A stretch of DNA of 64,000 nucleotides. Origin: Escherichia coli. Lineage in GTDB: Bacteria > Pseudomonadota > Gammaproteobacteria > Enterobacterales > Enterobacteriaceae. The position numbers and the translations under genes were made by a program. Shown in pieces: positions 1 to 64,000 of the stretch (within the stretch, counting starts at the first letter, position 1; the number at the start of each line of letters is the position of its first letter). The notes beneath the pieces were generated by a model. That model had not been told where the DNA came from and did no database searches. It worked only from the letters and a program-made list of their open reading frames with translations. The stretch lies in assembly GCF_030384885.1 (NCBI RefSeq), contig NZ_CP128613.1. One strand, written 5' to 3'.

Positions 1-1271
1 CAGAGCGATGGCTTTATCGAGCATTGGATCGCTGCCTTTGGCATACGCGCCGACGCTAACCAGATCGCGGTTACGCTGAAAACTCGACAACAGCTGTTTG
101 AAGGTGCGCACTCGCGCGTAATGTTGCTCGCTGATCAACGCCGTCATTGCACGGCTGATCGACGCTTCAATATCAATCGCCGGATAGTGTCCGGCTTCCG
201 CCAGACGACGAGAAAGAACAATGTGACCGTCGAGGATCGCCCGTGCGGAGTCGGCAATCGGGTCCTGCTGGTCATCGCCTTCGGTGAGCACGGTATAAAA
301 CGCCGTAATTGAGCCGCCGCCGCTGATACCGTTACCGGCACGCTCGACCAGCGCCGGTAATTTGGCGAATACCGACGGTGGATAACCTTTGGTGGCAGGC
401 GGTTCGCCAATCGCCAGCGCAATCTCACGCTGGGCCATCGCGTAGCGGGTGAGGGAGTCCATAATCAGCAACACATGCTGACCACGATCGCGAAAATCTT
501 CGGCAATGCGCGTGGCATAGGCGGCACCTTGCATTCGCAGGAGCGGAGAAACATCCGCTGGAGCGGCAATCACCACGGAGCGTGCACGCCCTTCGGCACC
601 GAGGATATTCTCAATAAAATCTTTTACTTCGCGCCCACGTTCACCAATCAAACCCACGACAATGACATCGGCGCGGGTGTAACGTGCCATCATCCCCAGC
701 AGCACACTTTTACCGACACCAGAGCCAGCAAATAGCCCCATACGCTGCCCGCGACCAACGGTAAGTAGGGCATTGATTGGGCGCACGCCCGTGTCCAGCA
801 CATGTTCAATCGGTGTTCGTTGCAATGGGTTAAATGGCGGGGTGATCAGCGCACCGGTTTCTGTCGTATCGGGGGAGGGAAGGCCATCAAGCGGTTTACC
901 GCTGCCATCCAGAACGCGACCTAACAACGCCGGACCGAGTGGCAACTGCTTGCCGCTTTGCAGCCCTTCAGCCGAAATGTGTTTGGCATAAACGCGCGCG
1001 CCGGGCAGGACACCTTCCACTTCTTCCAGCGGCATTAAAAACAGCCGTTGACCGTTAAAGCCAACCACTTCGCTTTCTACTTCATGCGTTTCCGACCCGT
1101 TCTGGCGTTCAATCACACAGGTTGCGCCGAGCGGCAATTGTAATCCGGTAGCCTCCAGCACCAGCCCGGTGGCGCGGGTTAATCGCCCGTAGCGACGTAC
1201 CGCAGGCAACTGCGCCATTTTGGCTTCGAAGTTATCCAGCGTGGTTAGCCAGCGAGTCAGGCGCGTGGTCA

Positions 1272-1272
<1 letters not shown>
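1..1272 (-). CDS. fliI: Flagellum-specific ATPase FliI, partial (C-terminal end lies beyond window start)
   Basis: Minus-strand translation from ATG at 1270-1272 reads [18 protein letters not shown]...; the window start encodes ...[20 protein letters not shown]. Start codon overlaps fliH stop by 1 nt. Confidence 0.93.
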
Positions 1273-4597
<3,325 letters not shown>

Positions 4598-4811
4598 CGC
4601 GCACCTCGTGGCTGATTATGGACGGCGTTATTGGCAAAGTGGAACAAGACTCACTCCCGGGTCAGCAAACTCGAAAAATTGACGCTCCCATTATTTGTGC
4701 TTTCGTTTTTTTCTATCCGCCAATAAACCCGTTTTTTTGTTGCTATTTAGCGCCTTTGTCTTATTGACTTACTGGTAGGCTTTGCTACCAGAAATTATCC
4801 GGGAGATGAAA
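4598..4811. promoter_or_regulatory. Divergent fliF / fliE promoter region (flagellar class 2, FlhDC-dependent by established knowledge)
   Basis: 214-bp AT-rich interval between divergently oriented fliF and fliE; individual boxes not mapped. Confidence 0.5.
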
Positions 4812-5126
4812 ATGTCAGCGATACAGGGGATTGAAGGGGTTATCAGCCAGTTACAGGCTACGGCGATGAGTGCGCGTGCGCAGGAATCACTACCGCAACC
4901 GACCATTAGTTTTGCTGGGCAGCTGCATGCCGCGCTCGATCGCATAAGCGATACACAAACCGCCGCCCGCACGCAGGCAGAAAAATTCACCCTCGGCGAA
5001 CCCGGCGTGGCGTTAAACGATGTGATGACCGATATGCAAAAAGCCTCAGTTTCTATGCAAATGGGGATTCAGGTGCGTAATAAGCTGGTGGCGGCGTATC
5101 AGGAAGTGATGAGCATGCAGGTGTAG
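4812..5126 (+). CDS. fliE: Flagellar hook-basal body protein FliE
   Basis: 104-aa product [24 protein letters not shown]... from ATG at 4812; the track ORF 4782..5126 has a 10-codon upstream extension. Confidence 0.93.
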
Positions 5127-5470
5127 GTTTTGTAACCTGTTGACTATGCTTGTTTAATTATATCCGATCCCACAGCGTGGGGCATGGATGGGGCAAACTC
5201 ACTCAATTTCTGGTTTAAAATGGATACCTGATCCTGGTTGTTTTCTGCCATCCACGATCCGTAAACGCGATAAAATGTTTTGTCTTCGCTTTGCTCATAG
5301 GAAGAGTGAACTCTTTCGTTAGCCTGGGGTTCCTTCTGATCATTATTGTTCCTGCCTTTATCTCTTGCCACGCCAGAGCCCCCTGGATACACACACACCA
5401 GGATGAAAACGGTGAGTTGTGTTCAAACTGTAGTACAATTCTCTCCAGTATGAACAGGAAAGAATATGCT

Positions 5471-5803
5471 ATGAACCCTTATATTTATCTTGGTGGCGCA
5501 ATACTTGCAGAGGTCATTGGTACAACCTTAATGAAGTTTTCAGAGGGGTTTACACGGTTATGGCCCTCTGTTGGCACAATTATTTGCTATTGTGCATCAT
5601 TCTGGTTATTAGCTCAGACGCTGGCTTATATACCTACAGGGATTGCTTATGCTATCTGGTCAGGAGTCGGTATCGTTCTGATTAGTTTGCTTTCCTGGGG
5701 ATTTTTTGGCCAACGACTGGACCTGCCAGCCATCATAGGCATGATGTTGATTTGTGCCGGTGTGTTAGTCATTAACTTGTTGTCACGAAGTGCACCGCAT
5801 TAA
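5471..5803 (+). CDS. emrE: Small multidrug resistance (SMR) efflux transporter EmrE
   Basis: 110-aa product MNPYIYLGGAILAEVIGTTLMKFSEGFTRLWPSVGTIICY... inside track ORF 5291..5803; four hydrophobic segments; RBS-like aggaaag upstream. Confidence 0.85.
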   Translation: MNPYIYLGGAILAEVIGTTLMKFSEGFTRLWPSVGTIICYCASFWLLAQTLAYIPTGIAYAIWSGVGIVLISLLSWGFFGQRLDLPAIIGMMLICAGVLVINLLSRSAPH

Positions 5804-5971
5804 AAAATAATTATCCTTGAGACAACAGGAATGTAATTTGTGCATATTATGGCTAATGTTGAGGGCAACTTTATAATTATGATTGCATTTGCACGATCAT
5901 TGCGCCTTTATGCATAATGAGAGCAAGGCACATCAAATAAAATAACGATAGGTCACAACAAAGAGGTTTTT

Positions 5972-6523
5972 ATGAAAAAGCTTATCGTTTCAAGTGTATT
6001 GGCATTCATAACATTTTCTGCGCAGGCCGCAGCATTTCAGGTCACTAGTAATGAAATAAAAACAGGAGAGCAACTTACAACGTCTCATGTATTTTCTGGA
6101 TTTGGGTGTGAGGGGGGTAATACATCGCCCTCATTAACCTGGTCTGGTGCTCCAGAAGGCACCAAAAGCTTTGCCGTAACTGTGTATGATCCAGATGCGC
6201 CTACAGGCAGTGGATGGTGGCACTGGACGGTTGCTAATATTCCAGCAACGGTAACATATTTGCCCGCTGATGCAGGAAGACGTGATGGTACAAAACTTCC
6301 GACTGGTGCTGTCCAAGGCCGAAATGATTTTGGCTATGCAGGATTTGGTGGAGCATGTCCTCCCAAAGGAGATAAACCCCATCATTACCAGTTTAAAGTA
6401 TGGGCTCTAAAAACTGATAAGATTCCTGTAGATTCTAATTCCAGCGGAGCGTTAGTTGGTTATATGCTTAATGCCAATAAAATTGCAACCGCTGAGATAA
6501 CACCCGTTTATGAGGTAAAGTAG
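5972..6523 (+). CDS. ybcL: Periplasmic PEBP/RKIP-family protein YbcL
   Basis: 183-aa ORF with N-terminal signal peptide MKKLIVSSVLAFITFSAQAAAF; matches YbcL as I recall it. Confidence 0.8.
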   Translation: MKKLIVSSVLAFITFSAQAAAFQVTSNEIKTGEQLTTSHVFSGFGCEGGNTSPSLTWSGAPEGTKSFAVTVYDPDAPTGSGWWHWTVANIPATVTYLPADAGRRDGTKLPTGAVQGRNDFGYAGFGGACPPKGDKPHHYQFKVWALKTDKIPVDSNSSGALVGYMLNANKIATAEITPVYEVK

Positions 6524-6532
6524 GATAAGAGT

Positions 6533-7330
6533 ATGCTGGCAAAAGATAGGACTAACCTAAAGATTGAAGAAATACGGATGCATAAACATCATGAGATTCA
6601 CAGGGTTAAGCCTCTTATGCCAGCTTTATGTCGTATCCGTCAGGGAAAAAAAGTTATCAATTGGGAGACGCATAGTCTAACTGTTGATAATAATCAGATA
6701 ATATTATTTCCCTGTGGATATGAATTTTATATTGCGAATTACCCAGAAGCAGGTCTTTATCTTGCAGAAATGCTTTATTATCCCATTGATCTAATTGAAA
6801 AGTTCCAAAATCTTTATGCGATAACCGATCAAATTCGTAACACGACAGGTTTCTGCTTACCTCAGAATCCTGAGTTAATATATTGTTGGGAGCAACTAAA
6901 AACATCTATTTCCCGAGACTTCTCAACGCAAATTCAGGAACACTTAGCAATGGGCGTTCTACTTTCATTAGGAGCACATCATGTTAATTGTTTACTTTTA
7001 TCAGATAGTAAACAATCATTAATAAGTCGTTGTTATAACCTAATGCTATCCGAACCTGGAACAAAATGGACAGCAAACAAGGTAGCGAGATATCTCTACA
7101 TTTCTGTTTCCACATTGCATCGCCGTCTGGCAAGCGAGGGAGTAAGTTTTCAAAGTATATTGGACGACGTGAGGTTAAATAATGCGTTGTCTGCTATACA
7201 AACGACAGTAAAACCCATCAGCGAGATTGCCAGGGAAAATGGTTACAAGTGTCCTTCTCGTTTTACTGAAAGGTTCCATAATCGTTTTAAGATAACACCA
7301 AGAGAGCTAAGAAAAGCGTCCAGAGAGTAA
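6533..7330 (+). CDS. ybcM: AraC-family transcriptional regulator YbcM
   Basis: 265-aa ORF; C-terminal AraC-type helix-turn-helix region (...[41 protein letters not shown]...). Confidence 0.8.
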
Positions 7331-7339
7331 AAGTATTTT

Positions 7340-7459
7340 ATGAAGGAGCAACAGCATCGATTTTTATTTTGGAAAATAAATACGGCATACTCAACCTATT
7401 GGAGCCTGAACAATCCGGTGACTTCTGCGCTAATCGGGGACGTTTATAAGCACATATAA
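7340..7459 (+). CDS. Hypothetical 39-aa small ORF immediately after ybcM (possibly a ylcH-like small protein)
   Basis: ATG 7340 to TAA 7457-7459, MKEQQHRFLFWKINTAYSTYWSLNNPVTSALIGDVYKHI; below the ORF-track size cut-off; no independent support. Confidence 0.2.
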   Translation: MKEQQHRFLFWKINTAYSTYWSLNNPVTSALIGDVYKHI

Positions 7460-8019
7460 TTGATACTATCTTCCTCCATCACAATTTCAGAAATGCACGT
7501 GTGATTTTTTTGCATCCGGCGTTTGGACTATGTGGAGTTCAAGAGTGGGAAAGTTACAAGAGGTTGAGGGGATAATTAAAGGGATGCTTATGACATTAGA
7601 TATCCGGATAGGTACGGATATCGTTGTTATTAAATCTAGTTTATACGTTAAGATGCAGCTACAGCAGAAATTACCACTGTTAATTTTTTCATCGTGAGCC
7701 CTTTTATTTGTACTATTATTTAAAAATGATGTCACTGCACTACAAATACTCATCTAATCAATGAGATTATTTCAAGATGTAAGTTTTAGTTTCTCATTTA
7801 AATTGTGAAGCAGATCCCTCCTTTTATCTGAACTGTTTCTATTGTACACAATGCATGACTATTTTGTGAACGAATATAAATTTGGTAGTCAAATTATATT
7901 AAAGGTTGTTATTTATGATTGACTCATAATTTATTTTTTTAATTTAAATAACCTAATAATAACCATGGAGATTATTTGCATGATATTTGTTTAGACTTGT
8001 TAATGTAATTGAGGTGATT

Positions 8020-8694
8020 TTATTTAATACGCAATATAGCGCCGCTTGATATTAGTTCTATTTTTTTTTGCGTAAGATAGATGAGACAAACTGAGACGCA
8101 TAATGGTTTGCAAGGCTCTAATACTTTGATGTTGAGGATGTGATGGGGCATGTACGTGCATAGTACAATGATGTCCATGCCGGTGTAGATAATCTCCAGG
8201 CTTATCCGGTGCGCCGTAAAACCCCGTCCTTCAGGGCGGGGATATAAGGCGCGGTTTTCCACCTGACCAGGTGTTTGCTGTTGTTCAATGTATTGGCGGA
8301 TGACGGACATTGGCGCACCTCCGCAGCTACTGGCAAAATTGCCAGGACTCCACAAAACGCCTTTGTAGTAATACCTGACTGTAATATCTGGTCGATCTCG
8401 TCGCAGTAACCTACCCGATACGCCTTTGAGGCTGTTTACCAGACTGGATATCGCCAGTTTGGGAGGATAGTTAATTAACAAATGGACGTGATCTGGTTCG
8501 CCATCCATTTCAACCAGTTCAGCTTCAAAATCAGCACATACATTTGAAAAGTAAGTGCGTAGTTTTTCTGTCGCGTCATGGTCAAAAATCTGGCGTCGGT
8601 ATTTGGTGACAAAGACCAGGTGAACATGCATCAGGAAAACACAATGCCTTCCACGCCGGATATCGGTTTCTTTTTTCACAGACCAAAGTATCAT
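8020..8694 (-). CDS. tnpA: IS200/IS605-family HUH (Y1) transposase TnpA; conserved core is about aa 1-145, and the ORF continues a further ~80 codons with no stop
   Basis: HUH motif (DHVHLLINYPP), ...HVHLVFVTKYRRQ... and catalytic-Tyr region ...GGAPMSVIRQYIEQQQ align with IS608/IS200 TnpA; similarity ends near nt 8275. Confidence 0.7.
   Translation of the reverse strand: MILWSVKKETDIRRGRHCVFLMHVHLVFVTKYRRQIFDHDATEKLRTYFSNVCADFEAELVEMDGEPDHVHLLINYPPKLAISSLVNSLKGVSGRLLRRDRPDITVRYYYKGVLWSPGNFASSCGGAPMSVIRQYIEQQQTPGQVENRALYPRPEGRGFTAHRISLEIIYTGMDIIVLCTYMPHHILNIKVLEPCKPLCVSVCLIYLTQKKIELISSGAILRIK
8222..8241 (+). repeat. Left-end subterminal imperfect palindrome (hairpin) of the IS200/IS605 element
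   Basis: ccccgtcc-ttca-gggcgggg: 8-bp stem with one G:T position and a TTCA loop. Confidence 0.6.
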
Positions 8695-8701
8695 TTGACC
8701 T

Positions 8702-9910
8702 GTGAAACGATTACAGGCATTTAAATTCCAGTTAAGACCCGGTGGTCAACAGGAGTGTGAAATGAGGCGCTTCGCAGGCGCATGTCGTTTCGTTTTCAAT
8801 CGTGCTCTGGCGCTTCAGAATGAGAATCATAAGGCCGGTAAGAAATACATCCCTTACGGGAAAATGGCTTCCTGGCTGGTTGAGTGGAAAAATGCCACTG
8901 AAACGCAATGGCTTAAAGATTCGCCCTCACAGCCATTGCAACAGTCACTGAAAGACCTTGAGCGGGCTTACAAAAACTTCTTCCAGAAGCGGGCTGCTTT
9001 TCCCCGATTCAAAAAGCGGGGACAGAATGATGCATTCCACTACCCGCAGGGCGTTAAGCTCGATCAGGAAAACAGCCGTATTTTTCTGCCGAAACTTGGC
9101 TGGATGCGCTACCGGAATAGCCGTCAGGTCACGGGTGTTGTGAAAAATGTCACTGTCAGCCAGTCCTGCGGTAAGTGGTACATCAGTATTCAGACAGAAA
9201 GTGAAGTATCAACTCCGGTTCATCCTTCAGCATCAATGGTCGGGCTGGATGCTGGCGTGGCTAAACTCGCCACGCTGTCAGATGGCACAGTCTTTAAGCC
9301 TGTAAACAGTTTTCAGAAAAACCAGAAGACGCTGGCGAGACTTCAGCGACAGTTAAGCCGCAAGGTCGAATTCAGCAATAACTGGCAGAAGCAGAAACGC
9401 AAAATACAGCGACTGCATTCCCGTATCGCAAATATCCACAGGGACTACCTTCACAAAGTCACAACGACCGTCAGCAAAAACCACGCAATGATAGTCATTG
9501 AGGATTTGAAGGTCAGCAACATGTCAAAGTCAGCAGCGGGTACGGTCAGCCAGCCGGGGCGCAATGTCCGGGCAAAATCAGGTTTAAACCGTTCGATACT
9601 GGATCAGGGCTGGTATGAAATGCGCCGCCAGCTTGAGTACAAGCAGCTCTGGCGTGGCGGTCAGGTGCTTGCTGTTCCGCCAGCGTACACAAGCCAGCGT
9701 TGCGCGTGCTGTGGTCATACAGCGAAAGAAAATCGCCTGTCACAAAGTAAATTCAGATGCCAGGTATGTGGATATACAGCGAACGCCGATGTAAACGGCG
9801 CTCGTAACATTTTAGCGGCGGGGCACGCCGTTCTTGCCTGTGGAGAGATGGTGCAGTCAGGCCGCCCGTTGAAGCAGGAACCCACCGAAATGATTCAGGC
9901 GACAGCCTGA
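8702..9910 (+). CDS. tnpB: IS200/IS605-family TnpB (OrfB; RuvC-like RNA-guided nuclease family), apparently intact
   Basis: 402-aa ORF, GTG start at 8702. N-terminus [13 protein letters not shown].. resembles ISDra2 TnpB; RuvC-I (MVGLDAG), RuvC-II (IVIEDLKV), Cys4 zinc finger (CACCGH...CQVCGY) and RuvC-III ([10 protein letters not shown]) all present. Confidence 0.85.
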
Positions 9911-9970
9911 ACGTAGCAGGGATCCACGTCCTTCAGGGCGTGGAGGATGTCAACAAACAGGTTGAATTAA
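9790..9970 (+). ncRNA. Predicted TnpB-associated omega-RNA (right-end RNA): scaffold over tnpB 3' end plus right-end hairpin, guide from flanking DNA
   Basis: Inferred from the established architecture of TnpB elements; no sequence-level RNA model was fitted and the extent is approximate. Confidence 0.3.
9924..9943 (+). repeat. Right-end subterminal imperfect palindrome (hairpin) of the IS200/IS605 element
   Basis: ccacgtcc-ttca-gggcgtgg: same stem/loop layout as the left-end hairpin, including the G:T position; 14 nt after the tnpB stop. Confidence 0.6.
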
Positions 9971-10621
9971 CTCCGCGCCCTGGTTTTTGACATTACCCAC
10001 CGCGCGCGACACAGGGTGCCAGGTGAACTGGTTTGCTGGAACACAGCCACTGGCAGCAATTTCAGAGGCTTCTTTACCGCTAATCTCTTGCCGCATCCAT
10101 TCCCGCGCAGCTTCTGGCGACAGTACCAGCGGGCGGCGGTCATGAATATCTACCAGACCCTGGTCTGCTGCTGCAGTGACAATTAAAAATCCTTCGGCTT
10201 CGTCACCACGCTCAAACGGTGTGCTACCTATCGCGGCTATAAAAACAGGTTGTCCATCAGCGCGATAGATAAAATAAGGCTGTTTTTTGTCGCCTTCTTT
10301 TTTCCACTCAAACCAGCCATCGGCAAAACAGATTGCCCGACCATGTTGCCAGAGCGGTTTAAACATACGACTGGTTGCCGCAGTTTCTACGCGGGCGTTA
10401 ATCAGCGGCGGTTTATCCCACCATCCGGGAGCATATCCCCAGAAAACCGGATCCAGATGAAGGTGTTCATCACGTTCACTGAGCAGAAGAACTTTGGTTC
10501 CCGGCGCGACGTTGTATCTGCCAATAGGTTCGGGATCGTAGGGAATATCGCGTTCAATATCTTCCGCGAGAAGCGCAAGGTAATCTTCACGCGTTTGGGA
10601 TTGGGTAAAGCGTCCACACAT
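9950..10621 (-). CDS. yedK: SOS-response-associated peptidase (abasic-site processing protein) YedK
   Basis: 223-aa ORF starting MCGRFTQSQTREDYLALLAEDIERDIPYDPEP... (SRAP family, catalytic Cys2); C-terminus ...AELIQPVC sits at the IS right end. Confidence 0.88.
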   Translation of the reverse strand: MCGRFTQSQTREDYLALLAEDIERDIPYDPEPIGRYNVAPGTKVLLLSERDEHLHLDPVFWGYAPGWWDKPPLINARVETAATSRMFKPLWQHGRAICFADGWFEWKKEGDKKQPYFIYRADGQPVFIAAIGSTPFERGDEAEGFLIVTAAADQGLVDIHDRRPLVLSPEAAREWMRQEISGKEASEIAASGCVPANQFTWHPVSRAVGNVKNQGAELIQPVC

Positions 10622-10697
10622 AGCAACCTCCTGAGATCATACTGAAAAGAATAGGAGAGGGGGCGGGTAAAATCTATGTGATACAGAGGTAACGATG

Positions 10698-10722
10698 TTC
10701 CCGCTGTTGGCCACAGCGGGAA
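10698..10722. other. Perfect 9-bp inverted repeat (hairpin) between yedF and yedK
   Basis: ttcccgctg-ttggcca-cagcgggaa; no adjacent T-run, so not a canonical terminator. Confidence 0.3.
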
Positions 10723-10729
10723 TGAGGGA

Positions 10730-10963
10730 TTACTTCTGAATTAAATAACGAATGGTCGGCCCGTCTTGCTGAATATCCAGCACCGTATAGCCGTGATTAC
10801 GCGCATCCAGTGGAATATTATTGATCGACTGCGGACAGTCGCTCACCACTTCCAGGATCTCACCTTTTTTTAACTGCGGCATCGCCTCAAGGGTTGCAAC
10901 TGCCGGATAAGGGCAGGGTTCACCCACCATATCAAGGCGGTAATCAGGAACGATATTTTTCAT
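10730..10963 (-). CDS. yedF: TusA-like sulfurtransferase-family protein YedF
   Basis: 77-aa ORF MKNIVPDYRLDMVGEPCPYPAVATLEAM... with the CPxP motif. Confidence 0.88.
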   Translation of the reverse strand: MKNIVPDYRLDMVGEPCPYPAVATLEAMPQLKKGEILEVVSDCPQSINNIPLDARNHGYTVLDIQQDGPTIRYLIQK

Positions 10964-12165
10964 GCGATCTCCTTGGCTGTCTGCGGTGCCGCACGGCGGA
11001 AGAAGCGTTTTTCCCAGCCGATAATCAACATCAGCGCAGCAAACAGCAGCAAATATGTCACCAGCAGGCCACCCATCGGACCAAAGGTTTTCAGTAGGTT
11101 GATTTTGTCCCAGTCGGTGGCCAGCGCCGGAGCGAAATCATCCCAGTAATACGCCAGAATCGTTGAGCCGATCACATTGCCCAGACCGACCCACCAGTAG
11201 TGCACCTGGCCTTCTACCGCGCGGTACATCCAGCCGGTTTCGCAGCCGCCTGCCAGCACGATGCCAAATCCAAACAGCAAACCACCAATTACCGCGTTTG
11301 GACCTGCCCACATGATTTTGGGTTCAACGCCTAACTGTACGTAACTGAAGATCCCGATGGCACTTACCGCCATACCGATAATAATTGCTTTCGCCATGTG
11401 GGTACGTCCGGTGATCCACATATCGCGGAACGCCGAAGTAAAGCAGATTTGCGCACGTTCAATCAGTAAACCAAAGCCGACGCCAAACAGCATTGCCAGC
11501 CCCAGTTTTGGTTGGTTCATCGCCGTCAGTAGCGCCCAGCCCAGCATGCCGAAAAAGACCAGCATCCCGAGACGAAAACGACGCCGCGCCTGATCCGGTT
11601 TTTGCGTCAGCGGTGAGGCGGCAGAAACTTTCTGCATTTTCACGGGAATACGGAAGATGGGCAGCAGGGTAAAGCGCGCGCCAAACCATGAACCAATGGC
11701 AGTGGCGATGGCAAAGAACCAGGCATGCAGCGAGAACTGAGGAATGCCGGTAAAGAACGCCGCCAGGTTACAGCCCATTGCCAGACGCGCGCCAAAACCG
11801 GCGATAATGCCGCCAATGATGGCCTGCATAATGCGGATACGGCTGCGCGGCATGCGTAGTTTGACATTGTTGGCCCACAGCGCTGCAGCAAAGCAGCCGC
11901 CAAACATACCGAGGATCATCATTCCGTCGATGCGGGTTAATGGCGATCCTTCCAGATGAATAATTTTAAAATAACCCCACTCTTCAGCATGGACGCCAAA
12001 CAGCTGCAAAACCTGACCGCCCCAACGGGTAAATTCACCCGTGACTGCCCAAAAGGTGCCAGTGATGCCAAAATAGTAAGTGGAGAGAATACCCGCCGCG
12101 ATGACCGCGGGGATGGGCGCCCAGAATTTAATCAACCAGGCGTGTTTGAATTGCTGCCATGACAT
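10960..12165 (-). CDS. yedE: Inner-membrane transporter-like protein YedE (selenium/sulfur-related)
   Basis: 401-aa polytopic membrane ORF; 4-nt overlap with yedF start (translational coupling). Confidence 0.85.
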   Translation of the reverse strand: MSWQQFKHAWLIKFWAPIPAVIAAGILSTYYFGITGTFWAVTGEFTRWGGQVLQLFGVHAEEWGYFKIIHLEGSPLTRIDGMMILGMFGGCFAAALWANNVKLRMPRSRIRIMQAIIGGIIAGFGARLAMGCNLAAFFTGIPQFSLHAWFFAIATAIGSWFGARFTLLPIFRIPVKMQKVSAASPLTQKPDQARRRFRLGMLVFFGMLGWALLTAMNQPKLGLAMLFGVGFGLLIERAQICFTSAFRDMWITGRTHMAKAIIIGMAVSAIGIFSYVQLGVEPKIMWAGPNAVIGGLLFGFGIVLAGGCETGWMYRAVEGQVHYWWVGLGNVIGSTILAYYWDDFAPALATDWDKINLLKTFGPMGGLLVTYLLLFAALMLIIGWEKRFFRRAAPQTAKEIA

Positions 12166-12348
12166 GAATGTAGCCTCTGAACTCAGAAGGTTTGAAACAA
12201 GAGTCGCGGATCATACACCATGCAAATTTATTTTCGGGGTAATAATTCACAAAAATAATGGTTAGATCAAATTTCTCTCTGAACCTGGAAAGGCTGGCGA
12301 CATCAGGGCTTTAATGCCACAATCCTCTTTTCTTCTCATGCAGGACGA

Positions 12349-12765
12349 ATGATGAAAAAACTCGCAATTGCAGGCGCGCTCATGTTGCTGGCGGGCTGTG
12401 CCGAAGTCGAAAACTATAACAATGTCGTTAAAACCCCCGCGCCGGACTGGCTGGCGGGCTACTGGCAGACCAAAGGGCCGCAAAGTGCGCTGGTCAGTCC
12501 GGAAGCGATAGGCAGCCTGATTGTCACTAAAGAGGGCGATACCCTGGATTGCCGTCAGTGGCAGCGGGTGATTGCTGTGCCGGGTAAGTTGACATTGATG
12601 TCTGACGATCTCACTAACGTTACCGTAAAACGTGAGCTGTACGAGGTTGAGCGTGACGGTAACACCATTGAGTACGATGGTATGACGATGGAGCGTGTGG
12701 ATCGCCCGACGGCAGAGTGTGCCGCCGCGCTGGATAAAGCGCCGTTACCGACGCCACTGCCGTAA
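12349..12765 (+). CDS. yedD: Lipoprotein YedD
   Basis: 138-aa ORF with lipoprotein signal MMKKLAIAGALMLLAGC. Confidence 0.8.
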   Translation: MMKKLAIAGALMLLAGCAEVENYNNVVKTPAPDWLAGYWQTKGPQSALVSPEAIGSLIVTKEGDTLDCRQWQRVIAVPGKLTLMSDDLTNVTVKRELYEVERDGNTIEYDGMTMERVDRPTAECAAALDKAPLPTPLP

Positions 12766-12773
12766 TGAAATCT

Positions 12774-12792
12774 CCCCGGCTTGCCGCCGGGG
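12774..12792. terminator. Bidirectional stem-loop between convergent yedD and amyA
   Basis: ccccggc-ttgcc-gccgggg, 7-bp GC stem. Confidence 0.5.
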
Positions 12793-12798
12793 ATGAAT

Positions 12799-14286
12799 TT
12801 AAATCACCTCTTCGATAACCCACACGCTAACGCTGCCGCCGTTGCAAAAGAAGGTCGCTTCGCCGTTTTCGTCGGTCACTACGCTCTCTTGCCGATTCCC
12901 CAGAAAATCACGCCAGGTTTTATTGCCGTAATTCTCTCCCAGATGAATGGTTTTTTCGCCATCATCCCCGTTTGACATAACCACCACGCAGCCGGGATAT
13001 TCGTCGGTGCCACTGCGGCTAAAGGCAATGCAGTTCGGATGGTCGAAAAATAACGTCTGTACACCGTGGGCGAAACGCTGACGGGCGAGAATTAACTCAT
13101 CAAGTTGTTCGATTATTGGCATATCTATCGGATAGGTTTGCCCGTCACCGCCGACATCTTCGTAATGCGCGCCGTAGAGATCCGGATAGAACACCGAAGG
13201 AACGCCATTTTCCCGCAACAAAATTAACGCATACGCCAGCGGTTTAAACCACGGTTCGACGGGCGCTTCGAGGGCTTGCAACGGTTGGGTGTCATGGTTG
13301 GCAACGAGGGTTACGGCGTGAAAAGGATCGGCTTCCACCAGCGTCCCAGTGAAAATCTGCGTCATGTCGTAGTCGCGTCCCATGCGCGATGCTTCATGGA
13401 ATTTCATCTGCAGCGGCGCATCAAACAGCATGGTTTTGCCTTCCACCTGATCAATATACGTTTGCAGTTTATCGACTTCATGCGACCAGTATTCCGCCAC
13501 AATAAACAGCGGCTTTGGCGCAACTTCTTGTACGTGTTCGATCCACTCTTTATAAAACCACGCCGGAATATGTTTGACCGCATCAAGACGAAAACCGTCG
13601 CATTGTGTTTGTTCCATCACCCAGCGCGCCCAGTATTTAATCTCTTCCGTCACGGCATGATTGCGAAAATCGATATTCTCGCCCATCAGGTAATCGAAAT
13701 TACCGAGTTCATCATCAACCTGATCGTTCCAGCCTTCGCCGGTGTAGTCGTTAACAATTTTAAATATGCCATCTTCATCAGGATTTTCGATATGGTCGAT
13801 ACCGCTAAAACATTTGAAATCCCAGATAAACTGCGAGTATTGCCCGGCACGGGCGGGGAAGGTGTAACGCGTCCAGCCTTCGCACTCAATGATTTCTTCA
13901 TCAATTTGCGTACGGTCATCAGCATTTACACGTTGCACGCGAATAGCTTCTTTTTCATCCGCCCCCATTTTGTGGTTGACTACCACGTCCAACAGCACCG
14001 CAATGTCATTACGTTTCAGGGCGTCAATGGCGGCCAGCAGTTGTGCTTTATCGCCATATTTAGTAGGGATGCTGCCTTTCTGATCAAACTCGCCTAAATC
14101 AAATAAATCATAGGAGTCGTAGCCGACCGAATACCCGCCCGATGCGCCTTTATAGGCGGGCGGCAACCAGACCATATTGATACCAATATCATTAAAACCG
14201 TCGGCGCGCTCGGCCAGTTCAGGCCAGAGCTTACCGCCTTCCGGGTAATACCAGTGAAAACATTGTAACAGCGTGGGATTACGCAT
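12799..14286 (-). CDS. amyA: Cytoplasmic alpha-amylase AmyA
   Basis: 495-aa [31 protein letters not shown]...; glycoside hydrolase family 13 motifs. Confidence 0.9.
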
Positions 14287-14363
14287 TCTTCGACTCCATT
14301 CAAGGGGAACATTAGAAGCGTAGCCGTAATCGGATTATTCGCGAGCCATCAGCTCGTTAAGAT

Positions 14364-14729
14364 TCAAAAGAGGTTATCCTGCGGAGCCAGCACAAAGCCG
14401 CCCTGATCGCCATAGGCACTTAACACCGATTTTTGCACCGATGACTGACCGACCAGTTTCGCCAGTTCATCCATCCGAATCTGCAATAACTGCTTTACCC
14501 TGCTTTCGTTGTCGAGAATCAGGCGCAGCATCGGGCGGAATTGCTCCTGCATCGTGGTGGACGGATCAATCTCTTCAGTCAGATGTGCAATCTCCTGCAC
14601 CGCATTCACATACGCCATTTCGCTGGCGATGAGTTCGTCCCATTGTTCTTCAGTTGCCAGGCGTAACATGAGCTGGCTTTTTTCGACGAGTTGTTGCCAG
14701 GCGAAATACAAATGCGGTGCATGGTTCAT
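14364..14729 (-). CDS. fliT: Flagellar export chaperone / anti-FlhDC factor FliT
   Basis: 121-aa [36 protein letters not shown]... Confidence 0.92.
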
Positions 14730-15139
14730 CAGACTGGGTCCTGAATCAAAGAAGGGGAGAGTAAAGACTCTTTCCAGGCATCGGCAATATTGCGCATTAA
14801 TGCTTCCACTTCTTCGACTGCGGAGACATCGTTGCGTAAATTGGCTTGCAGCAAGCGCCTGACCATATAGCTATAAAGAGCAATCAAGTTTTGGGTTAGT
14901 TCGTCTTTGCTCTCTTCATCAAGACTCACCCGCAGCCCGTTCTCAATGATGTTGATCGCTTTTGACAAAGAGACGCCTTTGCCTTGCTGATTGTTGTCCT
15001 GCATAAACAGGCGCGCTCTAACCAGTGCGCTCAGCACTCCATCAAATAGCATGGTGACCAGCTGCTGCTGGCTGGCGCTCATTACGGCGCTTTCGACGCC
15101 AATTTGTGCATAGGCCTGGGTGCCTTTTGCCGCGTACAT
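14729..15139 (-). CDS. fliS: Flagellin-specific chaperone FliS
   Basis: 136-aa [37 protein letters not shown]... Confidence 0.93.
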
Positions 15140-15163
15140 GACCTGTCTCCCGATGAATATTGA

Positions 15164-16570
15164 TTACTTGGAATTACTGTTGTTTTCGAACTGCTGCGTT
15201 AAGTAGCTGCTGGTGCTATTTAACGAGGTCATTAAAACGTCCAGTTGGGTAAATTGTTCTTTGTAGCGAGCGACCTGCGCATCAATGCGATCGCTGGCGG
15301 CGTTGTAGTCTTTAGTTAACTTATTCAGGGTCTTACTAACGCCATCGGTAGCGGCTTTAATAATGCCCGTTGTCGAAAGCCAACTGGTCAGGTTGCTGCC
15401 GATGGTGGTCGTGATGCCGGTTTTTTTACCATCGCCAACAATCAATGCACCTACGCCGCTGGCATCTTTTTTCAGTGCAGCGGTGAGTTTGTCGGCATCC
15501 AGTTCCAGTTTGCCATCGCTGGGATCGGTCGTGATACCAATCTGCGCCAACGTTTTATAGTTGGAAGAACTAACGGTATTACTCAGCATCGATTTCAACT
15601 GCGTCTGAATCGTCCGCAACGTGGAGTCGCCGAGCAGTGCGCCATTGCTAGAACTCTGGCTATCAGCCCCCGCATCTACGGCGGTGTATTTGGTCAGGCT
15701 GCTGAAGGTATCTATTAGCGAGTTATAGGCATTCACCCAGTCTTTAATTGCCGTTTGCGCTTTGGAGGTGTCCTGAGTGATGGTTAGCGTCTGGTTGCCC
15801 GTGGTGACATCGTTCAGGTTCAGGGTGATGTTTTCCAGCGCGTCGCTGATGGTGTTGCTGCTGTTCTCAATGGCGACGTTGTTGACCGTCAGCTGCGCAT
15901 TCTGGGCGGCGACCGAGACCTCCATGCCGTTGCTGCTGGCACTGGCGTCATAGCCCATAAAACTTTGTAGCGCATCATCACCGCTAACCGAGAGCGTCAT
16001 CGCATTGTCAAGGCCGGTGTCATTTGATGTGACTGACAGACGATATTCACCGTTACCCACGTTAATGATGCTTGCGCTTACGCCTGCTTTTGCGTTGTTG
16101 ATAGCATCACGGATCCCGCTTAACGATGAGTTAGCCGCGCTGATATCAATGGTAATCGGATCTTTGTCGCCGCCTTGTTGAATGGTGATTTTACTGTCGC
16201 TGGTGGCGATCGCCGTTTTCGTATCATCTCTGGTGGTGCGCGTGGTCAGGGTTTGCGCCTGCGCCAGATGGGTGACGCTGATGGTGTATTTCCCGGCGAT
16301 GGCGTTACCCGCGGTGGTGGCACTGAACGCGGTGGTGCTGCTGGTGGTGCTGGTGGCGGAAAAAAGATCGGCTTTAGACAATGCAGTATTGGCGGTCTGG
16401 AAAGTCGTCAGCGCGCTTTTCAGCGTACCGTAGGCGCTAAGTTTAGCGGTAAACGACGATTGCTGATTTGAAATAGGGGTTAGCGTCGCTTTTTGCGCGG
16501 CGGTGAGGCTATCGAGGATTGAACTTAAATCCAGACCTGACCCGACTCCCAGCGATGAAATACTTGCCAT
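15164..16570 (-). CDS. fliD: Flagellar filament capping protein FliD
   Basis: 468-aa ORF MASISSLGVGSGLDLSSILDSLTAAQKATLTPI... Confidence 0.93.
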   Translation of the reverse strand: MASISSLGVGSGLDLSSILDSLTAAQKATLTPISNQQSSFTAKLSAYGTLKSALTTFQTANTALSKADLFSATSTTSSTTAFSATTAGNAIAGKYTISVTHLAQAQTLTTRTTRDDTKTAIATSDSKITIQQGGDKDPITIDISAANSSLSGIRDAINNAKAGVSASIINVGNGEYRLSVTSNDTGLDNAMTLSVSGDDALQSFMGYDASASSNGMEVSVAAQNAQLTVNNVAIENSSNTISDALENITLNLNDVTTGNQTLTITQDTSKAQTAIKDWVNAYNSLIDTFSSLTKYTAVDAGADSQSSSNGALLGDSTLRTIQTQLKSMLSNTVSSSNYKTLAQIGITTDPSDGKLELDADKLTAALKKDASGVGALIVGDGKKTGITTTIGSNLTSWLSTTGIIKAATDGVSKTLNKLTKDYNAASDRIDAQVARYKEQFTQLDVLMTSLNSTSSYLTQQFENNSNSK

Positions 16571-16613
16571 GCGATTTCCTTTTATCTTTCGACACGTAAA
16601 ACGAATACCGGGG

Positions 16614-16640
16614 TTATCGGCCTGAATTGCGCAAAGTTTA
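16614..16640 (-). promoter_or_regulatory. sigma28 (FliA) promoter for fliDST
   Basis: Minus strand reads TAAACTTT-N11-GCCGATAA (consensus TAAAGTTT-N11-GCCGATAA), about 40 nt upstream of fliD. Confidence 0.65.
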
Positions 16641-16732
16641 CGTTTAATTGTTTTTTTTAATAGCGGGAATAAGGGGCAGAGAAAAGAGTATTTCGGCGAC
16701 TAACAAAAAATGGCTGTTTGTGAAAAAAATTC

Positions 16733-16759
16733 TAAAGGTTGTTTTACGACAGACGATAA
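16733..16759 (+). promoter_or_regulatory. sigma28 (FliA) promoter for fliC
   Basis: TAAAGGTT-N11-GACGATAA, 77 nt upstream of the fliC ATG. Confidence 0.65.
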
Positions 16760-16835
16760 CAGGGTTGACGGCGATTGAGCCGACGGGTGGAAACCCAATA
16801 CGTAATCAACGACTTGCAATATAGGATAACGAATC

Positions 16836-18542
16836 ATGGCACAAGTCATTAATACCAACAGCCTCTCGCTGATCACTCAAAATAATATCAACAAGAACCA
16901 GTCTGCGCTGTCGAGTTCTATCGAGCGTCTGTCTTCTGGCTTGCGTATTAACAGCGCGAAGGATGACGCAGCGGGTCAGGCGATTGCTAACCGTTTTACT
17001 TCTAATATTAAAGGCCTGACTCAGGCGGCCCGTAACGCCAACGACGGTATCTCCGTTGCGCAGACCACTGAAGGCGCGCTGTCCGAAATCAACAACAACT
17101 TACAGCGTATTCGTGAACTGACGGTTCAGGCCACTACAGGGACTAACTCCGATTCTGACCTGGACTCCATCCAGGACGAAATCAAATCCCGTCTCGACGA
17201 AATTGACCGCGTATCCGGCCAGACCCAGTTCAACGGCGTGAACGTACTGGCAAAAGACGGTTCGATGAAAATTCAGGTTGGTGCGAATGACGGCCAGACT
17301 ATCACTATTGATCTGAAGAAAATTGACTCTGATACGCTGGGGCTGAATGGGTTTAACGTTAACGGCAAAGGTACTATTGCGAACAAAGCTGCTACAGTCA
17401 GCGATCTGACCGCTGCTGGTGCAACGGGAACAGGTCCTTATGCTGTGACCACAAACAATACAGCTCTCAGCGCTAGCGATGCACTGTCTCGCCTGAAAAC
17501 CGGAGATACAGTTACTACTACTGGCTCGAGTGCTGCGACCTATACTTATGATGCGGCTAAAGGGAACTTCACCACTCAAGCAACAGTTGCAGATGGTGAT
17601 GTTGTTAACTTTGCAAATACTCTGAAACCAGCGGCTGGCACTACTGCATCAGGTGTTTATACTCGTAGTACTGGTGATGTGAAGTTTGATGTAGATGCTA
17701 ATGGCGATGTGACCATCGGTGGTAAAGCCGCGTACCTGGACGCCACTGGTAACCTATCTACAAACAACGCCGGCATTGCATCTTCAGCGAAATTGTCCGA
17801 TCTGTTTGCTAGCGGTAGTACTTTAGCGACAACTGGTTCTATCCAGCTGTCTGGCACAACTTATAACTTTGGTGCTGCGGCAACTTCTGGCGTAACCTAC
17901 ACCAAAACGGTAAGTGCTGATACTGTTCTGAGCACAGTACAGAGTGCTGCAACGGCTAACACAGCAGTTACTGGTGCGACAATTAAGTATAATACAGGTA
18001 TTCAGTCTGCAACTGCGTCTTTCGGTGGTGCGAATACTAATGGTGCTGGTAATTCGAATGACACCTATACTGATGCAGACAAAGAGCTCACCACAACCGC
18101 ATCTTACACTATCAACTACAACGTCGATAAGGATACCGGTACAGTAACTGTAGCTTCAAATGGCGCAGGTGCAACTGGTAAATTTGCAGCTACTGTTGGG
18201 GCACAGGCTTATGTTAACTCTACAGGTAAACTGACCACTGAAACCACCAGTGCAGGCACTGCAACCAAAGATCCTCTGGCTGCCCTGGACGACGCTATCA
18301 GCTCCATCGACAAATTCCGTTCATCCCTGGGTGCTATCCAGAACCGTCTGGATTCTGCGGTGACTAACCTGAACAACACCACTACCAACCTGTCTGAAGC
18401 GCAGTCCCGTATTCAGGACGCCGACTATGCGACCGAAGTGTCCAACATGTCGAAAGCGCAGATTATCCAGCAGGCCGGTAACTCCGTGCTGGCAAAAGCC
18501 AACCAGGTACCGCAGCAGGTTCTGTCTCTGCTGCAGGGTTAA
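16836..18542 (+). CDS. fliC: Flagellin FliC (568 aa; H type not assigned, not the K-12 allele)
   Basis: Conserved N-terminus MAQVINTNSLSLITQNNINKNQSALSSSIERLSSGLRINSAKDDAAGQAIANRF and C-terminus ...SKAQIIQQAGNSVLAKANQVPQQVLSLLQG; Thr/Ala/Gly/Ser-rich central region. Confidence 0.95.
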   Translation: MAQVINTNSLSLITQNNINKNQSALSSSIERLSSGLRINSAKDDAAGQAIANRFTSNIKGLTQAARNANDGISVAQTTEGALSEINNNLQRIRELTVQATTGTNSDSDLDSIQDEIKSRLDEIDRVSGQTQFNGVNVLAKDGSMKIQVGANDGQTITIDLKKIDSDTLGLNGFNVNGKGTIANKAATVSDLTAAGATGTGPYAVTTNNTALSASDALSRLKTGDTVTTTGSSAATYTYDAAKGNFTTQATVADGDVVNFANTLKPAAGTTASGVYTRSTGDVKFDVDANGDVTIGGKAAYLDATGNLSTNNAGIASSAKLSDLFASGSTLATTGSIQLSGTTYNFGAAATSGVTYTKTVSADTVLSTVQSAATANTAVTGATIKYNTGIQSATASFGGANTNGAGNSNDTYTDADKELTTTASYTINYNVDKDTGTVTVASNGAGATGKFAATVGAQAYVNSTGKLTTETTSAGTATKDPLAALDDAISSIDKFRSSLGAIQNRLDSAVTNLNNTTTNLSEAQSRIQDADYATEVSNMSKAQIIQQAGNSVLAKANQVPQQVLSLLQG

Positions 18543-18562
18543 TCGTCTGAATGCCTCTCAAA

Positions 18563-18585
18563 CCCCGCCACCGGCGGGGTTTTTT
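18563..18585 (+). terminator. Rho-independent terminator of fliC
   Basis: ccccgcc-acc-ggcgggg followed by tttttt. Confidence 0.8.
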
Positions 18586-18707
18586 CTGTCCGCAATTTAC
18601 CGGTAACCCCCAAATAACCCCTCATTTCACCCACTAATCGTCCGATTAAAAACCCTGCAGAAACGGATAATCATGCCGATAACTCATATAACGCAGGGCT
18701 GTTTATC
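18586..18707 (+). promoter_or_regulatory. fliA promoter region (class 2 FlhDC-dependent plus sigma28 autoregulated, by established knowledge)
   Basis: GCCGATAA sigma28 -10 element at 18675-18682; the -35 and FlhDC box were not confidently placed. Confidence 0.4.
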
Positions 18708-19427
18708 GTGAATTCACTCTATACCGCTGAAGGTGTAATGGATAAACACTCGCTGTGGCAGCGTTATGTCCCGCTGGTGCGTCACGAAGCATTGCGCCTG
18801 CAGGTTCGACTGCCCGCGAGCGTGGAACTTGACGATCTGCTACAGGCGGGCGGCATTGGGTTACTTAATGCCGTCGAACGCTATGACGCCCTACAAGGAA
18901 CGGCATTTACAACTTACGCAGTGCAGCGTATCCGTGGCGCTATGCTGGATGAACTTCGCAGCCGTGACTGGGTGCCGCGCAGCGTGCGACGCAACGCGCG
19001 TGAAGTGGCACAGGCAATAGGGCAACTGGAGCAGGAACTTGGCCGCAACGCCACGGAAACTGAGGTAGCGGAACGTTTAGGGATCGATATTGCCGACTAT
19101 CGCCAAATGTTGCTCGACACCAATAACAGCCAGCTCTTCTCCTACGATGAGTGGCGCGAAGAGCACGGCGATAGCATCGAACTGGTTACTGATGATCATC
19201 AGCGAGAAAACCCGCTACAACAACTGCTGGACAGTAATCTGCGCCAGCGGGTGATGGAAGCCATCGAAACGTTGCCGGAGCGCGAAAAACTGGTATTAAC
19301 CCTCTATTACCAGGAAGAGCTGAATCTTAAAGAGATTGGCGCGGTGCTGGAGGTCGGGGAATCGCGGGTCAGTCAGTTACACAGCCAGGCCATTAAACGG
19401 TTACGCACTAAACTGGGTAAGTTATAA
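18708..19427 (+). CDS. fliA: Flagellar sigma factor sigma28 (FliA)
   Basis: 239-aa ORF MNSLYTAEGVMDKHSLWQRYVPLVRHEALRLQVRLPASVELDDLLQAGGIGLL... Confidence 0.95.
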   Translation: MNSLYTAEGVMDKHSLWQRYVPLVRHEALRLQVRLPASVELDDLLQAGGIGLLNAVERYDALQGTAFTTYAVQRIRGAMLDELRSRDWVPRSVRRNAREVAQAIGQLEQELGRNATETEVAERLGIDIADYRQMLLDTNNSQLFSYDEWREEHGDSIELVTDDHQRENPLQQLLDSNLRQRVMEAIETLPEREKLVLTLYYQEELNLKEIGAVLEVGESRVSQLHSQAIKRLRTKLGKL

Positions 19428-19472
19428 CGTCAGTAAATGCCGCACTTTAATTTTGACTACCAGGAGTTCTTA

Positions 19473-20024
19473 ATGATGGTGCAGCACCTGAAAAGACGGC
19501 CATTAAGCCGCTATCTTAAAGACTTTAAACACAGCCAGACCCATTGCGCGCATTGCCGTAAATTACTCGATCGCATTACCCTCGTTCGCGACGGCAAAAT
19601 AGTGAATAAAATCGAGATTTCCCGCCTGGACACGCTGCTTGATGAAAATGGCTGGCAAGTGGAACAAAAATCATGGGCGGCATTGTGCCGATTCTGCGGT
19701 GATTTACATTGCAAAACACAGAGTGATTTTTTCGATATTATCGGCTTTAAGCAATTTCTTTTTGAGCAAACTGAAATGAGCCCAGGTACGGTGCGTGAAT
19801 ATGTCGTTCGTCTGCGCCGTTTGGGGAATCATCTACACGAGCAAAATATTTCCCTCGAACAGCTGCAGGGTGGTTTCCTTGATGAAATCCTCGCCCCGTG
19901 GCTGCCCACCACCAGCACCAACAATTACCGCATCGCATTACGGAAGTATCAACACTATCAGCGTCAAACGTGTACCGGACTTGTGCAGAAATCCTCCAGC
20001 CTGCCTGCTTCTGATATATATTAA
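19473..20024 (+). CDS. fliZ: Regulator FliZ
   Basis: 183-aa product from MMVQHLKRRPLSRYLKDFKHSQTHCAHC...; the track ORF 19437..20024 carries a 12-codon upstream extension. Confidence 0.88.
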   Translation: MMVQHLKRRPLSRYLKDFKHSQTHCAHCRKLLDRITLVRDGKIVNKIEISRLDTLLDENGWQVEQKSWAALCRFCGDLHCKTQSDFFDIIGFKQFLFEQTEMSPGTVREYVVRLRRLGNHLHEQNISLEQLQGGFLDEILAPWLPTTSTNNYRIALRKYQHYQRQTCTGLVQKSSSLPASDIY

Positions 20025-20111
20025 ATAAGAATAAGATGTAGCGGAGTTGTTTTTGTGTTTACAAACAATGGCTCTACACTGCAAACAGACATAACAACAT
20101 TCGGGGTGAAT

Positions 20112-22003
<1,892 letters not shown>

Positions 22004-22017
22004 CTCCGGAAACGCTC

Positions 22018-22686
22018 ATGCAAGAAAGTATACAACTGGTTATTGATTCCTTGCCGTTCCTGCTGAAAGGGGCTGGGTATACGCTGCAACTCAGTATCGG
22101 CGGCATGTTTTTTGGCTTACTGCTAGGGTTTATTCTCGCGCTGATGCGCCTTTCGCCAATCTGGCCCGTGCGCTGGCTGGCGCGTTTTTATATCTCTATT
22201 TTTCGTGGTACGCCACTCATCGCACAACTGTTTATGATCTATTACGGCTTGCCGCAGTTTGGCATCGAACTAGATCCCATTCCGTCAGCAATGATTGGTC
22301 TGTCGCTAAACACTGCCGCCTATGCTGCCGAAACGCTGCGTGCCGCCATTTCTTCTATTGATAAAGGTCAGTGGGAAGCTGCTGCCAGTATTGGTATGAC
22401 GCCGTGGCAGACCATGCGTCGCGCGATTTTGCCACAGGCGGCGCGGGTGGCGTTGCCGCCGCTGTCGAACAGCTTTATCAGCCTGGTAAAAGATACGTCG
22501 CTGGCCGCGACAATCCAGGTGCCGGAGCTGTTCCGTCAGGCGCAGTTGATTACCTCGCGTACGCTGGAGGTGTTCACCATGTATCTGGCGGCTTCGCTCA
22601 TCTACTGGATCATGGCGACAGTGTTATCGACGTTGCAGAACCATTTTGAGAATCAACTTAATCGCCAGGAGAGAGAACCAAAATGA
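22018..22686 (+). CDS. tcyL: L-cystine ABC transporter permease TcyL (YecS)
   Basis: 222-aa membrane ORF MQESIQLVIDSLPFLLKGAGYTLQLSIGGMFFG... Confidence 0.9.
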   Translation: MQESIQLVIDSLPFLLKGAGYTLQLSIGGMFFGLLLGFILALMRLSPIWPVRWLARFYISIFRGTPLIAQLFMIYYGLPQFGIELDPIPSAMIGLSLNTAAYAAETLRAAISSIDKGQWEAAASIGMTPWQTMRRAILPQAARVALPPLSNSFISLVKDTSLAATIQVPELFRQAQLITSRTLEVFTMYLAASLIYWIMATVLSTLQNHFENQLNRQEREPK

Positions 22687-23435
22687 GTGCCATTGAAGTT
22701 AAGAACCTGGTGAAAAAATTCCACGGTCAGACGGTGCTGCACGGTATCGACCTTGAGGTGAAGCCTGGCGAAGTAGTGGCAATTATCGGTCCGAGCGGTT
22801 CCGGCAAAACCACGTTGCTACGCAGCATAAATCTGCTGGAACAACCGGAAGCGGGAACCATCACCGTTGGCGATATCACCATTGATACTGCACGTTCATT
22901 AAGTCAGCAAAAATCGCTGATTCGCCAGTTGCGTCAGCACGTCGGGTTTGTCTTCCAGAACTTTAATTTGTTTCCGCATCGTACGGTGCTGGAAAACATT
23001 ATTGAAGGGCCGGTGATCGTCAAAGGCGAACCGAAAGAAGAGGCCACGGCGCGCGCTCGCGAGCTGCTGGCGAAAGTTGGGCTGGCAGGCAAAGAAACCA
23101 GCTATCCACGTCGTTTGTCTGGCGGTCAACAGCAGCGTGTCGCAATTGCGCGTGCGCTGGCAATGCGTCCTGAGGTGATTTTGTTTGACGAGCCAACGTC
23201 AGCGCTGGATCCAGAGCTGGTGGGCGAAGTCCTGAACACCATCCGCCAGCTGGCGCAGGAAAAGCGCACGATGGTGATTGTGACGCACGAAATGAGCTTT
23301 GCCCGGGATGTTGCGGACCGGGCGATCTTTATGGACCAGGGGCGGATAGTCGAGCAGGGGGCCGCAAAAGCGTTATTTGCCGATCCTCAGCTGCCTCGCA
23401 CCCGCCAGTTCCTCGAGAAGTTTCTGCTGCAATAA
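22683..23435 (+). CDS. tcyN: L-cystine ABC transporter ATP-binding protein TcyN (YecC)
   Basis: 250-aa ORF with Walker A GPSGSGKTT and ABC signature LSGGQQQRVAIARAL; 4-nt overlap with tcyL. Confidence 0.92.
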   Translation: MSAIEVKNLVKKFHGQTVLHGIDLEVKPGEVVAIIGPSGSGKTTLLRSINLLEQPEAGTITVGDITIDTARSLSQQKSLIRQLRQHVGFVFQNFNLFPHRTVLENIIEGPVIVKGEPKEEATARARELLAKVGLAGKETSYPRRLSGGQQQRVAIARALAMRPEVILFDEPTSALDPELVGEVLNTIRQLAQEKRTMVIVTHEMSFARDVADRAIFMDQGRIVEQGAAKALFADPQLPRTRQFLEKFLLQ

Positions 23436-23664
23436 TAAGAAAAAATCAGCCCCGACGATTTACCAGTCGGGGCGGGACGCCACTTCAAACGTGATAAAAC
23501 TGCTTAACAAATCAGCATAACTTATTAATAACATAAGAGAATGCGATGGCTTGCAAAAGTAATTCATTGCCTGAATAATATAAATTATATATAAATCTTA
23601 TTTATGTGATAGTTTGAATTATCATTATAAATGATACTCACTCTCAGGGGCGTTGCGGTTTACT

Positions 23665-24387
23665 ATGCAGGATACGGATTTTTTCAGCTGGCGTCGCACG
23701 ATGCTGTTGCGTTTTCAGAGGATGGAGGCCGCAGAAGAGGTCTACCATGAAATAGAGCTTCAGGCTCAGCAGCTGGAGTACGATTACTATTCGTTATGTG
23801 TTCGCCACCCGGTACCATTCACGCGACCTAAAGTAGCTTTCTACACCAATTACCCTGAGTCGTGGGTGAGTTATTATCAGGCAAAAAACTTTCTCGCCAT
23901 TGATCCTGTGCTGAACCCTGAAAACTTTAGTCAGGGCCATTTAATGTGGAATGATGACTTATTCAGCGAAGCACAGCCATTATGGGAAGCCGCGCGCGCA
24001 CATGGTTTACGCCGCGGTGTCACTCAGTATTTAATGCTGCCAAATCGGGCGCTGGGCTTTTTGTCCTTTTCCCGTTGCAGCACGCGCGAAATACCCATTC
24101 TTAGTGATGAACTGCAATTAAAAATGCAGTTACTGGTGCGCGAAAGTCTGATGGCTCTGATGCGTTTAAATGATGAAATAGTGATGACGCCAGAGATGAA
24201 TTTCAGCAAGCGCGAAAAAGAAATTCTGAAATGGACGGCGGAAGGGAAGACATCAGCAGAGATAGCGATGATTTTGTCAATCTCTGAGAATACGGTCAAT
24301 TTCCATCAGAAAAACATGCAGAAAAAAATCAATGCACCGAATAAGACCCAGGTGGCCTGTTACGCGGCCGCTACTGGCTTAATTTGA
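23665..24387 (+). CDS. sdiA: LuxR-family acyl-homoserine-lactone receptor SdiA
   Basis: 240-aa product MQDTDFFSWRRTMLLRFQRMEAAEEVYHEIELQA... within track ORF 23653..24387. Confidence 0.92.
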   Translation: MQDTDFFSWRRTMLLRFQRMEAAEEVYHEIELQAQQLEYDYYSLCVRHPVPFTRPKVAFYTNYPESWVSYYQAKNFLAIDPVLNPENFSQGHLMWNDDLFSEAQPLWEAARAHGLRRGVTQYLMLPNRALGFLSFSRCSTREIPILSDELQLKMQLLVRESLMALMRLNDEIVMTPEMNFSKREKEILKWTAEGKTSAEIAMILSISENTVNFHQKNMQKKINAPNKTQVACYAAATGLI

Positions 24388-24453
24388 TCGCTTTTCTTTC
24401 TGCGTGCCAGATGCAAAAACCGGCTGAAAGGCACGCTCTCAGCCGGTTTTATA

Positions 24454-24678
24454 TTACTGACGGTAGGCTTGTTTAATTTGCTTAACCGTTTTGGAAAATA
24501 CTGCAGCCTGGGTTTCGTCTTCGATCAGCGCAAGCTGTTTTTCCATCTTTAACATCACGCGGCCCGCGTCAGCTTGTCCCATCGCCTGCAGCATCAGCGT
24601 CAGCATCGCTTTCAGGCAGGAGACTTCATTTGCCAGTTCTTGATTATTCTCGGCAGTAGAAAAATCAGGCGTACTCAT
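24454..24678 (-). CDS. yecF: Small protein YecF (DUF2594)
   Basis: 74-aa [43 protein letters not shown]... Confidence 0.85.
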
Positions 24679-25136
24679 TTATTTTCCTCGTCATGTTGCA
24701 ATGAAAATTTGCGGTGAAAAATGTTAAGGCGGCGGAGTATACCATAAGCTTTGCTAAAAATAGCAGTGGTTGTTTTTTGAGCGTGCCGTCAACGGTGCTA
24801 TTAAATGCGTTAATATAATGACCAATAAATATTTTTATCATGAATGTTTTTTGCCCGTATTGTTCGGGTTAATTAATGTTACATATTCAGCGGGCTGATT
24901 TTCATTTTTGCTGAATAAAGGTAATTTTTGTCACATTTCGTCGCAGGGCTTACTGTGAAACGATCCGGTAAGCCGTTGGTGACGGGCGTGACCATAACTG
25001 TGGACAATCGAATTGACAAAAACGAGAGAAAAATCGAATACCCACCATTTTTAACGTTTCAAAGTTGCAATAAAAACCGCTAATATACGAATGACTAACT
25101 ATCAGTAGCGTTATCCCTATTTCTGGAGATATTCCT

Positions 25137-25793
25137 TTGATCAACGTTCTACTTGTTGATGACCACGAACTGGTGCGCGCAGGGATACGACGCATTCTGG
25201 AAGATATAAAGGGTATAAAAGTCGTCGGTGAGGCATCGTGCGGTGAAGACGCCGTTAAGTGGTGCCGGTCAAATGCCGTTGACGTGGTGCTAATGGACAT
25301 GAGTATGCCGGGCATTGGCGGTCTTGAGGCGACGCGTAAAATCGCGCGTTCCACAGCTGATGTAAAAATCATCATGCTTACGGTCCATACAGAAAACCCT
25401 TTACCAGCGAAAGTCATGCAGGCCGGTGCTGCTGGCTACCTCAGCAAAGGCGCGGCTCCGCAGGAAGTCGTGAGTGCGATCCGTTCTGTCTATTCTGGGC
25501 AGCGTTACATTGCTTCTGACATCGCTCAACAAATGGCGTTAAGCCAGATCGAACCAGAAAAAACAGAAAGCCCATTTGCCAGTTTGTCTGAACGTGAATT
25601 GCAGATTATGCTGATGATCACCAAGGGCCAGAAGGTCAATGAGATCTCAGAACAGCTCAATCTCAGTCCGAAAACGGTGAACAGCTACCGCTATCGTATG
25701 TTCAGTAAACTAAACATTCATGGCGATGTTGAGCTGACTCACCTGGCAATTCGCCATGGTCTGTGTAATGCGGAGACATTATCAAGTCAGTGA
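25137..25793 (+). CDS. uvrY: Two-component response regulator UvrY (BarA partner)
   Basis: 218-aa [29 protein letters not shown]...; start codon is TTG at 25137-25139. Confidence 0.92.
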
Positions 25794-27622
25794 GTGATCA
25801 GTTTGACGCAAAAGCGTTTTTAAAAACCGTAACCAGCCAGCCAGGCGTTTATCGCATGTACGATGCTGGTGGTACGGTTATCTATGTCGGCAAAGCGAAA
25901 GACCTGAAAAAACGGCTTTCCAGCTATTTCCGTAGCAACCTCGCTTCGCGCAAAACCGAAGCGCTGGTCGCCCAGATCCAGCAAATTGATGTAACGGTTA
26001 CTCATACAGAAACCGAAGCGCTGTTGCTGGAACACAACTACATCAAACTCTATCAGCCGCGTTACAACGTTTTGCTACGCGATGATAAATCTTATCCTTT
26101 TATCTTCCTGAGTGGCGATACCCACCCGCGTCTGGCGATGCATCGTGGTGCGAAGCATGCCAAAGGTGAATATTTCGGCCCGTTCCCGAATGGCTATGCC
26201 GTACGTGAAACACTGGCGTTACTGCAAAAGATATTCCCCATTCGCCAGTGCGAAAATAGTGTTTATCGCAATCGCTCGCGTCCGTGTCTGCAATATCAGA
26301 TAGGGCGCTGTCTGGGACCGTGCGTTGAAGGACTGGTGAGTGAAGAAGAATACGCTCAGCAGGTCGAGTATGTGCGCCTGTTTTTGTCTGGCAAAGATGA
26401 TCAGGTGCTTACGCAACTCATTAGCCGTATGGAAACTGCCAGCCAGAATCTGGAGTTTGAAGAAGCGGCACGTATTCGCGACCAAATTCAGGCGGTGCGA
26501 CGCGTCACCGAAAAACAGTTTGTGTCCAATACCGGCGACGACCTTGACGTTATTGGTGTGGCGTTCGATGCGGGCATGGCTTGTGTCCACGTATTGTTCA
26601 TTCGTCAGGGTAAAGTGCTCGGCAGCCGCAGCTATTTCCCGAAAGTGCCGGGCGGTACGGAACTGAGCGAGGTGGTGGAAACCTTCGTAGGTCAGTTCTA
26701 TTTACAAGGCAGCCAGATGCGCACCTTACCGGGTGAGATCCTGCTCGATTTTAATCTTAGCGATAAAACGCTGCTCGCCGATTCCCTTTCAGAACTGGCG
26801 GGACGCAAGATTAATGTTCAAACCAAACCTCGCGGCGATCGGGCGCGTTATCTGAAACTCGCGCGCACCAATGCGGCGACGGCCTTAACCAGCAAACTTT
26901 CGCAGCAATCTACCGTTCACCAGCGACTGACCGCGCTTGCCAGCGTGTTGAAATTGCCAGAAGTGAAGCGGATGGAGTGCTTTGACATCAGCCATACCAT
27001 GGGTGAACAAACCGTCGCCTCCTGTGTGGTATTTGATGCTAACGGCCCGCTGCGTGCGGAGTATCGGCGCTATAACATTACTGGCATTACGCCGGGCGAT
27101 GATTATGCGGCGATGAATCAGGTGCTGCGTCGGCGTTATGGTAAAGCCATCGACGACAGTAAGATCCCGGATGTGATCCTTATCGACGGCGGCAAAGGCC
27201 AGCTTGCACAGGCGAAAAATGTCTTCGCCGAACTGGATGTCTCATGGGATAAAAATCATCCGCTGCTACTTGGCGTTGCCAAAGGAGCAGATCGTAAGGC
27301 TGGGCTAGAAACGCTGTTCTTTGAGCCGGAAGGTGAGGGATTCAGTTTGCCGCCAGATTCTCCCGCGCTGCATGTTATCCAACATATTCGCGACGAATCA
27401 CACGATCACGCGATTGGCGGGCACCGCAAAAAACGGGCGAAGGTCAAAAATACCAGTTCCCTGGAAACCATTGAAGGCGTCGGGCCAAAACGTCGGCAAA
27501 TGTTGTTGAAATATATGGGCGGTTTGCAAGGTTTACGTAACGCCAGCGTCGAGGAAATTGCAAAAGTGCCGGGTATTTCGCAAGGTCTGGCAGAAAAGAT
27601 CTTCTGGTCGTTGAAACATTGA
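25790..27622 (+). CDS. uvrC: Excinuclease ABC subunit C (UvrC)
   Basis: 610-aa [45 protein letters not shown]...; 4-nt overlap with uvrY. Confidence 0.95.
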
Positions 27623-27678
27623 TGTCTCTGTAGCAACATAGGGGTAATCTTACTGACAACAGATAGTTACCCGTCATT

Positions 27679-28227
27679 ATGCAATTTAATATCCCTACGT
27701 TGCTTACACTGTTCCGTGTCATCCTTATCCCATTCTTTGTATTGGTCTTTTATCTGCCTGTCACCTGGTCGCCGTTTGCCGCCGCGCTCATTTTCTGCGT
27801 CGCGGCGGTGACTGACTGGTTCGATGGTTTTCTGGCACGCCGCTGGAACCAGAGTACCCGGTTTGGTGCTTTCCTTGACCCTGTAGCAGATAAAGTTCTC
27901 GTGGCTATCGCCATGGTGCTGGTAACCGAGCATTATCACAGCTGGTGGGTGACATTACCGGCGGCAACGATGATCGCCCGTGAAATTATTATTTCTGCGC
28001 TACGCGAATGGATGGCAGAGTTGGGTAAACGCAGTAGCGTGGCTGTCTCCTGGATTGGGAAAGTGAAAACCACTGCCCAGATGGTAGCGCTGGCCTGGCT
28101 GCTGTGGCGTCCGAACATTTGGGTTGAGTACGCCGGTATTGCACTTTTCTTTGTGGCTGCGGTACTGACTCTGTGGTCAATGTTGCAATATTTGAGCGCT
28201 GCGCGTGCAGATTTGCTTGATCAGTGA
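27679..28227 (+). CDS. pgsA: CDP-diacylglycerol--glycerol-3-phosphate 3-phosphatidyltransferase PgsA
   Basis: 182-aa [39 protein letters not shown]... Confidence 0.93.
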
Positions 28228-28277
28228 TCGTTTCGGCGCAATTTTCAGCAAACGATCAAAAGTGGTGAAAAATATCG

Positions 28278-28305
28278 TTGACTCATCGCGCCAGGTAAGT
28301 AGAAT
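28278..28305 (+). promoter_or_regulatory. sigma70-type promoter of the glyW-cysT-leuZ tRNA operon
   Basis: TTGACT-N16-TAGAAT followed by GC-rich discriminator gcaacgcatc, about 70 nt upstream of glyW. Confidence 0.6.
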
Positions 28306-28378
28306 GCAACGCATCGAACGGCGGCACTGATTGCCAGACGATAATAAAATCAAGTGATTAACTGATTGCTTGATGAAT

Positions 28379-28454
<76 letters not shown>

Positions 28455-28507
28455 GTTTAAAAGACATCGGCTTCAGCGGATGTCCGGCTGAAAGGCCTGA
28501 AGAATTT

Positions 28508-28581
28508 GGCGCGTTAACAAAGCGGTTATGTAGCGGATTGCAAATCCGTCTAGTCCGGTTCGACTCCGGAACGCGCCTCCA
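28508..28581 (+). tRNA. cysT: tRNA-Cys (anticodon GCA)
   Basis: ggcgcgttaacaaagcggttatgtagcggattgcaaatccgtctagtccggttcgactccggaacgcgcctcca. Confidence 0.95.
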
Positions 28582-28593
28582 CTTTCTTCCCGA

Positions 28594-28680
28594 GCCCGGA
28601 TGGTGGAATCGGTAGACACAAGGGATTTAAAATCCCTCGGCGTTCGCGCTGTGCGGGTTCAAGTCCCGCTCCGGGTACCA
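28594..28680 (+). tRNA. leuZ: tRNA-Leu (anticodon TAA), long variable arm
   Basis: gcccggatggtggaatcggtagacacaagggatttaaaatccctcggcgttcgcgctgtgcgggttcaagtcccgctccgggtacca. Confidence 0.95.
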
Positions 28681-28723
28681 TGGGAAAGATAAGAATAAAA
28701 TCAAAGCAATAAGCAGTGTCGTG

Positions 28724-28747
28724 AAACCACCTTCGGGTGGTTTTTTT
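28724..28747 (+). terminator. Rho-independent terminator of the tRNA operon
   Basis: aaaccacc-ttcg-ggtggttt followed by a T-run. Confidence 0.8.
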
Positions 28748-28875
28748 GTACCTGCAACTTGTCGTTACACCCTCCTTAATTTTTAATCACCGGCAAAGCC
28801 ACTCAAAAAGTATCTCTGATACGGACCGACATGTAAGATAGGTGTTGGCGAGTTGAGATCCACAAGGAAAAGCGT

Positions 28876-29541
28876 ATGAAAACGGGACCGTTAAACGAAA
28901 GTGAGTTGGAATGGCTGGACGATATTCTGACCAAATACAACACTGACCACGCCATTCTTGATGTGGCGGAGCTGGACGGTTTATTGACGGCGGTGTTGAG
29001 TTCTCCGCAAGAGATTGAACCGGCACAGTGGCTGGTTGCCGTATGGGGTGGGGGTGACTATGTGCCACGCTGGGCGTCAGAGAAAGAGATGACGCGCTTT
29101 ATGAACCTGGCTTTTCAGCATATGGCCGATACCGCAGAGCGTCTGAACGAATTCCCGGAGCAGTTTGAGCCGTTATTCGGCTTGCGAGAAGTCGATGGCA
29201 GCGAGCTGACGATTGTTGAGGAGTGGTGCTTTGGCTATATGCGGGGCGTGGCACTTTCTGACTGGTCAACGTTGCCCGATTCGTTAAAACCGGCGCTGGA
29301 GGCGATTGCGCTGCACGGCACTGAGGAAAACTTCGAGCGGGTAGAGAAGATGTCGCCAGAAGCGTTTGAAGAGAGCGTAGATGCCATTCGACTGGCGGCG
29401 CTTGATTTACATGCATACTGGATGGCGCATCCGCAGGAAAAAGCTGTTCAGCAACCGATCAAAGCAGAAGAGAAACCGGGTCGTAACGATCCTTGTCCGT
29501 GCGGCAGTGGTAAGAAATTTAAGCAGTGCTGCCTGCATTAA
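28876..29541 (+). CDS. yecA: UPF0149-family protein YecA with C-terminal SEC-C metal-binding motif
   Basis: 221-aa ORF ending ...[21 protein letters not shown]. Confidence 0.88.
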
Positions 29542-29551
29542 GAGGTCAAAT

Positions 29552-29579
29552 TGGGTGTCAGCGTTAATTCTGGCACCCA
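29552..29579. terminator. Bidirectional stem-loop between convergent yecA and tyrP
   Basis: tgggtgtcag-cgttaatt-ctggcaccca (10-bp stem, one mismatch). Confidence 0.45.
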
Positions 29580-29590
29580 ATAAGATCTAA

Positions 29591-30802
29591 TCATCCCACT
29601 TCTGGTAACAAGCCTGCCGCAATCAAAAATTGCACGCCAATCACAGCAATACCACAGAGAAACACCACCACCAGCGCCGGACGACCACCTTTCACCCGAT
29701 AACCCGCCTGAGGATTGTGTTTCCTGCTTTGCCAGGTCAGCAGCGAAGGGATAATCAATGCCAGTACCGCCAGCGCCACACCGGCGTAACCCAGCGCCAT
29801 CACAAAACCTCGTGGGTAAAACAGTGCAAACGCCAGTGGCGGCAAAAAGGTAATTGCACCAGTTTGCAATCGTCCACCAACGGTATTTGAACGCTGAAAC
29901 AAATCGGCCAGATAATCAAATAAACCTAATGCTACACCAAGGAAGGACGTGGCGAGGGCCAAATCAGCAAATAAATGCACCGCCAGTTCAACATGCGGTG
30001 AGGCCACCATTTCGTTTAACGCATGTAACAGCCCGTTTAATCCGGCATGATTAGCCAGCAATCCCATAAAGGTTGTTGAATCAATGCTGCCAAGCGTCGC
30101 CAGCTGCCAGAAAATATATGCCACCAGGGGGATCGCACTACCGGTTATAAACACCCAGCGTAGCTTACGAATATTGCCATCCATATAACTGACAATGCTC
30201 GGCACGCTACCGTGAAAACCAAACGATGTAAAAATCACTGGGATTGCAGACAGTGCCAGCCCCTGTTGCAACGGCAGGGTTAAAAGATTCACCTTATGAA
30301 TATGCGGAAGTAGCAGTACCAGCATCACCACCAGAAAAATAATTTTGGCGCTGAACAGAAAACGGTTAAATAAATCGACCAGCGAAGTTCCGACACAAAC
30401 CACGCCACCGGCAACAAAAGTGAACAACAGCACGCCAGCGGTTGCCGTCATTGAAATACCTGTCCAGTCGCTGATGCTGGAAGCCAACAATTCACCAGCA
30501 CCGCTGATGTATGCCGCAGTCAGAGCATACATTAAGAACATCATACTGAAGCCCGTCAGCCACTGACCGTATCGTCCCAGATAGCGTTTTGCCAGCGTGC
30601 CCAGACCGGTATCTGCCGGGACATGCTGGTACACCTCCAGTAGTAATAGCGCCGTGTAGCACATCAACGCCCAAAGCCCAATCAACAAGATTAACGTGAC
30701 GCTAAAACCAACACCTGCCGCAGCCAGCGGCATTGCCAGCATACCTGCGCCAATTGTGGTTCCCGCCACGATAAAAACACTTCCCAGAGTTCTGTTTTTC
30801 AC
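29591..30802 (-). CDS. tyrP: Tyrosine-specific permease TyrP
   Basis: 403-aa polytopic membrane [36 protein letters not shown]... Confidence 0.92.
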
Positions 30803-30893
30803 GCTTTCTTCTGTCCTGACGATCTTTATGAGTGATATCTGCGGCGCAGGTTAAGGCATAACGGCTGCTTCGTCAAACCGGCGTTACATATAG

Positions 30894-30911
30894 TGTAAAT
30901 ATAAATGTACA
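30894..30911. promoter_or_regulatory. TyrR box upstream of tyrP
   Basis: TGTAAA-tataaa-TGTACA against consensus TGTAAA-N6-TTTACA; an overlapping weaker box ttacatatagtgtaaa lies just upstream. Confidence 0.6.
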
Positions 30912-30992
30912 ATAAAATGCGTTCAGTCCTGCGCTGGCGCAAAGTCTTGGTAAGCGGCAATCGCTACGCTAGCCTTTTTTTGAGGAGGAACG

Positions 30993-31232
30993 ATGGACTC
31001 TATTCACGGTCATGAAGTGTTAAATATGATGATTGAATCAGGTGAGCAATATACGCATGCCAGTCTGGAAGCTGCGATTAAAGCGCGTTTTGGTGAACAG
31101 GTACGTTTTCACACTTGCTCGGCAGAAGGGATGACAGCGGGAGAGCTGGTAGCGTTTCTGGCAGCAAAAGGCAAATTTATACCTTCGGAAGAAGGTTTTT
31201 CGACCGATCAGAGTAAGATTTGCCGTCACTGA
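30993..31232 (+). CDS. yecH: Small protein YecH (DUF2492)
   Basis: 79-aa ORF MDSIHGHEVLNMMIESGEQYTHASLEAAIKARFGEQVRFHTCSAEG... Confidence 0.85.
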   Translation: MDSIHGHEVLNMMIESGEQYTHASLEAAIKARFGEQVRFHTCSAEGMTAGELVAFLAAKGKFIPSEEGFSTDQSKICRH

Positions 31233-31269
31233 TTTGAAACGGCGGCAGTAAACCTGCCGCCGGAGAACA

Positions 31270-31767
31270 TTAGTTTTGTGTGTCGAGGGTAGAGAGTTCT
31301 TTGTCGATAAAATACAAACCTTCGCCGCTTTTGCCTGCCAGACTTAATTTATCAATAATCGATTTGAACAGTTTCTCTTCTTCATGCTGCTCAGAAACAT
31401 ACCATTGCAGGAAATTAAATGTTGGGTAGTCCTGATTGGTCATTGCAGCATGAGCCAGTTCGTTAATTTTCTGCGTGATTAATTGTTCGTGTTTATAGGT
31501 TTCCTGGAATAATTCATCAAGTGAAGAATATTCAGCAAACGGAGATTCAACGGTATTAATACGCGGTAAGTTTCCGGTATCAGTCAGGTAATCAAACAGA
31601 CGCTGCATATGCGTCATCTCTTCCTGGGCGTGACGGCGCAGGAACGCGGCAGCACCTTCGAAGGTATGATAGCTGCACCAGGCGCTCATTTGCTGATAAA
31701 GCAGTGAAGAGTACAGTTCCAGGTTCATCTGCTCATTAAGTTTTTCAATCATTTCTGGTTTCAGCAT
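31270..31767 (-). CDS. ftnA: Ferritin FtnA
   Basis: 165-aa product [40 protein letters not shown]...; the track ORF 31270..31782 starts 5 codons upstream. Confidence 0.92.
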
Positions 31768-31938
31768 GATAGTGCTCCACAAAGGTTATATTTGTTGCTG
31801 TGGCGTCACTATAATTTGTTATTTTATTATTTGCAAAAGGTAAAATATAAACATCATTTATTAAAAATACGAATGGGAATAAAACGCATTACCGCTATTT
31901 ATTTAATCAGCGAAGATCCCCCTCGCTGATTAAAACGT

Positions 31939-32262
31939 TTAGAGAAAGACAGGGAAGGCGGAATGATGGCACTGATATGACAAAGTGAATTCCGTATTCA
32001 AACATAAGGAACCCGCAAAGAGGCTACAGTTGCCTACTGGCTGACCAAAGGGGATAGCGTGGGTATAGCCTTCCAGCTGGCATGCGCGATCGGCGATCCC
32101 GCGACTGACATAACGATCGGTACGGGCATGCTGCAAAAAAGCCTGATCATAAACCAACCGAACAATACCTGTTGCCGCGTCAACTTCGCCCACATGAGCC
32201 TGGCGAGTAACTGTGCACCCCGCCAGCGTTATTAATGAAAGAGTCAGAATCAGAAGTCTCAT
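31939..32262 (-). CDS. yecR: Lipoprotein YecR (flagellar-regulon member by established knowledge)
   Basis: 107-aa ORF with lipobox MRLLILTLSLITLAGC. Confidence 0.85.
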   Translation of the reverse strand: MRLLILTLSLITLAGCTVTRQAHVGEVDAATGIVRLVYDQAFLQHARTDRYVSRGIADRACQLEGYTHAIPFGQPVGNCSLFAGSLCLNTEFTLSYQCHHSAFPVFL

Positions 32263-32426
32263 GGTCCAGCCAGAAGAGTAAAAGAAAGCAGTATTTTACG
32301 TGTTACAGCGCTGCGACAATGGCCGGAAAAGACGCCTGGCAGGCGCTATTTCTCGCCATCTGTATGTGTCAGAAATGGGGGTGCTGCCTTTTGATTATCA
32401 TTTTTATAACATTAAAGGGGTATTTA

Positions 32427-32442
32427 TGTGATTTGCATCACA
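32427..32442. promoter_or_regulatory. CRP-binding site upstream of azuC
   Basis: TGTGA-tttgca-TCACA, a perfect match to the CRP half-site consensus; about 85 nt upstream of the azuC ATG. Confidence 0.6.
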
Positions 32443-32524
32443 TAAAGATTGATTTTTGTGATGGTTGTCATATTATAAGTGCAAAGACAATAACACCTGC
32501 ATAACAAATAGTCGGAGTGCCGCG

Positions 32525-32611
32525 ATGAAACTGCGCAAGATCCTGAAAAGTATGTTCAATAACTATTGCAAGACGTTCAAAGACGTACCGCCAGGCAATA
32601 TGTTCCGATAA
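32525..32611 (+). CDS. azuC: 28-aa small membrane-associated protein AzuC
   Basis: ATG 32525 to TAA 32609-32611, MKLRKILKSMFNNYCKTFKDVPPGNMFR; below the ORF-track size cut-off. Confidence 0.85.
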   Translation: MKLRKILKSMFNNYCKTFKDVPPGNMFR

Positions 32612-32639
32612 CAAAAAACCTGCTCCGGCAGGTTTTTTT
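32612..32639 (+). terminator. Rho-independent terminator after azuC
   Basis: aaaaaacctgc-tccg-gcaggttttttt. Confidence 0.8.
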
Positions 32640-32725
32640 GTGTCCTGATGACGGTGTATGTGACTATCGCTGAAGATGTGAAGCCGCTACTATAACGGCT
32701 TTCAAAATGCTATCAGGAGTTTACG

Positions 32726-32977
32726 ATGTCCCAGCCGCTGAATGCCGATCAGGAACTGGTTTCTGATGTGGTTGCTTGCCAGTTGGTTATCAAACAAATT
32801 CTCGACGTTCTCGATGTGATCGCACCCGTTGAAGTTCGCGAAAAAATGTCCAGCCAGCTGAAGAATATCGACTTTACTCACCATCCCGCCGCCGCAGACC
32901 CGGTCACCATGCGGGCAATCCAAAAAGCCATCGCGCTGATTGAACTCAAGTTTACCCCACAGGGCGAATCCCATTAA
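32726..32977 (+). CDS. yecJ: Small protein YecJ (DUF2766)
   Basis: 83-aa [40 protein letters not shown]... Confidence 0.85.
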
Positions 32978-33054
32978 AAAACCGCTGCTTCAAAAAGATG
33001 AGGCAGCGGTTTCTCAAAAACTTCATCGGCGCAATGCATTAGCGCCGATGATGA

Positions 33055-33558
33055 TCAATGCAGCTGATGCGACACGACATTCAGAACATGTTGGTCGGTC
33101 TGCACAGGGCACATACCAGCAAGTTTCGCACTGCGCACTTCATCAAGAATGGTTTGCAGCAACAGGCCATCATGCTGCTGCTCTTTTTCCAGATCGCGCA
33201 GGAAATTGACGGTTGAATCATCATTCAGTTCTTTAGCTTCATCGGCTAACTGTGCCAGCGTGCTTGAACGTTGCTCGTATTCTTCCATCGTTTTTTGGAA
33301 AAGTTCTTCCAGTGAGTTCAGTTTTTCACCGGGAACATCAATGGCTTTAACGATGGGAGTAGCGCCGACACTCTTCATAAAGTTAAACATGCGCATCATT
33401 TGGGTCACGTTACTCTGTGCCTGGGCGCGAAGGAAAGTGGCGGTGCCGTTCAGACTCTGTTCAGAACACCAGTTACTCAGGTGAAGGTAGAGATTGGATG
33501 CGTAAAACTCGCGGTTCATTTGAGAGTTGAGTTTGAGAAGCATTCCAGCGGTTGCCAT
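33055..33558 (-). CDS. ftnB: Ferritin-like protein FtnB
   Basis: 167-aa [43 protein letters not shown]... Confidence 0.9.
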
Positions 33559-34354
33559 ACCTAATATCCTTATATCCAGAAGTGGAGAGGTGCAAGATAA
33601 ATCAAAACACCATAATTACTGTTTGCAGAATAATTCCTTTCTGCCGGTCCGAAATGTGATCGTGGAGTCAATTCTGACGATGATCTGAAATAAGAATAAC
33701 GTCTGAACGGGTATAAGAAAATGCTTAAATCATCAAGTTTATATATTTTTACATTTCATTGATGAAATCAATGTAACTGCAATGAATTTTAATGATGATG
33801 CTTTTTGTATCTTGTTGATATTAATAGGGGGATTTGAATTCATGATGAAGCAATGATTTTTTAAAACGTTTTTTCATTTTTGCGATATGGCTCTCAGTAT
33901 ACGTGTTCTGTTAATTAATGAGCACGGTGATAATTAATGGCGAAATGAATGACGCTCATTTTCCACATCTTTGAGTTGCGGTTATTACACCATTTCAAAA
34001 ACTCAACGCCAGGTAATGCAGCCTATTGACTGGTTAAAAAGAAGACATCCCGCATGGGTACCAAAGACAACAAGGATTTCCAGGCTAATCTTATGGATTA
34101 ATCTGCTGCGTGCTCGGTGATTTGTCTGACAAATAAGCTTTTCCTTATGTCTTTTCCCGCTAAATTTATGCACGTTCTCACTGTAATTCTGCGATGTGAT
34201 ATTGCTCTCCTATGGAGAATTAATTTCTCGCTAAAACTATGTCAACACAGTCACTTATCTTTTAGTTAAAAGGTAATGCTTTGTTTTCCGATTAAATTAA
34301 CGAGAGTTATTCGTTTTTGCCCTACACAAAACGACACTAAAGCTGGAGAGAACC
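33559..34354. promoter_or_regulatory. AT-rich divergent ftnB / araFGH control region (AraC- and CRP-dependent araF promoter by established knowledge)
   Basis: About 800 bp of AT-rich non-coding DNA between divergent genes; individual sites not mapped. Confidence 0.4.
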
Positions 34355-35344
34355 ATGCACAAATTTACTAAAGCCCTGGCAGCCATTGGTCTGGCAGCCG
34401 TTATGTCACAATCCGCTATGGCGGAGAACCTGAAGCTCGGTTTCCTGGTGAAGCAACCGGAAGAGCCGTGGTTCCAGACCGAATGGAAGTTTGCCGATAA
34501 AGCCGGGAAGGATTTAGGGTTTGAAGTTATTAAGATTGCCGTGCCGGATGGCGAAAAAACATTGAACGCTATCGACAGCCTGGCTGCCAGTGGCGCGAAA
34601 GGTTTCGTTATTTGTACTCCGGACCCGAAACTCGGCTCTGCCATCGTGGCGAAAGCGCGTGGCTACGATATGAAAGTCATTGCCGTGGATGACCAGTTTG
34701 TTAACGCCAAAGGCAAGCCAATGGATACCGTTCCGCTGGTGATGATGGCAGCGACCAAAATTGGCGAACGTCAGGGCCAGGAACTGTATAAAGAGATGCA
34801 GAAACGTGGCTGGGATGTCAAAGAAAGCGCGGTGATGGCGATTACCTCCAACGAACTGGATACGGCTCGTCGCCGTACTACGGGTTCTATGGATGCGCTG
34901 AAAGCTGCAGGATTCCCGGAAAAACAAATTTATCAGGTACCTACCAAATCTAACGACATCCCGGGGGCATTTGACGCTGCCAACTCAATGCTGGTTCAAC
35001 ATCCGGAAGTTAAACATTGGCTGATCGTCGGTATGAACGACAGCACCGTGCTGGGCGGCGTACGCGCGACGGAAGGTCAGGGCTTTAAAGCGGCCGATAT
35101 TATCGGTATCGGTATTAACGGTGTGGATGCGGTGAGCGAACTGTCTAAGGCACAGGCAACCGGCTTCTACGGATCACTGCTGCCAAGCCCGGATGTACAT
35201 GGTTATAAGTCCAGCGAAATGCTTTACAACTGGGTCGCAAAAGGTGTCGAACCGACCAAATTCACCGAAGTTACCGACGTGGTGCTGATCACGCGTGACA
35301 ACTTTAAAGAAGAACTGGAGAAAAAAGGGTTAGGCGGTAAGTAA
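34355..35344 (+). CDS. araF: L-arabinose ABC transporter periplasmic binding protein AraF
   Basis: 329-aa ORF with signal peptide MHKFTKALAAIGLAAVMSQSAMA. Confidence 0.93.
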   Translation: MHKFTKALAAIGLAAVMSQSAMAENLKLGFLVKQPEEPWFQTEWKFADKAGKDLGFEVIKIAVPDGEKTLNAIDSLAASGAKGFVICTPDPKLGSAIVAKARGYDMKVIAVDDQFVNAKGKPMDTVPLVMMAATKIGERQGQELYKEMQKRGWDVKESAVMAITSNELDTARRRTTGSMDALKAAGFPEKQIYQVPTKSNDIPGAFDAANSMLVQHPEVKHWLIVGMNDSTVLGGVRATEGQGFKAADIIGIGINGVDAVSELSKAQATGFYGSLLPSPDVHGYKSSEMLYNWVAKGVEPTKFTEVTDVVLITRDNFKEELEKKGLGGK

Positions 35345-35413
35345 TCTGCCGAAAAAATTCCCCTCTGTATGATGCAGAGGGGGTGTGAACGACCAGTGAT
35401 TCTCGGAGACGTT

Positions 35414-36928
35414 ATGCAACAGTCTACCCCGTATCTCTCATTTCGCGGCATCGGTAAAACGTTTCCCGGCGTTAAGGCGCTGACGGATATTAGTTTTGAC
35501 TGCTATGCCGGTCAGGTTCATGCGTTGATGGGTGAAAATGGCGCAGGAAAATCAACTCTCTTAAAAATCCTCAGCGGCAACTATGCGCCAACCACGGGTT
35601 CTGTAGTGATTAATGGGCAGGAAATGTCCTTTTCCGACACAACCGCAGCACTTAACGCGCGTGTGGCGATTATTTACCAGGAACTGCATCTCGTGCCGGA
35701 AATGACCGTCGCGGAAAACATCTATCTCGGCCAGCTGCCGCATAAAGGCGGCATTGTGAATCGCTCATTGCTGAATTATGAGGCGGGTTTACAACTTAAA
35801 CATCTTGGTATGGATATTGACCCGGACACGCCGCTGAAATATCTCTCCATTGGTCAGTGGCAGATGGTTGAAATTGCCAAAGCGCTGGCGCGTAACGCCA
35901 AAATTATCGCCTTTGATGAGCCAACCAGCTCCCTCTCTGCCCGTGAAATCGACAATCTTTTCCGCGTTATTCGTGAACTGCGAAAAGAGGGGCGGGTGAT
36001 CTTATACGTTTCTCACCGTATGGAAGAAATATTTGCCCTCAGCGATGCCATCACCGTCTTTAAAGATGGGCGTTATGTCAAAACCTTTACTGATATGCAG
36101 CAGGTTGACCACGACGCCCTGGTGCAGGCGATGGTCGGGCGCGACATCGGCGATATCTACGGTTGGCAACCGCGTAGTTATGGCGAGGAGCGGCTGCGTC
36201 TTGATGCTGTGAAAGCACCAGGCGTGCGTACGCCAATAAGTCTGGCGGTTCGCAGTGGAGAAATTGTCGGTCTGTTTGGTCTGGTCGGGGCTGGGCGTAG
36301 CGAATTAATGAAAGGCATGTTTGGCGGTACGCAAATCACCGCCGGTCAGGTTTATATCGACCAACGGCCGATTGATATTCGTAAACCGAGCCACGCTATT
36401 GCCGCAGGCATGATGCTCTGCCCGGAAGATCGCAAAGCGGAAGGCATTATTCCTGTGCACTCCGTTCGCGACAATATCAACATCAGTGCCAGACGTAAAC
36501 ATGTGCTCGGCGGTTGTGTAATCAACAACGGTTGGGAAGAAAACAATGCGGATCACCATATTCGCTCGCTCAACATCAAAACGCCGGGCGCTGAGCAACT
36601 GATCATGAATCTCTCAGGCGGAAATCAGCAAAAAGCCATTCTGGGTCGCTGGTTATCGGAAGAGATGAAGGTCATTTTGCTGGATGAACCTACGCGCGGC
36701 ATTGATGTTGGTGCTAAGCATGAAATTTACAACGTGATTTATGCGCTGGCAGCGCAGGGCGTGGCGGTGCTGTTTGCCTCCAGCGACTTACCTGAAGTCC
36801 TCGGAGTTGCCGACCGGATTGTGGTGATGCGCGAAGGCGAAATCGCCGGTGAATTGTTACACGAGCAGGCAGATGAGCGTCAGGCATTAAGCCTTGCGAT
36901 GCCTAAAGTCAGCCAGGCAGTTGCCTGA
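35414..36928 (+). CDS. araG: L-arabinose ABC transporter ATP-binding protein AraG (tandem ABC domains)
   Basis: 504-aa product [28 protein letters not shown]... within track ORF 35369..36928; two Walker A motifs. Confidence 0.93.
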
Positions 36929-36939
36929 GTAAGGAGAGT

Positions 36940-40295
<3,356 letters not shown>

Positions 40296-40301
40296 GTGCG
40301 G

Positions 40302-40730
40302 TTAATCTCCCGTAAGTGGAACTAACAGCACATCGACCTCACTTGAGGCAATCACTCTTTTCGCCGAGCAGGATGCTCGCGAAAAGAAACTGTGATTGTG
40401 ATTACCGCAAATCACCAAATCGAAATGATGTTTGCGACAAACCTCCAGAATATGTTCGCTTAACTCACCGTAGGCAATAAACGTCTCGTCAACGGGATAC
40501 CCCGCATCCTGAATTAACTTATCAAGAAAGCTTTGCGTTTCTTCCTGCATCACGCTGCGTAAATCTTCAAGCATCGGCGCGGCTAATTGATTGTACATTT
40601 CCGGGTCGGAAGCGAGAGTAATTAAACTGATGTGTCCCTTTACTGGCCTGGCGATAGATACCGCTTTTGCTAGCAGTTGCTGACTTTCCGGTGTAACCGC
40701 AACGGCGACAAGAATATTGCTATAGCTCAT
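40302..40730 (-). CDS. uspC: Universal stress protein UspC
   Basis: 142-aa ORF MSYSNILVAVAVTPESQQLLAKAVSIARPVKGHISLITLASD... Confidence 0.9.
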   Translation of the reverse strand: MSYSNILVAVAVTPESQQLLAKAVSIARPVKGHISLITLASDPEMYNQLAAPMLEDLRSVMQEETQSFLDKLIQDAGYPVDETFIAYGELSEHILEVCRKHHFDLVICGNHNHSFFSRASCSAKRVIASSEVDVLLVPLTGD

Positions 40731-41512
40731 AACCTGTTCCTTATTCTGTGAACTTCAGGTGACATTAAAGCTTTACTCCTAATGGAGAATCGACGCAATC
40801 CCAACTCAGTCAAACAGGTAAATATTAGTGTGATTATTAGTAAATACAATTAATCAATCACTCTCGGTGATCATATGATTTCAACTGTAATTATAAGAAA
40901 ATATTGTACTGATTCTCCATATTAAACAAGTGGTTAATATATCTAAAACATTTTGTTAACATTAAGTGGGTTGTTGCCTGTCTTTGCCTTTAATCAGTTT
41001 ATTGTGTTGTAAGTGCCTGTTTGTAAATAGATTAACTGATTTTGGATTTGACCAATTATTTATAGCAGATGATTATTTACGGTGAGTTATTTTAACTGTG
41101 CGAAACATCTCATTTCGATTATTACGGTTTCACTTTTGCTTACCATCGGTGTGAAAAACTTTTTAACAGATTGAAATACACCCAAAACAAAAGTATGACT
41201 TATACATTTATGTTAAGTAATTGAGTATTTTATGTGATCTGCATCACACATTATTGAAAATCGCAGTACCCCTCCGTTGTATGTGCGTGTAGTGACGAGT
41301 ACAGTTGCGTCGATTTAGGAAAAATCTTAGATAAGTGTAAAGTACCCCCTCTATTTGTAAGGACCTATTAAACCCAATAAGGTGGGGGCTGTTTTATTGC
41401 AGCTTATCGCAACTATTCTAATGCTAATTACTTTTTACCGGGGCTTCCCGGCGACATCACGGGGTGCGGTGAGACCGCATAAAAATAAAGTTGGTTATTC
41501 TGGGTGGGAATA
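40731..41512. promoter_or_regulatory. flhDC master-operon control region (class 1 promoter with multiple regulator inputs by established knowledge); no IS element inserted here
   Basis: About 780 bp AT-rich non-coding region upstream of flhD containing a consensus CRP site. Confidence 0.6.
41233..41248. promoter_or_regulatory. CRP-binding site in the flhDC promoter
   Basis: TGTGA-tctgca-TCACA, a perfect match to the CRP half-site consensus. Confidence 0.7.
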
Positions 41513-41863
41513 ATGCATACCTCCGAGTTGCTGAAACACATTTATGACATCAACTTGTCATATTTACTACTTGCACAGCGTCTGATTGTTCAGGACAAAG
41601 CGTCCGCAATGTTTCGTCTCGGCATAAATGAAGAAATGGCGACAACGTTAGCGGCACTGACTCTTCCGCAAATGGTTAAGCTGGCAGAAACCAATCAACT
41701 GGTTTGTCACTTTCGTTTTGACAGCCACCAGACGATTACTCAGTTGACGCAAGATTCCCGCGTTGACGATCTCCAGCAAATTCATACCGGCATCATGCTC
41801 TCAACACGCTTGCTGAATGATGTTAATCAGCCTGAAGAATCGCTGCGCAAGAAAAGGGCGTGA
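41513..41863 (+). CDS. flhD: Flagellar master regulator subunit FlhD
   Basis: 116-aa product [37 protein letters not shown]...; the track ORF starts 3 codons earlier at 41504 (MGIMHT...). Confidence 0.92.
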
Positions 41864-41865
41864 TC

Positions 41866-42444
41866 ATGAGTGAAAAAAGCATTGTTCAGGAAGCGCGGGA
41901 TATTCAGCTGGCAATGGAATTGATCACCCTGGGCGCTCGTTTGCAGATGCTGGAAAGCGAAACACAGTTAAGTCGCGGACGCCTGATAAAACTCTATAAA
42001 GAACTGCGCGGAAGCCCACCGCCGAAAGGCATGCTGCCATTCTCAACCGACTGGTTTATGACCTGGGAACAAAACGTTCATGCTTCGATGTTCTGTAACG
42101 CATGGCAGTTTTTACTGAAAACCGGCTTGTGTAATGGCGTCGATGCGGTAATCAAAGCCTACCGTTTATACCTTGAACAGTGCCCGCAAGCAGAAGAAGG
42201 ACCGCTACTGGCATTAACCCGTGCCTGGACATTGGTACGGTTTGTTGAAAGTGGATTACTGCAACTTTCCAGCTGCAACTGCTGCGGCGGCAATTTTATT
42301 ACCCACGCTCACCAGCCTGTTGGCAGCTTTGCCTGCAGCTTATGTCAGCCGCCATCCCGGGCAGTAAAAAGACGTAAACTTTCCCAGAATCCTGCCGATA
42401 TTATCCCACAACTGCTGGATGAACAGAGAGTACAGGCTGTTTAA
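41866..42444 (+). CDS. flhC: Flagellar master regulator subunit FlhC
   Basis: 192-aa product [35 protein letters not shown]... with Cys4 zinc site (...CNCCGGNF...CSLCQPP...). Confidence 0.93.
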
Positions 42445-42469
42445 CTGATACGGTGTGGCGAAACATTCC

Positions 42470-42503
42470 AGCAGCGGTAACGACGTACCGCTGCTTTTTT
42501 TTG
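42470..42503 (+). terminator. Rho-independent terminator after flhC
   Basis: agcagcggta-acgacg-taccgctgct (10-bp perfect stem) followed by tttttttt. Confidence 0.8.
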
Positions 42504-42570
42504 CCCCAATCGCGCGTTAACGTCTGACGACTGAACATCCTGTCATGGTCAACAGTGGAAGGATGATGTC

Positions 42571-43454
42571 GTGCTTATCTTATTAGGTTACCTGGTTGTT
42601 CTCGGTACAGTTTTCGGCGGTTATCTGATGACCGGTGGAAGCCTTGGAGCACTCTATCAACCCGCTGAACTGGTGATTATTGCCGGTGCAGGGATTGGGT
42701 CGTTTATCGTCGGCAATAATGGCAAAGCGATTAAAGGCACGCTGAAGGCGCTGCCGTTACTATTTCGTCGCTCCAAATATACCAAAGCAATGTATATGGA
42801 TCTGCTGGCTCTGCTTTATCGGTTGATGGCGAAATCGCGGCAGATGGGGATGTTTTCGCTGGAACGCGATATTGAAAATCCCCGTGAGAGCGAGATCTTC
42901 GCCAGCTACCCACGCATCCTTGCGGATAGCGTCATGCTTGATTTTATCGTCGATTATCTGCGCCTGATTATCAGCGGTCACATGAATACCTTCGAAATTG
43001 AAGCCCTGATGGATGAAGAGATTGAGACGCACGAAAGCGAAGCAGAAGTCCCAGCGAACAGTCTGGCATTGGTCGGGGACTCACTTCCGGCGTTTGGTAT
43101 TGTCGCGGCTGTGATGGGGGTCGTTCACGCGTTAGGTTCAGCCGATCGTCCTGCCGCCGAGCTGGGGGCGCTTATCGCACATGCGATGGTGGGGACTTTC
43201 CTCGGTATTTTATTGGCTTACGGATTTATTTCCCCATTAGCGAGTGTTTTACGTCAGAAAAGCGCCGAAACCAGCAAAATGATGCAATGCGTGAAAGTCA
43301 CACTGCTTTCTAATCTGAACGGTTACGCACCGCCTATCGCCGTTGAGTTTGGTCGCAAAACGCTCTATTCCAGCGAACGTCCGTCGTTTATTGAACTGGA
43401 AGAGCATGTGCGTGCGGTGAAAAATCCGCAACAACAGACGACAACCGAGGAAGC

Positions 43455-43458
<4 letters not shown>
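42571..43458 (+). CDS. motA: Flagellar stator protein MotA
   Basis: 295-aa ORF from GTG at 42571, [34 protein letters not shown]... Confidence 0.93.
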
Positions 43459-46350
<2,892 letters not shown>

Positions 46351-46370
46351 ATGAGTAAAAAGGTAACAAT

Positions 46371-46874
46371 ATGACCGGTATGACGAATGTAACAAAGCTG
46401 GCCAGCGAGCCGTCAGGCCAGGAATTCCTGGTATTTACCCTTGGTGACGAAGAGTACGGTATTGATATTCTGAAAGTGCAGGAGATCCGTGGCTATGATC
46501 AGGTAACACGGATTGCGAACACGCCAGCGTTTATCAAAGGTGTCACTAATCTGCGCGGTGTTATTGTGCCGATTGTCGACTTACGAATTAAGTTCAGTCA
46601 GGTGGATGTGGACTATAACGACAACACAGTAGTTATCGTCCTGAATCTCGGGCAGCGGGTAGTCGGCATCGTGGTTGACGGCGTCTCAGATGTGCTTTCA
46701 TTGACGGCGGAGCAAATTCGTCCGGCACCGGAATTTGCCGTGACGCTTTCAACAGAATATCTCACTGGACTCGGCGCACTGGGCGACCGCATGTTGATTC
46801 TGGTGAACATTGAAAAACTGCTGAACAGTGAAGAGATGGCGCTGTTAGATAGCGCGGCGTCAGAAGTGGCGTAA
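46371..46874 (+). CDS. cheW: Chemotaxis coupling protein CheW
   Basis: 167-aa [45 protein letters not shown]... Confidence 0.95.
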
Positions 46875-46902
46875 TTATCCCGATTTCCTCAATTGAAATG
46901 AA

Positions 46903-46929
46903 CCCGATGATCTGCGCATCGGGTTTTTT
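46903..46929 (+). terminator. Rho-independent terminator after cheW
   Basis: cccgatg-atctgcg-catcggg followed by tttttt. Confidence 0.75.
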
Positions 46930-46960
46930 ATGTCAATTTTGCGGTGGATGGCATCATTAA

Positions 46961-46987
46961 TAAAGTTTCCCTCCTTCTTGCCGATAA
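46961..46987 (+). promoter_or_regulatory. sigma28 (FliA) promoter of the tar-tap-cheRBYZ (meche) operon
   Basis: TAAAGTTT-N11-GCCGATAA, exact match to the sigma28 consensus, about 30 nt upstream of the tar ATG. Confidence 0.8.
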
Positions 46988-47018
46988 CGAGATCAACTTG
47001 TTTTCAGGAAGGTGCCTT

Positions 47019-48680
47019 ATGATTAACCGTATCCGCGTAGTCACGCTGTTGGTAATGGTGCTGGGGGTATTCGCACTGTTACAACTTATTTCCGGCAGTC
47101 TGTTTTTTTCCTCCCTTCACCATAGCCAGAAGAGCTTTGTGGTTTCCAATCAATTACGGGAACAGCAGGGCGAGCTGACGTCAACCTGGGATTTAATGCT
47201 GCAAACGCGCATTAACCTGAGTCGATCAGCGGTGCGGATGATGATGGATTCCTCCAATCAACAAAGTAACGCCAAAGTTGAATTGCTCGATAGCGCCAGG
47301 AAAACTTTGGCCCAGGCCGCGACACATTATAAAAAATTCAAAAGCATGGCGCCGTTACCTGAAATGGTCGCTACCAGTCGTAATATTGATGAAAAATATA
47401 AAAACTATCACACAGCATTAACTGAACTGATTGATTATCTTGATTATGGCAATACTGGAGCTTATTTCGCTCAGCCAACCCAGGGAATGCAAAATGCAAT
47501 GGGCGAAGCGTTTGCTCAGTACGCCCTCAGCAGTGAAAAAATGTATCGCGATATCGTCACTGACAACGCAGATGATTATCGATTTGCCCAGTGGCAACTG
47601 GCGGTTATCGCGCTGGTGGTGGTAATGATTCTGCTGGTGGCGTGGTACGGCATTCGCCGTATGTTGCTTACACCGCTGGCAAAAATTATTGCTCATATTC
47701 GCGAAATCGCCGGTGGTAACCTGGCGAATACCCTGACCATTGATGGGCGCAGTGAAATGGGCGATCTGGCGCAGAGCGTCTCACATATGCAACGCTCTTT
47801 GACTGACACCGTCACTCATGTGCGCGAAGGCTCTGATGCCATCTATGCTGGCACCCGTGAAATTGCGGCGGGCAATACCGATCTTTCTTCCCGTACTGAA
47901 CAGCAAGCATCCGCGCTGGAAGAAACTGCCGCCAGCATGGAGCAGCTCACCGCGACAGTGAAGCAAAACGCCGATAACGCCCGCCAGGCCTCACAACTGG
48001 CGCAAAGTGCCTCCGACACCGCCCAGCATGGCGGCAAAGTGGTGGATGGTGTAGTGAAAACGATGCATGAGATCGCCGATAGTTCGAAGAAAATTGCCGA
48101 CATTATCAGCGTTATCGACGGTATTGCCTTCCAGACTAATATCCTCGCGCTGAATGCCGCTGTTGAAGCCGCGCGAGCGGGTGAACAAGGCCGTGGTTTT
48201 GCCGTGGTGGCGGGCGAAGTGCGTAATCTTGCCAGTCGCAGCGCCCAGGCGGCAAAAGAGATCAAAGCACTTATTGAAGACTCCGTTTCGCGCGTTGATA
48301 CCGGTTCGGTGCTGGTCGAAAGCGCCGGGGAAACAATGAACAATATCGTCAATGCTGTCACTCGCGTGACTGACATTATGGGCGAGATTGCATCGGCATC
48401 AGATGAACAGAGCCGCGGCATCGATCAAGTCGCATTGGCGGTTTCGGAAATGGATCGCGTCACGCAACAGAACGCATCGCTGGTGCAGGAATCAGCTGCT
48501 GCCGCCGCTGCGCTGGAAGAACAGGCCAGTCGTTTAACACAAGCGGTTTCTGCGTTCCATCTGGCAGCCAGCCCACTCACCAATAAAACGCAAACATCAT
48601 CTCGTCCTGCCAGTGAGCAACCACCGGCACAGCCACGACTGCGAATTGCTGAACAAGATCCAAACTGGGAAACATTTTAA
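47019..48680 (+). CDS. tar: Methyl-accepting chemotaxis protein II (aspartate/maltose chemoreceptor) Tar
   Basis: 553-aa product [30 protein letters not shown]..., C-terminal NWETF pentapeptide; the track ORF 46944..48680 has an upstream extension. Confidence 0.93.
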
Positions 48681-48725
48681 CGAGCATTGACTAACGCGGT
48701 CATTGCCGCCTGATGGGGAGCGTTG

Positions 48726-50327
48726 ATGTTTAATCGTATTCGAATTTCGACCACGCTGTTTTTAATTTTGATTCTCTGCGGGATCTTGCAGATTGGCAGT
48801 AACGGCATGTCTTTTTGGGCATTTCGCGATGATTTGCAACGATTGAATCAGGTCGAGCAGAGCAATCAGCAACGTGCGGCATTAGCGCAAACTCGGGCGG
48901 TGATGTTACAGGCCAGCACCGCGCTGAATAAAGCGGGCACTCTGACGGCGCTTAGCTATCCGGCAGATGACATTAAAACGTTGATGACGACGGCGCGCGC
49001 CAGTCTGACGCAATCCTCTACGTTATTTAAAAGTTTTATGGCGATGACTGCGGGCAACGAGCACGTCAGGGCGTTGCAAAAAGAGACGGAGAAAAGTTTT
49101 GCCCGCTGGCACAACGATCTCGAACATCAGGCGACCTGGCTTGAAAGTAATCAACTTTCGGATTTCCTCACTGCGCCGGTGCAGGAATCACAGAATGCGT
49201 TTGACGTTAACTTTGAGGCCTGGCAGCAGGAGATCAACCATGTGCTGGAAGCCGCCAGTGCGCAAAGCCAGCGTAACTATCAGATTTCGGCGCTGGTGTT
49301 TATCAGCATGATTATTGTTGCAGCGCTCTACATCAGCAGTGCGCTGTGGTGGACGCGCAAGATGATTGTTCAACCACTGGCCATCATCGGTAGCCATTTT
49401 GACAGCATTGCTGCGGGTAATCTGGCGCGTCCGATTGCGGTATATGGTCGCAATGAGATCACCGCCATTTTTGCCAGCCTGAAGACCATGCAGCAGGCTT
49501 TACGTGGGACGGTGAGTGATGTGCGTAAGGGAAGCCAGGAGATGCACATTGGTATCGCGGAGATTGTCGCAGGCAATAACGATCTCTCAAGTCGTACCGA
49601 ACAGCAGGCGGCATCGTTGTCACAAACGGCCGCCAGTATGGAGCAATTAACCGCCACGGTAGGGCAAAACGCCGATAACGCGCGACAGGCGTCGGAACTG
49701 GCAAAAAAAGCCGCCACAACGGCGCAGGCGGGGGGTGTCCAGGTCAGTACCATGACTCACACCATGCAGGAAATCGCCACCAGCTCGCAAAAAATTGGCG
49801 ACATTATCAGCGTTATCGACGGCATTGCTTTCCAGACCAATATTCTGGCGCTGAATGCGGCAGTGGAAGCGGCTCGCGCCGGAGAGCAGGGGCGTGGTTT
49901 TGCGGTAGTGGCAGGTGAAGTGCGCAATCTTGCCAGCCGTAGCGCCCAGGCGGCAAAAGAGATCAAAGGACTGATCGAAGAGTCTGTCAATCGTGTCCAG
50001 CAGGGTTCGAAACTGGTGAATAACGCCGCCGCGACCATGACCGATATTGTCAGTTCAGTAACCCGCGTGAACGACATTATGGGAGAAATTGCCTCGGCGT
50101 CGGAAGAACAACGGCGTGGGATTGAACAAGTTGCACAGGCTGTTAGCCAGATGGATCAGGTGACACAGCAGAACGCCTCGCTGGTAGAAGAAGCGGCGGC
50201 GGCAACGGAACAACTGGCGAACCAGGCTGACAATCTTTCGTCGCGCGTGGCGGCATTTACCCTTGAAGAACATGAAGTAGCAAGACATGAGTCGGCGCAG
50301 TTACAGATTGCGCCAGTGGTATCCTGA
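48726..50327 (+). CDS. tap: Methyl-accepting chemotaxis protein IV (dipeptide/pyrimidine chemoreceptor) Tap
   Basis: 533-aa product MFNRIRISTTLFLILILCGILQIGSNGMSFWAF...; lacks the C-terminal NWETF. Confidence 0.93.
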   Translation: MFNRIRISTTLFLILILCGILQIGSNGMSFWAFRDDLQRLNQVEQSNQQRAALAQTRAVMLQASTALNKAGTLTALSYPADDIKTLMTTARASLTQSSTLFKSFMAMTAGNEHVRALQKETEKSFARWHNDLEHQATWLESNQLSDFLTAPVQESQNAFDVNFEAWQQEINHVLEAASAQSQRNYQISALVFISMIIVAALYISSALWWTRKMIVQPLAIIGSHFDSIAAGNLARPIAVYGRNEITAIFASLKTMQQALRGTVSDVRKGSQEMHIGIAEIVAGNNDLSSRTEQQAASLSQTAASMEQLTATVGQNADNARQASELAKKAATTAQAGGVQVSTMTHTMQEIATSSQKIGDIISVIDGIAFQTNILALNAAVEAARAGEQGRGFAVVAGEVRNLASRSAQAAKEIKGLIEESVNRVQQGSKLVNNAAATMTDIVSSVTRVNDIMGEIASASEEQRRGIEQVAQAVSQMDQVTQQNASLVEEAAAATEQLANQADNLSSRVAAFTLEEHEVARHESAQLQIAPVVS

Positions 50328-50345
50328 AGTGATTGAGAAGGCGCT

Positions 50346-51206
50346 ATGACTTCATCTCTGCCCTGTGGGCAAACGTCTTTATTGTTACAGATGACCGAGC
50401 GCCTGGCGCTTTCCGACGCGCATTTTCGGCGGATAAGTCAATTGATCTATCAACGAGCCGGGATCGTCCTGGCCGACCATAAACGCGATATGGTCTACAA
50501 CCGATTAGTTCGTCGCTTGCGTTCGCTGGGACTGACAGATTTCGGCCATTACTTGAACTTGCTGGAATCTAATCAGCACAGCGGTGAGTGGCAGGCGTTT
50601 ATCAATTCGCTGACCACGAATCTGACAGCATTTTTCCGTGAGGCACACCATTTTCCTCTGCTCGCGGATCATGCCCGGCGTCGTTCTGGCGAGTATCGTG
50701 TATGGAGCGCGGCGGCTTCGACCGGCGAAGAACCGTACAGCATTGCGATGACACTGGCTGACACATTGGGCACCGCGCCCGGACGCTGGAAAGTGTTTGC
50801 CAGCGACATTGACACCGAAGTGCTGGAAAAAGCCAGAAGCGGTATTTATCGCCATGAAGAGTTGAAAAACCTGACGCCGCAGCAACTGCAGCGGTACTTC
50901 ATGCGGGGGACGGGACCGCATGAAGGATTGGTGCGTGTGCGTCAGGAGCTGGCGAACTATGTTGATTTTGCCCCGCTGAATTTACTGGCGAAACAATACA
51001 CCGTGCCGGGGCCGTTTGATGCGATCTTCTGTCGTAACGTCATGATCTACTTCGATCAAACTACCCAGCAGGAGATTTTGCGCCGCTTTGTTCCGCTCCT
51101 TAAACCCGACGGATTGCTGTTTGCGGGTCACTCTGAAAACTTTAGCCACCTTGAGCGCCGCTTCACGCTGCGTGGTCAGACGGTGTATGCGCTAAGTAAG
51201 GATTAA
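50346..51206 (+). CDS. cheR: Chemotaxis methyltransferase CheR
   Basis: 286-aa [45 protein letters not shown]... Confidence 0.95.
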
Positions 51207-51208
51207 CG

Positions 51209-52662
<1,454 letters not shown>

Positions 52663-52672
52663 GGATGCGACT

Positions 52673-53317
52673 ATGATGCAACCATCAATCAAACCTGCTG
52701 ACGAGCATTCAGCTGGCGATATCATTGCGCGCATCGGCAGCCTGACGCGTATGTTGCGCGACAGTTTGCGCGAGCTGGGGCTGGATCAGGCAATTGCCGA
52801 AGCGGCGGAAGCCATCCCCGATGCCCGCGATCGTTTGTACTATGTTGTGCAGATGACTGCCCAGGCTGCAGAGCGGGCGCTGAACAGTGTTGAAGCGTCA
52901 CAACCACATCAAGATCAAATGGAGAAATCAGCAAAAGCATTAACCCAACGTTGGGATGACTGGTTTGCCGATCCGATTGACCTTGCCGGTGCCCGTGAAC
53001 TGGTGACAGATACGCGGCAATTTCTGGCAGATGTCCCCGCGCATACCAGCTTTACTAACGCGCAACTGCTGGAAATCATGATGGCGCAGGATTTTCAGGA
53101 TCTCACCGGACAGGTCATTAAGCGGATGATGGATGTCATTCAGGAGATCGAACGTCAATTGCTGATGGTGCTGTTGGAAAACATCCCGGAACAGGAGTCG
53201 CGTCCAAAACGTGAAAACCAGAGTTTGCTTAATGGACCTCAGGTTGATACCAGCAAAGCCGGTGTGGTAGCCAGTCAGGATCAGGTGGACGATTTGTTGG
53301 ATAGTCTTGGATTTTGA
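52673..53317 (+). CDS. cheZ: CheY-phosphate phosphatase CheZ
   Basis: 214-aa product [36 protein letters not shown]... within track ORF 52643..53317. Confidence 0.93.
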
Positions 53318-53325
53318 TTTGTATT

Positions 53326-53378
53326 GCCTGATGTGGCGTAACCGCGTCATATCAGGCGATGACGCCGCATCCGACAAA
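53326..53378. repeat. REP/BIME-like palindromic element after cheZ
   Basis: gcctgatgtggcgtaaccgcgtcatatcaggc, then an inverted REP-like unit gacgccgcatccgaca; resembles the E. coli REP consensus. Confidence 0.5.
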
Positions 53379-53504
53379 CGCACACCATGCTTGATGTGTG
53401 CAGCAAAAGCCCTAAATCCCCCCTGTTTTGCCCCTTACTCAGACCATTGAACGCTTTTCGCTCTGGCATCATTCACGCTTAATACTCTTTCCAGGATTGG
53501 CGAC

Positions 53505-54653
53505 GTGTCTGACGAGAGCGACGACAAAACAGAAGCCCCCACACCCCACCGACTTGAAAAAGCGCGGGAGGAGGGGCAGATCCCGCGTTCCCGTGAACTG
53601 ACCTCACTGCTGATTTTGTTGGTGGGCGTCTGTGTTATCTGGTTTGGCGGTGTGTCGCTGGCCCGTCGATTGTCGGGCATGCTCTCCGCTGGGCTGCATT
53701 TTGATCACAATATTATCAATGACCCGAATCTGATCCTCGGGCAGATTATTCTGCTGATCAGAGAAGCCATGTTGGGGCTGCTGCCGCTGATTAGCGGCGT
53801 GGTGCTGGTGGCGCTCATTTCTCCGGTCATGCTGGGGGGGCTGGTATTTAGCGGCAAATCCTTGCAGCCAAAGTTTTCCAAACTCAACCCGCTACCGGGA
53901 ATTAAACGGATGTTCTCGGCACAGACTGGCGCGGAGTTGCTTAAAGCGATTTTGAAAACCATCCTGGTTGGCAGCGTGACGGGGTTTTATCTCTGGCATC
54001 ACTGGCCGCAGATGATGCGCTTAATGGCTGAGTCTCCGATTACTGCCATGGGTAATGCGATGGATCTGGTTGGGCTATGCGCACTGCTGGTGGTGCTTGG
54101 TGTTATTCCGATGGTGGGATTTGACGTCTTTTTCCAAATCTTTAGCCACCTGAAAAAACTGCGTATGTCGCGGCAGGATATTCGTGATGAGTTTAAACAA
54201 AGCGAAGGCGACCCTCATGTTAAGGGGCGGATCCGTCAGATGCAGCGAGCTGCCGCACGGCGTCGGATGATGAACGATGTGCCGAAAGCGGATGTCATTG
54301 TCAATAACCCGACCCACTATTCGGTAGCGTTGCAGTATGACGAACACAAAATGAGCGCACCGAAAGTGGTCGCTAAAGGTGCAGGGCTGGTCGCACTGCG
54401 CATTCGTGAAATTGGCGCTGAAAATAACGTCCCTACGCTTGAAGCGCCGCCGCTGGCGCGAGCGCTGTATCGACATGCGGAGATCGGTCAACAAATCCCA
54501 GGCCAACTGTACGCCGCAGTGGCGGAAGTGCTGGCCTGGGTCTGGCAACTGAAACGCTGGCGTCTGGCTGGTGGACAGCGCCCTGTACAACCTACTCATC
54601 TTCCGGTGCCGGAAGCCCTGGATTTTATTAACGAGAAACCGACCCATGAGTAA
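53505..54653 (+). CDS. flhB: Flagellar export apparatus protein FlhB
   Basis: 382-aa ORF from GTG at 53505, MSDESDDKTEAPTPHRLEKAREEGQIPRSRELTSLLILLVG...; NPTH autocleavage motif present. Confidence 0.93.
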   Translation: MSDESDDKTEAPTPHRLEKAREEGQIPRSRELTSLLILLVGVCVIWFGGVSLARRLSGMLSAGLHFDHNIINDPNLILGQIILLIREAMLGLLPLISGVVLVALISPVMLGGLVFSGKSLQPKFSKLNPLPGIKRMFSAQTGAELLKAILKTILVGSVTGFYLWHHWPQMMRLMAESPITAMGNAMDLVGLCALLVVLGVIPMVGFDVFFQIFSHLKKLRMSRQDIRDEFKQSEGDPHVKGRIRQMQRAAARRRMMNDVPKADVIVNNPTHYSVALQYDEHKMSAPKVVAKGAGLVALRIREIGAENNVPTLEAPPLARALYRHAEIGQQIPGQLYAAVAEVLAWVWQLKRWRLAGGQRPVQPTHLPVPEALDFINEKPTHE

Positions 54654-56724
54654 TCTGGCCGCGATGCTGCGCCTGCCCGCAAACCTGAAATCGACACAAT
54701 GGCAGATCCTTGCCGGACCGATTTTGATCCTGTTGATCTTGTCGATGATGGTGCTGCCACTGCCCGCATTCATACTCGACCTGCTGTTCACCTTCAATAT
54801 TGCCTTGTCGATCATGGTGTTGCTGGTCGCGATGTTTACCCAGCGCACGCTCGAGTTTGCTGCGTTTCCGACCATTCTGTTGTTTACCACCCTGTTACGT
54901 CTGGCACTTAACGTGGCTTCAACCCGTATCATTTTGATGGAAGGGCATACTGGCGCGGCGGCGGCAGGGAAGGTGGTCGAAGCGTTCGGTCACTTCCTCG
55001 TTGGTGGCAATTTCGCTATCGGTATCGTGGTGTTCGTCATTCTCGTGATCATCAACTTTATGGTTATTACCAAAGGTGCCGGGCGTATCGCAGAAGTAGG
55101 CGCGCGCTTTGTTCTCGATGGTATGCCAGGAAAGCAGATGGCGATTGATGCCGACCTTAACGCCGGACTGATTGGTGAAGATGAGGCGAAAAAACGCCGC
55201 AGTGAAGTCACTCAGGAAGCCGATTTTTACGGCTCAATGGACGGAGCAAGTAAGTTTGTTCGCGGCGATGCCATCGCCGGGATCCTCATCATGGTCATTA
55301 ACGTTGTCGGCGGATTGCTGGTCGGTGTGCTGCAACATGGCATGAGCATGGGACATGCGGCGGAAAGTTATACGCTATTGACCATTGGTGACGGTCTGGT
55401 AGCACAAATCCCGGCGCTGGTGATTTCTACCGCCGCGGGGGTTATCGTTACGCGCGTCAGCACTGATCAGGATGTTGGCGAACAGATGGTGAATCAGCTT
55501 TTCAGTAACCCGAGCGTTATGTTGTTAAGCGCCGCCGTGCTCGGTTTACTCGGCCTGGTGCCTGGAATGCCGAACCTGGTATTTTTGCTGTTCACTGCCG
55601 GATTGCTGGGGCTGGCCTGGTGGATCCGCGGACGCGAACAAAAAGCGCCTGCCGAACCAAAACCGGTAAAAATGGCAGAGAATAATGCCGTTGTCGAAGC
55701 AACGTGGAACGATGTTCAACTGGAAGATTCTCTGGGAATGGAAGTGGGTTATCGACTGATCCCGATGGTCGATTTTCAGCAGGATGGTGAACTACTGGGT
55801 CGTATTCGCAGTATTCGCAAGAAATTTGCTCAGGAAATGGGCTTTCTGCCGCCGGTAGTACACATTCGCGACAATATGGATCTGCAACCTGCCCGCTACC
55901 GTATTTTGATGAAAGGCGTGGAGATAGGCAGTGGTGATGCATATCCGGGGCGCTGGTTGGCAATAAACCCAGGTACCGCAGCTGGAACGTTACCTGGAGA
56001 GGCGACCGTCGATCCGGCATTTGGTCTGAATGCTATCTGGATTGAAAGTGCGCTAAAAGAACAGGCGCAGATTCAAGGGTATACCGTGGTTGAGGCCAGC
56101 ACGGTGGTGGCTACGCATCTTAACCACCTCATAAGCCAGCATGCCGCAGAGCTGTTTGGTCGTCAGGAGGCGCAACAGTTGCTGGATCGTGTCGCTCAGG
56201 AGATGCCAAAGCTGACGGAAGATCTCGTGCCTGGCGTCGTCACGCTCACCACACTGCATAAAGTGCTGCAAAATCTGCTCGATGAAAAAGTCCCGATTCG
56301 CGATATGCGCACTATTCTCGAAACGCTGGCGGAACATGCGCCCATCCAAAGCGATCCACATGAATTAACCGCCGTCGTGCGCGTGGCGTTAGGACGGGCT
56401 ATAACCCAGCAGTGGTTTCCTGGCAAAGATGAAGTCCATGTTATTGGCCTCGATACACCGCTGGAACGTTTGTTACTACAGGCCTTGCAGGGTGGGGGCG
56501 GATTGGAGCCTGGGCTGGCGGATCGTTTACTGGCACAAACTCAGGAAGCGCTATCCCGTCAGGAGATGCTGGGTGCGCCGCCAGTATTATTGGTGAACCA
56601 CGCGCTGCGACCATTATTGTCTCGCTTCCTGCGTCGCAGCCTGCCGCAGTTAGTGGTGCTGTCGAATCTGGAACTATCAGATAACCGACATATCCGTATG
56701 ACGGCGACGATTGGCGGCAAATAA
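54646..56724 (+). CDS. flhA: Flagellar export apparatus protein FlhA
   Basis: 692-aa product MSNLAAMLRLPANLKSTQWQILAGPILILLILSMMVLPLPAF... within track ORF 54571..56724; 8-nt overlap with flhB. Confidence 0.95.
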   Translation: MSNLAAMLRLPANLKSTQWQILAGPILILLILSMMVLPLPAFILDLLFTFNIALSIMVLLVAMFTQRTLEFAAFPTILLFTTLLRLALNVASTRIILMEGHTGAAAAGKVVEAFGHFLVGGNFAIGIVVFVILVIINFMVITKGAGRIAEVGARFVLDGMPGKQMAIDADLNAGLIGEDEAKKRRSEVTQEADFYGSMDGASKFVRGDAIAGILIMVINVVGGLLVGVLQHGMSMGHAAESYTLLTIGDGLVAQIPALVISTAAGVIVTRVSTDQDVGEQMVNQLFSNPSVMLLSAAVLGLLGLVPGMPNLVFLLFTAGLLGLAWWIRGREQKAPAEPKPVKMAENNAVVEATWNDVQLEDSLGMEVGYRLIPMVDFQQDGELLGRIRSIRKKFAQEMGFLPPVVHIRDNMDLQPARYRILMKGVEIGSGDAYPGRWLAINPGTAAGTLPGEATVDPAFGLNAIWIESALKEQAQIQGYTVVEASTVVATHLNHLISQHAAELFGRQEAQQLLDRVAQEMPKLTEDLVPGVVTLTTLHKVLQNLLDEKVPIRDMRTILETLAEHAPIQSDPHELTAVVRVALGRAITQQWFPGKDEVHVIGLDTPLERLLLQALQGGGGLEPGLADRLLAQTQEALSRQEMLGAPPVLLVNHALRPLLSRFLRRSLPQLVVLSNLELSDNRHIRMTATIGGK

Positions 56725-57116
56725 TGAGAGCCTTATTAGCAATATTATTGTTTCCGCTGCTGGCGCAAGCCGCCGGGGAGGGGATGTGGCAGGCGAGCAG
56801 TGTGGGCGTTACGTTAAATCACCGTGGTGAATCGATGTCGTCAGCGCCTCTTTCTTCGCGACAACCTGCATCAGGATTGATGACGCTGGTTGCGTGGCGT
56901 TATCAGCTTATCGGCCCAACTCCCGTAGGGCTGCGGGTTCGCTTGTGTTCACAATCTCGTTGTGTCGAATTAGAGGGGCAGAGCGGAACCACCGTGGCCT
57001 TTTCCGGTATACCGGCGGCAGAACCGTTGCGATTTATCTGGGAAGTGCCTGGCGGCGGGCGGTTAACTCCGCCGCTAAAAGTACAACGTAATGAAGTGAT
57101 TGTGAATTATCGCTGA
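56724..57116 (+). CDS. flhE: Flagellar protein FlhE (periplasmic, signal peptide)
   Basis: 130-aa ORF MRALLAILLFPLLAQAAGEGMWQASSVGVTLNHRGESM...; ATG overlaps the flhA stop by 1 nt. Confidence 0.9.
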   Translation: MRALLAILLFPLLAQAAGEGMWQASSVGVTLNHRGESMSSAPLSSRQPASGLMTLVAWRYQLIGPTPVGLRVRLCSQSRCVELEGQSGTTVAFSGIPAAEPLRFIWEVPGGGRLTPPLKVQRNEVIVNYR

Positions 57117-57174
57117 AGGACAAATAAAAATTACGCGCTCGCGGCATGTTTAATAACTCAGTGAAAAAGGCTCG

Positions 57175-57220
57175 ATGTTTTGTTGCAATTATTTATCAGG
57201 AATAGCTTGCAACAAAACAT
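57175..57220. terminator. Long perfect inverted repeat between convergent flhE and yecT (probable bidirectional terminator)
   Basis: atgttttgttgcaa-(18-nt loop)-ttgcaacaaaacat, 14-bp perfect stem. Confidence 0.45.
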
Positions 57221-57236
57221 GCCAAAAATATGTGAA

Positions 57237-57746
57237 TTATCCTCTTGTCAAAGGGCTTGGATAAAAATCTTCAGAGTTACGGTATAACTGCAACTGGCGA
57301 GTTCGCGTATTGGTCTGTATGATCATACATGAGAGCCATTCTGATTCAGAATAAGGGGCACTTAAATCCTGAACGTCTTCATTTGAAAGGATTAATTCAC
57401 ATTCTTTGTCCCTAAAATCCAGCCAGGCTCGTTGTGATTTTTTAAGCAAGTTAAGTTGTTCGGTATCAGGTTTTTTGACACCTGTGCGTGGTACTTGTTC
57501 TATATAACGATAAGCTTCACCATAAGCTTTATTTAATTGCGCATCGACGAGATTGTATTCTTGTCGCAGGCATGATTTGATCACGTTAATGTCAGTATCA
57601 TCATCTGAATTTTTTTGCCAACAATCTTTGATGGCTGAAATGTCATGGTCATTGACTATAACCGTATCTTCTGCGTAAGCCTGGCAAGAGATAATGCCTA
57701 ATGTTAATACAAGAAATTTAAACACTGCGGTATTCCTTAAATTCAA
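57237..57746 (-). CDS. yecT: DUF1311 (lysozyme-inhibitor LprI-like) family secreted protein, YecT-like
   Basis: 169-aa ORF with signal peptide MNLRNTAVFKFLVLTLGIISCQAYA; position between flhE and argS matches yecT. The symbol is assigned by synteny. Confidence 0.6.
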   Translation of the reverse strand: MNLRNTAVFKFLVLTLGIISCQAYAEDTVIVNDHDISAIKDCWQKNSDDDTDINVIKSCLRQEYNLVDAQLNKAYGEAYRYIEQVPRTGVKKPDTEQLNLLKKSQRAWLDFRDKECELILSNEDVQDLSAPYSESEWLSCMIIQTNTRTRQLQLYRNSEDFYPSPLTRG

Positions 57747-57848
57747 CCGTTATCGTTTCCCTGGGGCCGGATATTACGCTTCTGGCCTCTTATCCAATAG
57801 TGAGAAAACAGTGGCATGTCCATTTTCAGAATACATTTAGATGGCAAT

Positions 57849-57881
57849 AAAAAAGCCTGATCAGGTAACCCTGATCAGGCT
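57849..57881 (-). terminator. Rho-independent terminator of argS
   Basis: agcctgatcagg-taac-cctgatcaggct (12-bp perfect stem) with an A-run on the plus strand, giving a U-run on the argS transcript. Confidence 0.8.
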
Positions 57882-57901
57882 TCACTCTCACGAAAAATCG
57901 A

Positions 57902-59635
57902 TTACATACGCTCTACTGTCTCAATACCCAGCGTATCCAGGCCCAGCTTCAGCGTCTTCGCCGTCAGTTGTGCCAGTTTCAGACGACTGTTACGCACTTC
58001 TTCGTTTTCTGCGCTGAGGATCGGGCAGTGCTCGTAGAAGCCAGAGAACAGACCGGCCAGATCGTACAGGTAAGCACACATCACGTGCGGCGTGCCTTCA
58101 CGGGCAACCACAGTGAGGGTTTCTTCAAACTGCAGCAGGCGAGCTGCCAGTTGTGCCTCACGATCTTCACGGATGATTACCGGAGCTGCAGCCAGTTGCT
58201 CTTCGTCAATTTCTGCTTTACGGAACACGGACAATACACGCGTGTAAGCATACTGCATGTATGGCGCGGTATTACCCTCAAACGCCAGCATGTTGTCCCA
58301 GTCGAAGATGTAGTCAGTGGTACGGTTTTTGGAGAGATCTGCGTATTTAACCGCACCAATACCAACCGCATTAGCCAGTTTTTCCAGCTCATCGGCTGGC
58401 ATATCCGGGTTCTTCTCTGCCACCAGACGGCGTGCGCGTTCCAGGGCTTCATCCAGCAGATCGGCCAGTTTCACCGTACCGCCAGCACGCGTTTTGAACG
58501 GTTTGCCGTCTTTGCCCAGCATCATGCCGAACATATGATGTTCCAGCGGTACGGATTCCGGCACATAGCCTGCTTTACGGACGATAGCCCACGCCTGCAT
58601 CAGGTGTTGATGCTGGCGGGAGTCGATGTAATACAGCACGCGATCGGCATGCAATGTTTCATAACGATATTTTGCACAGGCGATATCAGTGGTGGTGTAG
58701 AGATAGCCGCCATCTTTCTTCTGAATGATCACGCCCATCGGTTCGCCTTCCTTGTTTTTGAACTCATCAAGGAATACGACGGTTGCGCCTTCGCTTTCTA
58801 CAGCCAGACCTTTGGCTTTGAGATCAGCCACGATACCCGGCAGCATCGGGTTGTACAGGCTTTCGCCCATCACGTCATCACGGGTCAGCGTCACGTTCAA
58901 ACGATCGTAGGTGATCTGGTTCTGCGTCATGGTGATGTCGACCAGTTTGCGCCACATCTCACGGAAGTATTCATCACCGCTTTGCAGTTTTACCACGTAG
59001 TTACGTGCACGCTCAGCGAACGCTTCATCTTCATCGTAATGCTTTTTCGCATCGCGGTAGAAACCTTCAAGATCAGCCAGCTCCATTTCACCGGCATTTT
59101 CCTGCTGCTGCTTTTCCAGCCATGCAATCAGCATACCGAACTGAGTGCCCCAGTCGCCGACGTGGTTTGCGCGAATCACTTTGTGACCGAGGAACTCCAG
59201 AGTACGCACTGCTGCGTCACCAATAATGGTAGAGCGCAGGTGACCGACGTGCATCTCTTTCGCCACGTTTGGCGCAGAGTAGTCAACCACAATGGTCTGT
59301 TTTTCTGGCGTAGCAACACCGAGACGATCGGACGCCAGCGCCTGCTGAACATGTTCAGCCAGGAATGCCGGATCAAGGAAAATGTTGATAAAGCCTGGTC
59401 CGGCGATCTCAACCTTGCTGGCGATACCGTTAAGATCCAGATGAGTCAGCACCTGCTCTGCTAATTGTCGCGGTGCCATACCCAGTTTTTTAGCAACTGC
59501 CATCATGCCGTTAGCCTGATAGTCGCCGAACTGAACTTTTGCTGACTGACGAACCTGCGGTTCGCAATCCGCAGGCGCGCCTGCCGCAATCATGGCCTGA
59601 CGGACTTTTTCTGAGAGAAGAGCCTGAATATTCAC
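57902..59635 (-). CDS. argS: Arginine--tRNA ligase ArgS
   Basis: 577-aa [48 protein letters not shown]... with HVGH class-I motif. Confidence 0.97.
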
Positions 59636-59850
59636 CGGAATACCTTACATTGATGAAGCGAGCAAAAATTACCCGCACCAGTTAAAGAAATTAGGGCGGG
59701 AGTATACTGCAAATGGCTGTTTTCGTCAGCAACGTGCGCGTGGCGTATTGCCGTTTTCACCATTGCATCAGAAGTGGCGTGAAATCAGCGGTTGGTTGGC
59801 GCAGGGCAACAGGGTAAATTAACGCTTTTACTGAAAGACGAAGAGTGATT

Positions 59851-60417
59851 ATGGCGAACTGGCAATCTATCGACGAGCTGCAGGATATTGCATCGGATTT
59901 ACCGCGATTTACCCACGCATTAGATGAACTTTCCCGCCGTCTGGGGTTGGATATCACTCCACTGACTGCCGATCACATTTCTTTGCGTTGCCATCAAAAC
60001 GTCACCGCTGAACGCTGGCGTCGCGGGTTTGAACAGTGCGGCGAGCTTTTGTCAGAAAATATGATCAATGGCAGGCCGATTTGTCTGTTTAAATTGCATG
60101 AACCGGTACAGGTTGCGCACTGGCAGTTTTCAATTGTAGAGCTACCGTGGCCTGGGGAAAAACGTTACCCGCACGAAGGTTGGGAACATATTGAAATCGT
60201 TCTGCCAGGTGATCCTGAAACGTTGAATGCCCGTGCGCTGGCATTGCTTTCTGATGAAGGACTCAGCCTTCCGGGGATCTCGGTTAAAACCAGTTCGCCA
60301 AAAGGTGAGCATGAGCGATTACCGAATCCGACACTGGCGGTCACCGATAGCAAAACGACGATTAAATTTCATCCGTGGTCCATTGAAGAGATCGTTGCCA
60401 GCGAGCAGCCGGCGTAA
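59851..60417 (+). CDS. yecM: Glyoxalase/VOC-like protein YecM
   Basis: 188-aa product MANWQSIDELQDIASDLPRFTHALDELSRRLGLDITPL...; the track ORF starts 2 codons earlier. Confidence 0.85.
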   Translation: MANWQSIDELQDIASDLPRFTHALDELSRRLGLDITPLTADHISLRCHQNVTAERWRRGFEQCGELLSENMINGRPICLFKLHEPVQVAHWQFSIVELPWPGEKRYPHEGWEHIEIVLPGDPETLNARALALLSDEGLSLPGISVKTSSPKGEHERLPNPTLAVTDSKTTIKFHPWSIEEIVASEQPA

Positions 60418-60421
60418 TTAA

Positions 60422-61177
<756 letters not shown>

Positions 61178-61223
61178 TTTTTACCGTTGCATCATGTCGC
61201 CCAATATGATGCTTGCTCGTACC

Positions 61224-61256
61224 AGGCCCCTGCAATTTCAACAGGGGCCTTTTTTT
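61224..61256 (+). terminator. Rho-independent terminator after cutC
   Basis: aggcccctg-caatttcaa-caggggcct followed by ttttttt. Confidence 0.8.
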
Positions 61257-61562
61257 ATCCCCGAGAAGTATAAAAAACGAACGATTTCTGTGATCAGTTG
61301 AGCGCGTGACAGTGCGCATAGCGTTGTGCTAAAAATTTTTATATATTCATATTAATTATGTAATTTAAATTACTAAAACTGACAAATATATATTCTAAAT
61401 AACAACTGGGTTATTCCTTAGCAATTAATGATTACATTGTAATAAATCATATTCTTTATCGATTATTTCAGGCAGTGTTGTGCCGAATTATGCAAGCGGT
61501 CAATTCGTTGTGTATTTAATTATACAATGATTTCGGTGTTCTGGAATTAATTAGAGGAATCT

Positions 61563-62663
61563 ATGCGAGGGAAAAAACGCATTGGGTTATTATTTTTGCT
61601 GATAACGGTTGTGGTTGGTGGCGGCGGGTTATTACTGGCGCAAAAAGCCTTACATAAAACGTCGGATACCGCATTTTGCCTTTCCTGCCACTCGATGAGT
61701 AAACCTTTTGAGGAATATCAGGGAACTGTCCACTTTTCTAACCAGAAAGGGATACGTGCGGAATGTGCCGATTGCCATATTCCAAAGTCAGGGGTGGATT
61801 ATTTATTTGCTAAATTAAAAGCTTCTAAAGATATTTATCATGAATTTGTTAGCGGCAAAATAGACAGTGACGATAAGTTCGAAGCGCATCGTCAGGAAAT
61901 GGCCGAAACAGTATGGAAAGAATTAAAAGCAACTGATTCTGCAACGTGTCGTAGTTGCCATTCTTTTGATGCCATGGATATTGCCTCGCAAAGTGAATCT
62001 GCGCAGAAAATGCATAACAAAGCGCAAAAGGACGGCGAAACCTGCATCGATTGTCATAAAGGCATTGCCCATTTTCCACCAGAAATAAAAATGGATGACA
62101 ACGCGGCGCATGAGCTGGAAAGTCAGGCCGCTACTTCAGTTACCAATGGCGCACATATTTATCCTTTCAAAACTTCTCGCATAGGCGAGCTGGCTACCGT
62201 GAATCCTGGTACCGATCTCACCGTCGTTGATGCCAGTGGCAAACAGCCGATCGTTCTGTTGCAGGGTTATCAAATGCAGGGCAGTGAAAACACGCTCTAC
62301 CTGTCGGCAGGTCAACGGCTGGCGCTAGCCACATTAAGTGAAGAAGGTATCAAGGCGTTAACGGTAAACGGGGAATGGCAGGCTGACGAATACGGCAATC
62401 AATGGCGTCAGGCGTCTTTACAGGGTGTGCTTACCGATCCCGCATTAGCGGACCGTAAACCGCTATGGCAATACGCTGAAAAACTTGACGATACCTATTG
62501 CGCTGGTTGCCATGCCCCTATTGCCTCCGACCATTACACCGTCAATGCATGGCCGTCCATTGCCAAAGGAATGGGTGCGCGAACCAGCATGAGCGAAAAC
62601 GAACTGGACATTTTGACGCGGTACTTCCAGTACAACGCCAAAGATATTACCGAGAAACAGTGA
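61563..62663 (+). CDS. torY: Membrane-anchored pentahaem c-type cytochrome TorY
   Basis: 366-aa [25 protein letters not shown]...; multiple CxxCH haem-binding motifs. Confidence 0.92.
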
Positions 62664-62687
62664 TCCTCGTTGATCAGGGAGGAAGTT

Positions 62688-64000
62688 ATGACATTAACAA
62701 GACGTGAATTTATTAAACACAGCGGTATTGCCGCTGGGGCGCTGGTGGTGACATCGGCTGCACCGCTACCCGCATGGGCAGAAGAGAAGGGGGGCAAAAT
62801 CCTCACCGCGGGCCGTTGGGGAGCGATGAACGTAGAAGTGAAGGACGGGAAGATTGTTTCTTCGACAGGCGCGCTGGCGAAAACCATACCGAACTCCTTA
62901 CAGTCTACGGCGGCGGATCAGGTACATACAACGGCGCGTATTCAGCATCCGATGGTGAGAAAAAGCTATCTCGATAATCCACTACAACCGGCGAAAGGTC
63001 GTGGCGAAGATACTTATGTACAGGTGAGCTGGGAACAAGCATTAAAACTTATTCATGAGCAACACGATCGCATTCGCAAAGCTAACGGACCATCGGCCAT
63101 TTTTGCCGGATCTTACGGCTGGCGCTCTTCTGGCGTGTTACATAAAGCGCAAACCTTACTGCAACGTTATATGAATCTTGCGGGCGGTTATTCAGGGCAT
63201 AGCGGCGATTATTCAACCGGGGCGGCACAGGTAATCATGCCGCACGTGGTGGGTTCCGTGGAGGTGTATGAACAGCAGACCTCCTGGCCACTGATTCTGG
63301 AAAACAGTCAGGTGGTGGTGTTGTGGGGGATGAACCCGCTGAATACCTTAAAAATTGCCTGGAGCAGTACCGATGAGCAAGGGCTGGAATACTTCCATCA
63401 GCTGAAAAAATCTGGCAAACCAGTGATTGCCATTGATCCTATCCGCTCCGAAACCATCGAATTCTTTGGCGACAATGCTACCTGGATCGCGCCAAATATG
63501 GGCACCGACGTGGCGCTGATGTTGGGGATTGCACATACCCTGATGACACTAGGCAAACACGATAAAGTGTTCCTTGAAAAATACACCACCGGGTATCCGC
63601 AGTTTGAAGAGTATCTGACAGGTAAGAGCGATAATACGCCGAAGAGCGCGGCCTGGGCGGCGGAAATTACTGGCGTAGCGGAAGCGCAGATAGTCAAACT
63701 CGCTGAACTGATGGCGGCAAATCGCACAATGCTGATGGCAGGCTGGGGAATTCAGCGCCAGCAATATGGTGAACAGAAACACTGGATGCTGGTGACGCTG
63801 GCGGCGATGTTAGGGCAGATTGGTACACCGGGCGGCGGGTTTGGTTTCTCTTATCATTACTCAAACGGTGGCAACCCGACGCGTGTTGGCGGAGTGCTGC
63901 CGGAAATGTCTGCGGCGATTGCCGGACAGGCCAGCGAGGCCGCTGATGATGGCGGAATGACGGCGATTCCTGTTGCCCGTATCGTCGATGCGCTGGAAAA
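62688..64000 (+). CDS. torZ: Trimethylamine-N-oxide reductase 2 TorZ (BisZ), partial (N-terminal ~437 codons; continues beyond window end)
   Basis: ATG at 62688, Tat signal [31 protein letters not shown], then molybdopterin-oxidoreductase sequence; no stop in window, so absent from the ORF track. Confidence 0.9.

What the first reader, a model, noticed from the sequence alone, without database searches (positions are those of the whole stretch)
5127..9949. Accessory segment between fliE and yedK: emrE-ybcL-ybcM plus an IS200/IS605 element
Seen in sequence: between two conserved core blocks lie EmrE, a PEBP-family periplasmic protein, an AraC-type regulator, about 870 bp of AT-rich non-coding DNA and a tnpA/tnpB element; emrE and ybcL are only 168 bp apart. 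From memory of K-12: these three genes sit in the DLP12 prophage with the recombinase gene ybcK between emrE and ybcL, while the fliE-yedK interval there holds yedL and phage-remnant pseudogenes. Inference: this interval is a recombination hotspot and the module is horizontally acquired cargo. That an efflux pump and an AraC regulator share it with an IS-borne nuclease makes it the only part of the window where gene content is unpredictable.
Basis: partly seen in the sequence, partly recalled or inferred. Interest (0 to 1): 0.55.

Follow-up and report, generated by a model that had tools for sequence, protein, structure and literature searches.

The report
Decayed prophage remnant plus IS609
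The DNA between fliE and yedK is the worn-down remnant of a lambda-like prophage that kept three cargo genes (emrE, ybcL, ybcM), with an IS609 insertion sequence inserted later; it is a common, already annotated E. coli variant and nothing unusual.

Summary

- **Origin.** The segment has 38.5% G+C against about 54% in the flanks. Positions 5395-8030 are colinear with the ren-to-porin part of the K-12 cryptic prophage DLP12 and of complete lambdoid phages. Three stretches are missing: ybcK, ybcN to Q, and almost all of the porin gene.
- **The "AT-rich non-coding DNA".** It is a Q-gene tail, the first 13 codons of the porin gene and the porin's upstream region.
- **The IS.** IS609 (8206-9953) is a separate, later insertion. 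It sits 3' of TTAT, exactly inside the yedK stop codon, and adds one Cys to YedK. Its tnpB is intact. Its tnpA has lost its stop codon and is annotated as a pseudogene.
- **Frequency.** Of 5426 complete E. coli genomes, 48% carry emrE next to fliE, in three alleles: this one (about 20%), an ST131-type deletion derivative (about 20%), and a CFT073-type allele that has the porin and no IS (about 8%). The rest have the K-12 state.

The locus is a routine, RefSeq-annotated polymorphism, so interest is low.

The parts
5127..5273 (-). Stretch downstream of fliE shared with K-12. It corresponds to part of K-12's intG' pseudogene (cryptic prophage PR-G). Homology to K-12-type genomes ends at 5273.
   Evidence: blastn against K-12 ends at 5273. 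About 2700 genomes stop at this same point and have 'integrase' annotated there. The integrase call itself is weak: phrog_216 E = 0.13 for the window ORF and 0.022 for the K-12 ORF.
5274..5394 (.). 121-bp spacer of unknown origin between the shared stretch and the start of the DLP12-like homology.
   Evidence: It has no match in K-12 or in phages. It is present in all emrE-state genomes.
5471..5803 (+). emrE, an SMR multidrug / quaternary-cation efflux transporter of 110 aa with Glu14 present.
   Evidence: NF042984 at 240.5 bits, above the cut-off of 226. It has 2 differences from K-12 EmrE and is identical to the CFT073 protein.
5972..6523 (+). ybcL, a periplasmic PEBP / Raf-kinase-inhibitor-like protein of 183 aa with a signal peptide.
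   Evidence: NF007330 at 401 bits, above the cut-off of 277. 96.2% identical to K-12 YbcL. Residue 99 is Ala here, Val in K-12 and Thr in CFT073.
6533..7330 (+). ybcM, an AraC-family transcriptional regulator of 265 aa.
   Evidence: AraC-type C-terminal domain hits at E about 1e-18. 91.3% identical to K-12 YbcM. PGAP names it ybcM.
7547..7645 (+). Remnant of the 3' end of the phage Q antiterminator gene (quuD-like).
   Evidence: 82% identical to DLP12 L009 11242-11342, which is the 3' end of quuD.
7652..7692 (-). First 13 codons (MKKLTVVISAVAA) of a deleted nmpC/ompD-type phage porin gene. CFT073 has 1222 bp more between window positions 7651 and 7652.
   Evidence: blastn against CFT073; translation; CFT073 annotation.
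7693..8205 (.). Orphaned AT-rich (about 31% G+C) upstream region of the deleted porin gene. In IS-free genomes it ends directly at the yedK stop codon.
   Evidence: Positions 7652-8030 are 80.6% identical to the region upstream of nmpC in DLP12. Positions 7652-8206 are 96.6% identical to CFT073, where this stretch abuts yedK.
8202..8205 (+). TTAT, the IS609 target site immediately 5' of the left end.
   Evidence: All five IS609 copies at five different loci are preceded by TTAT. The empty sites in CFT073 and K-12 read TTAT|CAAACAGG.
8206..9953 (+). IS609 (IS200/IS605 family), 1748 bp. It has subterminal hairpins at 8222-8242 and 9924-9944, and its right end reads TCAA.
   Evidence: It is a simple insertion relative to CFT073. 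It is 98% identical to IS609 copies at other loci. The hairpin pair is family D2.
8020..8694 (-). tnpA (HUH/Y1 transposase) reading frame. The normal TAG stop is changed to CAG, so the frame runs out through the left end to 8020, giving 224 aa instead of 143 aa. The HUH motif and the catalytic Tyr are retained.
   Evidence: Alignment with intact copies. Alignment with IS608 TnpA, in which Tyr127 matches RQ-Y. PGAP marks it as a pseudogene.
8702..9910 (+). tnpB (insQ), an RNA-guided endonuclease of 402 aa, intact.
   Evidence: NF040570 at 382.8 bits. E = 1e-53 to ISDra2 TnpB (8h1j). In the one alignment printed, to a designed TnpB-like nuclease (9yyg), the RuvC D/E/D motifs and both CxxC pairs are present. 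No lesion in 9 of 9 copies; dN/dS 0.19-0.63.
9760..9953 (+). Presumed omega-RNA (reRNA) scaffold spanning the 3' end of tnpB and the right end. The sequence that would serve as guide is the flank from 9954 onward (CAAACAGGTTGAATTAAC...).
   Evidence: Inferred from how the TnpB family is known to work. Fold z-score is -2.7. There are sub-threshold Rfam hits to HgcC and sot0042.
9950..10621 (-). yedK (SRAP / abasic-site sensor), 223 aa instead of 222. The IS split its TGA stop codon (TG|A), and the IS end supplies Cys plus a new TGA.
   Evidence: The C-terminus reads ...ELIQPVC here and ...ELIQPV in K-12 and CFT073.

Best explanation
The interval is a heavily eroded DLP12-like lambdoid prophage lodged between fliE and yedK. 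What survives is the accessory ("moron") cargo that such phages carry between ren and the nin/Q region.

**Cargo genes.** EmrE is a proton-coupled SMR exporter of quaternary cations. YbcL is a periplasmic PEBP-family protein. YbcM is an AraC-family regulator.

**Deletions.** ybcK, the ybcN-to-Q block and, in this lineage, the phage porin gene have been deleted. That leaves a Q-gene tail, 13 porin codons and the porin's AT-rich upstream region as the 875-bp "non-coding" stretch.

**The IS.** Independently and later, an IS609 element inserted by the family's single-strand "peel-and-paste" route. It landed 3' of a TTAT that overlaps the yedK stop codon. yedK stays open, one Cys longer.

**Present state of the IS.** tnpA has decayed at this locus (stop-loss here; premature stop or frameshift in the other lineages examined). 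tnpB stays intact. By the known rules of the family, TnpB with its omega-RNA should recognise TTAT followed by CAAACAGGTTGAATTAAC, which is the IS-free allele of this same site.

**Shown versus inferred.** Shown: gene identities, colinearity, exact breakpoints, the empty site and allele frequencies. Inferred: expression of the cargo genes, the order of the deletions, and activity of TnpB and its omega-RNA.
For: - Gene identities pass curated cut-offs.
- G+C is 38.5% against about 54% in the flanks, and GC3 is about 0.30 for ybcL and ybcM.
- Colinear blocks with DLP12: 5395-5812, 5830-7537, 7547-7645 and 7652-8030.
- The same order occurs in the complete phage PhiR70_1.
- CFT073 carries the same segment at 98% identity, with a whole porin gene and no IS. 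This defines a 1222-bp deletion at 7651/7652 and a clean 1748-bp insertion at 8206-9953.
- All five IS609 copies are preceded by TTAT and end in TCAA. The empty site reads TTAT|CAAACAGG in both CFT073 and K-12.
- YedK gains one Cys.
- tnpA is damaged in 5 of 5 copies at this locus, while tnpB is intact in 9 of 9 copies.
- The TnpB catalytic motifs are present.
- Census: 2616 genomes with emrE next to fliE, against a sum of about 1065 + 1111 + 456 = 2632 for the three alleles.
Against: - No att-like direct repeats flank the segment.
- The integrase remnant next to fliE is supported only weakly by HMM (E = 0.02-0.13), and otherwise by the database annotation.
- The 147 bp next to fliE and about 17 bp next to yedK are shared with the K-12 state. 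It is therefore unresolved whether the two states are separate integrations or replacement of the interior by recombination.
- The 121 bp at 5274-5394 have no identified origin.
- No expression or activity data were available.
Confidence: 0.9

Rival explanations
1. The emrE-ybcL-ybcM block is ancestral E. coli backbone at this site. On this view the K-12 state (yedL, yedN', intG') is the derived replacement, and lambdoid phages such as DLP12 picked the module up from the chromosome.
For: The block sits next to fliE in 48% of complete genomes and in several lineages: the type strain ATCC 11775, CFT073, ST131 and O111:H8. Both states share the same 147-bp left junction and the same 17-bp right junction.
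Against: The homology to phages goes beyond the three genes. It includes a Q-antiterminator tail, a phage porin and the porin's upstream region, in phage order. G+C and GC3 are far below those of the flanking core genes. The block is 8-20% diverged from DLP12, as expected for a sister prophage and not for a recent capture.
Confidence: 0.06
2. The IS609 element (TnpA/TnpB) mobilised or delivered the cargo genes, so that the IS and the cargo form one mobile unit.
For: The IS lies at the right edge of the variable interval.
Against: 456 genomes have the cargo without any IS. The IS ends are exact and identical to solo IS609 copies at unrelated loci: ydcO, yeaR, yajI and a TetR-family gene. The cargo lies outside the left end. 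IS200/IS605 elements move only the DNA between their left and right ends.
Confidence: 0.02
3. The solo tnpB at this locus is no longer merely a selfish relic. On this view selection maintains it as an RNA-guided nuclease that cuts incoming IS-free alleles of the yedK end, which would protect the linked segment from replacement by recombination.
For: tnpB is intact in 9 of 9 copies with dN/dS 0.19-0.63, while tnpA at the same locus carries a stop, a frameshift or a stop-loss in 5 of 5. The 100%-identical genome has only this one IS609 copy (places_in_record = 1). The predicted target, TTAT plus the guide sequence, is exactly the K-12 and CFT073 allele.
Against: This is the ordinary predicted behaviour of any TnpB, not a sign of domestication. 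The ST131-type allele has lost most of tnpB and is just as frequent (1111 genomes). Copies at this locus are no closer to one another than to copies elsewhere, which fits gene conversion or recent spread. No expression or cleavage data exist.
Confidence: 0.1

Closest known systems
Cryptic lambdoid prophage DLP12 (Qsr') of E. coli K-12: the emrE-ybcK-ybcL-ybcM ... quuD-nmpC section
   Same: Same genes in the same order and orientation. Nucleotide identity is 92% for emrE, 89.6% for ybcL-ybcM, 82% for the Q tail and 80.6% for the porin 5' end and upstream region. Both are defective.
   Different: This one lies at fliE-yedK, not at argU. It lacks ylcJ and ybcK (2.1 kb), ybcN to most of quuD (1.8 kb) and the porin body. 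It has no int, xis, lysis or structural genes, and no IS3 or IS5. It carries IS609 at its right edge.
The fliE-yedK locus of CFT073 and the E. coli type strain (the UPEC-type ybcL locus)
   Same: Same position and the same emrE-ybcL-ybcM genes at 98% identity. The EmrE proteins are identical.
   Different: CFT073 keeps the ompC/nmpC-like porin gene and has no IS609, and its yedK has the native stop codon. YbcL residue 99 is Thr there and Ala here. A review states that a single residue decides whether YbcL suppresses neutrophil migration (PMC4810123). That this residue is position 99 (mature residue 78) is my recollection and was not verified.
IS609 (IS200/IS605 family; K-12 insQ/ydcM copy next to ydcO)
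   Same: 98% identical over 1.75 kb. It has divergent tnpA and tnpB, subterminal hairpins, a TTAT target, a TCAA right end and no target duplication. As in K-12, tnpA is defective and tnpB is intact.
   Different: The insertion site is inside the yedK stop codon. The tnpA lesion here is a stop-loss only, whereas the K-12 copy also has a premature stop.
K-12 cryptic prophage remnant PR-G (intG') at the same site
   Same: It shares the 147 bp next to fliE and about 17 bp next to yedK.
   Different: Its interior is unrelated: yedL, yedN' and the rest of intG', with no DLP12 homology.

Membership tests
EmrE (SMR family) | Score above the curated NCBIfam cut-off over the full 110-aa length | tested here: met
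   NF042984 at 240.5 bits against a cut-off of 226, covering 1-110 of 110.
EmrE (SMR family) | Membrane-embedded Glu14 needed for proton/substrate coupling | tested here: met
   The sequence MNPYIYLGGAILAE has Glu at position 14. The role of this residue is from established knowledge.
YbcL / PEBP (Raf-kinase-inhibitor-like) | Score above the curated equivalog cut-off, and an N-terminal signal peptide | tested here: met
   NF007330 at 401.2 bits against a cut-off of 277. A hydrophobic leader ending in AQAAA is read directly in the sequence.
AraC/XylS regulators (YbcM) | C-terminal double helix-turn-helix domain, and orthology to K-12 YbcM | tested here: met
   Residues about 150-262 match the C-terminal domains of HilD, HilC and AraC at E = 1e-18 to 1e-12. 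No equivalog cut-off is reached. 91.3% identical to K-12 YbcM over 265 aa.
IS200/IS605 family insertion sequence (IS609) | HUH / single-Tyr transposase TnpA | tested here: met
   NF033573 at 142.7 bits. The HUH motif (HVH) and the Tyr aligned with IS608 Tyr127 are present. The stop codon is lost, so activity is uncertain.
IS200/IS605 family insertion sequence (IS609) | Subterminal hairpins at both ends, no terminal inverted repeats, no target-site duplication | tested here: met
   Hairpins CCCCGTCC-TTCA-GGGCGGGG at 8222-8242 and CCACGTCC-TTCA-GGGCGTGG at 9924-9944, in direct orientation. The empty site shows no duplication.
IS200/IS605 family insertion sequence (IS609) | Insertion 3' of a fixed short target sequence | tested here: met
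   TTAT precedes the left end at 5 of 5 independent loci.
TnpB RNA-guided endonuclease | RuvC Asp-Glu-Asp triad and a zinc-finger CxxC...CxxC | tested here: met
   In the printed alignment to the designed nuclease 9yyg, gLDaG, iEDl and nADvNg align with the RuvC motifs, and CaCC...CqvC is present. The ISDra2 TnpB structure 8h1j matches at E = 1e-53 but its alignment was not printed.
TnpB RNA-guided endonuclease | Omega-RNA transcribed from the tnpB 3' end and right end, and cleavage of target DNA next to the TTAT motif | not testable with these tools
   Only a structured right-end region (z = -2.7) and sub-threshold hits to HgcC and sot0042.
Lambdoid (DLP12-like) prophage remnant | Colinearity with a lambdoid phage genome beyond the cargo genes | tested here: met
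   ren end, emrE, ybcL, ybcM, Q tail, porin 5' end and porin upstream region all lie in phage order.
Lambdoid (DLP12-like) prophage remnant | Integrase gene or remnant at one edge, and att direct repeats | tested here: inconclusive
   The integrase-like fragment is weak (phrog_216 E = 0.13 and 0.022), although it is annotated intG or 'integrase' in K-12-type genomes. No boundary direct repeats were found.

The most novel reading that the evidence does not exclude
At this locus tnpA has decayed and tnpB is the only IS609 copy in the genome. The intact TnpB with its omega-RNA could be kept by selection as an allele-specific nuclease. Its predicted target, TTAT followed by CAAACAGGTTGAATTAAC, is exactly the IS-free yedK end found in K-12-type and CFT073-type strains. 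It could therefore cut incoming DNA that would replace the segment, and so help keep alternative fliE-yedK alleles apart in the species.
Probability: 0.08. Interest if true: 0.5.

Novelty: already known. Interest (0 to 1): 0.1.

Why it matters
It matters little beyond correct annotation.

- The interval shows how a lambdoid prophage decays to its cargo genes, and how an IS200/IS605 element can sit in a stop codon without disrupting the gene.
- The allele census (this type about 20%, ST131-type about 20%, CFT073-type about 8%, K-12-type about 52%) could serve as a simple lineage marker.
- The ST131-type allele has lost a functional yedK.
- YbcL has been reported as a UPEC factor that suppresses neutrophil migration. 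The allele here (Ala at residue 99) is neither the K-12 nor the CFT073 form.
- None of this opens a new question.

Tried and rejected
The only meaningful repeat is the pair of IS hairpins.
- **Rfam search of 4600-10700:** nothing reached a gathering score. There were only weak hits to HgcC, sot0042 and RAGATH-18 at the tnpB 3' end.
- **Loss of the catalytic Tyr in tnpA:** I first read the Tyr-to-Asn change in SPG(Y/N)F as loss of the catalytic residue. Alignment with IS608 TnpA shows that the catalytic Tyr127 aligns with RQ-Y, which is retained. I withdrew that idea.
- **Promoter and terminator scan of 5100-8250:** no more sites than in shuffled sequence.
- **Integrase identity of the ORF next to fliE:** only marginal HMM support.
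- **Literature:** no paper describing the fliE-yedK polymorphism was found. Neither original YbcL paper is held, so the identity of the critical YbcL residue rests on my memory.
- **Searches I chose not to run:** the large genome contigs and metagenome scans, the protein-database searches and structure prediction. The question was settled without them.


Full report
**Observation.**
- fliE 4812-5126 (+)
- emrE 5471-5803 (+)
- ybcL 5972-6523 (+)
- ybcM 6533-7330 (+)
- a tnpA frame on the minus strand, 8694->8020
- tnpB 8702-9910 (+)
- yedK 9950-10621 (-)

The emrE-ybcL gap is 168 bp. The distance from ybcM to the IS is 875 bp.

Curated HMMs confirm EmrE (240.5 bits, cut-off 226), YbcL (401 bits, cut-off 277), an IS200-type TnpA, a TnpB, FliE and YedK. 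The third protein reaches only AraC-type domain hits by HMM, but it is 91.3% identical to K-12 YbcM.

G+C is 38.5% over 5274-8205, against about 54% for fliF, fliE and yedE. GC3 is 0.30 for ybcL and 0.31 for ybcM.

A RefSeq chromosome, E. coli 2013C-4282, is 100% identical over 4600-10700 and is annotated with exactly these genes.

**What the segment is.** A blastn comparison with the K-12 cryptic prophage DLP12 gives four colinear blocks:

| Window | Matches in DLP12 | Identity |
|---|---|---|
| 5395-5812 | end of renD and emrE | 92% |
| 5830-7537 | ybcL, ybcM and the start of ylcH | 89.6% |
| 7547-7645 | last 100 bp of the Q antiterminator gene quuD | 82% |
| 7652-8030 | first 41 nt of the porin gene nmpC and its upstream region | 80.6% |

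Two stretches of DLP12 are missing here: ylcJ-ybcK (about 2.1 kb) and ybcN to most of quuD (about 1.8 kb).

A complete lambdoid phage, PhiR70_1, has the full order ren-EmrE-YbcK-YbcL-YbcM-ybcN-ninE-ybcO-rusA-ylcG-Q-OmpD(-)-S-R-Rz. The three genes are therefore accessory cargo of lambdoid phages, and the interval is a decayed relative of DLP12.

The "AT-rich non-coding DNA" resolves into three parts:
- the tail of the Q gene;
- the first 13 codons of the porin gene, read on the minus strand from 7692 to 7652 (MKKLTVVISAVAA);
- the porin's orphaned upstream region.

**Alleles of the interval.**
- **CFT073.** It matches 4600-7651 at 98%, then has 1222 extra bp holding a complete ompC/nmpC-like porin gene. 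It then matches 7652-8206 and runs straight into yedK at 9954. This single comparison defines both a porin deletion and a clean IS insertion in the window.
- **KUEC74, the ST131-type allele.** It differs from the window arrangement by two deletions, 7663-8322 and 8985-10184. It is left with a truncated tnpB and a truncated yedK.
- **K-12.** It shares only 4600-5273 on the left and 9954 onward on the right. Its interior holds yedL, yedN' and intG'. K-12 and CFT073 also share about 17 bp just beyond the yedK stop codon.

**Census in 5426 complete E. coli genomes.**

| Feature (at least 80% of the query covered) | Genomes |
|---|---|
| fliE-emrE junction | 2616 (48%) |
| Whole window arrangement | 1065 |
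| ybcM-to-tnpA junction | 1026 |
| tnpB-yedK junction | 1102 |
| ST131-type deletion junction | 1111 |
| CFT073-type IS-free junction | 456 |

The three alleles sum to 1065 + 1111 + 456 = 2632, which agrees with the 2616 genomes that carry the fliE-emrE junction. Most of the remaining genomes end their homology at window position 5273-5274, and many of the sampled ones have "integrase" annotated there, as in K-12.

The arrangement is thus a common minority allele, not the majority state. The locus is nevertheless thoroughly sampled and annotated.

**The IS.** I aligned the window element with IS609 copies at four unrelated loci: a TetR-family gene, yajI, yeaR-yeaQ and ydcO.
- The ends are fixed. 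Every copy is preceded by TTAT and ends in ...GGATGTCAA.
- With the empty sites of CFT073 and K-12 (GGCTTAT|CAAACAGG), the element is 8206-9953, or 1748 bp.
- There is no target duplication.
- Direct-orientation subterminal hairpins lie at 8222-8242 and 9924-9944.
- On the yedK strand the empty site reads ...CCT GTT TGA TAA. The insertion splits the stop codon as TG|A, and the IS end supplies T TGA. YedK therefore becomes ...ELIQPVC, 223 aa.

**tnpA.** Intact copies encode 143 aa. Here the TAG stop has become CAG, and the frame runs through the left end to 8020, giving 224 aa. The HUH motif and the Tyr aligned with IS608 Tyr127 remain. A Tyr-to-Asn change in SPGYF is at a non-catalytic position. 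The other copies at this locus carry a premature stop at codon 96 or a frameshift.

**tnpB.** It is full-length in all nine copies examined, with dN/dS of 0.19-0.63. The printed alignment, to a designed TnpB-like nuclease (9yyg), shows the RuvC Asp/Glu/Asp motifs and the two CxxC pairs. ISDra2 TnpB (8h1j) matches at E = 1e-53.

**Omega-RNA (inferred).** By the family's known mechanism, an omega-RNA from the tnpB 3' end and right end would carry the flank CAAACAGGTTGAATTAAC as its guide. It would target TTAT-flanked IS-free alleles. This was not tested. The only support is a structured right-end region (z = -2.7) and sub-threshold Rfam hits to HgcC and sot0042.

**Rest of the window.** Against K-12, the 64-kb window differs only at three places:
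- this interval;
- the central variable part of fliC (17363-18262);
- the absence of K-12's IS1 upstream of flhD.

**Open points.**
- No att-like repeats bound the segment.
- The integrase identity of the fragment next to fliE is weak by HMM (E = 0.02-0.13).
- The 121 bp at 5274-5394 have no identified source.
- It is unresolved whether the K-12 and emrE states arose by separate integrations or by replacement of the interior.

**Verdict.** The feature is an ordinary prophage remnant plus a known IS, already annotated in more than a thousand RefSeq genomes. Interest is low.

The most novel reading left open is that the solo TnpB is selectively maintained as an allele-specific nuclease. It has no positive evidence beyond an intact ORF beside a decayed tnpA. 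It is weakened by the equally frequent ST131-type allele, which has lost most of tnpB.

Noticed in passing
window 9950-9955: IS609 sits exactly inside the yedK stop codon (TG|A). The IS end supplies a Cys codon and a new TGA, so YedK is 223 aa instead of 222 aa in about 1100 genomes.
   Followed up: yes
window 6266-6268 (YbcL codon 99): YbcL residue 99 (mature residue 78, if the leader is 21 aa) is Ala here and in the ST131-type strain, Val in K-12 and Thr in CFT073. A review says a single residue separates the neutrophil-suppressing UPEC form from the K-12 form (PMC4810123). That position 99 is that residue is my recollection and is unverified.
   Followed up: partly
L003 6434-7142 (KUEC74, ST131-type allele): In 1111 genomes two deletions have fused a truncated tnpB to a truncated yedK. 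These strains therefore lack an intact YedK (SRAP abasic-site protein).
   Followed up: partly
window 17363-18262: The central part of fliC has no megablast match to K-12. This is ordinary H-antigen allelic variation.
   Followed up: no
window ~41205-41212: The IS1 (IS1H) that K-12 MG1655 carries upstream of flhD is absent here. The two K-12 flanks join with an 8-bp overlap.
   Followed up: no
window 4600-10700: Only 3 of 5426 complete genomes are at least 99% identical over this stretch; most are 95-99% identical. The source lineage is therefore sparsely sampled. The 100%-identical genome (2013C-4282) shows only one place matching the IS, so this is its sole IS609 copy.
   Followed up: partly
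window 5144-5398 (-): The small minus-strand ORF next to fliE matches PHROG 27762 (unknown function) at E = 1e-10, much better than it matches any integrase family. K-12's intG' ORF gives the same hit.
   Followed up: no
IS609 copies in L008, L010, L012 and L013: The same premature stop (codon 96, GR*LRR) occurs in tnpA copies at different chromosomal loci (ydcO and fliE-yedK). tnpB copies at this locus are also no closer to one another than to copies elsewhere. Both observations suggest gene conversion between IS609 copies.
   Followed up: no

Follow-up and report, generated by a model that had tools for sequence, protein, structure and literature searches.

What is the AT-rich stretch that follows ybcM in Escherichia coli, and does it encode anything? 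The stretch is part of a 64,000-nucleotide segment of the chromosome (NZ_CP128613.1), the whole of which is called the window here. Positions 7331-8206 are very probably the collapsed remains of the late-control region of a DLP12-like lambdoid prophage from which a porin gene was deleted, with no protein of its own and with an orphan promoter that may still fire but probably has no selected function. This answer is developed below from the deleted porin gene, the promoter that it left behind, the small open reading frames (ORFs), and the borders of the prophage relic.

Location and composition of the spacer

The local gene order is fliE, followed by emrE, ybcL, and ybcM (plus strand), the spacer, an IS200/IS605 element with a tnpA pseudogene (minus strand) and insQ/tnpB (plus strand), and finally yedK (minus strand). 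Positions 7331-8200 are identical (100%) to the record of E. coli 2013C-4282 (NZ_CP027579.1), where PGAP places zero features between ybcM and tnpA and 7331-8206 is unannotated. Fittingly, the initial annotation, which was made from the letters of the window, had described an AT-rich unannotated spacer of ~870 bp after ybcM. The GC content is 33.6% in 7331-8200 (33.6% also in 7331-8206) versus 50.1% in the whole 64-kb window. The 300 bp with the lowest GC content in the whole 64 kb are 7705-8004 (24.7%), and 300-bp intervals with ≤30% GC make up 0.8% of those in the 64 kb. A GC content markedly below that of the surrounding genes had been claimed for the entire spacer. This holds for 7693-8030 (25.7%), which is the sole part markedly below its neighbors, but not for 7331-7651 (37.7%), which resembles ybcM (37.6%). 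The A/T homopolymer runs that had been pointed out are present (T7 at 7505, T6 at 7684, T7 at 7934, and T9 at 8061).

Two small plus-strand ORFs, at 7340-7459 (39 aa) and 7584-7697 (37 aa), were found again where they had been placed, and the minus-strand frame that had been mentioned spans 7487..7753 (88 aa). It had been overlooked that the tnpA pseudogene reads through in a 224-aa ORF (8020..8694, minus strand), which overlaps the last 180 bp of 7331-8200, and the border on the IS side, initially set at 8200, lies at 8206/8207. A scan of 6000-11000 with the Rfam 15 covariance models (E ≤ 1) yields zero matches within 7331-8206; the matches in the scanned range are sub-threshold and are located at 9783-9966 in the right end of the IS. 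Pfam and NCBIfam searches of the 39-aa and 88-aa ORFs and of a 55-aa ORF that contains the 37-aa frame return noise only, and a repeat search of the stretch finds short repeats at chance level only.

Acquired DNA that is silenced by H-NS is AT-rich, and 7705-8004 has this property. The H-NS motif TCGATAAATT, allowing up to two mismatches, has no match in the stretch, where ~1 is expected. H-NS binding of the AT-rich stretch is plausible, as its composition fits, although the motif search is negative. A literature search for DLP12 and H-NS found no paper on H-NS occupancy of the nmpC promoter.

A porin gene reduced to its start

The island that harbors the spacer exists in a more complete form in strains E11 and CFT073, in which the minus strand encodes an intact 360-aa porin between ybcM and yedK. 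The E11 porin matches Porin_1 (E = 1e-153) and is 90% identical to Lc of phage PA-2. In the alignment to the E11 locus (L003), window positions 5201-7651 correspond to L003 2328-4778, and window positions 7652-8206 correspond to L003 6001-6556. Compared to E11/CFT073, L003 4779-6000 is missing, which amounts to 1,222 bp and comprises the Q-porin intergenic region, the porin terminators, and porin codons 15-360. Two features mark the site:

7651/7652, no strand: junction of the 1,222-bp deletion, from the alignment to E11 locus L003
7692..7648, minus strand: porin stub, ATG plus 13 signal-peptide codons (MKKLTVVISAVAAS) followed by a TAA made by the junction, from an exact string and the alignment to lc/nmpC

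On the minus strand, 7692-7648 reads ATG AAA AAA TTA ACA GTG GTA ATT TCT GCT GTA GCT GCA TCT TAA, and the stub aligns to the lc/nmpC start in PA-2, DLP12, 434, and E11. A complete porin ORF (~360 aa with a Porin_1 match) is not found in the window, which carries a porin remnant and no porin gene. The neighborhood of the stub is that of the phages: 6 nt separate a 3′ fragment of a Q antiterminator gene (plus strand) from the junction to the porin stub (minus strand), the two are convergent, and DLP12 and 434 have them in the same order. Among 5,426 complete E. coli genomes, positions 322-870 of the spacer query match (~96%) strains that have a porin annotated under the match.

As a partial coding sequence with its start codon survives in the window, and as phages have a contiguous order of Q, porin, and upstream region, the difference between the alleles is best read as a deletion in the window lineage and not as a gain in E11. 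An origin of the porin-bearing allele by insertion is rejected on the ground of the retained partial coding sequence. No microhomology is seen at the 7651/7652 junction, which is common to all window-type strains and strain HS. An IS-mediated deletion is likewise rejected, given that the junction is 555 bp away from the IS and contains no IS sequence.

The promoter region left behind

The deletion spared the DNA upstream of the porin gene. The following features are assigned to it, the promoter elements as predictions from alignment and consensus:

7693..8030, minus strand: orphan lc/nmpC-type upstream region (5′ UTR, Shine-Dalgarno at 7705..7693, promoter), from phage and K-12 homology
7775..7770, minus strand: predicted −35 element, TTGAAA
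7751..7746, minus strand: predicted −10 element, GAGTAT (GAATAT in the other copies)
near 7743-7738, minus strand: predicted start site
within 7819..7802, minus strand: predicted CRP-like TCACA half-site, corresponding in position to a CAP site that the PA-2 record annotates

In the phage genome search, query positions 322-700 show ~81% identity over 379 nt to the lc/nmpC start and its upstream region in 40 lambdoid phage records (E down to 1e-94), including PA-2 and 434, which identifies the region as homologous to lc/nmpC. On the 7652-8206 side, the upstream region is 96.8% identical to the intact island copy in E11. The alignment of the window, E11, PA-2, DLP12, and 434 is near-invariant from about −190 to the ATG. 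A promoter scan finds three promoter-like sites versus 4.3 expected, and thus no enrichment, and a consensus scan chose another hexamer pair (7870..7841), specific to the island copies, over the aligned elements.

The homologous promoter of K-12 is described in the literature. PnmpC, contained within −199..−1, depends on sigma-70, is activated by CRP, and is repressed by OmpR, IHF, and MprA (PMC11677980). In K-12, nmpC is upregulated 16.5-fold at 37 °C (PMC8544407), and the “nmpC precursor/c2348” of CFT073 is induced at 37 °C at the mRNA and protein level (PMC12890032). Judging from gene order, c2348 is probably the island porin of CFT073. By analogy with these homologs, the orphan promoter may still fire toward ybcM and is probably thermoregulated or silenced in the same manner. 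The terminator scan finds no minus-strand terminator between the stub and ybcM, as the porin terminators are deleted, so any transcript would run into the 3′ end of ybcM.

Locus states across E. coli genomes

The frequency of each state of the locus was counted in 5,426 complete E. coli genomes. Roughly 2,100 of them (roughly 40%) carry the 7651/7652 junction, from which it follows that the porin deletion is old and widespread. A colinear match to ≥80% of the 870 bp is found in 1,032/5,426 genomes and the spacer-IS junction in 1,093/5,426, while the intact porin segment with ≥99% identity to E11 occurs in ~587/5,426. A further 1,109/5,426 genomes carry an allele of the type found in strain HS. 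In the HS-type allele, a second deletion of ~670 bp took place between 8-bp repeats GCAGCTAC at 7655 and 8323 (8-bp microhomology). It removed the orphan promoter, the left end of the IS, and the 3′ end of tnpA, and ends inside tnpA. About half of the carriers of the porin deletion have therefore later lost the orphan promoter, which argues against strong selection to keep it. In ~1,030 genomes the orphan region is kept largely intact (94-98% identity); neutrality explains this retention, although the counts do not prove it.

The alternative that survives best assumes that the promoter and the 5′ UTR were retained for a function, either as the source of an antisense transcript into ybcM or as a decoy for the small RNAs that act on nmpC/ompD leaders. 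In its favor, −100..−1 is ~91% identical to the active PnmpC of K-12, the window and the intact copy of E11 differ at 6/199 positions, and the region persists in at least 1,032 genomes. PnmpC in K-12 is moreover active and transcribes through the IS5-disrupted gene (PMC11677980). Leaders of nmpC are reported targets of RybB and RyhB, and the missing terminator would open the way into ybcM. Against it, the region is cleanly deleted in 1,109 genomes, no other segment of the locus diverges as much among strains as 7801-8030 (91-97%), and the window carries a substitution in the proposed −10 element (GAATAT to GAGTAT). Furthermore, the predicted orphan transcript (7745..7560, minus strand) folds no better than shuffled sequences (z = −1.0) and has zero Rfam matches. 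A retained function is thus unlikely. Slightly less likely still is its most specific form, in which a PnmpC-type promoter would be active and temperature-/CRP-responsive, the unterminated transcript of the leader and 14 codons would reach the 3′ end of ybcM, and this transcript would regulate the AraC-type regulator YbcM (convergent/antisense) or decoy RybB/RyhB-type small RNAs. If true, an active orphan promoter would explain why the region is retained in ~1,000 genomes. In the preferred reading, the collapsed late-control region, the orphan promoter is taken to be without a selected function.

Origin of the small ORFs

The part of the spacer to the left of the porin deletion is composed of two prophage fragments, in which both small plus-strand ORFs are located:

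7331..7537, plus strand: relic of the DLP12 spacer ybcM-ylcH-ybcN(start), from homology to K-12 DLP12
7547..7645, plus strand: 3′ fragment of a QuuD-type Q antiterminator gene, last ~30 codons (99 nt), from nucleotide and protein homology
7599..7622, plus strand: hairpin with an 8-bp stem inside the Q fragment, from the terminator scan, also in E11
7620..7639, no strand: 20-bp unit TCGTTGTTATTAAATCTAG(T/C), from an alignment of six strains

The first fragment forms the end of a 1,715-bp high-scoring pair with K-12 DLP12 (89.6%) that spans ybcL and ybcM and extends into the ybcM-ylcH-ybcN spacer. On its own, 7331-7537 is 78.8% identical to DLP12 versus 91.1% for ybcM, a stronger divergence that is expected of noncoding DNA. 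The equivalent of ylcH (~7447-7537) is dead, as its ATG has become ATA and an early stop follows.

The second fragment shares 82% nucleotide identity with the 3′ end of quuD in K-12 and Q in phage 434. Upon translation, 19/30 residues (63%, E = 4e-11) are identical to the C terminus of QuuD (stretch KLQEVEGIIKGMLMTLDIRIGTDIVVIKSS, QuuD RLQKAEGIIEGMLMALDIRLEMDIVVNNSN). A full-length Q ORF is not present: the last 30 of 127 residues align and the stop is lost. With ~97 N-terminal codons missing, the fragment cannot act as an antiterminator. The Q stop is kept in strain E11, but in the window lineage TGA has changed to TTA and the frame stays open to 7697. This run-on Q frame crosses the deletion junction into the antisense strand of the porin stub. 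The 37-aa ORF starts at an internal ATG of the resulting 55-aa ORF (7530..7697), and its last 15 codons are antisense to the stub. As far as the alignments tell, the 37-aa ORF is the tail of a Q pseudogene that continues past its lost stop and is not a gene. The hairpin is the sole terminator-like hairpin in the spacer, lacks a convincing U-tract, and is probably incidental. The 20-bp unit is present in one copy here and in two or three copies in other strains of the six-strain alignment. All variants of the island share an older deletion that extends from the ybcN equivalent to nt 285 of Q and corresponds to 1,782 bp in DLP12 coordinates.

The initial annotation had left room for one or both plus-strand ORFs as real small proteins. 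In favor of this, both ORFs are present, the 39-aa ORF is intact or nearly so in six island-bearing strains, and the paralogous spacer of K-12 has an annotated small protein, YlcH. The conservation of the 39-aa ORF among the island strains is, however, that of all flanking DNA (99-100% identity), and the frame is not maintained in the paralogous copy, as neither start nor coding bias is kept there. Its ATG is AAG in K-12 DLP12, one frameshifting indel separates the copies, and the 20 substitutions are spread evenly over the codon positions (7/7/6) versus 15/12/44 for ybcM between the same pair of copies. Because of the absent start, the indel, the flat distribution of substitutions, and zero family matches, the 39-aa ORF is judged noncoding. 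The ylcH equivalent is without its ATG, and the 37-aa frame is open only through the stop mutation of this lineage. Genuine small-protein genes are therefore very unlikely and this explanation is largely refuted; the small ORFs are by-products of the fragments, and the stretch encodes no protein of its own.

The right end and the IS609-like element

To the right of the orphan promoter region, the prophage relic ends and the chromosome resumes shortly before the IS:

8031..8166, no strand: island-specific DNA with 41% GC, which E11 and CFT073 also carry upstream of their porin gene and which neither the phage copies nor K-12 contain
8167..8188, plus strand: imperfect copy of the last seven fliE codons, ATGATGTCCATGCCGGTGTAG, compared with GTGATGAGCATGCAGGTGTAG at 5105-5126 (17/20 match)
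8189..8206, no strand: core chromosome downstream of yedK, 18 nt ending in TTATC, 100% match to K-12
8207..9954, plus strand: IS609-like IS200/IS605 element, from annotation and the E11 empty site
8263..8694, minus strand: tnpA pseudogene, stop changed from TAG to CAG, read-through ORF to 8020
8702..9910, plus strand: tnpB/insQ, from annotation

The island-specific DNA in 8031-8166 has no match in phages, DLP12, PA-2, 434, or the yed region of K-12. The copy of the fliE end, also detected in a comparison with CFT073, stops exactly where identity to K-12 downstream of yedK resumes (8189). It looks like an attR-type repeat at the right end of the prophage relic. An intG remnant is found beside fliE, and together with the fliE 3′-end repeats it looks like the attL/attR pair of a prophage whose integration site was the 3′ end of fliE.

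The element that follows has the properties of IS200/IS605 (IS609) members: it contains tnpA and tnpB, carries subterminal hairpins, lacks a target duplication, and is inserted 3′ of a short conserved motif. The hairpins read from the sequence are CCCCGTCC-TTCA-GGGCGGGG on the left and CCACGTCC-TTCA-GGGCGTGG on the right. The TTATC flank is likely the IS609 target motif; other IS609 copies share a CTTATC flank, and their match begins at 8201/8202. In E11, the empty site reads ...GGCTTATC/AAACAGG (the slash marks the insertion point), which places the IS inside the stop codon of yedK. The right end of the IS supplies a new yedK stop and adds one residue (...PVC).

The idea of a decayed, phage-derived module, put forward in the initial annotation, is borne out by 7331-7537, 7547-7645, and 7652-8030, each of which is homologous to DLP12/lambdoid DNA. 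A lack of homology to phage DNA, which had been named as the outcome that would speak against this idea, is not what was found. The phage origin thus stands, while the identities of the porin promoter and stub and of the Q fragment had been missed. Ordinary chromosomal intergenic DNA that is AT-rich by chance or through H-NS-related selection is the least probable explanation: the blank annotation and the missing matches of 7331-7651 and 8031-8206 in the phage collection are in its favor, but it is refuted by three segments that match DLP12/lambdoid DNA in the correct order and orientation, by the fliE 3′-end repeats that bound the island, and by the different DNA of K-12 at the fliE-yedK site (yedL, yedN, and the intG pseudogene).

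Proposed course of decay

The collapse of the late-control region would have proceeded in steps, of which the homologies, the breakpoints, the polarity of the deletion event, and its population frequency are shown. A DLP12-like lambdoid prophage would have integrated at the 3′ end of fliE and would then have shrunk to an island of 3 kb between fliE and yedK, made up of emrE-ybcL-ybcM and the spacer. The older deletion, common to all island variants, would have taken the nin genes and most of Q and left 99 nt of its 3′ end. Subsequently, the 1,222-bp deletion without microhomology would have eliminated the Q-porin intergenic region together with codons 15-360 of the leftward lc/nmpC (OmpD-type) porin gene. 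The porin ATG, 13 codons, the Shine-Dalgarno sequence, the 5′ UTR, and ~500 bp of very AT-rich upstream DNA would have been left over. Next to the spacer, on its right, the yedK stop codon holds the IS609-like element.

The stretch is a case of ordinary gene decay, a stack of prophage pseudogene fragments and not a new kind of element. With its identification, ~880 bp to which PGAP assigns no feature can be labeled in >1,000 complete E. coli genomes. The proposed labels are a fragment of a Q pseudogene, the stub of a porin pseudogene together with its orphan promoter, and an attR-like repeat, and the two small ORFs can be dismissed in annotation. The series of three states (intact porin, porin deleted, promoter deleted) illustrates the stepwise decay of a prophage, and the locus states could serve as a lineage marker.

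Comparison with known systems

Literature searches for nmpC and ybcM, DLP12 and H-NS, and c2348 found no paper that describes this island. K-12 DLP12 carries a paralogous emrE-ybcK-ybcL-ybcM module at 568 kb. The locus is not DLP12 itself, a possibility that is rejected, but a second, paralogous, and much smaller relic between fliE and yedK.

The orthologous locus is the island with the porin (WP_000737290.1) in CFT073 and E11, the flanks of which are 97-98% identical. The difference is that the window lacks the porin gene body, the terminators, and the Q-porin intergenic region. The allele of E. coli HS shares the identical 7651/7652 junction but, unlike the window, has undergone the further deletion between the GCAGCTAC repeats plus a tnpB-yedK deletion. 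Compared to QuuD and other lambdoid Q proteins, the fragment is without the ~97 N-terminal codons, and the late promoter region that follows Q is missing as well.

The known systems that the stub resembles most are lc of PA-2 and nmpC of K-12 DLP12 (qsr′), OmpD-type porin genes of lambdoid phages that are located between Q and the lysis genes on the opposite strand. The window has the same gene start, with one residue differing in the first 14 codons, and the same Shine-Dalgarno sequence and 5′ leader, with ~81% identity over ~340 bp upstream, whereas farther upstream, past about −340, it shows no relationship to the phage copies. As in lc/nmpC, the porin is placed next to the 3′ end of Q in the opposite orientation. 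The window also resembles K-12 nmpC in its fate, as in both cases the gene is inactivated and the promoter region survives. The lesions differ: K-12 nmpC is nearly full length and carries IS5 near its 3′ end, while the window lost codons 15-360. The locus represents another independent loss of a prophage-borne OmpD-type porin, beside that caused by IS5 in K-12 nmpC.

Island borders and probable prophage origin

The emrE-ybcL-ybcM island, a small lambdoid prophage relic between fliE and yedK, is delimited in the window by the following features.

5105-5126 and 8167-8188, 3′-terminal fliE sequence as an imperfect direct repeat, flanking the whole island
about 5127-8188, island
about 5140-5273, intG-homologous remnant, adjoining fliE

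Because of these flanking fliE repeats and the intG-homologous remnant beside fliE, the sequence suggests that a prophage was once integrated into the 3′ end of fliE.

Deletions and a small repeat in the spacer

7620-7639, 20-bp unit TCGTTGTTATTAAATCTAG(T/C), end of the Q fragment (the 3′ end of a QuuD-type antiterminator gene)
7655-7662 (porin stub) and 8323-8330 (tnpA), 8-bp repeat GCAGCTAC
4800-4825 of the E11 locus (L003), G+C-rich hairpin GGGGCGTTGAAACGCCCC, downstream of the porin, absent from the window
4915-4940 of the E11 locus (L003), G+C-rich hairpin GGGAGGCAAAGCCTCCC, downstream of the porin, absent from the window

The segment that is present in strain E11 and missing from the window harbors both hairpins and the Q-porin intergenic region. 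In DLP12, the late promoter and the IpeX sRNA are located in the equivalent of the deleted Q-porin segment. None of these features is left in the window. The 20-bp unit in the Q fragment is a small VNTR, present in one, two, or three tandem copies depending on the strain (window; L008, L009, L011). The HS-type allele, in which a second deletion additionally takes the orphan porin promoter, is found in 1,109 complete genomes, and GCAGCTAC is the microhomology of this second deletion (L007 5320-5335).

The IS609-like element and yedK

8020-8694, minus strand, tnpA read-through ORF (224 aa versus 143)
8702-9910, intact tnpB/insQ
9950-10621, minus strand, yedK

The stop codon of tnpA is gone at 8263-8265 (minus strand; CAG here versus TAG in strain AMSCJX04), and the ORF therefore extends past the left end of the element into the spacer; tnpA is annotated as a pseudogene by PGAP. 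The 3′ end of tnpB and the right end of the element are where a TnpB guide (omega/right-end) RNA is expected, and sub-threshold Rfam matches to HgcC, RAGATH-18, and sot0042 are grouped there (9783-9966, plus strand). The element is inserted within the yedK stop codon (9950-9954), and its right end (…TCAAC) supplies a new one, so that YedK ends in …IQPVC (223 aa), whereas the shorter form of E11, CFT073, and K-12 ends in …IQPV (222 aa).

Comparison with other strains

In CH10468, the emrE-ybcL-ybcM block is inverted between two IS1 copies, one on each side, beside a truncated rcsA; this arrangement is an IS1-mediated rearrangement of the fliE-yedK island. CFT073 contains an additional porin gene in the drpB-hchA interval (L013 15820-16878), with some 25 kb between it and the porin of the island. 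This additional gene is neither the island copy nor the prophage nmpC (c1560) to which PMC12890032 refers. K-12 differs at the fliE 3′-end site itself, where another relic (yedL, yedN, intG) takes the place of the emrE-ybcL-ybcM island.

Follow-up and report, generated by a model that had tools for sequence, protein, structure and literature searches.

An IS609 copy at the yedK locus of Escherichia coli that has lost the tnpA stop codon

We analysed a stretch of E. coli DNA of 64,000 nucleotides (the window) and found that the insertion element at its yedK locus is one copy of IS609, of the IS200/IS605 family. It is highly likely that the transposase gene of this copy, tnpA, lost its stop codon by a TAG to CAG change at codon 144, and that the stop-less form is an old majority allele which has been shuffled among IS609 copies with a decaying tnpA and an intact tnpB. 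Here we report the mutation, its direction and its frequency, together with the boundaries of the element and the relaxed constraint on tnpA. What we see is a known element decaying in an ordinary way, with nothing that sets it apart from known kinds of system: a pseudogene that was already annotated carries a common stop-loss allele. Literature searches for IS609 and for insQ/TnpB returned no description of the stop-codon allele.

The tnpA reading frame and the loss of its stop codon

The tnpA open reading frame of the window copy occupies 8020..8694 on the minus strand, starts with ATG and encodes 224 aa. The frame has no stop inside the element and runs on to a TAA at 8020-8022, as the first-pass annotation of this DNA had noticed. 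It is made up of the following parts.

8266..8694, minus strand: tnpA core, codons 1-143, an HUH/Y1 transposase with the HUH histidines H69 and H71 and the catalytic tyrosine Y135
8263..8265, minus strand: tnpA codon 144, CAG (Gln) here, where the ancestral codon is a TAG stop; the change is at base 8265 (plus-strand G, against A in TAG copies)
8206..8262, minus strand: element-encoded read-through after Gln144, VENRALYPRPEGRGFTAHR, which crosses the left-end hairpin
8020..8205, minus strand: host-encoded tail of 61 codons and the TAA (8020-8022)

The core of the protein matched the full Pfam Y1_Tnp profile (PF01797) at residues 18-139 (8e-40) and the NCBIfam model transpos_IS200 at residues 13-138 (7e-42), with a PDB match to the TnpA of IS608 (E = 1e-19). 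Its DHVHLL (H69, H71) and RQYIEQQ (Y135) motifs align to DHIHIL and KQYIENQ of IS608 and are invariant in the subfamily protein alignment. Three substitutions are private to the window protein (A105T, Y119N and I129M); Y119 is conserved at >90% in the subfamily, and the aligned residue in IS608 is Cys.

A protein search found relatives of 80-85% identity in Salmonella, Photorhabdus, Morganella, Klebsiella, Proteus and Yersinia. All 12 homologues compared (138-146 aa; from these six genera and further database entries) end in ...QQQTP[G/S/D], which corresponds to window residue 143. This agrees with the first reading of the sequence, in which similarity to TnpA faded near residues 140-145 and a stop was expected at 8260-8275; codon 144 falls at 8263-8265. 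At the DNA level, codon 144 is TAG in Salmonella, Photorhabdus and Klebsiella (three contigs in the outgroup comparison) and in E. coli O157, and CAG in the window. Because TAG is found both in the O157 copy and in these relatives, the comparison makes TAG the ancestral state and the native stop one that has been lost through a single T to C transition on the coding strand. A point change had been one of the causes first proposed, and the contrast between CAG in the window and TAG in the three outgroup genera and in the O157 copy, with its intact 143-aa TnpA, bears it out. An insertion-junction effect, the other cause put forward for the missing stop, was rejected, as the changed codon lies 57 nt within the element.

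In this family the core of the hairpin begins 21 nt after the stop, and the element itself goes on for 57 nt; in Photorhabdus and Klebsiella the spacer and hairpin after TAG are the same as in IS609. There is no second in-frame stop between codon 144 and the element end, and therefore loss of TAG forces read-through across the left end into host DNA. The frame is indeed translated through the left-end hairpin (8222-8241), where it reads ...ALYPRPEGRGFTAHR..., and the extension, at first estimated at about 80 codons, comes to 81 (codon 144, 19 in the element and 61 in the flank).

The element, its ends and its insertion site

The ends of the element were placed by comparing the window yedK copy with copies at ytfB (O157), ydcL/ydcO (K-12), yeaQ, a DUF3251 gene near tsx, yfaY, yidH and gltX/yfeD, and with the empty site in strain CFT073.

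8206..9953, plus strand: IS609 element, 1748 bp, without target duplication and without terminal inverted repeats; junctions from eight loci and the empty site
8202..8205, plus strand: TTAT target tetranucleotide, host DNA abutting the 5' end of the element, present in the empty site and conserved beside eight different flanks
8211..8252, plus strand: left-end subterminal imperfect hairpin; core 8222-8241, CCCCGTCC TTCA GGGCGGGG, and outer stem GCGCC/GGCGC (single-stranded DNA fold)
9924..9953, plus strand: right end; hairpin 9924-9943, CCACGTCC TTCA GGGCGTGG, and terminal ...GGATGTCAA

On the left, similarity between the window and the copies at other loci breaks at one point, with TTAT and then CCGGTGCGCC at each locus. 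On the right, all copies end in ...GGATGTCAA, followed by unrelated sequence. The CFT073 empty site reads ...GGCTTAT and then CAAACAGG (in fuller form, ...CTCCAGGCTTAT and then CAAACAGGTTGAATTA...), and comparison of the filled with the empty site gives an exact insertion 3' of TTAT with zero duplication. The shared left and right junctions and the empty site thus set the element at 8206-9953. A true left end lying to the left of 8020, or anywhere beyond 8206, was rejected on the six independent insertion loci and the CFT073 empty site.

The window copy differs from the O157 copy at 38 of 1748 positions (~97.8% identity), and the name IS609 rests on this near-identity, since the TnpA of the O157 copy is named 'IS200/IS605-like element IS609 family transposase' in RefSeq. 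The O157:H7 reference copy (TnpA WP_000604943.1, 143 aa) has the same 1748-bp length, ends, hairpins, TTAT and tnpB as the window copy, which differs from it in having CAG for TAG at codon 144, the three private amino acid changes and a 224-aa rather than a 143-aa ORF. The structural features of the IS200/IS605 family are all present: a Y1_Tnp domain, the HUH motif and tyrosine, hairpins on the same strand, insertion at TTAT without duplication, and tnpB. The right hairpin (9924-9943) is a version of the left one (8222-8241) with two mismatches on the same strand, for which the chance expectation is none. Relatives in Photorhabdus and Klebsiella have kept the left-end hairpin, and the one in Salmonella retains just a diverged, partly recognisable version.

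The model system for the structure and mechanism of HUH/Y1 single-strand transposition is IS608 (ISHp608 of Helicobacter pylori; PDB 2A6M, 2VJV), which targets TTAC, terminates in TCAA, and has its tnpA and tnpB genes co-oriented. Its transposase belongs to the same TnpA fold family as that of IS609, with the HUH and tyrosine residues aligned, and the two elements share subterminal hairpins on one strand, insertion 3' of a tetranucleotide and a right end in TCAA. The two genes are co-oriented in IS608 but divergent, in the IS605-type arrangement, in IS609, and hence the 3' end of IS609 tnpA abuts the left-end hairpin. The tnpA start (ATG, 8694, minus strand) and the tnpB start (GTG, 8702, plus strand) are 7 bp apart, so that the promoter of each gene must sit inside the coding sequence of the other.

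The insertion point lies within the yedK stop codon. In the CFT073 empty site YedK ends in ...IQPV*, with a TGA spanning TTAT and the CA that follows it (L008 2604-2609). In the window it ends in ...IQPVC*, the added Cys codon and new TGA coming from the last four bases of the IS right end, TCAA (window 9950-9954, 8202-8205). Window 7900-10050 is a 100% match to E. coli strain 2013C-4282. The yedK insertion is carried by ~79% of complete E. coli genomes and is therefore old.

The read-through extension

The extension adds 20 element-encoded residues (Gln144 and 19 more) and 61 host-encoded residues to the 143-aa core, giving 224 aa. Its element-encoded part is the same in all CAG copies examined, barring single substitutions in two. 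The host tail, on the other hand, differs at every insertion locus, with lengths of 5, 10, 12, 17, 38, 41, 61 and 157 codons, and at the yedK locus itself a 1-nt indel in the flank shifts the tail frame between strains, giving proteins of 222 aa (cluster P0002) against the 224 aa found here (P0001). At the protein level the host-encoded tail shows no conservation. In a flank of this composition it is unusual to find 61 codons without a stop (P ~0.007-0.025, a value to be read in the light of this tail having been singled out for being long), and this length falls inside the spread of the other loci (5-157). The AlphaFold model of the 224-aa TnpA, built on a 23-sequence alignment, was poor (mean pLDDT 46, pTM 0.40); residues 144-224 had a pLDDT of ~25 and no secondary structure, a hint that the tail may be unstructured.

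At every insertion the complement of TTAT yields a TAA one base out of the tnpA frame (8202-8208). This TAA would stop the frame used by the copies with a 1-nt deletion (yidH, gltX).

Decay of tnpA and conservation of tnpB

The second gene of the element is complete in the window.

8702..9910, plus strand: tnpB/insQ, RNA-guided endonuclease, 402 aa, intact

The protein has OrfB_IS605, Cas12f1-like TNB and HTH domains and matched the NCBIfam model guided_TnpB (2e-114). We compared 14 copies from 8 loci (the window and L002-L007, L014-L020). An intact 143-aa tnpA was found in two of them (O157_ytfB and M11_yeaQ); in the other 12 the stop was lost, or the gene was broken by an internal stop (at codon 76 or 96), by a frameshift or by the loss of its start. 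Stop loss is combined with an internal stop in K-12 (codon 96) and in the copy at the tsx locus (codon 76), TST3 has an internal stop with TAG retained, the frameshifts occur in the yidH and gltX copies, and the start codon is lost in strain W. Outside the 14, the tnpA at the yedK locus of TK3896 is also annotated with an internal stop. Three CAG copies are free of any further disabling lesion (window, SCEC_yeaQ and CB209_yfaY).

By Nei-Gojobori counting over 11 distinct sequences with few sites, pN/pS is ~1.4 for tnpA (5 synonymous vs 25 nonsynonymous variant codons) and 0.31-0.39 for tnpB, which keeps its full 402 aa in 14/14 copies. Because of these ratios, and because of the lesions in tnpA as against tnpB intact in every copy, purifying selection on tnpA is undetectable in this comparison and tnpB is constrained. 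Synonymous diversity is lower in tnpA (0.011) than in tnpB (0.040).

The K-12 copy at ydcL/ydcO (tnpA pseudogene yncK, and insQ) is the same element, with CAG at codon 144 and insQ intact as in the window, and differs in having the added internal stop at codon 96. IS609 is reported to be inactive in K-12 (PMC2891674, PMC5009759): its transposase gene there has been reported to carry a stop and to be inactivated (PMC2891674), and IS609 accounted for 0 of 758 new IS insertions in K-12 mutation-accumulation lines (PMC5009759).

Frequency and spread of the CAG and TAG alleles

The stop loss is not private to the window copy. Of 5426 complete E. coli genomes, 4198 carry the CAG allele (6622 places) and 1411 the TAG allele (1583 places). 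The counts come from 35-nt queries with the SNP in the middle, in which each 28-nt megablast seed covers it; the SNP is 60 nt from the element junction and the counts are pooled over loci. The stop-less CAG is thus the majority IS609 allele in E. coli, accounting for ~81% of the copies scored and occurring at no fewer than six loci. The first-pass annotation had raised the question of whether other copies share the long tnpA frame: many E. coli copies do, and the reference copy (O157) and the outgroups do not.

Among the 14 extracted copies, CAG occurs at yedK, ydcL, yeaQ, the tsx-proximal locus and yfaY, and TAG at yedK, ytfB, yeaQ, yidH and gltX; at ytfB, CAG is represented by two read-through proteins in the database, P0010 and P0012. 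Both alleles are therefore found at three loci, yedK, yeaQ and ytfB. At yeaQ the CAG and TAG copies (SCEC_yeaQ and M11_yeaQ) differ by this base alone across 8206-8642. In the 14-copy element alignment IS609 copies are mosaic, with ends like those of same-locus copies and interiors like those of copies at other loci; TST3_yedK, for example, has 15 differences to K12_ydcL vs 27-29 to other yedK copies. This mosaic pattern indicates gene conversion between IS609 copies and recombination between strains. The TST3 yedK copy bears K-12 ydcL-type sequence, including the codon-96 stop.

On the reading that we favour, the TAG to CAG transition (base 8265) removed the tnpA stop, and translation must continue across the left end into adjoining host DNA, through 20 element residues and 61 arbitrary ones. 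The CAG allele would have spread among copies through gene conversion and between-strain recombination, as one of several lesions in a tnpA that E. coli IS609 copies no longer maintain. We infer that the extended product makes little or no contribution to transposition, or is impaired, that its tail is functionless, and that CAG is a neutral or mildly silencing lesion.

It is unlikely that TnpA has kept transposase activity in its extended form, with a neutral, tolerated tail, so that stop-less copies transpose themselves and each gain a new C-terminus. H69, H71 and Y135 are intact in the window copy, and three CAG copies carry no other lesion. The TnpA of IS608 (155 aa) also has a natural C-terminal tail that is longer, by ~18 residues past the aligned end of IS609 TnpA; by this analogy a C-terminal extension need not be harmful. 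The presence of CAG at six or more distinct loci could reflect transposition of a CAG element. However, both alleles occur at each of yedK, yeaQ and ytfB, and IS609 copies are mosaic, and so CAG could equally spread by gene conversion or recombination without transposition; where a CAG element did move, TnpA supplied in trans from a TAG copy would do equally well. Purifying selection on tnpA, moreover, is undetectable, and the K-12 lines gave no new IS609 insertions (PMC5009759), although the K-12 copy has an internal stop too.

A selective explanation of the same pattern is very improbable. Stop loss would here act as a silencing switch: the transcript would end at the left hairpin, the resulting non-stop mRNA would undergo tmRNA tagging and degradation, and the change would be favoured for leaving the element immobile but with tnpB and the guide RNA retained. 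The TAG/CAG site would then switch TnpA on and off, recurrently and under selection, through a non-stop message cleared by tmRNA. If this were true, it would account for the dominance of CAG and for the occurrence of both alleles at single loci on otherwise identical backgrounds, of which the one-base difference at yeaQ across 8206-8642 is the case in point, and E. coli, or tnpB with its guide RNA, would gain from an IS609 immobilised yet retained. The frequency of the CAG allele and the conservation of tnpB but not tnpA fit such a switch, as does a UUUUAC after the hairpin on the tnpA strand, where the RNA folds into a stable local structure (-33 kcal/mol, z = -2.2). Nevertheless, a terminator scan made no call of an intrinsic terminator at the left-end hairpin, because the hairpin is followed by 4 U alone. 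Selection for CAG would also be needless, given that other lesions disable tnpA as well, and the high frequency of CAG is explained by age and by hitch-hiking on near-fixed insertions.

Consequences for annotation

RefSeq annotates 8269-8694 as a pseudogene with a 'missing C-terminus'. The stop-loss allele explains this label on most E. coli IS609 tnpA genes, which owe it to a single TAG to CAG change and not to truncation. Likewise, the many 160-254 aa database proteins named 'IS200/IS605 transposases' are read-through artefacts with flank-derived tails. That these many long proteins instead reflect the native layout of the subfamily, or that the long ORF is a sequencing error in this assembly, can be dismissed almost entirely: codon 144 is the end of all outgroup proteins and is TAG in the outgroup DNA, what the long proteins share is limited to the 20 element-encoded residues, after which they diverge by flank, and CAG is present in 4198 independent complete genomes. 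The unusual subfamily layout suggested at first was rejected on the same ground, since in every relative examined the stop is codon 144, with the hairpin 21 nt further on.

A decaying tnpA beside a conserved tnpB agrees with the current view of TnpB persisting independently of the transposase, and the E. coli IS609 copies may offer a natural data set for that question. Outside annotation the importance of the allele is small, and it is a minor fact at that level.

Neighbouring features

An Rfam scan of window 7800-10200 gave no match at gathering score. Below that threshold, HgcC scored 21.9 bits and sot0042 18.9 bits at 9783-9966, overlapping the 3' end of tnpB and the right end, and 9783-9966 is the expected place of the TnpB guide (omega) RNA. 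In strain TK3896, the tnpB at the yedK locus (L013) is shortened to 387 aa, in an annotation that has it overlap yedK, and that copy showed no right-end hairpin motif, which suggests a right-end deletion. On the other side of the element, a 1.2-kb segment with an ompC-like porin gene that is present in CFT073 (L008 832-2053) is absent from the window between ybcM and the IS609 site (~7651/7652). The emrE-ybcL-ybcM neighbours resemble a prophage remnant.

Follow-up and report, generated by a model that had tools for sequence, protein, structure and literature searches.

Subterminal hairpins of a very probable IS609 copy at the yedK locus of Escherichia coli

IS609 and its closest described relatives

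The structural and biochemical model of the IS200/IS605 family is IS608 of Helicobacter pylori. In this element, the left guide AAAG goes together with the target TTAC, and the tetranucleotide TCAA is located 10 nt 3′ of the hairpin foot (PMC3201880). The TnpB-associated RNA of the family has been described for ISDra2 of Deinococcus radiodurans, whose omegaRNA carries a UUUA tetraloop at positions −20 to −17 (PMC10097598). IS609 itself is already catalogued in E. coli, and the hairpins considered here are its known left- and right-end recognition structures. Literature searches for IS609 and insQ led only to surveys naming the element, and among the titles and abstracts listed none dealt with its ends or with InsQ activity.

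The locus lies in a window of 64,000 nucleotides of E. coli DNA, within which positions 8206–9953 are very probably an IS609 copy of the IS200/IS605 family, the two hairpins being its left and right subterminal imperfect palindromes. Such hairpins and their guide tetranucleotides are the textbook signature of the family and carry little weight as a discovery. The practical value of the analysis lies in the exact boundaries of the copy, in a YedK protein with one additional residue and a borrowed stop codon, in a corrected inference on start codons and promoters, and in a prediction of the TAM and the guide that InsQ, the TnpB nuclease of E. coli, would use at the yedK locus.

Boundaries of the element

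The whole copy, placed by empty sites and by its match to K-12, occupies 1748 bp on the + strand (8206–9953). It is equal in length to the IS609 feature of NC_000913.3 (E. coli K-12) and shares 97.4% identity with it over the full length, and the transposase of a sister copy is labelled by RefSeq as IS609 family. The empty sites in K-12 and E7-1N7 read GGCTTAT^CAAACAGG; they fix the ends exactly, apart from a 1-nt ambiguity caused by the C that follows both junctions, and reveal no target duplication. Plasmid copies align only to the query positions equivalent to 8202–9953.

The left hairpin is located 16 nt inside the left end and the right hairpin 10 nt inside the right end. The initial annotation, made from the sequence of the window, had read these hairpins as defining the ends of the element, and the empty sites place the true ends at just these distances outside them. 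It had also proposed to fix the cleavage sites and the target motif on the left, which the empty sites provide: the ends are 8206 and 9953, and the flanking DNA outside the element carries TTAT (8202–8205, + strand), the target and left cleavage motif and the predicted TAM for TnpB. Insertion thus occurred 3′ of a specific short motif and without a target-site duplication, and the palindromes are present at both ends on the same (+) strand without terminal inverted repeats, as in the IS200/IS605 family. The suggested search of the rest of the genome for the hairpins was run on the chromosome and returned a single matching place, with no further copies or hairpin-only derivatives.

Structure and conservation of the hairpins

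Both hairpins are found on the + strand where they had been annotated. The left palindrome (8222–8241) reads CCCCGTCC-TTCA-GGGCGGGG and forms an 8-bp stem with a TTCA loop, and the right palindrome (9924–9943) reads CCACGTCC-TTCA-GGGCGTGG. They are identical at 18 of 20 bases, and their two differences are compensatory, with C or A at arm position 3 and G or T at its partner. When CCNCGTCCTTCAGGGCGNGG is searched through the 64-kb window with up to three mismatches, the left and right hairpins are the only matches, while shuffled sequences give an expectation of 0.02. Folded as single-stranded DNA, the top strand reaches −7.5 kcal/mol (z −2.3) for the left hairpin and −7.7 kcal/mol (z −2.9) for the right one.

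Each of the two stems has a T opposite G at position 6. The earlier claim of a shared G:T position therefore holds for both hairpins of the window; in relatives, the mismatch is near-constant at position 6 in the left end only (19 of 24 distinct sequences, with 93.8% of cells paired), and in their right ends it is located at position 6 or position 3 or is missing altogether. The use of this G:T as a strand discriminator, making the top-strand hairpin clearly the more stable one, was considered and rejected, as the top and bottom strands differ by only 0.6–0.8 kcal/mol. In the right palindrome, four of ten pairs show compensatory changes, and its loop is TTTA in most relatives (TTCA here).

A lack of conservation of the palindromes at the ends of homologous elements had been named as the observation that would speak against their role. 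The hairpins are kept in more than 40 homologous elements of the Enterobacterales, where their position and pairing are conserved, with compensatory changes. The left hairpin is further surrounded by an outer helix, TGCGCC/GGCGCG (8210–8215 and 8248–8253, + strand), from which it is separated by a 6×6 internal loop. This helix is paired in 97.9% of cells, with one pair changing from C:G (17) to T:A (5). The left guide is situated inside the internal loop. Further, uncharacterised roles may exist for this conserved helix and for the T:G mismatch, which is nearly fixed.

Guides and cleavage motifs

The left guide AAAA (8218–8221, + strand) lies directly 5′ of the foot of the left hairpin. The right guide GGAT (9920–9923, + strand) is replaced by GAAT in many relatives and in IS608, so that the sequence just 5′ of the right hairpin is G[GA]AT throughout the copies. 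Downstream of this hairpin, the spacer AGGATG and the right cleavage motif TCAA occupy 9944–9953 (+ strand), with cleavage placed after 9953. The sequence AGGATGTCAA is invariant in 48 of 48 right-end copies, including relatives with a different hairpin at 61–63% TnpB identity, where only the wobble T and the preceding base are independent observations, as the search pattern itself fixes GGA[TG]GTCAA. The conserved set of hairpins, guides (G[GA]AT and AAA[AG]), spacer AGGATG and motif TCAA recurs at more than 40 loci, which represent about 15 genera.

The motif 5′ of the left end is TTAT or TTAC in 24 of 25 aligned copies, with TACC in the exception (L066). Among 22 independent insertions, 13 combine AAAA with TTAT and eight combine AAAG with TTAC, leaving one exception (Fisher p = 2.8e-5). 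Counted over distinct sequences, base 4 of the left guide and base 4 of the target form T:A in 12 cases, C:G in eight and another combination in three. The rule is broken by one insertion (L005) and does not extend to the degenerate copies L022 and L037. The covariation of the left guide with its target, together with the occurrence of G[GA]AT with TCAA as in IS608, indicates that the guide tetranucleotides specify the cleavage motifs. The alternation between AAAA/TTAT and AAAG/TTAC is a confirmation, by natural variation, of the IS608 rule in which the guide base of the transposon sets the target base.

The transposase gene tnpA

The gene tnpA (8263–8694, − strand) encodes a Y1 HUH transposase (Pfam Y1_Tnp, E = 8e-40; 136 bits, cutoff 23). 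Its HUH motif, in the form HVH, and the Tyr aligned to Y127 of IS608 are both present; the TnpA characteristic of the IS200/IS605 family is thus recognizable, though the stop codon has been lost. At the stop position (8263–8265), CAG replaces TAG and the reading frame, now of 224 aa, crosses the left end and extends as far as 8020; RefSeq annotates the gene as a pseudogene. In 24 relatives, TnpA ends with QYIEQQ(Q/E)TP-x-stop, lengthened by one residue in a single case, and the read-through is restricted to the five copies of the E. coli lineage. The intact tnpA on pEC1266-mcr, for example, terminates with QYIEQQQTPS-stop.

Within the E. coli chromosomal IS609 lineage, the differences in tnpA are almost all non-synonymous, and several copies have acquired further defects of their own: K-12 has an internal stop, a strain labelled DH5alpha has lost the ATG, and the window copy shows a change of Tyr to Asn in a conserved motif. 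The last change, which gives WSPGNF in place of the WSPSYF of a plasmid copy, was considered as a loss of the catalytic Tyr and rejected, as the counterpart of Y127 is the intact Y of QYIEQQ. Judged from its sequence, tnpA of the window copy looks to be decaying. Given the lost stop and a gene that shows no visible constraint in its evolution among the chromosomal copies of E. coli, the window copy is probably no longer self-mobile. With tnpA annotated as a pseudogene and a single copy in the genome, its hairpins may be relics without current activity.

Alternatively, both hairpins could serve in intrinsic termination of transcription, that of tnpB at the right hairpin and that of tnpA, on the minus strand, at the left one. 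Read from the minus strand, the left hairpin is indeed CCCCGCCC-UGAA-GGACGGGG followed by UUUUAC, and it is located about 20 nt beyond the tnpA stop position of relatives. However, neither hairpin is called by a terminator scan, and the sequence after the right one, AGGATGTCAA, contains no T run. Termination also leaves unexplained the fixed cleavage distances, the presence of the same stem at both ends of one strand and the covariation of guide and target, which makes this explanation unlikely. A secondary terminator role of the left hairpin, added to its function as an end palindrome, may nevertheless exist.

TnpB and the predicted omegaRNA

The gene tnpB (insQ; 8702–9910, + strand) is intact and encodes 402 aa from a GTG start, at the position where relatives have ATG. 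The protein matches the Pfam families HTH_OrfB_IS605, OrfB_IS605 and Cas12f1-like_TNB, and its alignment with ISDra2 TnpB (8H1J, E = 1e-53) extends from one end to the other. Its motifs GLDAG, IEDL and NADVNGA present D, E and D opposite GVDVG, GTEHL and DRDENAA of ISDra2, three motifs which we take to hold the RuvC catalytic residues D191, E278 and D361. Two CxxC pairs (CxxC...CxxC) are also present. Judged against ISDra2, the RuvC triad and the zinc ribbon are therefore intact. In a published assay, HpyTnpB, the TnpB of IS608, showed no activity, and an intact reading frame is consequently no guarantee of nuclease function.

The predicted omegaRNA scaffold (9784–9953, + strand) overlaps the 3′ end of tnpB and the right end of the element. 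The RNAalifold consensus of this region contains 43 pairs, ten of them with compensatory changes. In the alignment, from which the fold itself was obtained, 97.3% of cells are paired, and sliding the partners lowers this value to 42–53%. All Rfam matches are below threshold: HgcC with 21.9 bits (50 required), sot0042 with 18.9 (88) and RAGATH-18 with 25.4 (44.9). GGATGT (9945–9950) is predicted to pair with ACATTT (9807–9812). The bases of the right hairpin would form the putative hairpin nearest to the guide, and the TTTA loop of relatives matches the UUUA tetraloop of the ISDra2 omegaRNA. By analogy with the TnpB mechanism (PMC8612924; bioRxiv 10.1101/2023.03.14.532601), the predicted guide would be CAAACAGGTTGAATTA (9954–9969, + strand), which belongs to the flanking DNA, where yedK, encoded on the other strand, has its 3′ end. 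This sequence is unique in the window, and the empty alleles read TTAT followed by CAAACAGGTTGAATTA.

Such a fold raises the question of whether the right hairpin is conserved only as a part of the TnpB omegaRNA, with no role in DNA recognition by TnpA. It lies within a covariation-supported RNA fold, is similar to the tetraloop stem next to the guide in the ISDra2 omegaRNA, and aligns, at sub-threshold scores, to archaeal tnpB-3′ RNAs in Rfam. Yet the left end, outside any omegaRNA, has a hairpin that agrees with the right one at 18 of 20 bases, and TnpA of IS608 binds both palindromes. The DNA and RNA roles are compatible rather than exclusive, and a purely RNA-based conservation is very improbable. 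A chance pair, or REP-like host repeats unrelated to the element, would have only the small size of the palindromes in its favour and is refuted by the match statistics (two matches against 0.02 expected), by the absence of the palindromes from the empty alleles, and by their identical offsets in every homologous element examined.

Start codons and the promoter

The initial annotation had noted a 7-bp gap between the start codons of tnpA and tnpB and concluded that promoters must lie within coding sequence. The starts at 8694 (tnpA, − strand) and 8702 (tnpB, GTG) agree with the longest open reading frames and with RefSeq. The tnpA start conserved in the family, however, is the GTG at 8679–8677, which yields a spacer of 22 bp. 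In the 31 copies compared, the conserved starts of relatives are likewise 22 bp apart, and the spacer holds a consensus TATAAT facing tnpB and located 8 nt upstream of its start, a box defined by consensus match only. Its degenerate form in the window is TATCAT (8689–8694, + strand). The A-to-C change from TATAAT to TATCAT in the window lineage gave rise, on the opposite strand, to the ATG at 8694 and hence to the 7-bp gap. The conclusion on promoters is thus partly right, although the spacer of relatives carries the box. In the gap and in the vicinity of the start codons, the promoter scan gave no convincing candidate, and TATCAT was not called as a full promoter.

Insertion into yedK

The insertion rebuilt the stop codon of yedK (9950–10621, − strand). 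The gene ends with GTT TGA in K-12 and with GTT TG|T TGA here, and as a result YedK gains one Cys and its stop codon is the reverse complement of the terminal TCAA of the element. An IS609 copy in yedK is present in at least 667 of 5426 genomes, and the insertion is polymorphic in E. coli. The arrival of the element together with the island on its left was rejected, as 456 genomes have the same island and an empty site. The copy in yedK coexists with alleles carrying exactly its predicted TAM and target. GC skew on the + strand is positive, which makes the top strand the lagging-strand template, the orientation expected for the IS200/IS605 family.

Proposed mechanism

TnpA binding, cleavage and excision, omegaRNA expression and TnpB cleavage are modelled here on IS608, ISDra2 and Geobacillus elements. 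By analogy with IS608, transposition would follow the single-strand peel-and-paste route, in which a TnpA dimer binds both hairpins in single-stranded DNA. The guides AAAA (left) and GGAT (right) would pair with TTAT in the left flank and TCAA at the right tip, and such pairing would place the left cut 16 nt 5′ of the left hairpin and the right cut 10 nt 3′ of the right hairpin. The element would then exit as a single-stranded circle and re-insert 3′ of TTAT without duplication. In RNA, the right hairpin may play a second role, forming the stem next to the guide in the TnpB omegaRNA; this guide would be the first ~16 nt of the right flank. With such a guide, TnpB is predicted to cut TTAT-CAAACAGGTTGAATTA, that is, the empty yedK allele.

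All five examined copies of the E. coli chromosomal lineage have lost the tnpA stop, yet in each of them tnpB still encodes the full 402 aa, and the two ends and the predicted omegaRNA fold are retained. A tentative and rather doubtful extension is that this lineage is transposase-dead and persists through TnpB alone. If so, TnpB might bias the inheritance of the occupied allele during recombination, or might be heading to host domestication.

Comparison with known systems

The nearest described element is IS609 of K-12 MG1655 (1503161–1504908; the yncK pseudogene and insQ), which has the same length of 1748 bp and the same gene order as the window copy. The two share the right hairpin, the left guide AAAA, the target TTAT, the loss of the tnpA stop and the intact 402-aa InsQ. 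They differ in locus, as the K-12 copy is located at ydcL/ydcO and the window copy in the yedK stop codon. The internal tnpA stop and a G-to-A change at stem position 5 of the left hairpin are confined to K-12, whereas the window copy has Asn instead of Tyr in the motif WSP(S/G)YF.

The likeness to IS608 includes one-strand subterminal imperfect palindromes with four-nucleotide guides 5′ of their feet, the right-end TCAA 10 nt from the foot, and the lack of target duplication (PMC3201880). The IS608 pair of left guide AAAG and target TTAC equals that of the AAAG subgroup of IS609 relatives. The left spacing is 16 nt here and 19 nt in IS608, the stem sequences differ, and the stem irregularity is a T:G mismatch here in contrast to an extrahelical T in IS608. 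The TnpA proteins show a weak sequence match (phmmer E = 5e-20). Unlike in IS608, tnpA and tnpB are divergent, with tnpA inverted relative to tnpB, an arrangement typical of IS605 and IS606.

ISDra2 resembles the window element in a guide RNA, predicted here, that overlaps the 3′ end of tnpB and the right end, in a tetraloop hairpin ~20 nt before the guide, and in a 3′-tail predicted to pair with a distant upstream segment. The predicted TAM is TTAT here and TTGAT in ISDra2, and the long-range partner of the 3′-tail is predicted at −147 to −142 here, compared with −105 to −103 in ISDra2.

Subterminal Hairpins of the Element

The left hairpin, CCCCGTCC-TTCA-GGGCGGGG (8222-8241, + strand), and the right hairpin, CCACGTCC-TTCA-GGGCGTGG (9924-9943, + strand), were read directly from the sequence. 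The initial annotation described them as a matched pair marking the ends of an IS200/IS605 element, and its coordinates, strand, loop and stem all hold. A degenerate palindrome search allowing up to three mismatches across the 64 kb returned just these two sites, with 0.02 expected, so the pair is unique in the window. The hairpins differ at two bases, a C to A change at arm position 3 and a G to T change at its partner, and the pairing is preserved. In both of them, stem position 6 is a T facing a G. As single-stranded DNA, the top strands fold exactly into the two hairpins (−7.5 and −7.7 kcal/mol, z −2.3 and −2.9 for left and right), and the bottom-strand hairpins are slightly less stable (−6.9 kcal/mol each). 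The cumulative GC skew of the + strand is positive across the window and the top strand of the element is therefore the lagging-strand template, which is the known orientation for the IS200/IS605 family, as in IS608 and ISDra2.

Boundaries and Insertion at yedK

RefSeq annotates tnpA (as a pseudogene) and insQ here, between ybcM (left) and yedK (right). Plasmid-borne copies align just to the part of the query corresponding to approximately 8202-9953. In K-12 MG1655 there is no element beside yedK, and the empty site reads, in window orientation, ATAATCTCCAGGCTTAT^CAAACAGGTTGAATT; strain E7-1N7 carries the left-hand island of the window and the same uninterrupted junction. The limits of the plasmid copies and the two empty sites therefore define a 1748-bp element at 8206-9953, its position being ambiguous by 1 nt owing to a shared C. 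Comparison with the empty sites places the insertion 3′ of TTAT (8202-8205), without a target duplication. The distances from the hairpins to the ends and the target motif, which the initial annotation proposed to determine, are thereby fixed: the left hairpin starts 16 nt inside the left end, and the right hairpin stops 10 nt inside the right end, which terminates in AGGATG-TCAA.

The insertion splits the yedK stop codon (9948-9955), converting GTT TGA of K-12 into GTT TG|T TGA. YedK consequently ends in QPVC and has 223 amino acids, one extra Cys compared with 222 in K-12, its stop being the reverse complement of the terminal TCAA of the element.

The region to the left, between fliE and yedK (5471-8205), contains copies of emrE, ybcL and ybcM, where K-12 has yedL, yedN, yedM and intG. 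Within its AT-rich stretch, 7652-8030 is around 81% identical to a lambdoid-phage porin gene of the nmpC/ompD type, and the region looks like a decayed prophage remnant. On its right, this island stops 17 bp short of the insertion point, a boundary unconnected with the element.

Identity and Distribution of IS609

K-12 is annotated with a 1748-bp mobile element, IS609 (the yncK pseudogene and insQ), between ydcL and ydcO. Its identity with 8206-9953 is 97.4%. The right hairpin, left guide and target are shared between the two copies, and the K-12 left hairpin carries a single substitution, G to A, at stem position 5. A third copy, labeled "IS609 family" in RefSeq, lies within a TetR-family gene near ytfB. 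Of 5426 complete E. coli genomes, 5372 contain sequence matching a query made of the element with short flanks; the median number of places is two. Occupation of the yedK site varies between genomes: 667 have the junction of the right end with yedK, 2357 the empty K-12-type site and 456 the empty island-type site. The search for further copies or hairpin-only derivatives elsewhere in the same genome, suggested initially, showed that the chromosome holds this copy alone.

Other yedK-linked copies (L002 4772-4805, 98.3% identical) represent the commoner yedK variant. In their right hairpin, stem position 3 is T:T (CCTCGTCC/GGGCGTGG) as against A:T in the window, and their tnpA has ATT instead of ATG.

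Conservation of the Ends and Target Recognition

The ends were compared in 57 loci encoding TnpB relatives, one genome per species, and in extra plasmid and E. coli copies. The right end has the same plan in all copies: G[GA]AT, an 8-bp stem, a 4-nt loop (TTCA or TTTA), the return stem, AGGATG, TCAA and unrelated flank. Changes in the right stem are compensatory, for example CCATGTCC/GGACATGG and CCTCGCCG/CGGCGGGG. At the left end, 93.8% of cells in the hairpin are paired among 24 distinct sequences, and position 6 is T:G in 19, T:T in four and G:C in one. Both palindromes are thus conserved at the ends of homologous elements, which bears out their reading as IS200/IS605 end hairpins. The G:T pair noted in both window stems is a constant of the left end but not of the right, because right ends place T:G at position 6, at position 3 or nowhere.

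Distant relatives from Photorhabdus, Klebsiella and Pantoea (L025-L030, L039, L040, L042, L055), mostly with around 61-63% TnpB identity, have a different and longer right hairpin of about 35 nt. The guide G[GA]AT is kept in 10 of 11 (L040 has GGAG), and the AGGATGTCAA tail is unchanged in all. In some of them the left region also differs and includes a CCCGCC...GGCGGG palindrome. Four other loci (L034, L050, L051, L052) carry internal deletions, leaving the right end and the last 64-204 tnpB codons, and are possible non-autonomous elements; in L051, a left-end fragment and the right end lie around 400 bp apart.

In IS608 (PMC3201880), the subterminal palindromes are bound by TnpA. Tetranucleotides located 5′ of each foot act as guides, AAAG being the left one, and recognize the cleavage motifs by base pairing: TTAC, which lies 19 nt 5′ of the left foot, and TCAA, which lies 10 nt 3′ of the right foot. 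The ends of the IS609 family reproduce this plan with informative variation; in the window, the guides are AAAA (8218-8221) and GGAT (9920-9923). Among independent insertions, 13 with the left guide AAAA lie 3′ of TTAT and eight with AAAG lie 3′ of TTAC, with one discordant (Fisher p = 2.8e-5), namely L005, whose own hairpins are damaged. Pairing between the fourth bases of guide and target would produce such covariation. Around the left hairpin, an outer helix TGCGCC/GGCGCG (8210-8215/8248-8253) leaves an internal loop of 6x6, within which the left guide falls. In this helix, 97.9% of cells are paired, and one pair changes from C:G to T:A in five sequences.

A plasmid copy (L066 297-376, pIso00270_02) has TTATAT in place of GTAAAA at its left end. 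The internal loop is gone, and the hairpin and outer helix form one continuous long palindrome. The sequence flanking this copy on the 5′ side is TACC, in place of TTAT or TTAC, and both genes are annotated as intact.

Transposase Genes and Expression Signals

The ORF at 8702-9910 (+ strand) encodes TnpB, since it matches the HTH_OrfB_IS605, OrfB_IS605 and Cas12f1-like zinc-ribbon domains. Its alignment with ISDra2 TnpB runs end to end; the three RuvC motifs carry Asp, Glu and Asp, two CxxC pairs are present, and the protein has its full length of 402 amino acids in 9 of 9 copies compared. Measured against the window, distant copies have a dN/dS of 0.09-0.22; those of the E. coli chromosomal lineage have 0.28-0.43.

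The tnpA ORF (8694 to 8020, − strand) matches the Y1_Tnp domain. TnpA has the HUH motif and a Tyr aligned to Y127 of IS608, and loss of the catalytic Tyr was therefore rejected. Codon 8263-8265, a stop in 24 relatives (TAG in the copies inspected), is CAG here, so that the frame continues through the left end to 8020, translating the left hairpin as PRPEGRGF and then 62 codons of flank. The five IS609 copies of the E. coli lineage that were examined have all lost the stop, and the flank gives each of them a different tail. Within this lineage, tnpA shows 17 non-synonymous differences to 1 synonymous (three comparisons), and separate copies have an internal stop or have lost the ATG. Given the stop loss, the non-synonymous excess and these private lesions, tnpA appears to be decaying while tnpB is retained. 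The chromosomal lineage, with decayed tnpA and intact tnpB, could conceivably persist through TnpB activity alone.

The conserved tnpA start is ATG in 24 of 31 copies, GTG in the window (8679-8677), and mutated in four further copies, to GTG in other E. coli-lineage copies and to ATA in L067. In around 24 copies, the 22-bp spacer between this start and the tnpB ATG contains TATAAT 8 nt upstream of tnpB. The IS609 lineage has TATCAT (8689-8694) in its place; this change produces an ATG at 8694, and with it the 7-bp gap to the tnpB start, which is GTG. The initial annotation concluded that the element is compact, which is correct, and that promoters must lie within coding sequence; instead, a −10 element of tnpB, as judged by its consensus match, likely lies in the spacer. 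A promoter scan did not call a full promoter at this place. TATCAT, together with GTG at both the conserved tnpA start and the tnpB start (8677-8702), suggests weakened expression signals.

The Right End as a Predicted RNA

An RNAalifold consensus for the last 180 nt of 30 copies has 43 pairs, 10 with compensatory changes, and takes in the right hairpin. In this predicted fold, GGATGT (9945-9950), directly before TCAA, pairs with ACATTT (9807-9812). The fold was derived from the alignment in which it was scored, with 97.3% of cells paired versus 42-53% for slid partners; likewise for this structure, 0 of 500 shuffles reach the observed covariation. Rfam returned sub-threshold matches alone for 9837-9966, to RAGATH-18, HgcC and sot0042. 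The latter two, archaeal RNAs of tnpB 3′ regions, align strongly over CCACGUCCUUCAGGGCGUGGAGGAUGUCA and almost base for base over the right hairpin and tail. Their archaeal origin would suggest that the terminal module is conserved across domains.

In the published model (PMC8612924; bioRxiv 10.1101/2023.03.14.532601), TnpB cuts the scarless donor joint, in which the TAM precedes the right flank. By analogy, TnpB here would cut TTAT-CAAACAGGTTGAATTA, the exact sequence of the empty yedK alleles; the predicted guide sequence CAAACAGGTTGAATTA occurs once in the window.

End structures of this kind are well described and define the catalogued insertion sequence to which the two hairpins belong. 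In the cryo-EM structure of the ISDra2 omegaRNA, a hairpin with a UUUA tetraloop (−20 to −17) is accompanied by a pseudoknot of −5 to −3 with −103 to −105 (PMC10097598), and the loop at the equivalent place is TTTA in most relatives. Because of the covarying fold that includes it, the likeness to ISDra2 and the Rfam matches, the right hairpin probably has a double role, serving TnpA as DNA and belonging, as RNA, to the TnpB guide.

Follow-up and report, generated by a model that had tools for sequence, protein, structure and literature searches.

An IS609 copy beside yedK in Escherichia coli keeps an intact tnpB gene and a conserved RNA structure proposed as its omega-RNA scaffold

The 64,000-nucleotide stretch of Escherichia coli DNA analysed here (the window) contains a copy of the insertion sequence IS609 with sharply defined ends and a TTAT target motif, an uninterrupted tnpB gene, and a conserved RNA structure that runs from the 3′ part of this gene to the right end of the element (Table 1). 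The most convincing explanation, and in our view a highly probable one, is that of an IS609 copy equipped with a TnpB protein, an omega-RNA scaffold and a guide derived from the adjoining yedK gene, with DNA cleavage proposed by analogy. From this arrangement we infer expression, formation of a ribonucleoprotein and cleavage by the TnpB–omega-RNA complex. The locus itself is an ordinary, already annotated and well-known E. coli IS609, and its family is already known.

Membership in IS609 was judged by a nucleotide identity of at least about 95%, measured against K-12-type copies. The part comprising the left end and tnpA (8206–8700) is 98.4% identical to the K-12-type copy at the ydcL–ydcO site (H47), and a query spanning the element shares 98.1% identity with K-12-type copies, among them that of BW25113 (H104); copies with 98.6% identity are labelled “IS609 family” by PGAP. 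E. coli 2013C-4282 carries a 100% match to the element at one place in the record, and the length of 1748 bp recurs at every site looked at. In K-12, IS609 is the sole IS200/IS605 element (PMC5009759).

The boundaries of the element follow from the empty site in K-12 and from insertions at five independent E. coli sites. The empty site reads ...GGCTTAT|CAAACAGG, and all five occupied sites read ...TTAT|CCGGTGCGCC, which corresponds to clean insertion after TTAT without target duplication. Relatives from 13 other species carry TTAT (10) or TTAC (3) in this place. The right end reads ...GGAGGATGTCAA, a boundary that is invariant among the relatives. Both ends bear the subterminal imperfect hairpins of the IS200/IS605 family (8222–8241 and 9924–9943), which have the 14-mer CGTCCTTCAGGGCG in common, and the left-end hairpin is kept in relatives. 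Insertion 3′ of a TTAY tetranucleotide and a right end finishing in TCAA are features that IS609 shares with IS608. The element lies just inside the end of yedK, and its last four nucleotides (TCAA) also provide the new yedK stop codon, so that the IS right end adds one Cys and the product has 223 residues vs 222 in K-12.

Table 1. Features of the IS609 locus, with positions given in the window
Feature	Position	Strand	Basis or remark
IS609 (IS200/IS605 family), 1748 bp	8206..9953	+	single copy in genome
TAM / TnpA target motif TTAT	8202..8205	+	directly 5′ of left end
Left-end subterminal hairpin, 8 bp, UUCA/TTCA loop	8222..8241	+	CCCCGTCC-TTCA-GGGCGGGG; read from sequence
tnpA (Y1 HUH transposase) ORF, 224 aa	8020..8694	-	in-element part 8206-8694
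tnpB / insQ, 402 aa, GTG start	8702..9910	+	ORF list, Pfam, NCBIfam, ISDra2 alignment
Private replacements at three conserved basic residues	9039..9438	+	G9039A (R113H), A9368G (K223E), G9438A (R246H)
RuvC motif GLDAG, residues 181-185	9242-9256	+	catalytic codon D183 (9248-9250)
RuvC motif IVIEDL, residues 264-269	9491-9508	+	catalytic codon E267 (9500-9502)
Zinc-finger cysteines C334, C337, C353, C356	9701-9769	+	CxxC...CxxC
Third RuvC motif, residues 361-370	9782-9811	+	catalytic codon D363 (9788-9790)
Predicted omega-RNA scaffold, ~147 nt	9807..9953	+	covariation, RNAalifold, single-sequence MFE
Long-range, pseudoknot-like helix	9807-9813:9944-9950	+	predicted
Scaffold stem	9815-9820:9826-9832	+	predicted
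Scaffold stem with inner stem	9838-9842:9874-9878; inner 9845-9852:9861-9867	+	predicted
Scaffold hairpin	9894-9900:9905-9911	+	predicted
Terminal hairpin, UUCA loop	9924-9931:9936-9943	+	predicted
Predicted 16-nt guide CAAACAGGUUGAAUUA (also written CAAACAGGTTGAATTA)	9954..9969	+	flanking DNA, antisense to last yedK codons
yedK (SRAP/SOS-response-associated peptidase)	9950..10621	-	stop codon from IS right end (TCA 9950-9952)

The tnpB gene encodes a full-length Cas12-like RuvC nuclease, a match that lies far above chance, and RefSeq names its product “RNA-guided endonuclease InsQ/TnpB”. The domain architecture of TnpB, with an HTH and WED-REC N-terminus, a split RuvC domain and a zinc-ribbon TNB domain, is present throughout: Pfam HTH_OrfB_IS605 (PF12323) covers residues 1–48 (E = 1.5e-13), OrfB_IS605 (PF01385) residues 162–277 (E = 7e-33), and Cas12f1-like TNB (PF07282) residues 304–370 (E = 6e-24), while the NCBIfam model guided_TnpB scores 382.8 bits vs a cutoff of 100. 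The D-E-D triad D183, E267 and D363 aligns with D191, E278 and D361 of ISDra2 TnpB (8h1j/8exa; phmmer E = 1e-53), and the CCCC zinc finger is made up of CACCGH (residues 334–339) and CQVCGY (residues 353–358). Relatives show little or no variation at the three acidic residues or at C336. A sequence-only reading of this DNA had described an apparently intact 402-aa TnpB without internal stop, with its RuvC motifs in these very places and a Cys4 zinc finger, and had placed it in the already described IS200/IS605 family; the Pfam, NCBIfam and ISDra2 results bear it out. An IS609-like TnpB (94.279, presumably the percent identity to IS609) has been purified and assayed with a TTAT target (PMC12781874, Table S2).

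For the guide RNA, an alignment of 39 relatives (A2) was evaluated with RNAalifold and pair counts, using slid and shuffled alignments as controls. The 40 scaffold pairs are paired in 94.5% of cells vs 44–51% in the slid controls, 13 of them show compensatory changes, and the covariation score of 0.215 (0.128 shuffled) was reached by 0/500 shuffles. The pair 105:111, at synonymous codon positions in tnpB, switches between A-U (23 sequences) and G-C (15), and the 7-bp long-range helix, which joins arms lying 130 nt apart, is preserved in 99% of cells. Single-sequence MFE folding reproduces the helices (z = −2.7), and two 5′-truncated remnants (L064 and L066) retain exactly the block of ~150 nt that holds the scaffold. 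As in a guide RNA of this type, the structure overlaps the 3′ end of tnpB as well as the right end of the element and stops at its boundary. The earlier proposal that the 3′ end of tnpB and the right-end hairpin form a guide-RNA locus thus gains support from covariation.

The pairing at the right end could in principle reflect only a single-stranded DNA hairpin recognised by TnpA, and not an RNA. The TnpA of IS608-type elements binds such hairpins as ssDNA, the right-end hairpin is nearly the same as the one at the left end, and five of the 13 compensatory pairs sit in the terminal hairpin. We nevertheless consider this explanation highly improbable, as four more helices upstream covary, two of them at synonymous sites of the tnpB reading frame; nothing comparable to these helices or to the strongly kept long-range helix exists at the left end; the architecture agrees with that of the ISDra2 omega-RNA determined by cryo-EM; and the truncated remnants keep the scaffold block as a whole. 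RNA-seq of E. coli K-12 is reported to have shown a sense transcript that overlaps the 3′ end of tnpB (PMC4615843), in line with an RNA scaffold.

ISDra2 of Deinococcus radiodurans (PDB 8H1J, 8EXA, 8BF8) is the reference for this comparison. It shares with the window copy the order of domains, the catalytic residues, an omega-RNA that takes in the 3′ end of tnpB and the right end, a terminal hairpin capped by a tetraloop, and a pseudoknot-type pairing between the 5′ part of the scaffold and the nucleotides that directly precede the guide; in ISDra2, positions −5..−3 pair with −103..−105. On the other hand, ISDra2 uses the TAM TTGAT instead of TTAT, its scaffold comprises 116 nt vs ~147 nt predicted here, and its long-range helix consists of three Watson-Crick and two non-canonical pairs, whereas 7 bp are predicted in the window. 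The window TnpB also has an insertion of 15 residues that follows the catalytic Glu, and the window tnpA is divergent from tnpB and not co-directional with it. The RNAs known as HgcC, sotRNA (sot0042) and RAGATH-18 belong to tnpB 3′ ends (PMC4615843, PMC11061315), and the window shares with them a UUCA-capped hairpin followed by GGAGGA-GUCA, as well as a CCUGUGGAG...GAAGCAGGAA motif. A covariance-model search, which had been suggested as a check on the scaffold, returned these three families as weak matches, all below the gathering score (HgcC RF00062, 21.9 vs 50 bits; sot0042 RF02656, 18.9 vs 88; RAGATH-18 RF03064, 25.4 vs 44.9). No Rfam family reached its gathering score in the scan of the locus, and the IS609 scaffold is not represented among the curated Rfam families; the matches are resemblances and serve as leads rather than as signs of membership.

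Beyond the boundary, the sequence following ...GTCAA is different at every insertion site. With the position 9953|9954 fixed by the K-12 empty site and the five insertion sites, the guide is predicted to be read from the 3′ terminus of yedK, as had been proposed; its coordinates had to be corrected, since the element ends at 9953 and not near 9955, and the interval 9950–9970 formerly given for the guide took in the TCAA of the element. The guide length of 16 nt is borrowed from ISDra2. In the mechanism that we favour, the last ~100 nt of tnpB and the 43-nt right end of an IS609 with divergent tnpA and tnpB and IS608-like ends, inserted 3′ of TTAT near the yedK end, would fold into the scaffold, and transcription past 9953 would append the guide, a copy of the flanking sequence. 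A promoter and terminator scan found no sigma-70-like promoter on the + strand; its counts were at the level of shuffled sequence, and it is uninformative. If it works as ISDra2 and Geobacillus IS605-family elements do, the TnpB–omega-RNA complex would then cut DNA in which TTAT stands beside the guide sequence. In the K-12 empty site the predicted guide sequence is preceded by TTAT, while in the occupied site it is preceded by TCAA, and for this reason the occupied site would escape cutting. Since such DNA is found where the yedK site is empty or the element has been excised, cutting would help to keep the element in place.

It is less clear how active this particular copy may be. Compared with the K-12 IS609 (insP/tnpA and insQ/tnpB, at ydcL–ydcO), the window copy is alike in its 1748 bp, its ends, the divergent gene order, an identity of ~98%, the GTG start of tnpB, the lost tnpA stop codon and an A.C pair at 9846:9866. 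The K-12 copy occupies another insertion site and therefore has another guide. It also has a nonsense codon in tnpA and the replacement C336Y in the TnpB zinc finger, whereas in the window copy C336 is retained, tnpA is open, and TnpB has six private replacements of its own (E44K, N47K, R113H, E199K, K223E and R246H). The corresponding ratio of six nonsynonymous to one synonymous private change in tnpB is consistent with neutrality (P = 0.52) and inconsistent with the constraint seen between species (P = 0.0016 at omega 0.1), but the excess of replacements relative to other copies is not significant (Fisher p = 0.10) and is suggestive only. R113 and R246 occupy positions at which 23 homologues from other species and 105/105 of the nearest database proteins show no variation; the distant relatives came from a scan of genome contigs, the protein homologue search having given only near-identical E. 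coli proteins, which served for allele frequencies. By alignment, R113, K223 and R246 map to ISDra2 R119, K234 and R257, three residues on which PMC10097598 and the text of the mutational-scanning preprint PMC11844463 are silent; in the neighbourhood of K234 and R257, the ISDra2 residues R231/R232 and H262/K263 make contacts with the omega-RNA.

These changes lend some weight to another explanation, in which the copy is an inert relic in this lineage, with an open frame but a hypomorphic or inactive TnpB, and neither moves nor cuts. The nine nonsynonymous and one synonymous private changes over the whole IS fit drift; R113H and R246H fall on invariant residues, and K223E reverses a charge beside the RNA contacts R231/R232 of ISDra2. 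The A.C mismatch at 9846:9866 lies inside a covarying stem, where C9866T would bring back an A-U pair, tnpB starts with GTG in all E. coli copies vs ATG in relatives, and a −10-like box has been degraded from TATAAT to TATCAT. The tnpA gene has lost its stop codon and carries a private Y119N, which affects a non-catalytic site, and the similar identities of the IS (98.4%) and of the adjoining yedK (97.5%) to their counterparts in E. coli W point to old vertical inheritance. Zero transpositions of IS609 were recorded in K-12 mutation-accumulation lines (PMC5009759). Against a relic stand the intact catalytic triad, zinc finger and domains, the occurrence of the exact protein on 488 contigs without further decay, the lack of significance of the private excess, a scaffold that otherwise equals the consensus, and the possibility that His partially replaces Arg. 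On balance we hold a relic to be a serious possibility, though somewhat doubtful. The earlier judgement that this copy is “probably functional” thus finds only partial support, being somewhat weakened by the private replacements, the A.C pair, the GTG start and the lost tnpA stop codon. Given its replacements at invariant basic residues, the window allele may be less than fully active.

The transposase gene tells a different story from tnpB. Its product matches the NCBIfam model transpos_IS200 over residues 13–138 (profile 2–126 of 126, 142.7 bits) and, like the Y1 HUH TnpA of ISHp608 (IS608; E = 1e-19 to 2A6M), possesses the HUH motif (HVHLL) and a tyrosine, Y135, equivalent to Y127. Loss of the catalytic Tyr, suggested by SPGNF in place of SPSYF in relatives, was rejected when the alignment with 2A6M located it as Y135 in RQYIEQQ. 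The ancestral ATG is a GTG, PGAP flags the gene as a pseudogene, and the ancestral stop codon is a CAG (8263–8265), so that the frame reads through the left end into the flank and extends 81 codons beyond the ancestral end; relatives end in ...QQQTPG-TAG at 143 aa. The TAM, which is ATAA on the minus strand, was rejected as a substitute stop because it is out of frame. Loss of the stop codon is common to all E. coli copies examined, and differs from IS608, as do the lost ATG and the divergence of IS609 tnpA from tnpB. Given the lost stop, the decay of tnpA in E. coli and the zero transpositions in K-12, a role of TnpB that depends on excision may be idle.

Selection on tnpB has been purifying. 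Its dN/dS is 0.05–0.12 between species, and the ratio of nonsynonymous to synonymous changes among orthologues at the yedK site is 24:21 (p = 2.5e-4 vs neutral). The tnpB frame is intact in 13/13 E. coli chromosomal copies, with disruption by nonsense or frameshift in none, as against eight of 13 for tnpA (Fisher p = 0.0016). These observations raise the question of whether TnpB and its omega-RNA are kept at fixed IS609 sites for a role independent of transposition, such as the destruction or conversion of empty-site alleles that come in by recombination (homing or allele-guarding), or antisense or RNA-guided regulation of the adjoining yedK. Besides the contrast with tnpA and the purifying selection at the yedK site, it is favoured by the fact that in at least 4,312 of 5,426 genomes there is a place that covers 80% or more of the IS-dominated query, with the copies examined at a handful of recurring chromosomal sites, and by the antisense orientation of the guide and of any read-through RNA relative to the 3′ end of yedK. 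About 1,090 copies occupy the yedK site. The persistence of tnpB alongside a decaying tnpA also invites comparison with TldRs, in which a TnpB-derived protein and its guide RNA are likewise kept without a working transposase. TldRs, however, lack the RuvC catalytic residues and adjoin the genes that they act with, whereas the window TnpB has its triad intact and lies inside complete IS ends; this difference from domesticated repressors speaks against such a role, as does the lack of a common target that follows from the different guides at each site. Furthermore, within the yedK-site orthologues the ratios for tnpA and tnpB (12:8 vs 24:21) do not differ significantly (p = 0.79), so that the contrast between the two genes rests on the counts of disrupted frames and on the set compared across sites, and gene conversion between copies or TnpA acting in trans could explain the pattern. 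A transposition-independent role is therefore, in our judgement, unlikely. On that reading, the private replacements of the window allele could mark a lineage in which the constraint on tnpB has recently lapsed.

The practical value of these findings is small, and knowledge of the family is unchanged by them. For E. coli, the locus provides an exact description of an endogenous TnpB, with its TTAT TAM, a 147-nt scaffold model and a 16-nt guide, and the natural target of the predicted guide is present in K-12-type genomes. R113H, K223E and R246H, together with C336Y in K-12, offer natural variants for comparison. Finally, the decay of tnpA against the conservation of tnpB in 13 E. coli copies makes a clean local example of the broader question of why tnpB outlives the transposase.

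The TnpB gene of the window is a previously annotated gene. The region is 100% identical to E. coli 2013C-4282 (NZ_CP027579.1), RefSeq lists the gene as insQ, and the IS609 element, the TnpB protein and the class of mechanism are all known already. The sequence-only reading claimed an intact TnpB with RuvC motifs and zinc finger, and this is borne out by the ORF, which opens with GTG and encodes 402 aa with zero internal stops, and by the positions of the motifs (table). The protein contains the three Pfam TnpB domains and scores 382.8 bits with NCBIfam guided_TnpB (cutoff 100). Its best natural solved relative is the TnpB of ISDra2 from Deinococcus radiodurans (E 1e-53), in which D191, E278 and D361 align with the catalytic residues D183, E267 and D363 of the window.

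Annotated genes, TnpB motifs and guide-RNA helices at the IS609 locus
Feature	Position	Strand	Remark
insQ	8702-9910	+	RefSeq: "RNA-guided endonuclease InsQ/TnpB family protein", WP_000826391.1
tnpA pseudogene		opposite to insQ	RefSeq annotation
yedK, yedF, yedE			after the tnpA pseudogene in the RefSeq annotation
TnpB GLDAG motif	residues 181-185
TnpB IVIEDL motif	residues 264-269
TnpB third RuvC motif	residues 361-370
TnpB zinc-finger motifs	residues 334-339; 353-358		CACCGH; CQVCGY
Long-range helix, 7 bp	9807-9813 : 9944-9950	+	just 5' of the guide
Stem	9815-9820 : 9826-9832	+
Stem	9838-9842 : 9874-9878	+	encloses 9845-9852 : 9861-9867
Hairpin	9894-9900 : 9905-9911	+
Terminal hairpin	9924-9931 : 9936-9943	+	UUCA cap

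The boundaries of the element follow from the empty site. The 3' end of K-12 yedK reads ...CTCCAGGCTTAT|CAAACAGGTTGAATTAAC..., and because these halves stand 1748 bp apart in the window, IS609 occupies 8206-9953. Insertion has turned the yedK terminus ...PV-stop into ...PVC-stop, with one extra C-terminal Cys (223 aa vs. 222 aa); the stop codon now in use, read as TCA on the + strand (9950-9952), lies inside IS609 and belongs to its right end. Independent insertions at five E. coli sites were compared (yedK, a TetR gene next to ytfB, ydcL-ydcO, yfaY and yeaQ); all left ends read ...TTAT|CCGGTGCGCC..., and all right ends read ...GGAGGATGTCAA| followed by unrelated sequence. Among other Enterobacterales relatives, the left flank is TTAT at 10 loci and TTAC at 3, and the right boundary is invariant. 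According to Table S2 of a published screen, TTAT is the TAM used for an IS609-like TnpB (PMC12781874).

Since the boundary is set by both the empty site and the insertion-site comparisons, the guide would start at 9954. With a length of 16 nt borrowed from ISDra2, the predicted guide CAAACAGGUUGAAUUA spans 9954-9969 and runs antisense to the final codons of yedK; the earlier placement in the yedK 3' terminus, at "about 9950-9970", was correct within 4 nt. A perfect target of this predicted guide is present in K-12-type genomes, where the site is empty. At the occupied yedK site the guide is preceded by TCAA, not TTAT, which is the usual way in which such elements avoid self-cutting. In a single-sequence fold, UCAAC (9950-9954, the last scaffold bases and the first guide base) pairs with GUUGA of the guide (9962-9966); this pairing could partly sequester the modelled window guide, and is probably due to chance. 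To the left of the element, the window strain carries emrE-ybcL-ybcM (5972-8205) vs. yedL-yedN-intG at the K-12 locus (L002), and the two share only ~17 bp adjoining the TAM, ATAATCTCCAGGCTTAT. Between fliE and yedK lies a variable island, with IS609 at its margin.

In the search for an omega-RNA scaffold, no Rfam family reached its threshold at the IS609 locus. Below threshold, the region 7800-10300 gave matches only on the + strand, within 9783-9966, and each was to an RNA family from the 3' end of tnpB: HgcC and sot0042 (PMC4615843), and RAGATH-18, which is the guide RNA of IS607 TnpBs (PMC11061315). Elsewhere in the window, gathering-level Rfam matches were obtained for MicL sRNA, C0465 RNA and three tRNAs, at 60949-61256 (+), 46894-46971 (-) and 28379-28677 (+).

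The guide-RNA locus proposed at the right end is upheld by covariation. From 57 related loci, gathered with one genome per species, the 230 nt preceding the boundary were aligned for 39 distinct loci, and RNAalifold with manual completion gave a structure of 40 pairs. Paired cells amount to 94.5%; sliding the 3' partners by 1-3 columns lowers this to 44-51%. Compensatory changes affect 13 pairs (77 cells), and 3-6 pairs after sliding. Shuffled alignments have a covariation score of 0.128, and 0/500 of them attain the 0.215 of the real alignment. The same helices are recovered by a single-sequence fold of the window (z = -2.7). The closing pair of the stem 9815-9820 : 9826-9832 is A-U in 23 sequences and G-C in 15, at two synonymous codon positions. 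The 7-bp long-range helix corresponds in position and role to the ISDra2 pseudoknot (-5..-3 with -103..-105), and the UUCA tetraloop motif of the terminal hairpin is the same as that described for sotRNAs and HgcC (PMC4615843). The terminal hairpin, which is also the TnpA-binding DNA hairpin, has a twin at the left end (8222-8241); the helices upstream of it require an RNA explanation because the left end holds no counterpart of them. Two 5'-truncated remnants in other genomes (L064:1500-1677 in a Photorhabdus genome and L066:1500-1648 in a gammaproteobacterial MAG) retain just the ~150-nt scaffold block, which begins with the 5' arm of the long-range helix and stops at the boundary; they have no tnpB upstream and support a predicted 5' limit of the scaffold near 9807. 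At the level of sequence comparison, the RNA structure, TAM and predicted target of the IS609 system are established.

A Photorhabdus/Klebsiella/Pantoea subgroup (L031-L036, L045, L046, L048, L061) has a scaffold of different form, with a terminal hairpin 14 nt longer than that of IS609, a replaced middle hairpin and an identical boundary motif GGAGGATGTCAA. The full-length members examined (L031-L033, L035) encode 408-aa TnpBs with 61-63% identity to the window protein.

The window TnpA matches the whole length of the IS200 profile; its HUH motif is kept, as is the counterpart of the IS608 tyrosine Y127. Relatives have a 143-aa TnpA terminated by TAG; every E. coli IS609 copy examined has CAG in place of this stop (8263-8265, - strand), and the ORF reads across the left-end hairpin into flanking DNA (8020-8205, - strand), reaching 224 aa in the window, so that the insertion site determines the C-terminal tail. 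PGAP flags these copies as 'missing C-terminus'. The C of TATCAT has created a new tnpA ATG at 8694, and the ancestral tnpA ATG is now GTG (8670-8704); with the GTG start of tnpB as well, the two genes have an attenuated look in E. coli. Nonsense or frameshift changes were found in tnpA in 8/13 chromosomal E. coli copies and in tnpB in 0/13 (Fisher p = 0.0016). In seven copies at five sites, tnpA has 16 nonsynonymous to 2 synonymous changes vs. 30:30 in tnpB (p = 0.005), a contrast that is not significant inside the yedK-site set alone. A tnpA nonsense codon 95 is common to the yedK-site copies L068-L072 and the K-12-type ydcL-site copy L006, pointing to recurrent mutation or to gene conversion from copy to copy. 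An IS609-like plasmid copy (L010, pYZ3E2001-3; 95.5% identity) carries frameshifts in tnpA and tnpB.

An IS-dominated query finds a place covering at least 80% of its length in no fewer than 4,312 of the 5,426 complete E. coli genomes, and about 1,090 of them have IS609 at yedK. Identity between the window and E. coli W is 98.4% for the element and 97.5% for the adjacent yedK, consistent with old inheritance by vertical descent. In mutation-accumulation lines of K-12, IS609 transposed zero times (PMC5009759).

The first reading thus stands for identity, guide source and guide-RNA locus, whereas 'probably functional' is somewhat weakened by private replacements and an A.C scaffold pair; activity of the window copy is an unproven claim. 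In favor of function, no catalytic or zinc-binding residue is missing, the scaffold departs from the E. coli consensus at a single position, and the tnpB family is strongly constrained between species (dN/dS 0.05-0.12). In eight orthologous yedK-site tnpB copies, all intact, 24 of the variable sites are nonsynonymous and 21 synonymous (p = 2.5e-4 vs. neutral). On the other hand, relative to the consensus of other E. coli copies, the window TnpB has the private replacements E44K, N47K, R113H, E199K, K223E and R246H, with 1 private synonymous change. R113 and R246 are invariant in 23 other-species homologues and 105/105 nearest database proteins; residue 223 is K in 100/105 of the latter, and K (21) or R (1) in other-species homologues. 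R113, K223 and R246 align with ISDra2 R119, K234 and R257, of which K234 adjoins the omega-RNA-binding R231/R232 and R257 lies in the helix carrying the pseudoknot contacts H262/K263. The private 6:1 ratio agrees with neutral drift (P = 0.52) and disagrees with between-species constraint (P = 0.0016), and does not differ significantly from other E. coli copies (p = 0.10). The scaffold pair 9846:9866 is A.C in the window and K-12, A-U in four other E. coli copies and G-C in most relatives. The tnpB start codon is GTG in every E. coli copy and ATG in relatives, where a perfect TATAAT lies 7 nt before the ATG in a leaderless-like arrangement; the window, like most E. coli copies, has TATCAT. The exact window protein occurs on 488 contigs and is therefore a fixed allele of a sampled clone, not an error. 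For the window TnpB, expression and cleavage are inferences, and the odds that this allele keeps substantial nuclease activity are roughly even. Both of the ydcL-ydcO-site copies examined, L006 (K-12-derived) and L009 (strain 2012C-4227), carry the replacement C336Y, located in the first zinc-finger CxxC; residue 336 is Cys in the window, 104/105 nearest proteins and 21 other-species homologues.

The best-supported mechanism is the standard IS200/IS605 picture, as modelled in PMC10690162 and related work. TnpA, if active, would excise the top strand at the two junctions TTAT|LE and RE|flank, the complex of TnpB and the right-end-derived RNA would cut the resealed TTAT-flank joint, and recombination after this cut would restore the element. 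The only mildly intriguing aspect is that tnpB is kept while tnpA decays across E. coli, which is a known general puzzle.

Follow-up and report, generated by a model that had tools for sequence, protein, structure and literature searches.

The window, the whole stretch of 64,000 nucleotides analysed (Escherichia coli, contig NZ_CP128613.1), contains at 8206–9953 on the plus strand a full-length copy of IS609, a 1,748-bp element of the IS200/IS605 family that is common in E. coli. Its top strand is the plus strand of the window, and its right end lies on the stop codon of yedK, a convergent gene. The features of the locus are as follows:

8020–8694, minus strand: tnpA, Y1/HUH transposase gene (Pfam Y1_Tnp); the normal 143-codon gene corresponds to 8266–8694
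8202–8205, plus strand: TTAT target site and transposon-adjacent motif (TAM), placed by five of five IS609 sites and the empty-site alignment
8206–9953, plus strand: IS609, bounded by the empty-site alignment and five independent 1,748-bp insertion sites
about 8222–8242, plus strand: left-end subterminal hairpin CCCCGTCC-TTCA-GGGCGGGG, recognised as a member, with the right-end hairpin, of direct-repeat family D2
8702–9910, plus strand: tnpB/insQ, RNA-guided endonuclease gene, 402 aa, intact, stop codon TGA at 9908–9910
9836–9953, plus strand: predicted omega-RNA (reRNA/sotRNA) scaffold, comprising the tnpB 3′-end and the right end, by analogy with the 116-nt scaffold of ISDra2
9924–9943, plus strand: right-end subterminal hairpin CCACGTCC-TTCA-GGGCGTGG with a UUCA tetraloop
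9933–9988, RNA of the plus strand: predicted junction-spanning stem-loop, 9933–9945 pairing with 9971–9983 (13 bp)
9950–9953, plus strand: TCAA, terminal tetranucleotide of IS609, transposon-encoded motif and right-end cleavage site
9950–10621, minus strand: yedK, gene for the SRAP abasic-site crosslinking protein, 223 aa, exceeding the 222-aa IS-free form by one Cys
9954 to about 9969, plus strand: predicted omega-RNA guide CAAACAGGTTGAATTA, the first ~16 nt of the host flank, positioned according to the mechanism of the family

The element was identified through the IS609 entries in PMC6963479, with which its 1,748-bp length and ATAA flank agree, and through RefSeq naming rather than through ISfinder itself: the TnpA of the intact O157 homologue is named 'IS609 family transposase' in RefSeq, and the tnpB of the window differs from that of the O157 copy by a dS of 0.042. 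Five IS609 insertion sites, each of 1,748 bp, share the start TTAT/CCGGTGCGCC... and the end ...GGAGGATGTCAA/ (slashes mark the host–element border), and at each of them the left end is directly preceded by TTAT, whose final T here is the complement of the base that closed the original stop codon of yedK. In the window the right end reads ...GGATGTCAA at 9953, and the flank diverges straight after TCAA in all homologues compared. The termini, CCGGTG... and ...GTCAA, form no terminal inverted repeats; both ends contain subterminal imperfect palindromes, and the two hairpins are direct copies of each other, 90% alike. The right-end hairpin has eight pairs, one of them G.T, its UUCA tetraloop is the sotRNA/HgcC motif described in PMC4615843, and Klebsiella homologues show a compensatory A-T to C-G change in it. 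At the three verified empty sites (yedK, ydcO, and yfeD) the left flank is followed by the right flank with nothing gained or lost, that is, the target site was not duplicated. As judged from the sequence, all five features tested for membership of the IS200/IS605 family were found.

The yedK product matches Pfam SRAP (E = 9e-52 over residues 1–211), starts with MCGRF as a member of the SRAP family (catalytic Cys2, processed N-terminus), and its residues 1–222 align end to end with the PDB chains of E. coli YedK, showing six substitutions relative to the best chain, 6kcq_B. It ends in ...GAELIQPVC, and its stop codon is the complement of 9950–9952. An earlier note had placed the tnpB stop, the right-end hairpin, and the yedK stop exactly where they are listed above, with a 223-aa product ending in ...AELIQPVC, and these positions all hold; it had also given K-12 YedK 222 residues and the ending ...IQPV, which agrees with the PDB chains and with the K-12-like, BY63, and ATCC 25922 loci. 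Its further proposal, that the terminal Cys and the stop codon come from the IS end, could be made precise by the alignment with IS-free strains that it had suggested. ATCC 25922, which is IS-free and has the same flanks, reads ...CTCCAGGCTTAT/CAAACAGG, and its empty site is exactly the left flank of the window joined to the right flank, ...AATCTCCAGGCTTAT/CAAACAGGTTGAAT. Since this empty site matches both flanks, IS609 split the stop codon of yedK (TG/A) without duplication or deletion, and the right junction lies exactly at 9953/9954, as the five independent IS609 sites also indicate. The 3′ codons are CCT GTT TGA in three IS-free alleles and CCT GTT TGT TGA in five IS-bearing alleles. The new Cys codon is thus a hybrid: its TG remains from the old stop, and its T is complementary to A 9953, the last base of the IS. 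The TGA that follows it is read from the complement of the IS bases 9950–9952. Read in this way from the aligned alleles, the insertion in the stop codon of yedK is a deterministic sequence relationship, in which chance is not at issue.

The exchange follows from the chemistry of the family. IS609 very probably transposed in single-stranded form and joined the host DNA 3′ of a TTAT that overlapped the tandem stop codons of yedK (TGA-TAA). IS200/IS605 elements do not duplicate their target, and the last four bases of IS609 are TCAA; at the right junction, TTA-T/CA of the host was therefore converted to TCA-A/CA. The old TGA became TGT (Cys), the IS-borne TCA now provides an in-frame TGA, and YedK gained one residue and an IS-derived 3′-UTR. 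ATAA and TTGA, the complements of the target and of the IS end, each contain a stop codon, and the phase of the two is the same; insertions into a TTAT overlapping the stop of a convergent gene are therefore nearly scarless and persist. On the sequence evidence, the same stop-for-stop exchange is repeated at ydcO (K-12) and yfeD. The ydcO CDS ends on the TCA of the IS and encodes 404 aa; the verified empty site, with T/TA as its stop (slash at the insertion point), encodes 403 aa. The yfeD CDS also ends on the IS TCA, the empty-site stop being the TTA of TTAT. The K-12 copy, located at ydcL/ydcO (insQ, formerly ydcM), shares with the window the 1,748-bp length, TTAT on the left and ...GGATGTCAA on the right, the split of a convergent stop (there TAA), the gain of one residue (Tyr in YdcO), and a new stop, the TGA contributed by the IS, which lies exactly 40 nt beyond that of tnpB. 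It differs in the host gene and the added residue, in a tnpA that contains an internal stop besides the stop-loss, and in the lack of a junction-spanning hairpin. Consequently, IS609 accounts for the stop codon and the final residue of both the 223-aa YedK found in ~20% of E. coli and the 404-aa K-12 YdcO, which is of value for annotation. The TTAT/TCAA exchange, a corollary of IS200/IS605 chemistry, also explains old IS609 copies at convergent gene ends. IS608 of Helicobacter pylori, the mechanistic model for transposition in the IS200/IS605 family, resembles IS609: both encode a Y1 HUH TnpA, have a subterminal hairpin at each end, insert 3′ of a tetranucleotide that is not duplicated, and excise without a scar; the right end of IS608 also finishes in TCAA. 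The target of IS608 is TTAC, whereas that of IS609 is TTAT, and in IS609 tnpA and tnpB are divergent. In their interference assays, Meers et al. found the TnpB of H. pylori to be inactive.

The two genes of the element are in different states. TnpA matches Pfam Y1_Tnp (E = 8e-40, profile positions 1–121 of 121) and retains the HVH (HUH) and QYIE motifs, but tnpA was flagged as incomplete by PGAP. Its stop codon is lost (TAG to CAG, 8263–8265), the ORF extending through the left end into host DNA to 224 aa, and the conserved Tyr of WSPGYF is replaced by Asn, as comparison with seven other copies revealed. Because of the lost stop and the substituted Tyr, tnpA appears defective and this IS609 copy is probably immobile. 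TnpB matches OrfB_IS605 (7e-33), Cas12f1-like_TNB (2e-24), and HTH_OrfB_IS605 (1.5e-13). Its closest natural homologue with a solved structure is ISDra2 TnpB of Deinococcus radiodurans (E = 1e-53), to which the RuvC triad D183/E267/D363 (positions derived from the motif starts) can be aligned and with which the four Zn-finger Cys residues are conserved; the counterpart triad of ISDra2 TnpB we take to be D191/E278/D361. Among eight IS609 copies, tnpB is intact in all, with dN/dS values of 0.14–0.42, and tnpA is decayed in seven. As regards IS609 TnpB activity or its TAM, the only report found in the literature was of its purification in one screen.

The ISDra2 omega-RNA is composed of the tnpB 3′-end and the right end, a 116-nt scaffold, followed by a 16-nt guide from the flank, and its TAM is the transposon target (PMC10097598). 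By analogy, the intact tnpB of the window would make an omega-RNA from 9836–9953 plus a ~16-nt guide copied from 9954–9969. The ISDra2 TAM is TTGAT as opposed to the TTAT deduced for IS609, and the two scaffolds cannot be aligned in sequence. The region resembles the sotRNA/HgcC/RAGATH-18 RNAs in its position relative to the tnpB 3′-end and in the UUCA-tetraloop right-end hairpin, but the Rfam matches within 9783–9966 (HgcC 9847–9966, sot0042 9783–9944, and RAGATH-18 9837–9880) scored 19–25 bits against gathering scores of 45–88 bits, which points to resemblance and not to membership. As the Rfam search of the omega-RNA region returned no family above threshold, assignment to an Rfam family was dropped. 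A consensus fold predicted from five omega-RNA homologues contains four compensatory pairs, and the fold of 9780–9973, scaffold plus guide, has a z of −3.4. The last 120 nt of the K-12 IS609 are 100% identical to the window. In PMC4615843, transcripts overlapping the tnpB 3′-end of IS609 are described in E. coli K-12 RNA-seq, and this statement was the only RNA-level evidence for insQ/ydcO or yedK found in the literature. The predicted guide at 9954–9969 is perfectly complementary to codons 218–223 of the yedK mRNA (...LIQPV plus TG), and an antisense RNA over the last codons of yedK would follow from known TnpB/omega-RNA biology. According to the TAM/TEM and donor-joint mechanism of IS200/IS605 TnpB (Meers et al.), the guide would direct cleavage of IS-free alleles (the donor joint) at TTAT followed by CAAACAGGTTGAATTA. 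The production and extent of the omega-RNA, the activity of TnpB, and any effect on yedK expression are what we infer from this mechanism. About 435 of the 1,102 junction-bearing genomes, an approximate number obtained by subtraction (1,102 − 667), appear to carry a 100-bp deletion corresponding to 9842–9941 of the window, which removed the tnpB stop and most of the scaffold; thus, the omega-RNA is not maintained everywhere.

Prediction of sigma-70-like promoters, a scan uninformative for weak promoters, gave none on the plus strand of 8000–10800, and a canonical short-loop intrinsic terminator was not predicted between tnpB and yedK. A terminator-like stem-loop is predicted across the junction itself. 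Its inner stem is formed by 9950–9954 and 9961–9965, it is followed by UUUUU at 9984–9988, and its MFE is −35.9 to −36.5 kcal/mol (z = −4.5 to −5.0). It is not formed at the empty site (−15.9, z = −0.4) or at the ydcO and yfeD junctions, so according to the folding it would exist only because the IS609 right end abuts yedK. Together with the U5 tract, it may limit outward read-through to ~35 nt into yedK rather than the whole gene, and it would tie up both the guide and an arm of the right-end hairpin. When the IS end was grafted onto all 618 TTAT sites of the window, 5% of the junctions were equally stable, and this predicted hairpin is possibly coincidental.

Taken together, we hold it very probable that the insertion of one IS609 element in the stop codon of yedK exchanged one stop for another and left a probably immobile copy, whose TnpB/omega-RNA guide would be antisense to the end of yedK. 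Another origin of the ...PVC ending would be a natural yedK allele unrelated to IS609, the element merely lying downstream of an already 223-aa gene. An IS-free ...QPVC allele does exist, in at least 334 genomes (CUVET20-1667 type, CCT GTC TGT TAA), but it has another stop (TAA), three point differences, and ordinary IS-free downstream sequence. In the window, the TGA and the T of TGT fall in the last four bases of IS609, as these are defined at four other loci, and the matched empty site has TGA directly after GTT, which makes the natural-allele origin scarcely credible. The earlier note had named IS-free ...PVC-stop alleles with identical downstream sequence as the observation that would speak against its proposal; those that exist arise by point changes from TGA-TAA to TGT-TAA and differ downstream. 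For the window, the alignment with the empty site already refutes the natural-allele origin. The CUVET-type allele was also considered as an excision footprint and rejected, as it corresponds to the empty site with three point changes. Repeated independent arrival of IS609 at the exact yedK site, by a hotspot or by RNA-guided homing, instead of once, is an unlikely history but one to be taken seriously. The IS-bearing yedK alleles are strongly mosaic (yedK of MB30 is K-12-like with a dS of 0.07, and has a dS of 0.20 relative to the yedK of the window) while their tnpB copies differ by a dS of only 0.03–0.05, and TnpB-stimulated recombination is a known route by which the IS is copied into empty alleles (Meers et al.). 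However, all six IS-bearing loci examined have the same left flank, the ybcM-island end, and the mosaic can be accounted for just as well by one ancestral insertion with later ordinary recombination within yedK, which lies in the recombination-prone fli region.

Co-option by the host, in which an antisense RNA or the RNA-guided protein made by IS609 would regulate yedK, was judged improbable. It would agree with the purifying selection on an intact tnpB beside a decayed tnpA, with the perfect complementarity of the guide, with the lack of a predicted canonical terminator, and with the age and spread of the insertion, which is found in divergent yedK haplotypes. The same pattern of intact tnpB and decayed tnpA is seen, however, at other IS609 sites and is not specific to yedK, the scaffold is deleted in ~40% of the junction-bearing genomes, and another 1,111 genomes lack tnpB, the right end, and the yedK 3′-end. 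Moreover, TnpB needs a TTAT TAM, and beside its own flank stands GTCAA instead; a TnpB-bound guide is not free for pairing with mRNA, and the predicted hairpin with U5 would end read-through early. We also consider improbable the broader idea that IS609 is specialised for, or survives preferentially at, the stops of convergent genes, where the in-phase stop codons of its target and end would leave the host protein intact and the guide would become permanently antisense, and that at yedK this arrangement, with an intact and selectively constrained tnpB, is kept as a regulator or addiction module and not as a mere passenger. By a rough estimate, the convergent-stop geometry (TTA-T/NN) was observed at three of seven IS609 sites, as compared with 9 of about 208, or about 4%, of those TTAT sites in the window that lie outside long ORFs or overlap a stop. 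Insertion of IS609 with stop exchange remains our preferred reading; the insertion at yedK appears ordinary and largely harmless, and the finding is known biology that leaves the current understanding of transposition and TnpB unchanged.

The IS609/yedK junction is present in 1,102 of 5,426 complete E. coli genomes, about a fifth, including strain W. A chromosomal rearrangement had been considered for this locus, as ybcL and ybcM are DLP12 genes in K-12, and was rejected: many strains have this island variant, for which the order fliE-emrE-ybcL-ybcM-IS609-yedK is normal. A further 1,111 genomes, ST131 included, carry a derivative in which a deletion starting inside the IS truncates yedK and has removed tnpB, the right end, and the yedK 3′-end. 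With yedK truncated in this other 20% of the complete genomes, a major pathogenic lineage appears able to do without the SRAP/HMCES-type protein that protects abasic sites.

The sequence and ORFs were inspected over 7800–10800 of the window, and the coordinates of the earlier note for the tnpB stop, the right-end hairpin and the yedK stop were all correct, as was the YedK C-terminus, ...AELIQPVC. The features of the locus are the following:

8694 down to 8020, minus strand: tnpA ORF, IS200-type Y1 transposase (Pfam)
8702–9910, plus strand: tnpB, OrfB_IS605 and Cas12f-like Zn ribbon (Pfam)
9908–9910, plus strand: tnpB stop
9924–9943: right-end hairpin, CCACGTCC-TTCA-GGGCGTGG
9950–10621, minus strand: yedK, 223 aa SRAP protein (Pfam), directly downstream of tnpB
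complement of 9950–9952, minus strand: yedK stop

The tnpA and tnpB ORFs start 7 bp apart on opposite strands. Two queried segments (9850–10250 and 8100–8750) were 100% identical to E. coli 2013C-4282, where the gene order is fliE-emrE-ybcL-ybcM-tnpA-insQ-yedK-yedF-yedE, and the strain carries one IS609 copy (one place in the record). Between ybcM and the IS, about 875 bp of AT-rich DNA (7331–8205) are without an annotated gene; in ATCC 25922, ybcM and yedK are separated by an ompC-like porin gene, which is not annotated in the window.

The boundaries of the element were compared at five independent insertion sites: yedK, ydcL/ydcO (K-12), a TetR-like pseudogene (O157), gltX/yfeD and yfaY/yfaV. 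Other E. coli IS copies match the window up to 9953, IS-free yedK loci from 9954. All five sites have the left junction TTAT|CCGGTGCGCC... and the right junction ...GGAGGATGTCAA|, and the element is 1748 bp long (1749 in one frameshifted copy). More distant relatives from Salmonella and Klebsiella plasmids also end with ...GGAGGATGTCAA and diverge right after it. A published IS table has an element of this length and with this ATAA (= TTAT) flank under the name IS609; for another strain, it also has a truncated IS609 entry "within the yedK gene" (PMC6963479). Considering these data, the element is IS609 at 8206–9953, inserted at the target TTAT at 8202–8205.

The earlier note suspected, from the 222-aa K-12 YedK ending ...IQPV, that the terminal Cys and the stop are supplied by the IS end, and the empty site bore this out. 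In ATCC 25922, yedK has the same island end on its left but no IS, and the sequence there is ...GTAGATAATCTCCAGGCTTAT|CAAACAGGTTGAATTAAC..., which is the left and right flanks of the window joined directly. Read on the yedK strand, this empty site is CCT GTT TGA TAA (...P V stop stop, 222 aa); the same ...P V stop ending occurs in a K-12-like strain and in BY63, and the match of the crystallised YedK chains to the window protein ends at residue 222, ...IQPV. The IS-bearing sequence is CCT GTT TG|T TGA, hence IS609 split the stop codon after its second base (junction 9953|9954), with zero duplication and zero loss, as expected for the IS200/IS605 family. In the hybrid Cys codon, TG is what remains of the old stop, and the T is complementary to the last IS base (A, 9953); the new TGA also comes from the IS, as the complement of 9950–9952. 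All five IS-bearing loci sampled end with ...QPVC-TGA. Thus, the right end of the IS lying on the yedK stop is confirmed, and the structural interpretation of the yedK 3′-end is correct and now exact.

An IS-free allele of CUVET20-1667 type also ends with ...PVC (at least 334 genomes at 99% identity or better). Its yedK end is CCT GTC TGT TAA, followed by the normal IS-free downstream sequence, and it differs from the empty site by three point changes. One of these (L009, the CUVET20-1667 locus, 1495–1510 versus window 8202–8205/9954–9960) turns TGA-TAA into TGT-TAA, giving ...PVC, and simultaneously turns the TTAT target into TTAA. The earlier note held that an IS-free ...PVC-stop with downstream sequence identical to 9950 would speak against its reading; since the CUVET20-1667 type differs downstream, the IS origin of the window's Cys and stop stands. 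Alleles of this type show that a C-terminal Cys on YedK is tolerated, and the crystallisation constructs, with 5–6 additional residues past V222 (inferred to be affinity tags), likewise show that an extended C-terminus is tolerated. CUVET20-1667 has one more change, at position 3 of the predicted protospacer; with the TTAT to TTAA change, this allele should be resistant to IS609 insertion and TnpB cleavage, as far as its sequence tells. Another allele, S1-IND, has two seed changes and ends with ...QPI.

A similar exchange of stops was found at other IS609 sites. The annotated K-12 ydcO CDS ends on an IS-borne TCA exactly 40 nt past the insQ stop. The ydcL/ydcO empty site was predicted in silico and then searched among genomes; it was present in 2043 at ≥80% coverage, the top hits, including O157:H7 PV15-279, being 100% identical. 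In PV15-279, the final T of TTAT marks the end of ydcO (stop T|TA = TAA), which is 1212 nt long, compared with 1215 nt in K-12; in IS-free strains YdcO is one residue shorter and its TAA overlaps TTAT. From this comparison, the last residue (Tyr) and the stop of K-12 YdcO are owed to IS609. At gltX/yfeD, the yfeD CDS likewise ends on the IS TCA, and in the verified empty site its stop is the TTA of TTAT; IS609 changed the last codon from GCA to GCT (synonymous) and TAA to TGA, and nothing else. This target TTAT sits in the T-tract of the gltX terminator. The two junctions are located as follows:

L014 4249–4256 (K-12 insQ/ydcO; empty site, L022): third base of the Tyr codon and stop from the IS609 right end
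L015 2317–2322 (gltX/yfeD; empty site, L023): third insertion in the same phase

The yedK, ydcO and yfeD insertions share the phase [TTA][T|NN], in which the complements of both the target (ATAA) and the IS end (TTGA) hold a stop, so the right junction restores termination immediately or one codon on. The seven chromosomal IS609 sites, a small and not systematic sample, are distributed as follows:

3/7: convergent-gene stop codon at the right end (yedK, ydcO, yfeD)
2/7: co-directional gene 3′-end interrupted at the left end (yfaY, yoaG-like DUF1869)
2/7: mid-gene insertion (yajI/DUF3251, TetR-like gene)

By a rough ORF-based proxy, stop-overlap geometry is found at 9 of the 618 TTAT sites of the window (1.5%), that is, about 4% of those that overlap a stop or fall outside long ORFs. 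Compared with this, old IS609 copies look enriched at convergent gene ends among the seven non-systematic sites, for which survivorship of harmless insertions is the simplest explanation. At two sites (L025 1459–1647 and L016 1–586), the yoaG-like DUF1869 gene and yfaY are annotated 14–42 nt into the left end of the IS; their C-termini and stops are thus IS-derived on the left side. On a Klebsiella pneumoniae plasmid (L018 654–659), a convergent HTH gene adjoining a RelE/ParE toxin gene stops 3 nt away from the right end of an IS609-like element (84% identity), another right end abutting a convergent gene end.

The tnpA stop is lost in the window copy (TAG to CAG at 8263–8265), which extends the ORF by 81 codons; it crosses the left end into host DNA, ending at 8020, and encodes 224 aa instead of 143. 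Among the eight copies compared, seven have a tnpA stop-loss and/or internal stop, only the O157 copy being intact; the stop-loss is common to copies at several unrelated sites, and the Tyr to Asn change in the conserved WSPGYF motif occurs in the window copy only. The full 402-aa tnpB ORF is kept in 8/8 copies (dN/dS 0.14–0.42). In the alignment, Asp183, Glu267 and Asp363 fall opposite an Asp/Glu/Asp set of ISDra2 TnpB, its RuvC triad (D191/E278/D361), and the four Zn-finger cysteines are kept. The window copy is therefore probably immobile, its TnpB being still nuclease-competent as predicted from these residues.

In characterised relatives, the omega-RNA comprises the tnpB 3′-end and the right end, followed by an approximately 16-nt guide copied from the flank (Meers et al.; PMC10097598); in ISDra2 it is a 116-nt scaffold with a 16-nt guide (PMC10097598), and TnpB cleaves the "donor joint" of TAM and right-flank sequence (Meers et al.). 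By analogy, the following can be predicted here:

about 9836–9953, plus strand: omega-RNA scaffold
9954–9969, plus strand: guide CAAACAGGUUGAAUUA

The predicted guide is a perfect complement of the yedK mRNA (...UUA AUU CAA CCU GUU UG) and matches the IS-free allele beside TTAT. Rfam matches were all sub-threshold and belonged to HgcC, sot0042 and RAGATH-18, RNA families known from tnpB 3′-ends; the right-end hairpin has a UUCA tetraloop, as in sotRNA/HgcC (PMC4615843). The scaffold and guide stretch folds stably (z = −3.4), and the consensus structure from five sequences contains four compensatory pairs. K-12 RNA-seq detected transcripts overlapping the tnpB 3′-end (PMC4615843), and the last 120 nt of K-12 IS609 are identical to the window. 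Against this prediction, the promoter scan gave no plus-strand sigma-70-like promoter within 8000–10800. As to the antisense transcription proposed in the earlier note, the family mechanism leads us to expect a short built-in antisense segment at the yedK 3′-end; the proposal is a reasonable consequence of known TnpB biology, its extent being probably a few tens of nucleotides, and long read-through across yedK is not supported. A further limit on this prediction is a 100-bp deletion (9842–9941) between TGGAG direct repeats, carried by L006 and by an estimated 435 or so of the 1102 junction-bearing genomes (1102 − 667). Lost with it are the tnpB stop, the 5′ arm of the right-end hairpin and the greater part of the predicted scaffold; in such copies the tnpB ORF overlaps yedK.

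RNA folding predicted a further structure over the junction:

9933–9988, plus strand: junction-spanning stem with U5, terminator-like

The 3′ arm of the right-end hairpin (9933–9945) is complementary to yedK codons at 9971–9983 (13-bp stem), 9950–9954 pairs with 9961–9965 as an inner stem, and UUUUU follows at 9984–9988. The junction RNA folds at −36 kcal/mol (z = −4.5 to −5.0), compared with −15.9 kcal/mol (z = −0.4) for the empty site. The stem was created only by the yedK insertion; neither the empty site nor the ydcO and yfeD junctions form it, and these two junctions retain the ordinary right-end hairpin. In the model, it resembles a large-loop intrinsic terminator, a type beyond the reach of the terminator scan; outward transcription would end about 35 nt inside yedK, and the guide would be sequestered. 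Nevertheless, the hairpin may be a coincidence, because 5% of the 618 window TTAT sites folded as stably with the IS end grafted onto them. In the yedK mRNA, the stop codon lies inside the mirror-image stem (7 + 4 pairs), after which there is no U-tract.

The yedK gene is mosaic among strains (77 variable sites in 668 nt of 11 sequences, window 9954–10621 versus L001, L002, L005–L007 and L009–L013), and IS609 was found next to widely differing yedK haplotypes but with one left flank throughout. Repeated homing of IS609 to the yedK site could account for IS-bearing yedK alleles being mosaic (dS 0.20 between the window and the K-12-like MB30) while the tnpB copies differ by dS 0.03–0.05 only, but the left flank shared by all IS-bearing loci compared makes it rather unlikely; the simplest account is one old insertion with later recombination.

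Population counts were made in 5426 complete genomes:

1102/5426: right end/yedK junction present, E. coli W included
1111/5426: IS609 remnant derivative keeping only 8323–8984 of the IS, ST131 included
L017 3501–4170 (ST131 strain 5506): remnant, window 8323–8984 joined to 10185 onward

Together, IS609 is or was at yedK in roughly 40% of the genomes. IS609, its mechanism and its presence at yedK are already known or annotated, and the remnant derivative corresponds to the "truncated IS609 in yedK" of the literature; the stop-for-stop exchange rule can help annotation, as can the figure for how often yedK is lost, but neither is a discovery. The 1.2-kb deletion of the derivative (8985–10184) took out the right end together with most of tnpB and the final approximately 230 nt of yedK, leaving a C-terminally truncated pseudogene, so the SRAP protein seems to be dispensable in a large part of E. 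coli.

Follow-up and report, generated by a model that had tools for sequence, protein, structure and literature searches.

Introduction

In flagellin, the H-antigen epitopes sit on outer domains, which are formed by the middle of the protein and exposed at the surface. Alleles of fliC are known to be exchanged horizontally, and some Escherichia coli H types are encoded outside fliC. Among the structurally characterised flagellins, those of H7, H6 and Achromobacter have three outer domains, D2–D4, whose dimers or tetramers were seen by cryo-EM to make up an outer-domain sheath (ODS) (Kreutzberger et al. 2022, PMC8931119). The sheath gives stability to an intermediate waveform and makes tumbles longer, and its assembly involves a 180-degree rotation of half the subunits (PMC8931119).

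The H45 type strain is 4106-54, with fliC accession AY250023.1 (PMC4753304). Three further strains are labelled H45 in the literature. TW11681, an enterotoxigenic E. coli (ETEC) strain used in human challenge, has serotype O19:H45 (PMC6630672), and IAI39 is listed as O7:H45:K1 (PMC8281228). Strain 2013C-4282 belongs to cryptic clade I, is stx1-positive (stx1a), and has the in-silico genotype OG9:H45 (Okuno et al. 2023, PMC10100065, Table S1). H45 is the commonest H genotype in cryptic clade I (PMC10100065). In a clustering of flagellins, H45 was placed in a Firmicutes-dominant cluster (C150), far from the other E. coli flagellins (Hu and Reeves 2020, PMC7018530).

Here we describe the flagellin gene in a window of 64,000 nucleotides from E. 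coli contig NZ_CP128613.1 (assembly GCF_030384885.1), and coordinates below refer to this window unless another sequence is named. The feature is almost certainly the central hypervariable region of chromosomal fliC in its H45 form, with core and surface domains, sheath, promoter and terminator as proposed below. The allele is already known: it is a catalogued H45 fliC and biologically ordinary.

Gene and locus

The fliC gene, encoding the flagellin subunit of the filament, is an intact open reading frame at 16836–18542 on the plus strand, with 568 codons and a stop. Its neighbours in the ORF map and the RefSeq annotation are fliD-fliS-fliT on the minus strand and fliA-fliZ on the plus strand, in the same order as in K-12. 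Pfam domains in the 568-aa product are Flagellin_N (PF00669) at residues 5–140, the enterobacterial FliC middle domain (PF12445) at 326–472, and Flagellin_C (PF00700) at 482–566. PF00669 scored 158 bits (cutoff 26.6) and PF00700 scored 108.6 bits (cutoff 23). The NCBIfam model NF005953, 'FliC/FljB family flagellin', matched end to end with 815 bits (cutoff 619). Helical flagellin domains above their gathering scores and a position upstream of fliAZ, with fliDST transcribed divergently, place the protein in the FliC/FljB family. Antisense ORFs within fliC and fliD (e.g., 17100–17579, minus strand) were rejected as mechanical calls with no supporting evidence.

Three segments were distinguished by comparison with K-12. 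The conserved N-terminal D0/D1 core spans residues 1–175 (16836–17360, plus strand; 91.2% nucleotide identity), and the conserved C-terminal D1/D0 core spans residues 477–568 (18264–18539, plus strand; 90.3% nucleotide identity). Between them lies the hypervariable central region with the outer domains, residues 176–476 (17361–18263, plus strand), for which BLASTP gave no alignment to K-12 FliC. Threonine, alanine, glycine and serine together make up 55.9% of residues 165–432 and about 35% of each terminus. A preliminary description, made from the letters and their reading frames, had reported a 568-aa protein with conserved termini around a centre rich in these four amino acids; the ORF, the Pfam domains and the K-12 alignment agree with it. 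It had also given 498 aa as the length of K-12 flagellin, correctly: MG1655 fliC is 1497 nt long and encodes 498 aa.

In BLASTP against K-12 FliC, residues 1–212 align at 83% identity and are nearly identical up to about residue 175, and residues 464–568 align at 82%. A forced alignment of the central DNA gave 55%, a score that amounts to no real alignment; at the sequence level the two centres are unrelated. Against K-12, the divergent block covers approximately residues 176–476, or nucleotides 17361–18263. The interval first proposed for it, 17330–18130, falls mostly inside this block, but its right edge is about 130 nt short. K-12 FliC (H48, 498 aa; core structure PDB 8CXM) shares with the window protein its locus, its D0/D1 core (82–83% amino acid identity in the aligned termini) and its promoter region. 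It differs in being 70 aa shorter and in some 300 central residues unrelated in sequence. Genes flanking fliC have 97–99% nucleotide identity to K-12, and the gene content of the window differs from that of K-12.

In blastn, other E. coli alleles match the edges of the block only, on the left up to nucleotide 17408 and on the right from nucleotides 18174–18216. The core unique to this allele is therefore approximately 17409–18173. Blastn with 11-base words, aimed at diverged E. coli relatives, found edge matches only, and no neighbouring H type can be named at the DNA level.

A site resembling a sigma-28 (FliA) class-3 promoter, TAAAGGTT-N11-GACGATAA, was read from the sequence upstream of fliC (16733–16759, plus strand). 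The sigma-28 consensus is TAAAGTTT-N11-GCCGATAA, and each element of the fliC site has one mismatch to it. Between fliD and fliC, the intergenic sequence has 99.25% identity to that of K-12. A pattern match located a second promoter-like site, TAAACTTT-N11-GCCGATAA, for the divergent fliDST operon (16614–16640, minus strand). This is one of two exact sigma-28 pattern matches in the window, where 0.04 would be expected by chance; the other, a perfect consensus, lies at 46961–46987 just upstream of tar. A scan identified a putative intrinsic terminator of fliC at 18560–18585 (plus strand), in which a T run follows a 10-bp GC-rich stem; K-12 and strains E600003 and CE10 keep it too. From these sequences we infer promoter and terminator function: fliC would be expressed from the FliA class-3 promoter, and its transcript would end at the terminator 18 nt past the stop codon.

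The fliC-fliA intergenic region (18543–18707) measures 165 nt, compared with 320 nt for K-12. The window and CE10 both lack a block of some 153 nt immediately following the fliC stop, and the terminator is retained. In K-12 and E600003 this block includes two REP-like palindromes and most of FliX (b4827), the 3′ UTR sRNA annotated in K-12. Its presence is independent of H type, as E600003 keeps the block with an identical FliC protein.

Serotype assignment

The window was compared with strains labelled H45. It aligns to positions 535609–599608 of NZ_CP027579.1, from 2013C-4282 (human stool, USA), with 10 single-base differences in 64,000, and fliC has none of them (100% identity). The FliC protein is identical to RefSeq WP_000079725.1, the accession annotated in NZ_CP027579.1. 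The fliC gene of IAI39 is 98.7% identical over all 1707 nt, and the central region of TW11681 fliC is 98.3% identical to the window. All three carriers share with the window the locus and the 568-aa length, with central regions 98.3–100% identical; the few SNPs are synonymous or lie in the terminal regions. Strains assigned to H45 by serotype or genotype thus have a fliC that is almost the same as the window gene in the central region. The call rests on three strains labelled H45 in papers, rather than on the reference allele AY250023.1, and at least one of the three labels is not serological, since that of 2013C-4282 is an in-silico genotype.

The ten differences from NZ_CP027579.1 are at window positions 1108, 21841, 23240, 29054, 32372, 40991, 41982, 44051, 53024 and 61509. 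Six are transversions. Of the seven that lie in genes, six are synonymous and one, yecA A60G, is not. The window is therefore not the RefSeq record itself but derives from another assembly version or from an almost identical isolate; the strain is most likely 2013C-4282 or such a cryptic clade I, stx1a-positive STEC isolate.

Three other readings of the gene were weighed against H45. The preliminary description had named its own counter-case, that the gene is simply the K-12 (H48) allele with its length misstated. Termini 90–91% identical in DNA and a syntenic locus are what such an allele would have, but the K-12 gene is 1497 nt (498 aa, against 568 here), about 300 central residues give no BLASTP alignment to it, and K-12 derivatives of the DH5alpha type match only the first 79 nt of 17330–18130. 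This reading is excluded. The same comparisons, together with the divergence of the flanking genes and the different gene content, uphold the earlier view that the strain is not K-12. That the allele is new or untypeable and merely resembles H45 is very improbable. It draws what credit it has from a comparison made through labelled strains and not through type-strain allele AY250023.1. Against it, the centre is 98.3–100% identical to strains labelled H45 in three independent papers, the exact protein occurs on 905 contigs in public data, and no intermediate alleles were found in 5,426 genomes. The central domain does identify the H type, as the preliminary description had expected, and that type is H45.

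The gene could also be H45 by sequence in a strain whose expressed H antigen differs or is absent, through a silent fliC, loss of motility, or a second flagellin locus with a fliC repressor. The encoding of some E. coli H types outside fliC speaks for this reading, as does a window sequence silent on expression and motility; its probability is small, slightly above that of a new allele. It is countered by an intact fliC ORF with its sigma-28-like promoter and terminator, by intact fliA, fliZ, fliDST, flhDC, motAB and che genes in the 64-kb window, and by whole-genome in-silico typing of 2013C-4282, which gave H45 only. H45 as the type of the gene is the reading we adopt. Its practical value is in strain typing, as the allele marks an H45 strain and not a laboratory K-12. 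Current understanding of flagellin diversity is unchanged by finding the H45 allele here.

In TW11681, fliZ (10268–10819 of the compared locus) carries an internal stop and is annotated as a pseudogene; fliZ in the window is intact.

Filament architecture

The N- and C-terminal thirds of the protein are the conserved D0/D1 helices, from which the core of the filament is built. The H45 middle, of about 300 residues, would form outer domains that are exposed at the surface and give the filament its H45 antigen. A phmmer search of the central region against PDB sequences matched 7SQD (E 1.3e-41), 7SN4 (E 3e-35) and 9N59 (E 3e-30), each over at least 298 of 301 residues. These entries are flagellins of Achromobacter sp. 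MFA1 R4 (7SQD), EHEC O157:H7 (7SN4) and Azotobacter vinelandii (9N59); 7SN7, which appears below, is from EPEC O127:H6.

An AlphaFold2 (AF2) model of FliC was built on a 24-sequence alignment and has a mean pLDDT of 81.4; a single-sequence run gave an unusable pLDDT of 47.5. The modelled termini are long helices at residues 4–101, 106–129 and 480–567. The modelled centre is a beta-rich fold with pLDDT of at least 78 in most 10-residue blocks, and 66–75 at residues 371–400. Foldseek against PDB ranked 7sn4_A (E 3e-54), 9n59_A, 7sn7_A and 7sqd_A as the best matches of the model, with Salmonella FliC further down (E ~1e-25). Global TM-scores between the model and the solved chains are only about 0.5, which is attributed to domain orientation.

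The outer domains of the sheath flagellins (7SN4, 7SN7, 7SQD and 9N59) are homologous over nearly the whole H45 centre and are only about 40–45% identical to it, so the H45 serotype is distinct from theirs. In homology to D2–D4 of the H7, H6 and Achromobacter flagellins, the H45 protein falls in the ODS class of Kreutzberger et al. (2022). Because its outer domains are homologous to D2–D4 of the H7, H6, Achromobacter and Azotobacter flagellins, we infer, from homology only and with outer domains about 45% identical, that H45 filaments would carry an outer-domain sheath of dimers or tetramers, as do those of H7, H6 and Achromobacter. Joining H45 to this structurally characterised H7/H6/Achromobacter class gives a testable prediction on filament architecture.

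Outside Escherichia, the closest relative found by a word-indexed protein search (14 matches) is a flagellin of Atlantibacter hermannii, with 65% identity over the whole centre. When 1.84 billion cluster representatives were searched exhaustively, only 27 clusters, defined at 50% identity, matched the centre at E ≤0.001, the best of them 45% identical. With only these 14 and 27 matches, the outer-domain family is small and a deep alignment is out of reach. Homology to the flagellins of H7, Achromobacter, Azotobacter and Atlantibacter hermannii, all Proteobacteria, is hard to square with the Firmicutes-dominant placement of H45 (PMC7018530), which probably reflects coarse clustering.

The fliC gene of NZ_CP060946.1 ('E. 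coli O157:H7 str. EC10', urine, 4.79 Mb) was not used as a bona fide H7 reference and entered an alignment only as one more flagellin. It occupies 1061–2827 of the compared locus, 1767 nt encoding 588 aa versus 585 aa in 7SN4, and the record name may give a wrong serotype.

Distribution and probable horizontal spread

Of 5,426 complete E. coli genomes, 85 have the H45 central region, each at no less than 97.9% identity. No intermediate forms were detected by blastn among these genomes, with 11-base words included, and the remaining genomes match 10% of the region or less. The distribution is all-or-none. It follows the 'dual-level' pattern that Hu and Reeves described for hypervariable regions of flagellins (PMC7018530). 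The FliC protein belongs to a cluster at 90% identity with 297 members, from E. coli, Shigella boydii, S. dysenteriae and S. flexneri. Both ETEC lineages and cryptic clade I commonly have H45 flagella.

Two further carriers were compared across the locus. In ETEC strain E600003 (Bangladesh), the central region is 100% identical to the window, the FliC protein carries the same accession, and flanking genes are 97.2–100% identical. In CE10 (O7:K1, a meningitis strain), the central region is 99.56% identical and flanking genes are 95–99% identical. Between distant backgrounds, the H45 allele has changed less in nucleotide sequence than the housekeeping genes around it, which show 1–5% differences. 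A centre better conserved than its background fits the known horizontal exchange of fliC alleles, which here would have involved both cryptic clade I and E. coli sensu stricto. The pattern suggests recent horizontal movement across deep Escherichia lineages. The fuller proposal has two parts held jointly: that H45 filaments form a sheath of the H7/Achromobacter type that alters waveform and tumbling, and that the allele moved very recently from one to the other of two lineages, clade I and E. coli sensu stricto, given a centre 100% identical beside flanking genes at 97–99%. We favour it by a slight degree.

Other features of the window

The interval between fliE and yedK (5471–9910) encodes emrE-ybcL-ybcM, followed by a partial IS200/IS605 tnpA (8269–8694, minus strand) and then an intact insQ/TnpB RNA-guided endonuclease gene (8702–9910, plus strand). 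In K-12, emrE-ybcL-ybcM sit in the DLP12 prophage. In TW11681, fliE adjoins yedK directly, and E600003 and CE10 have yedL at that spot.
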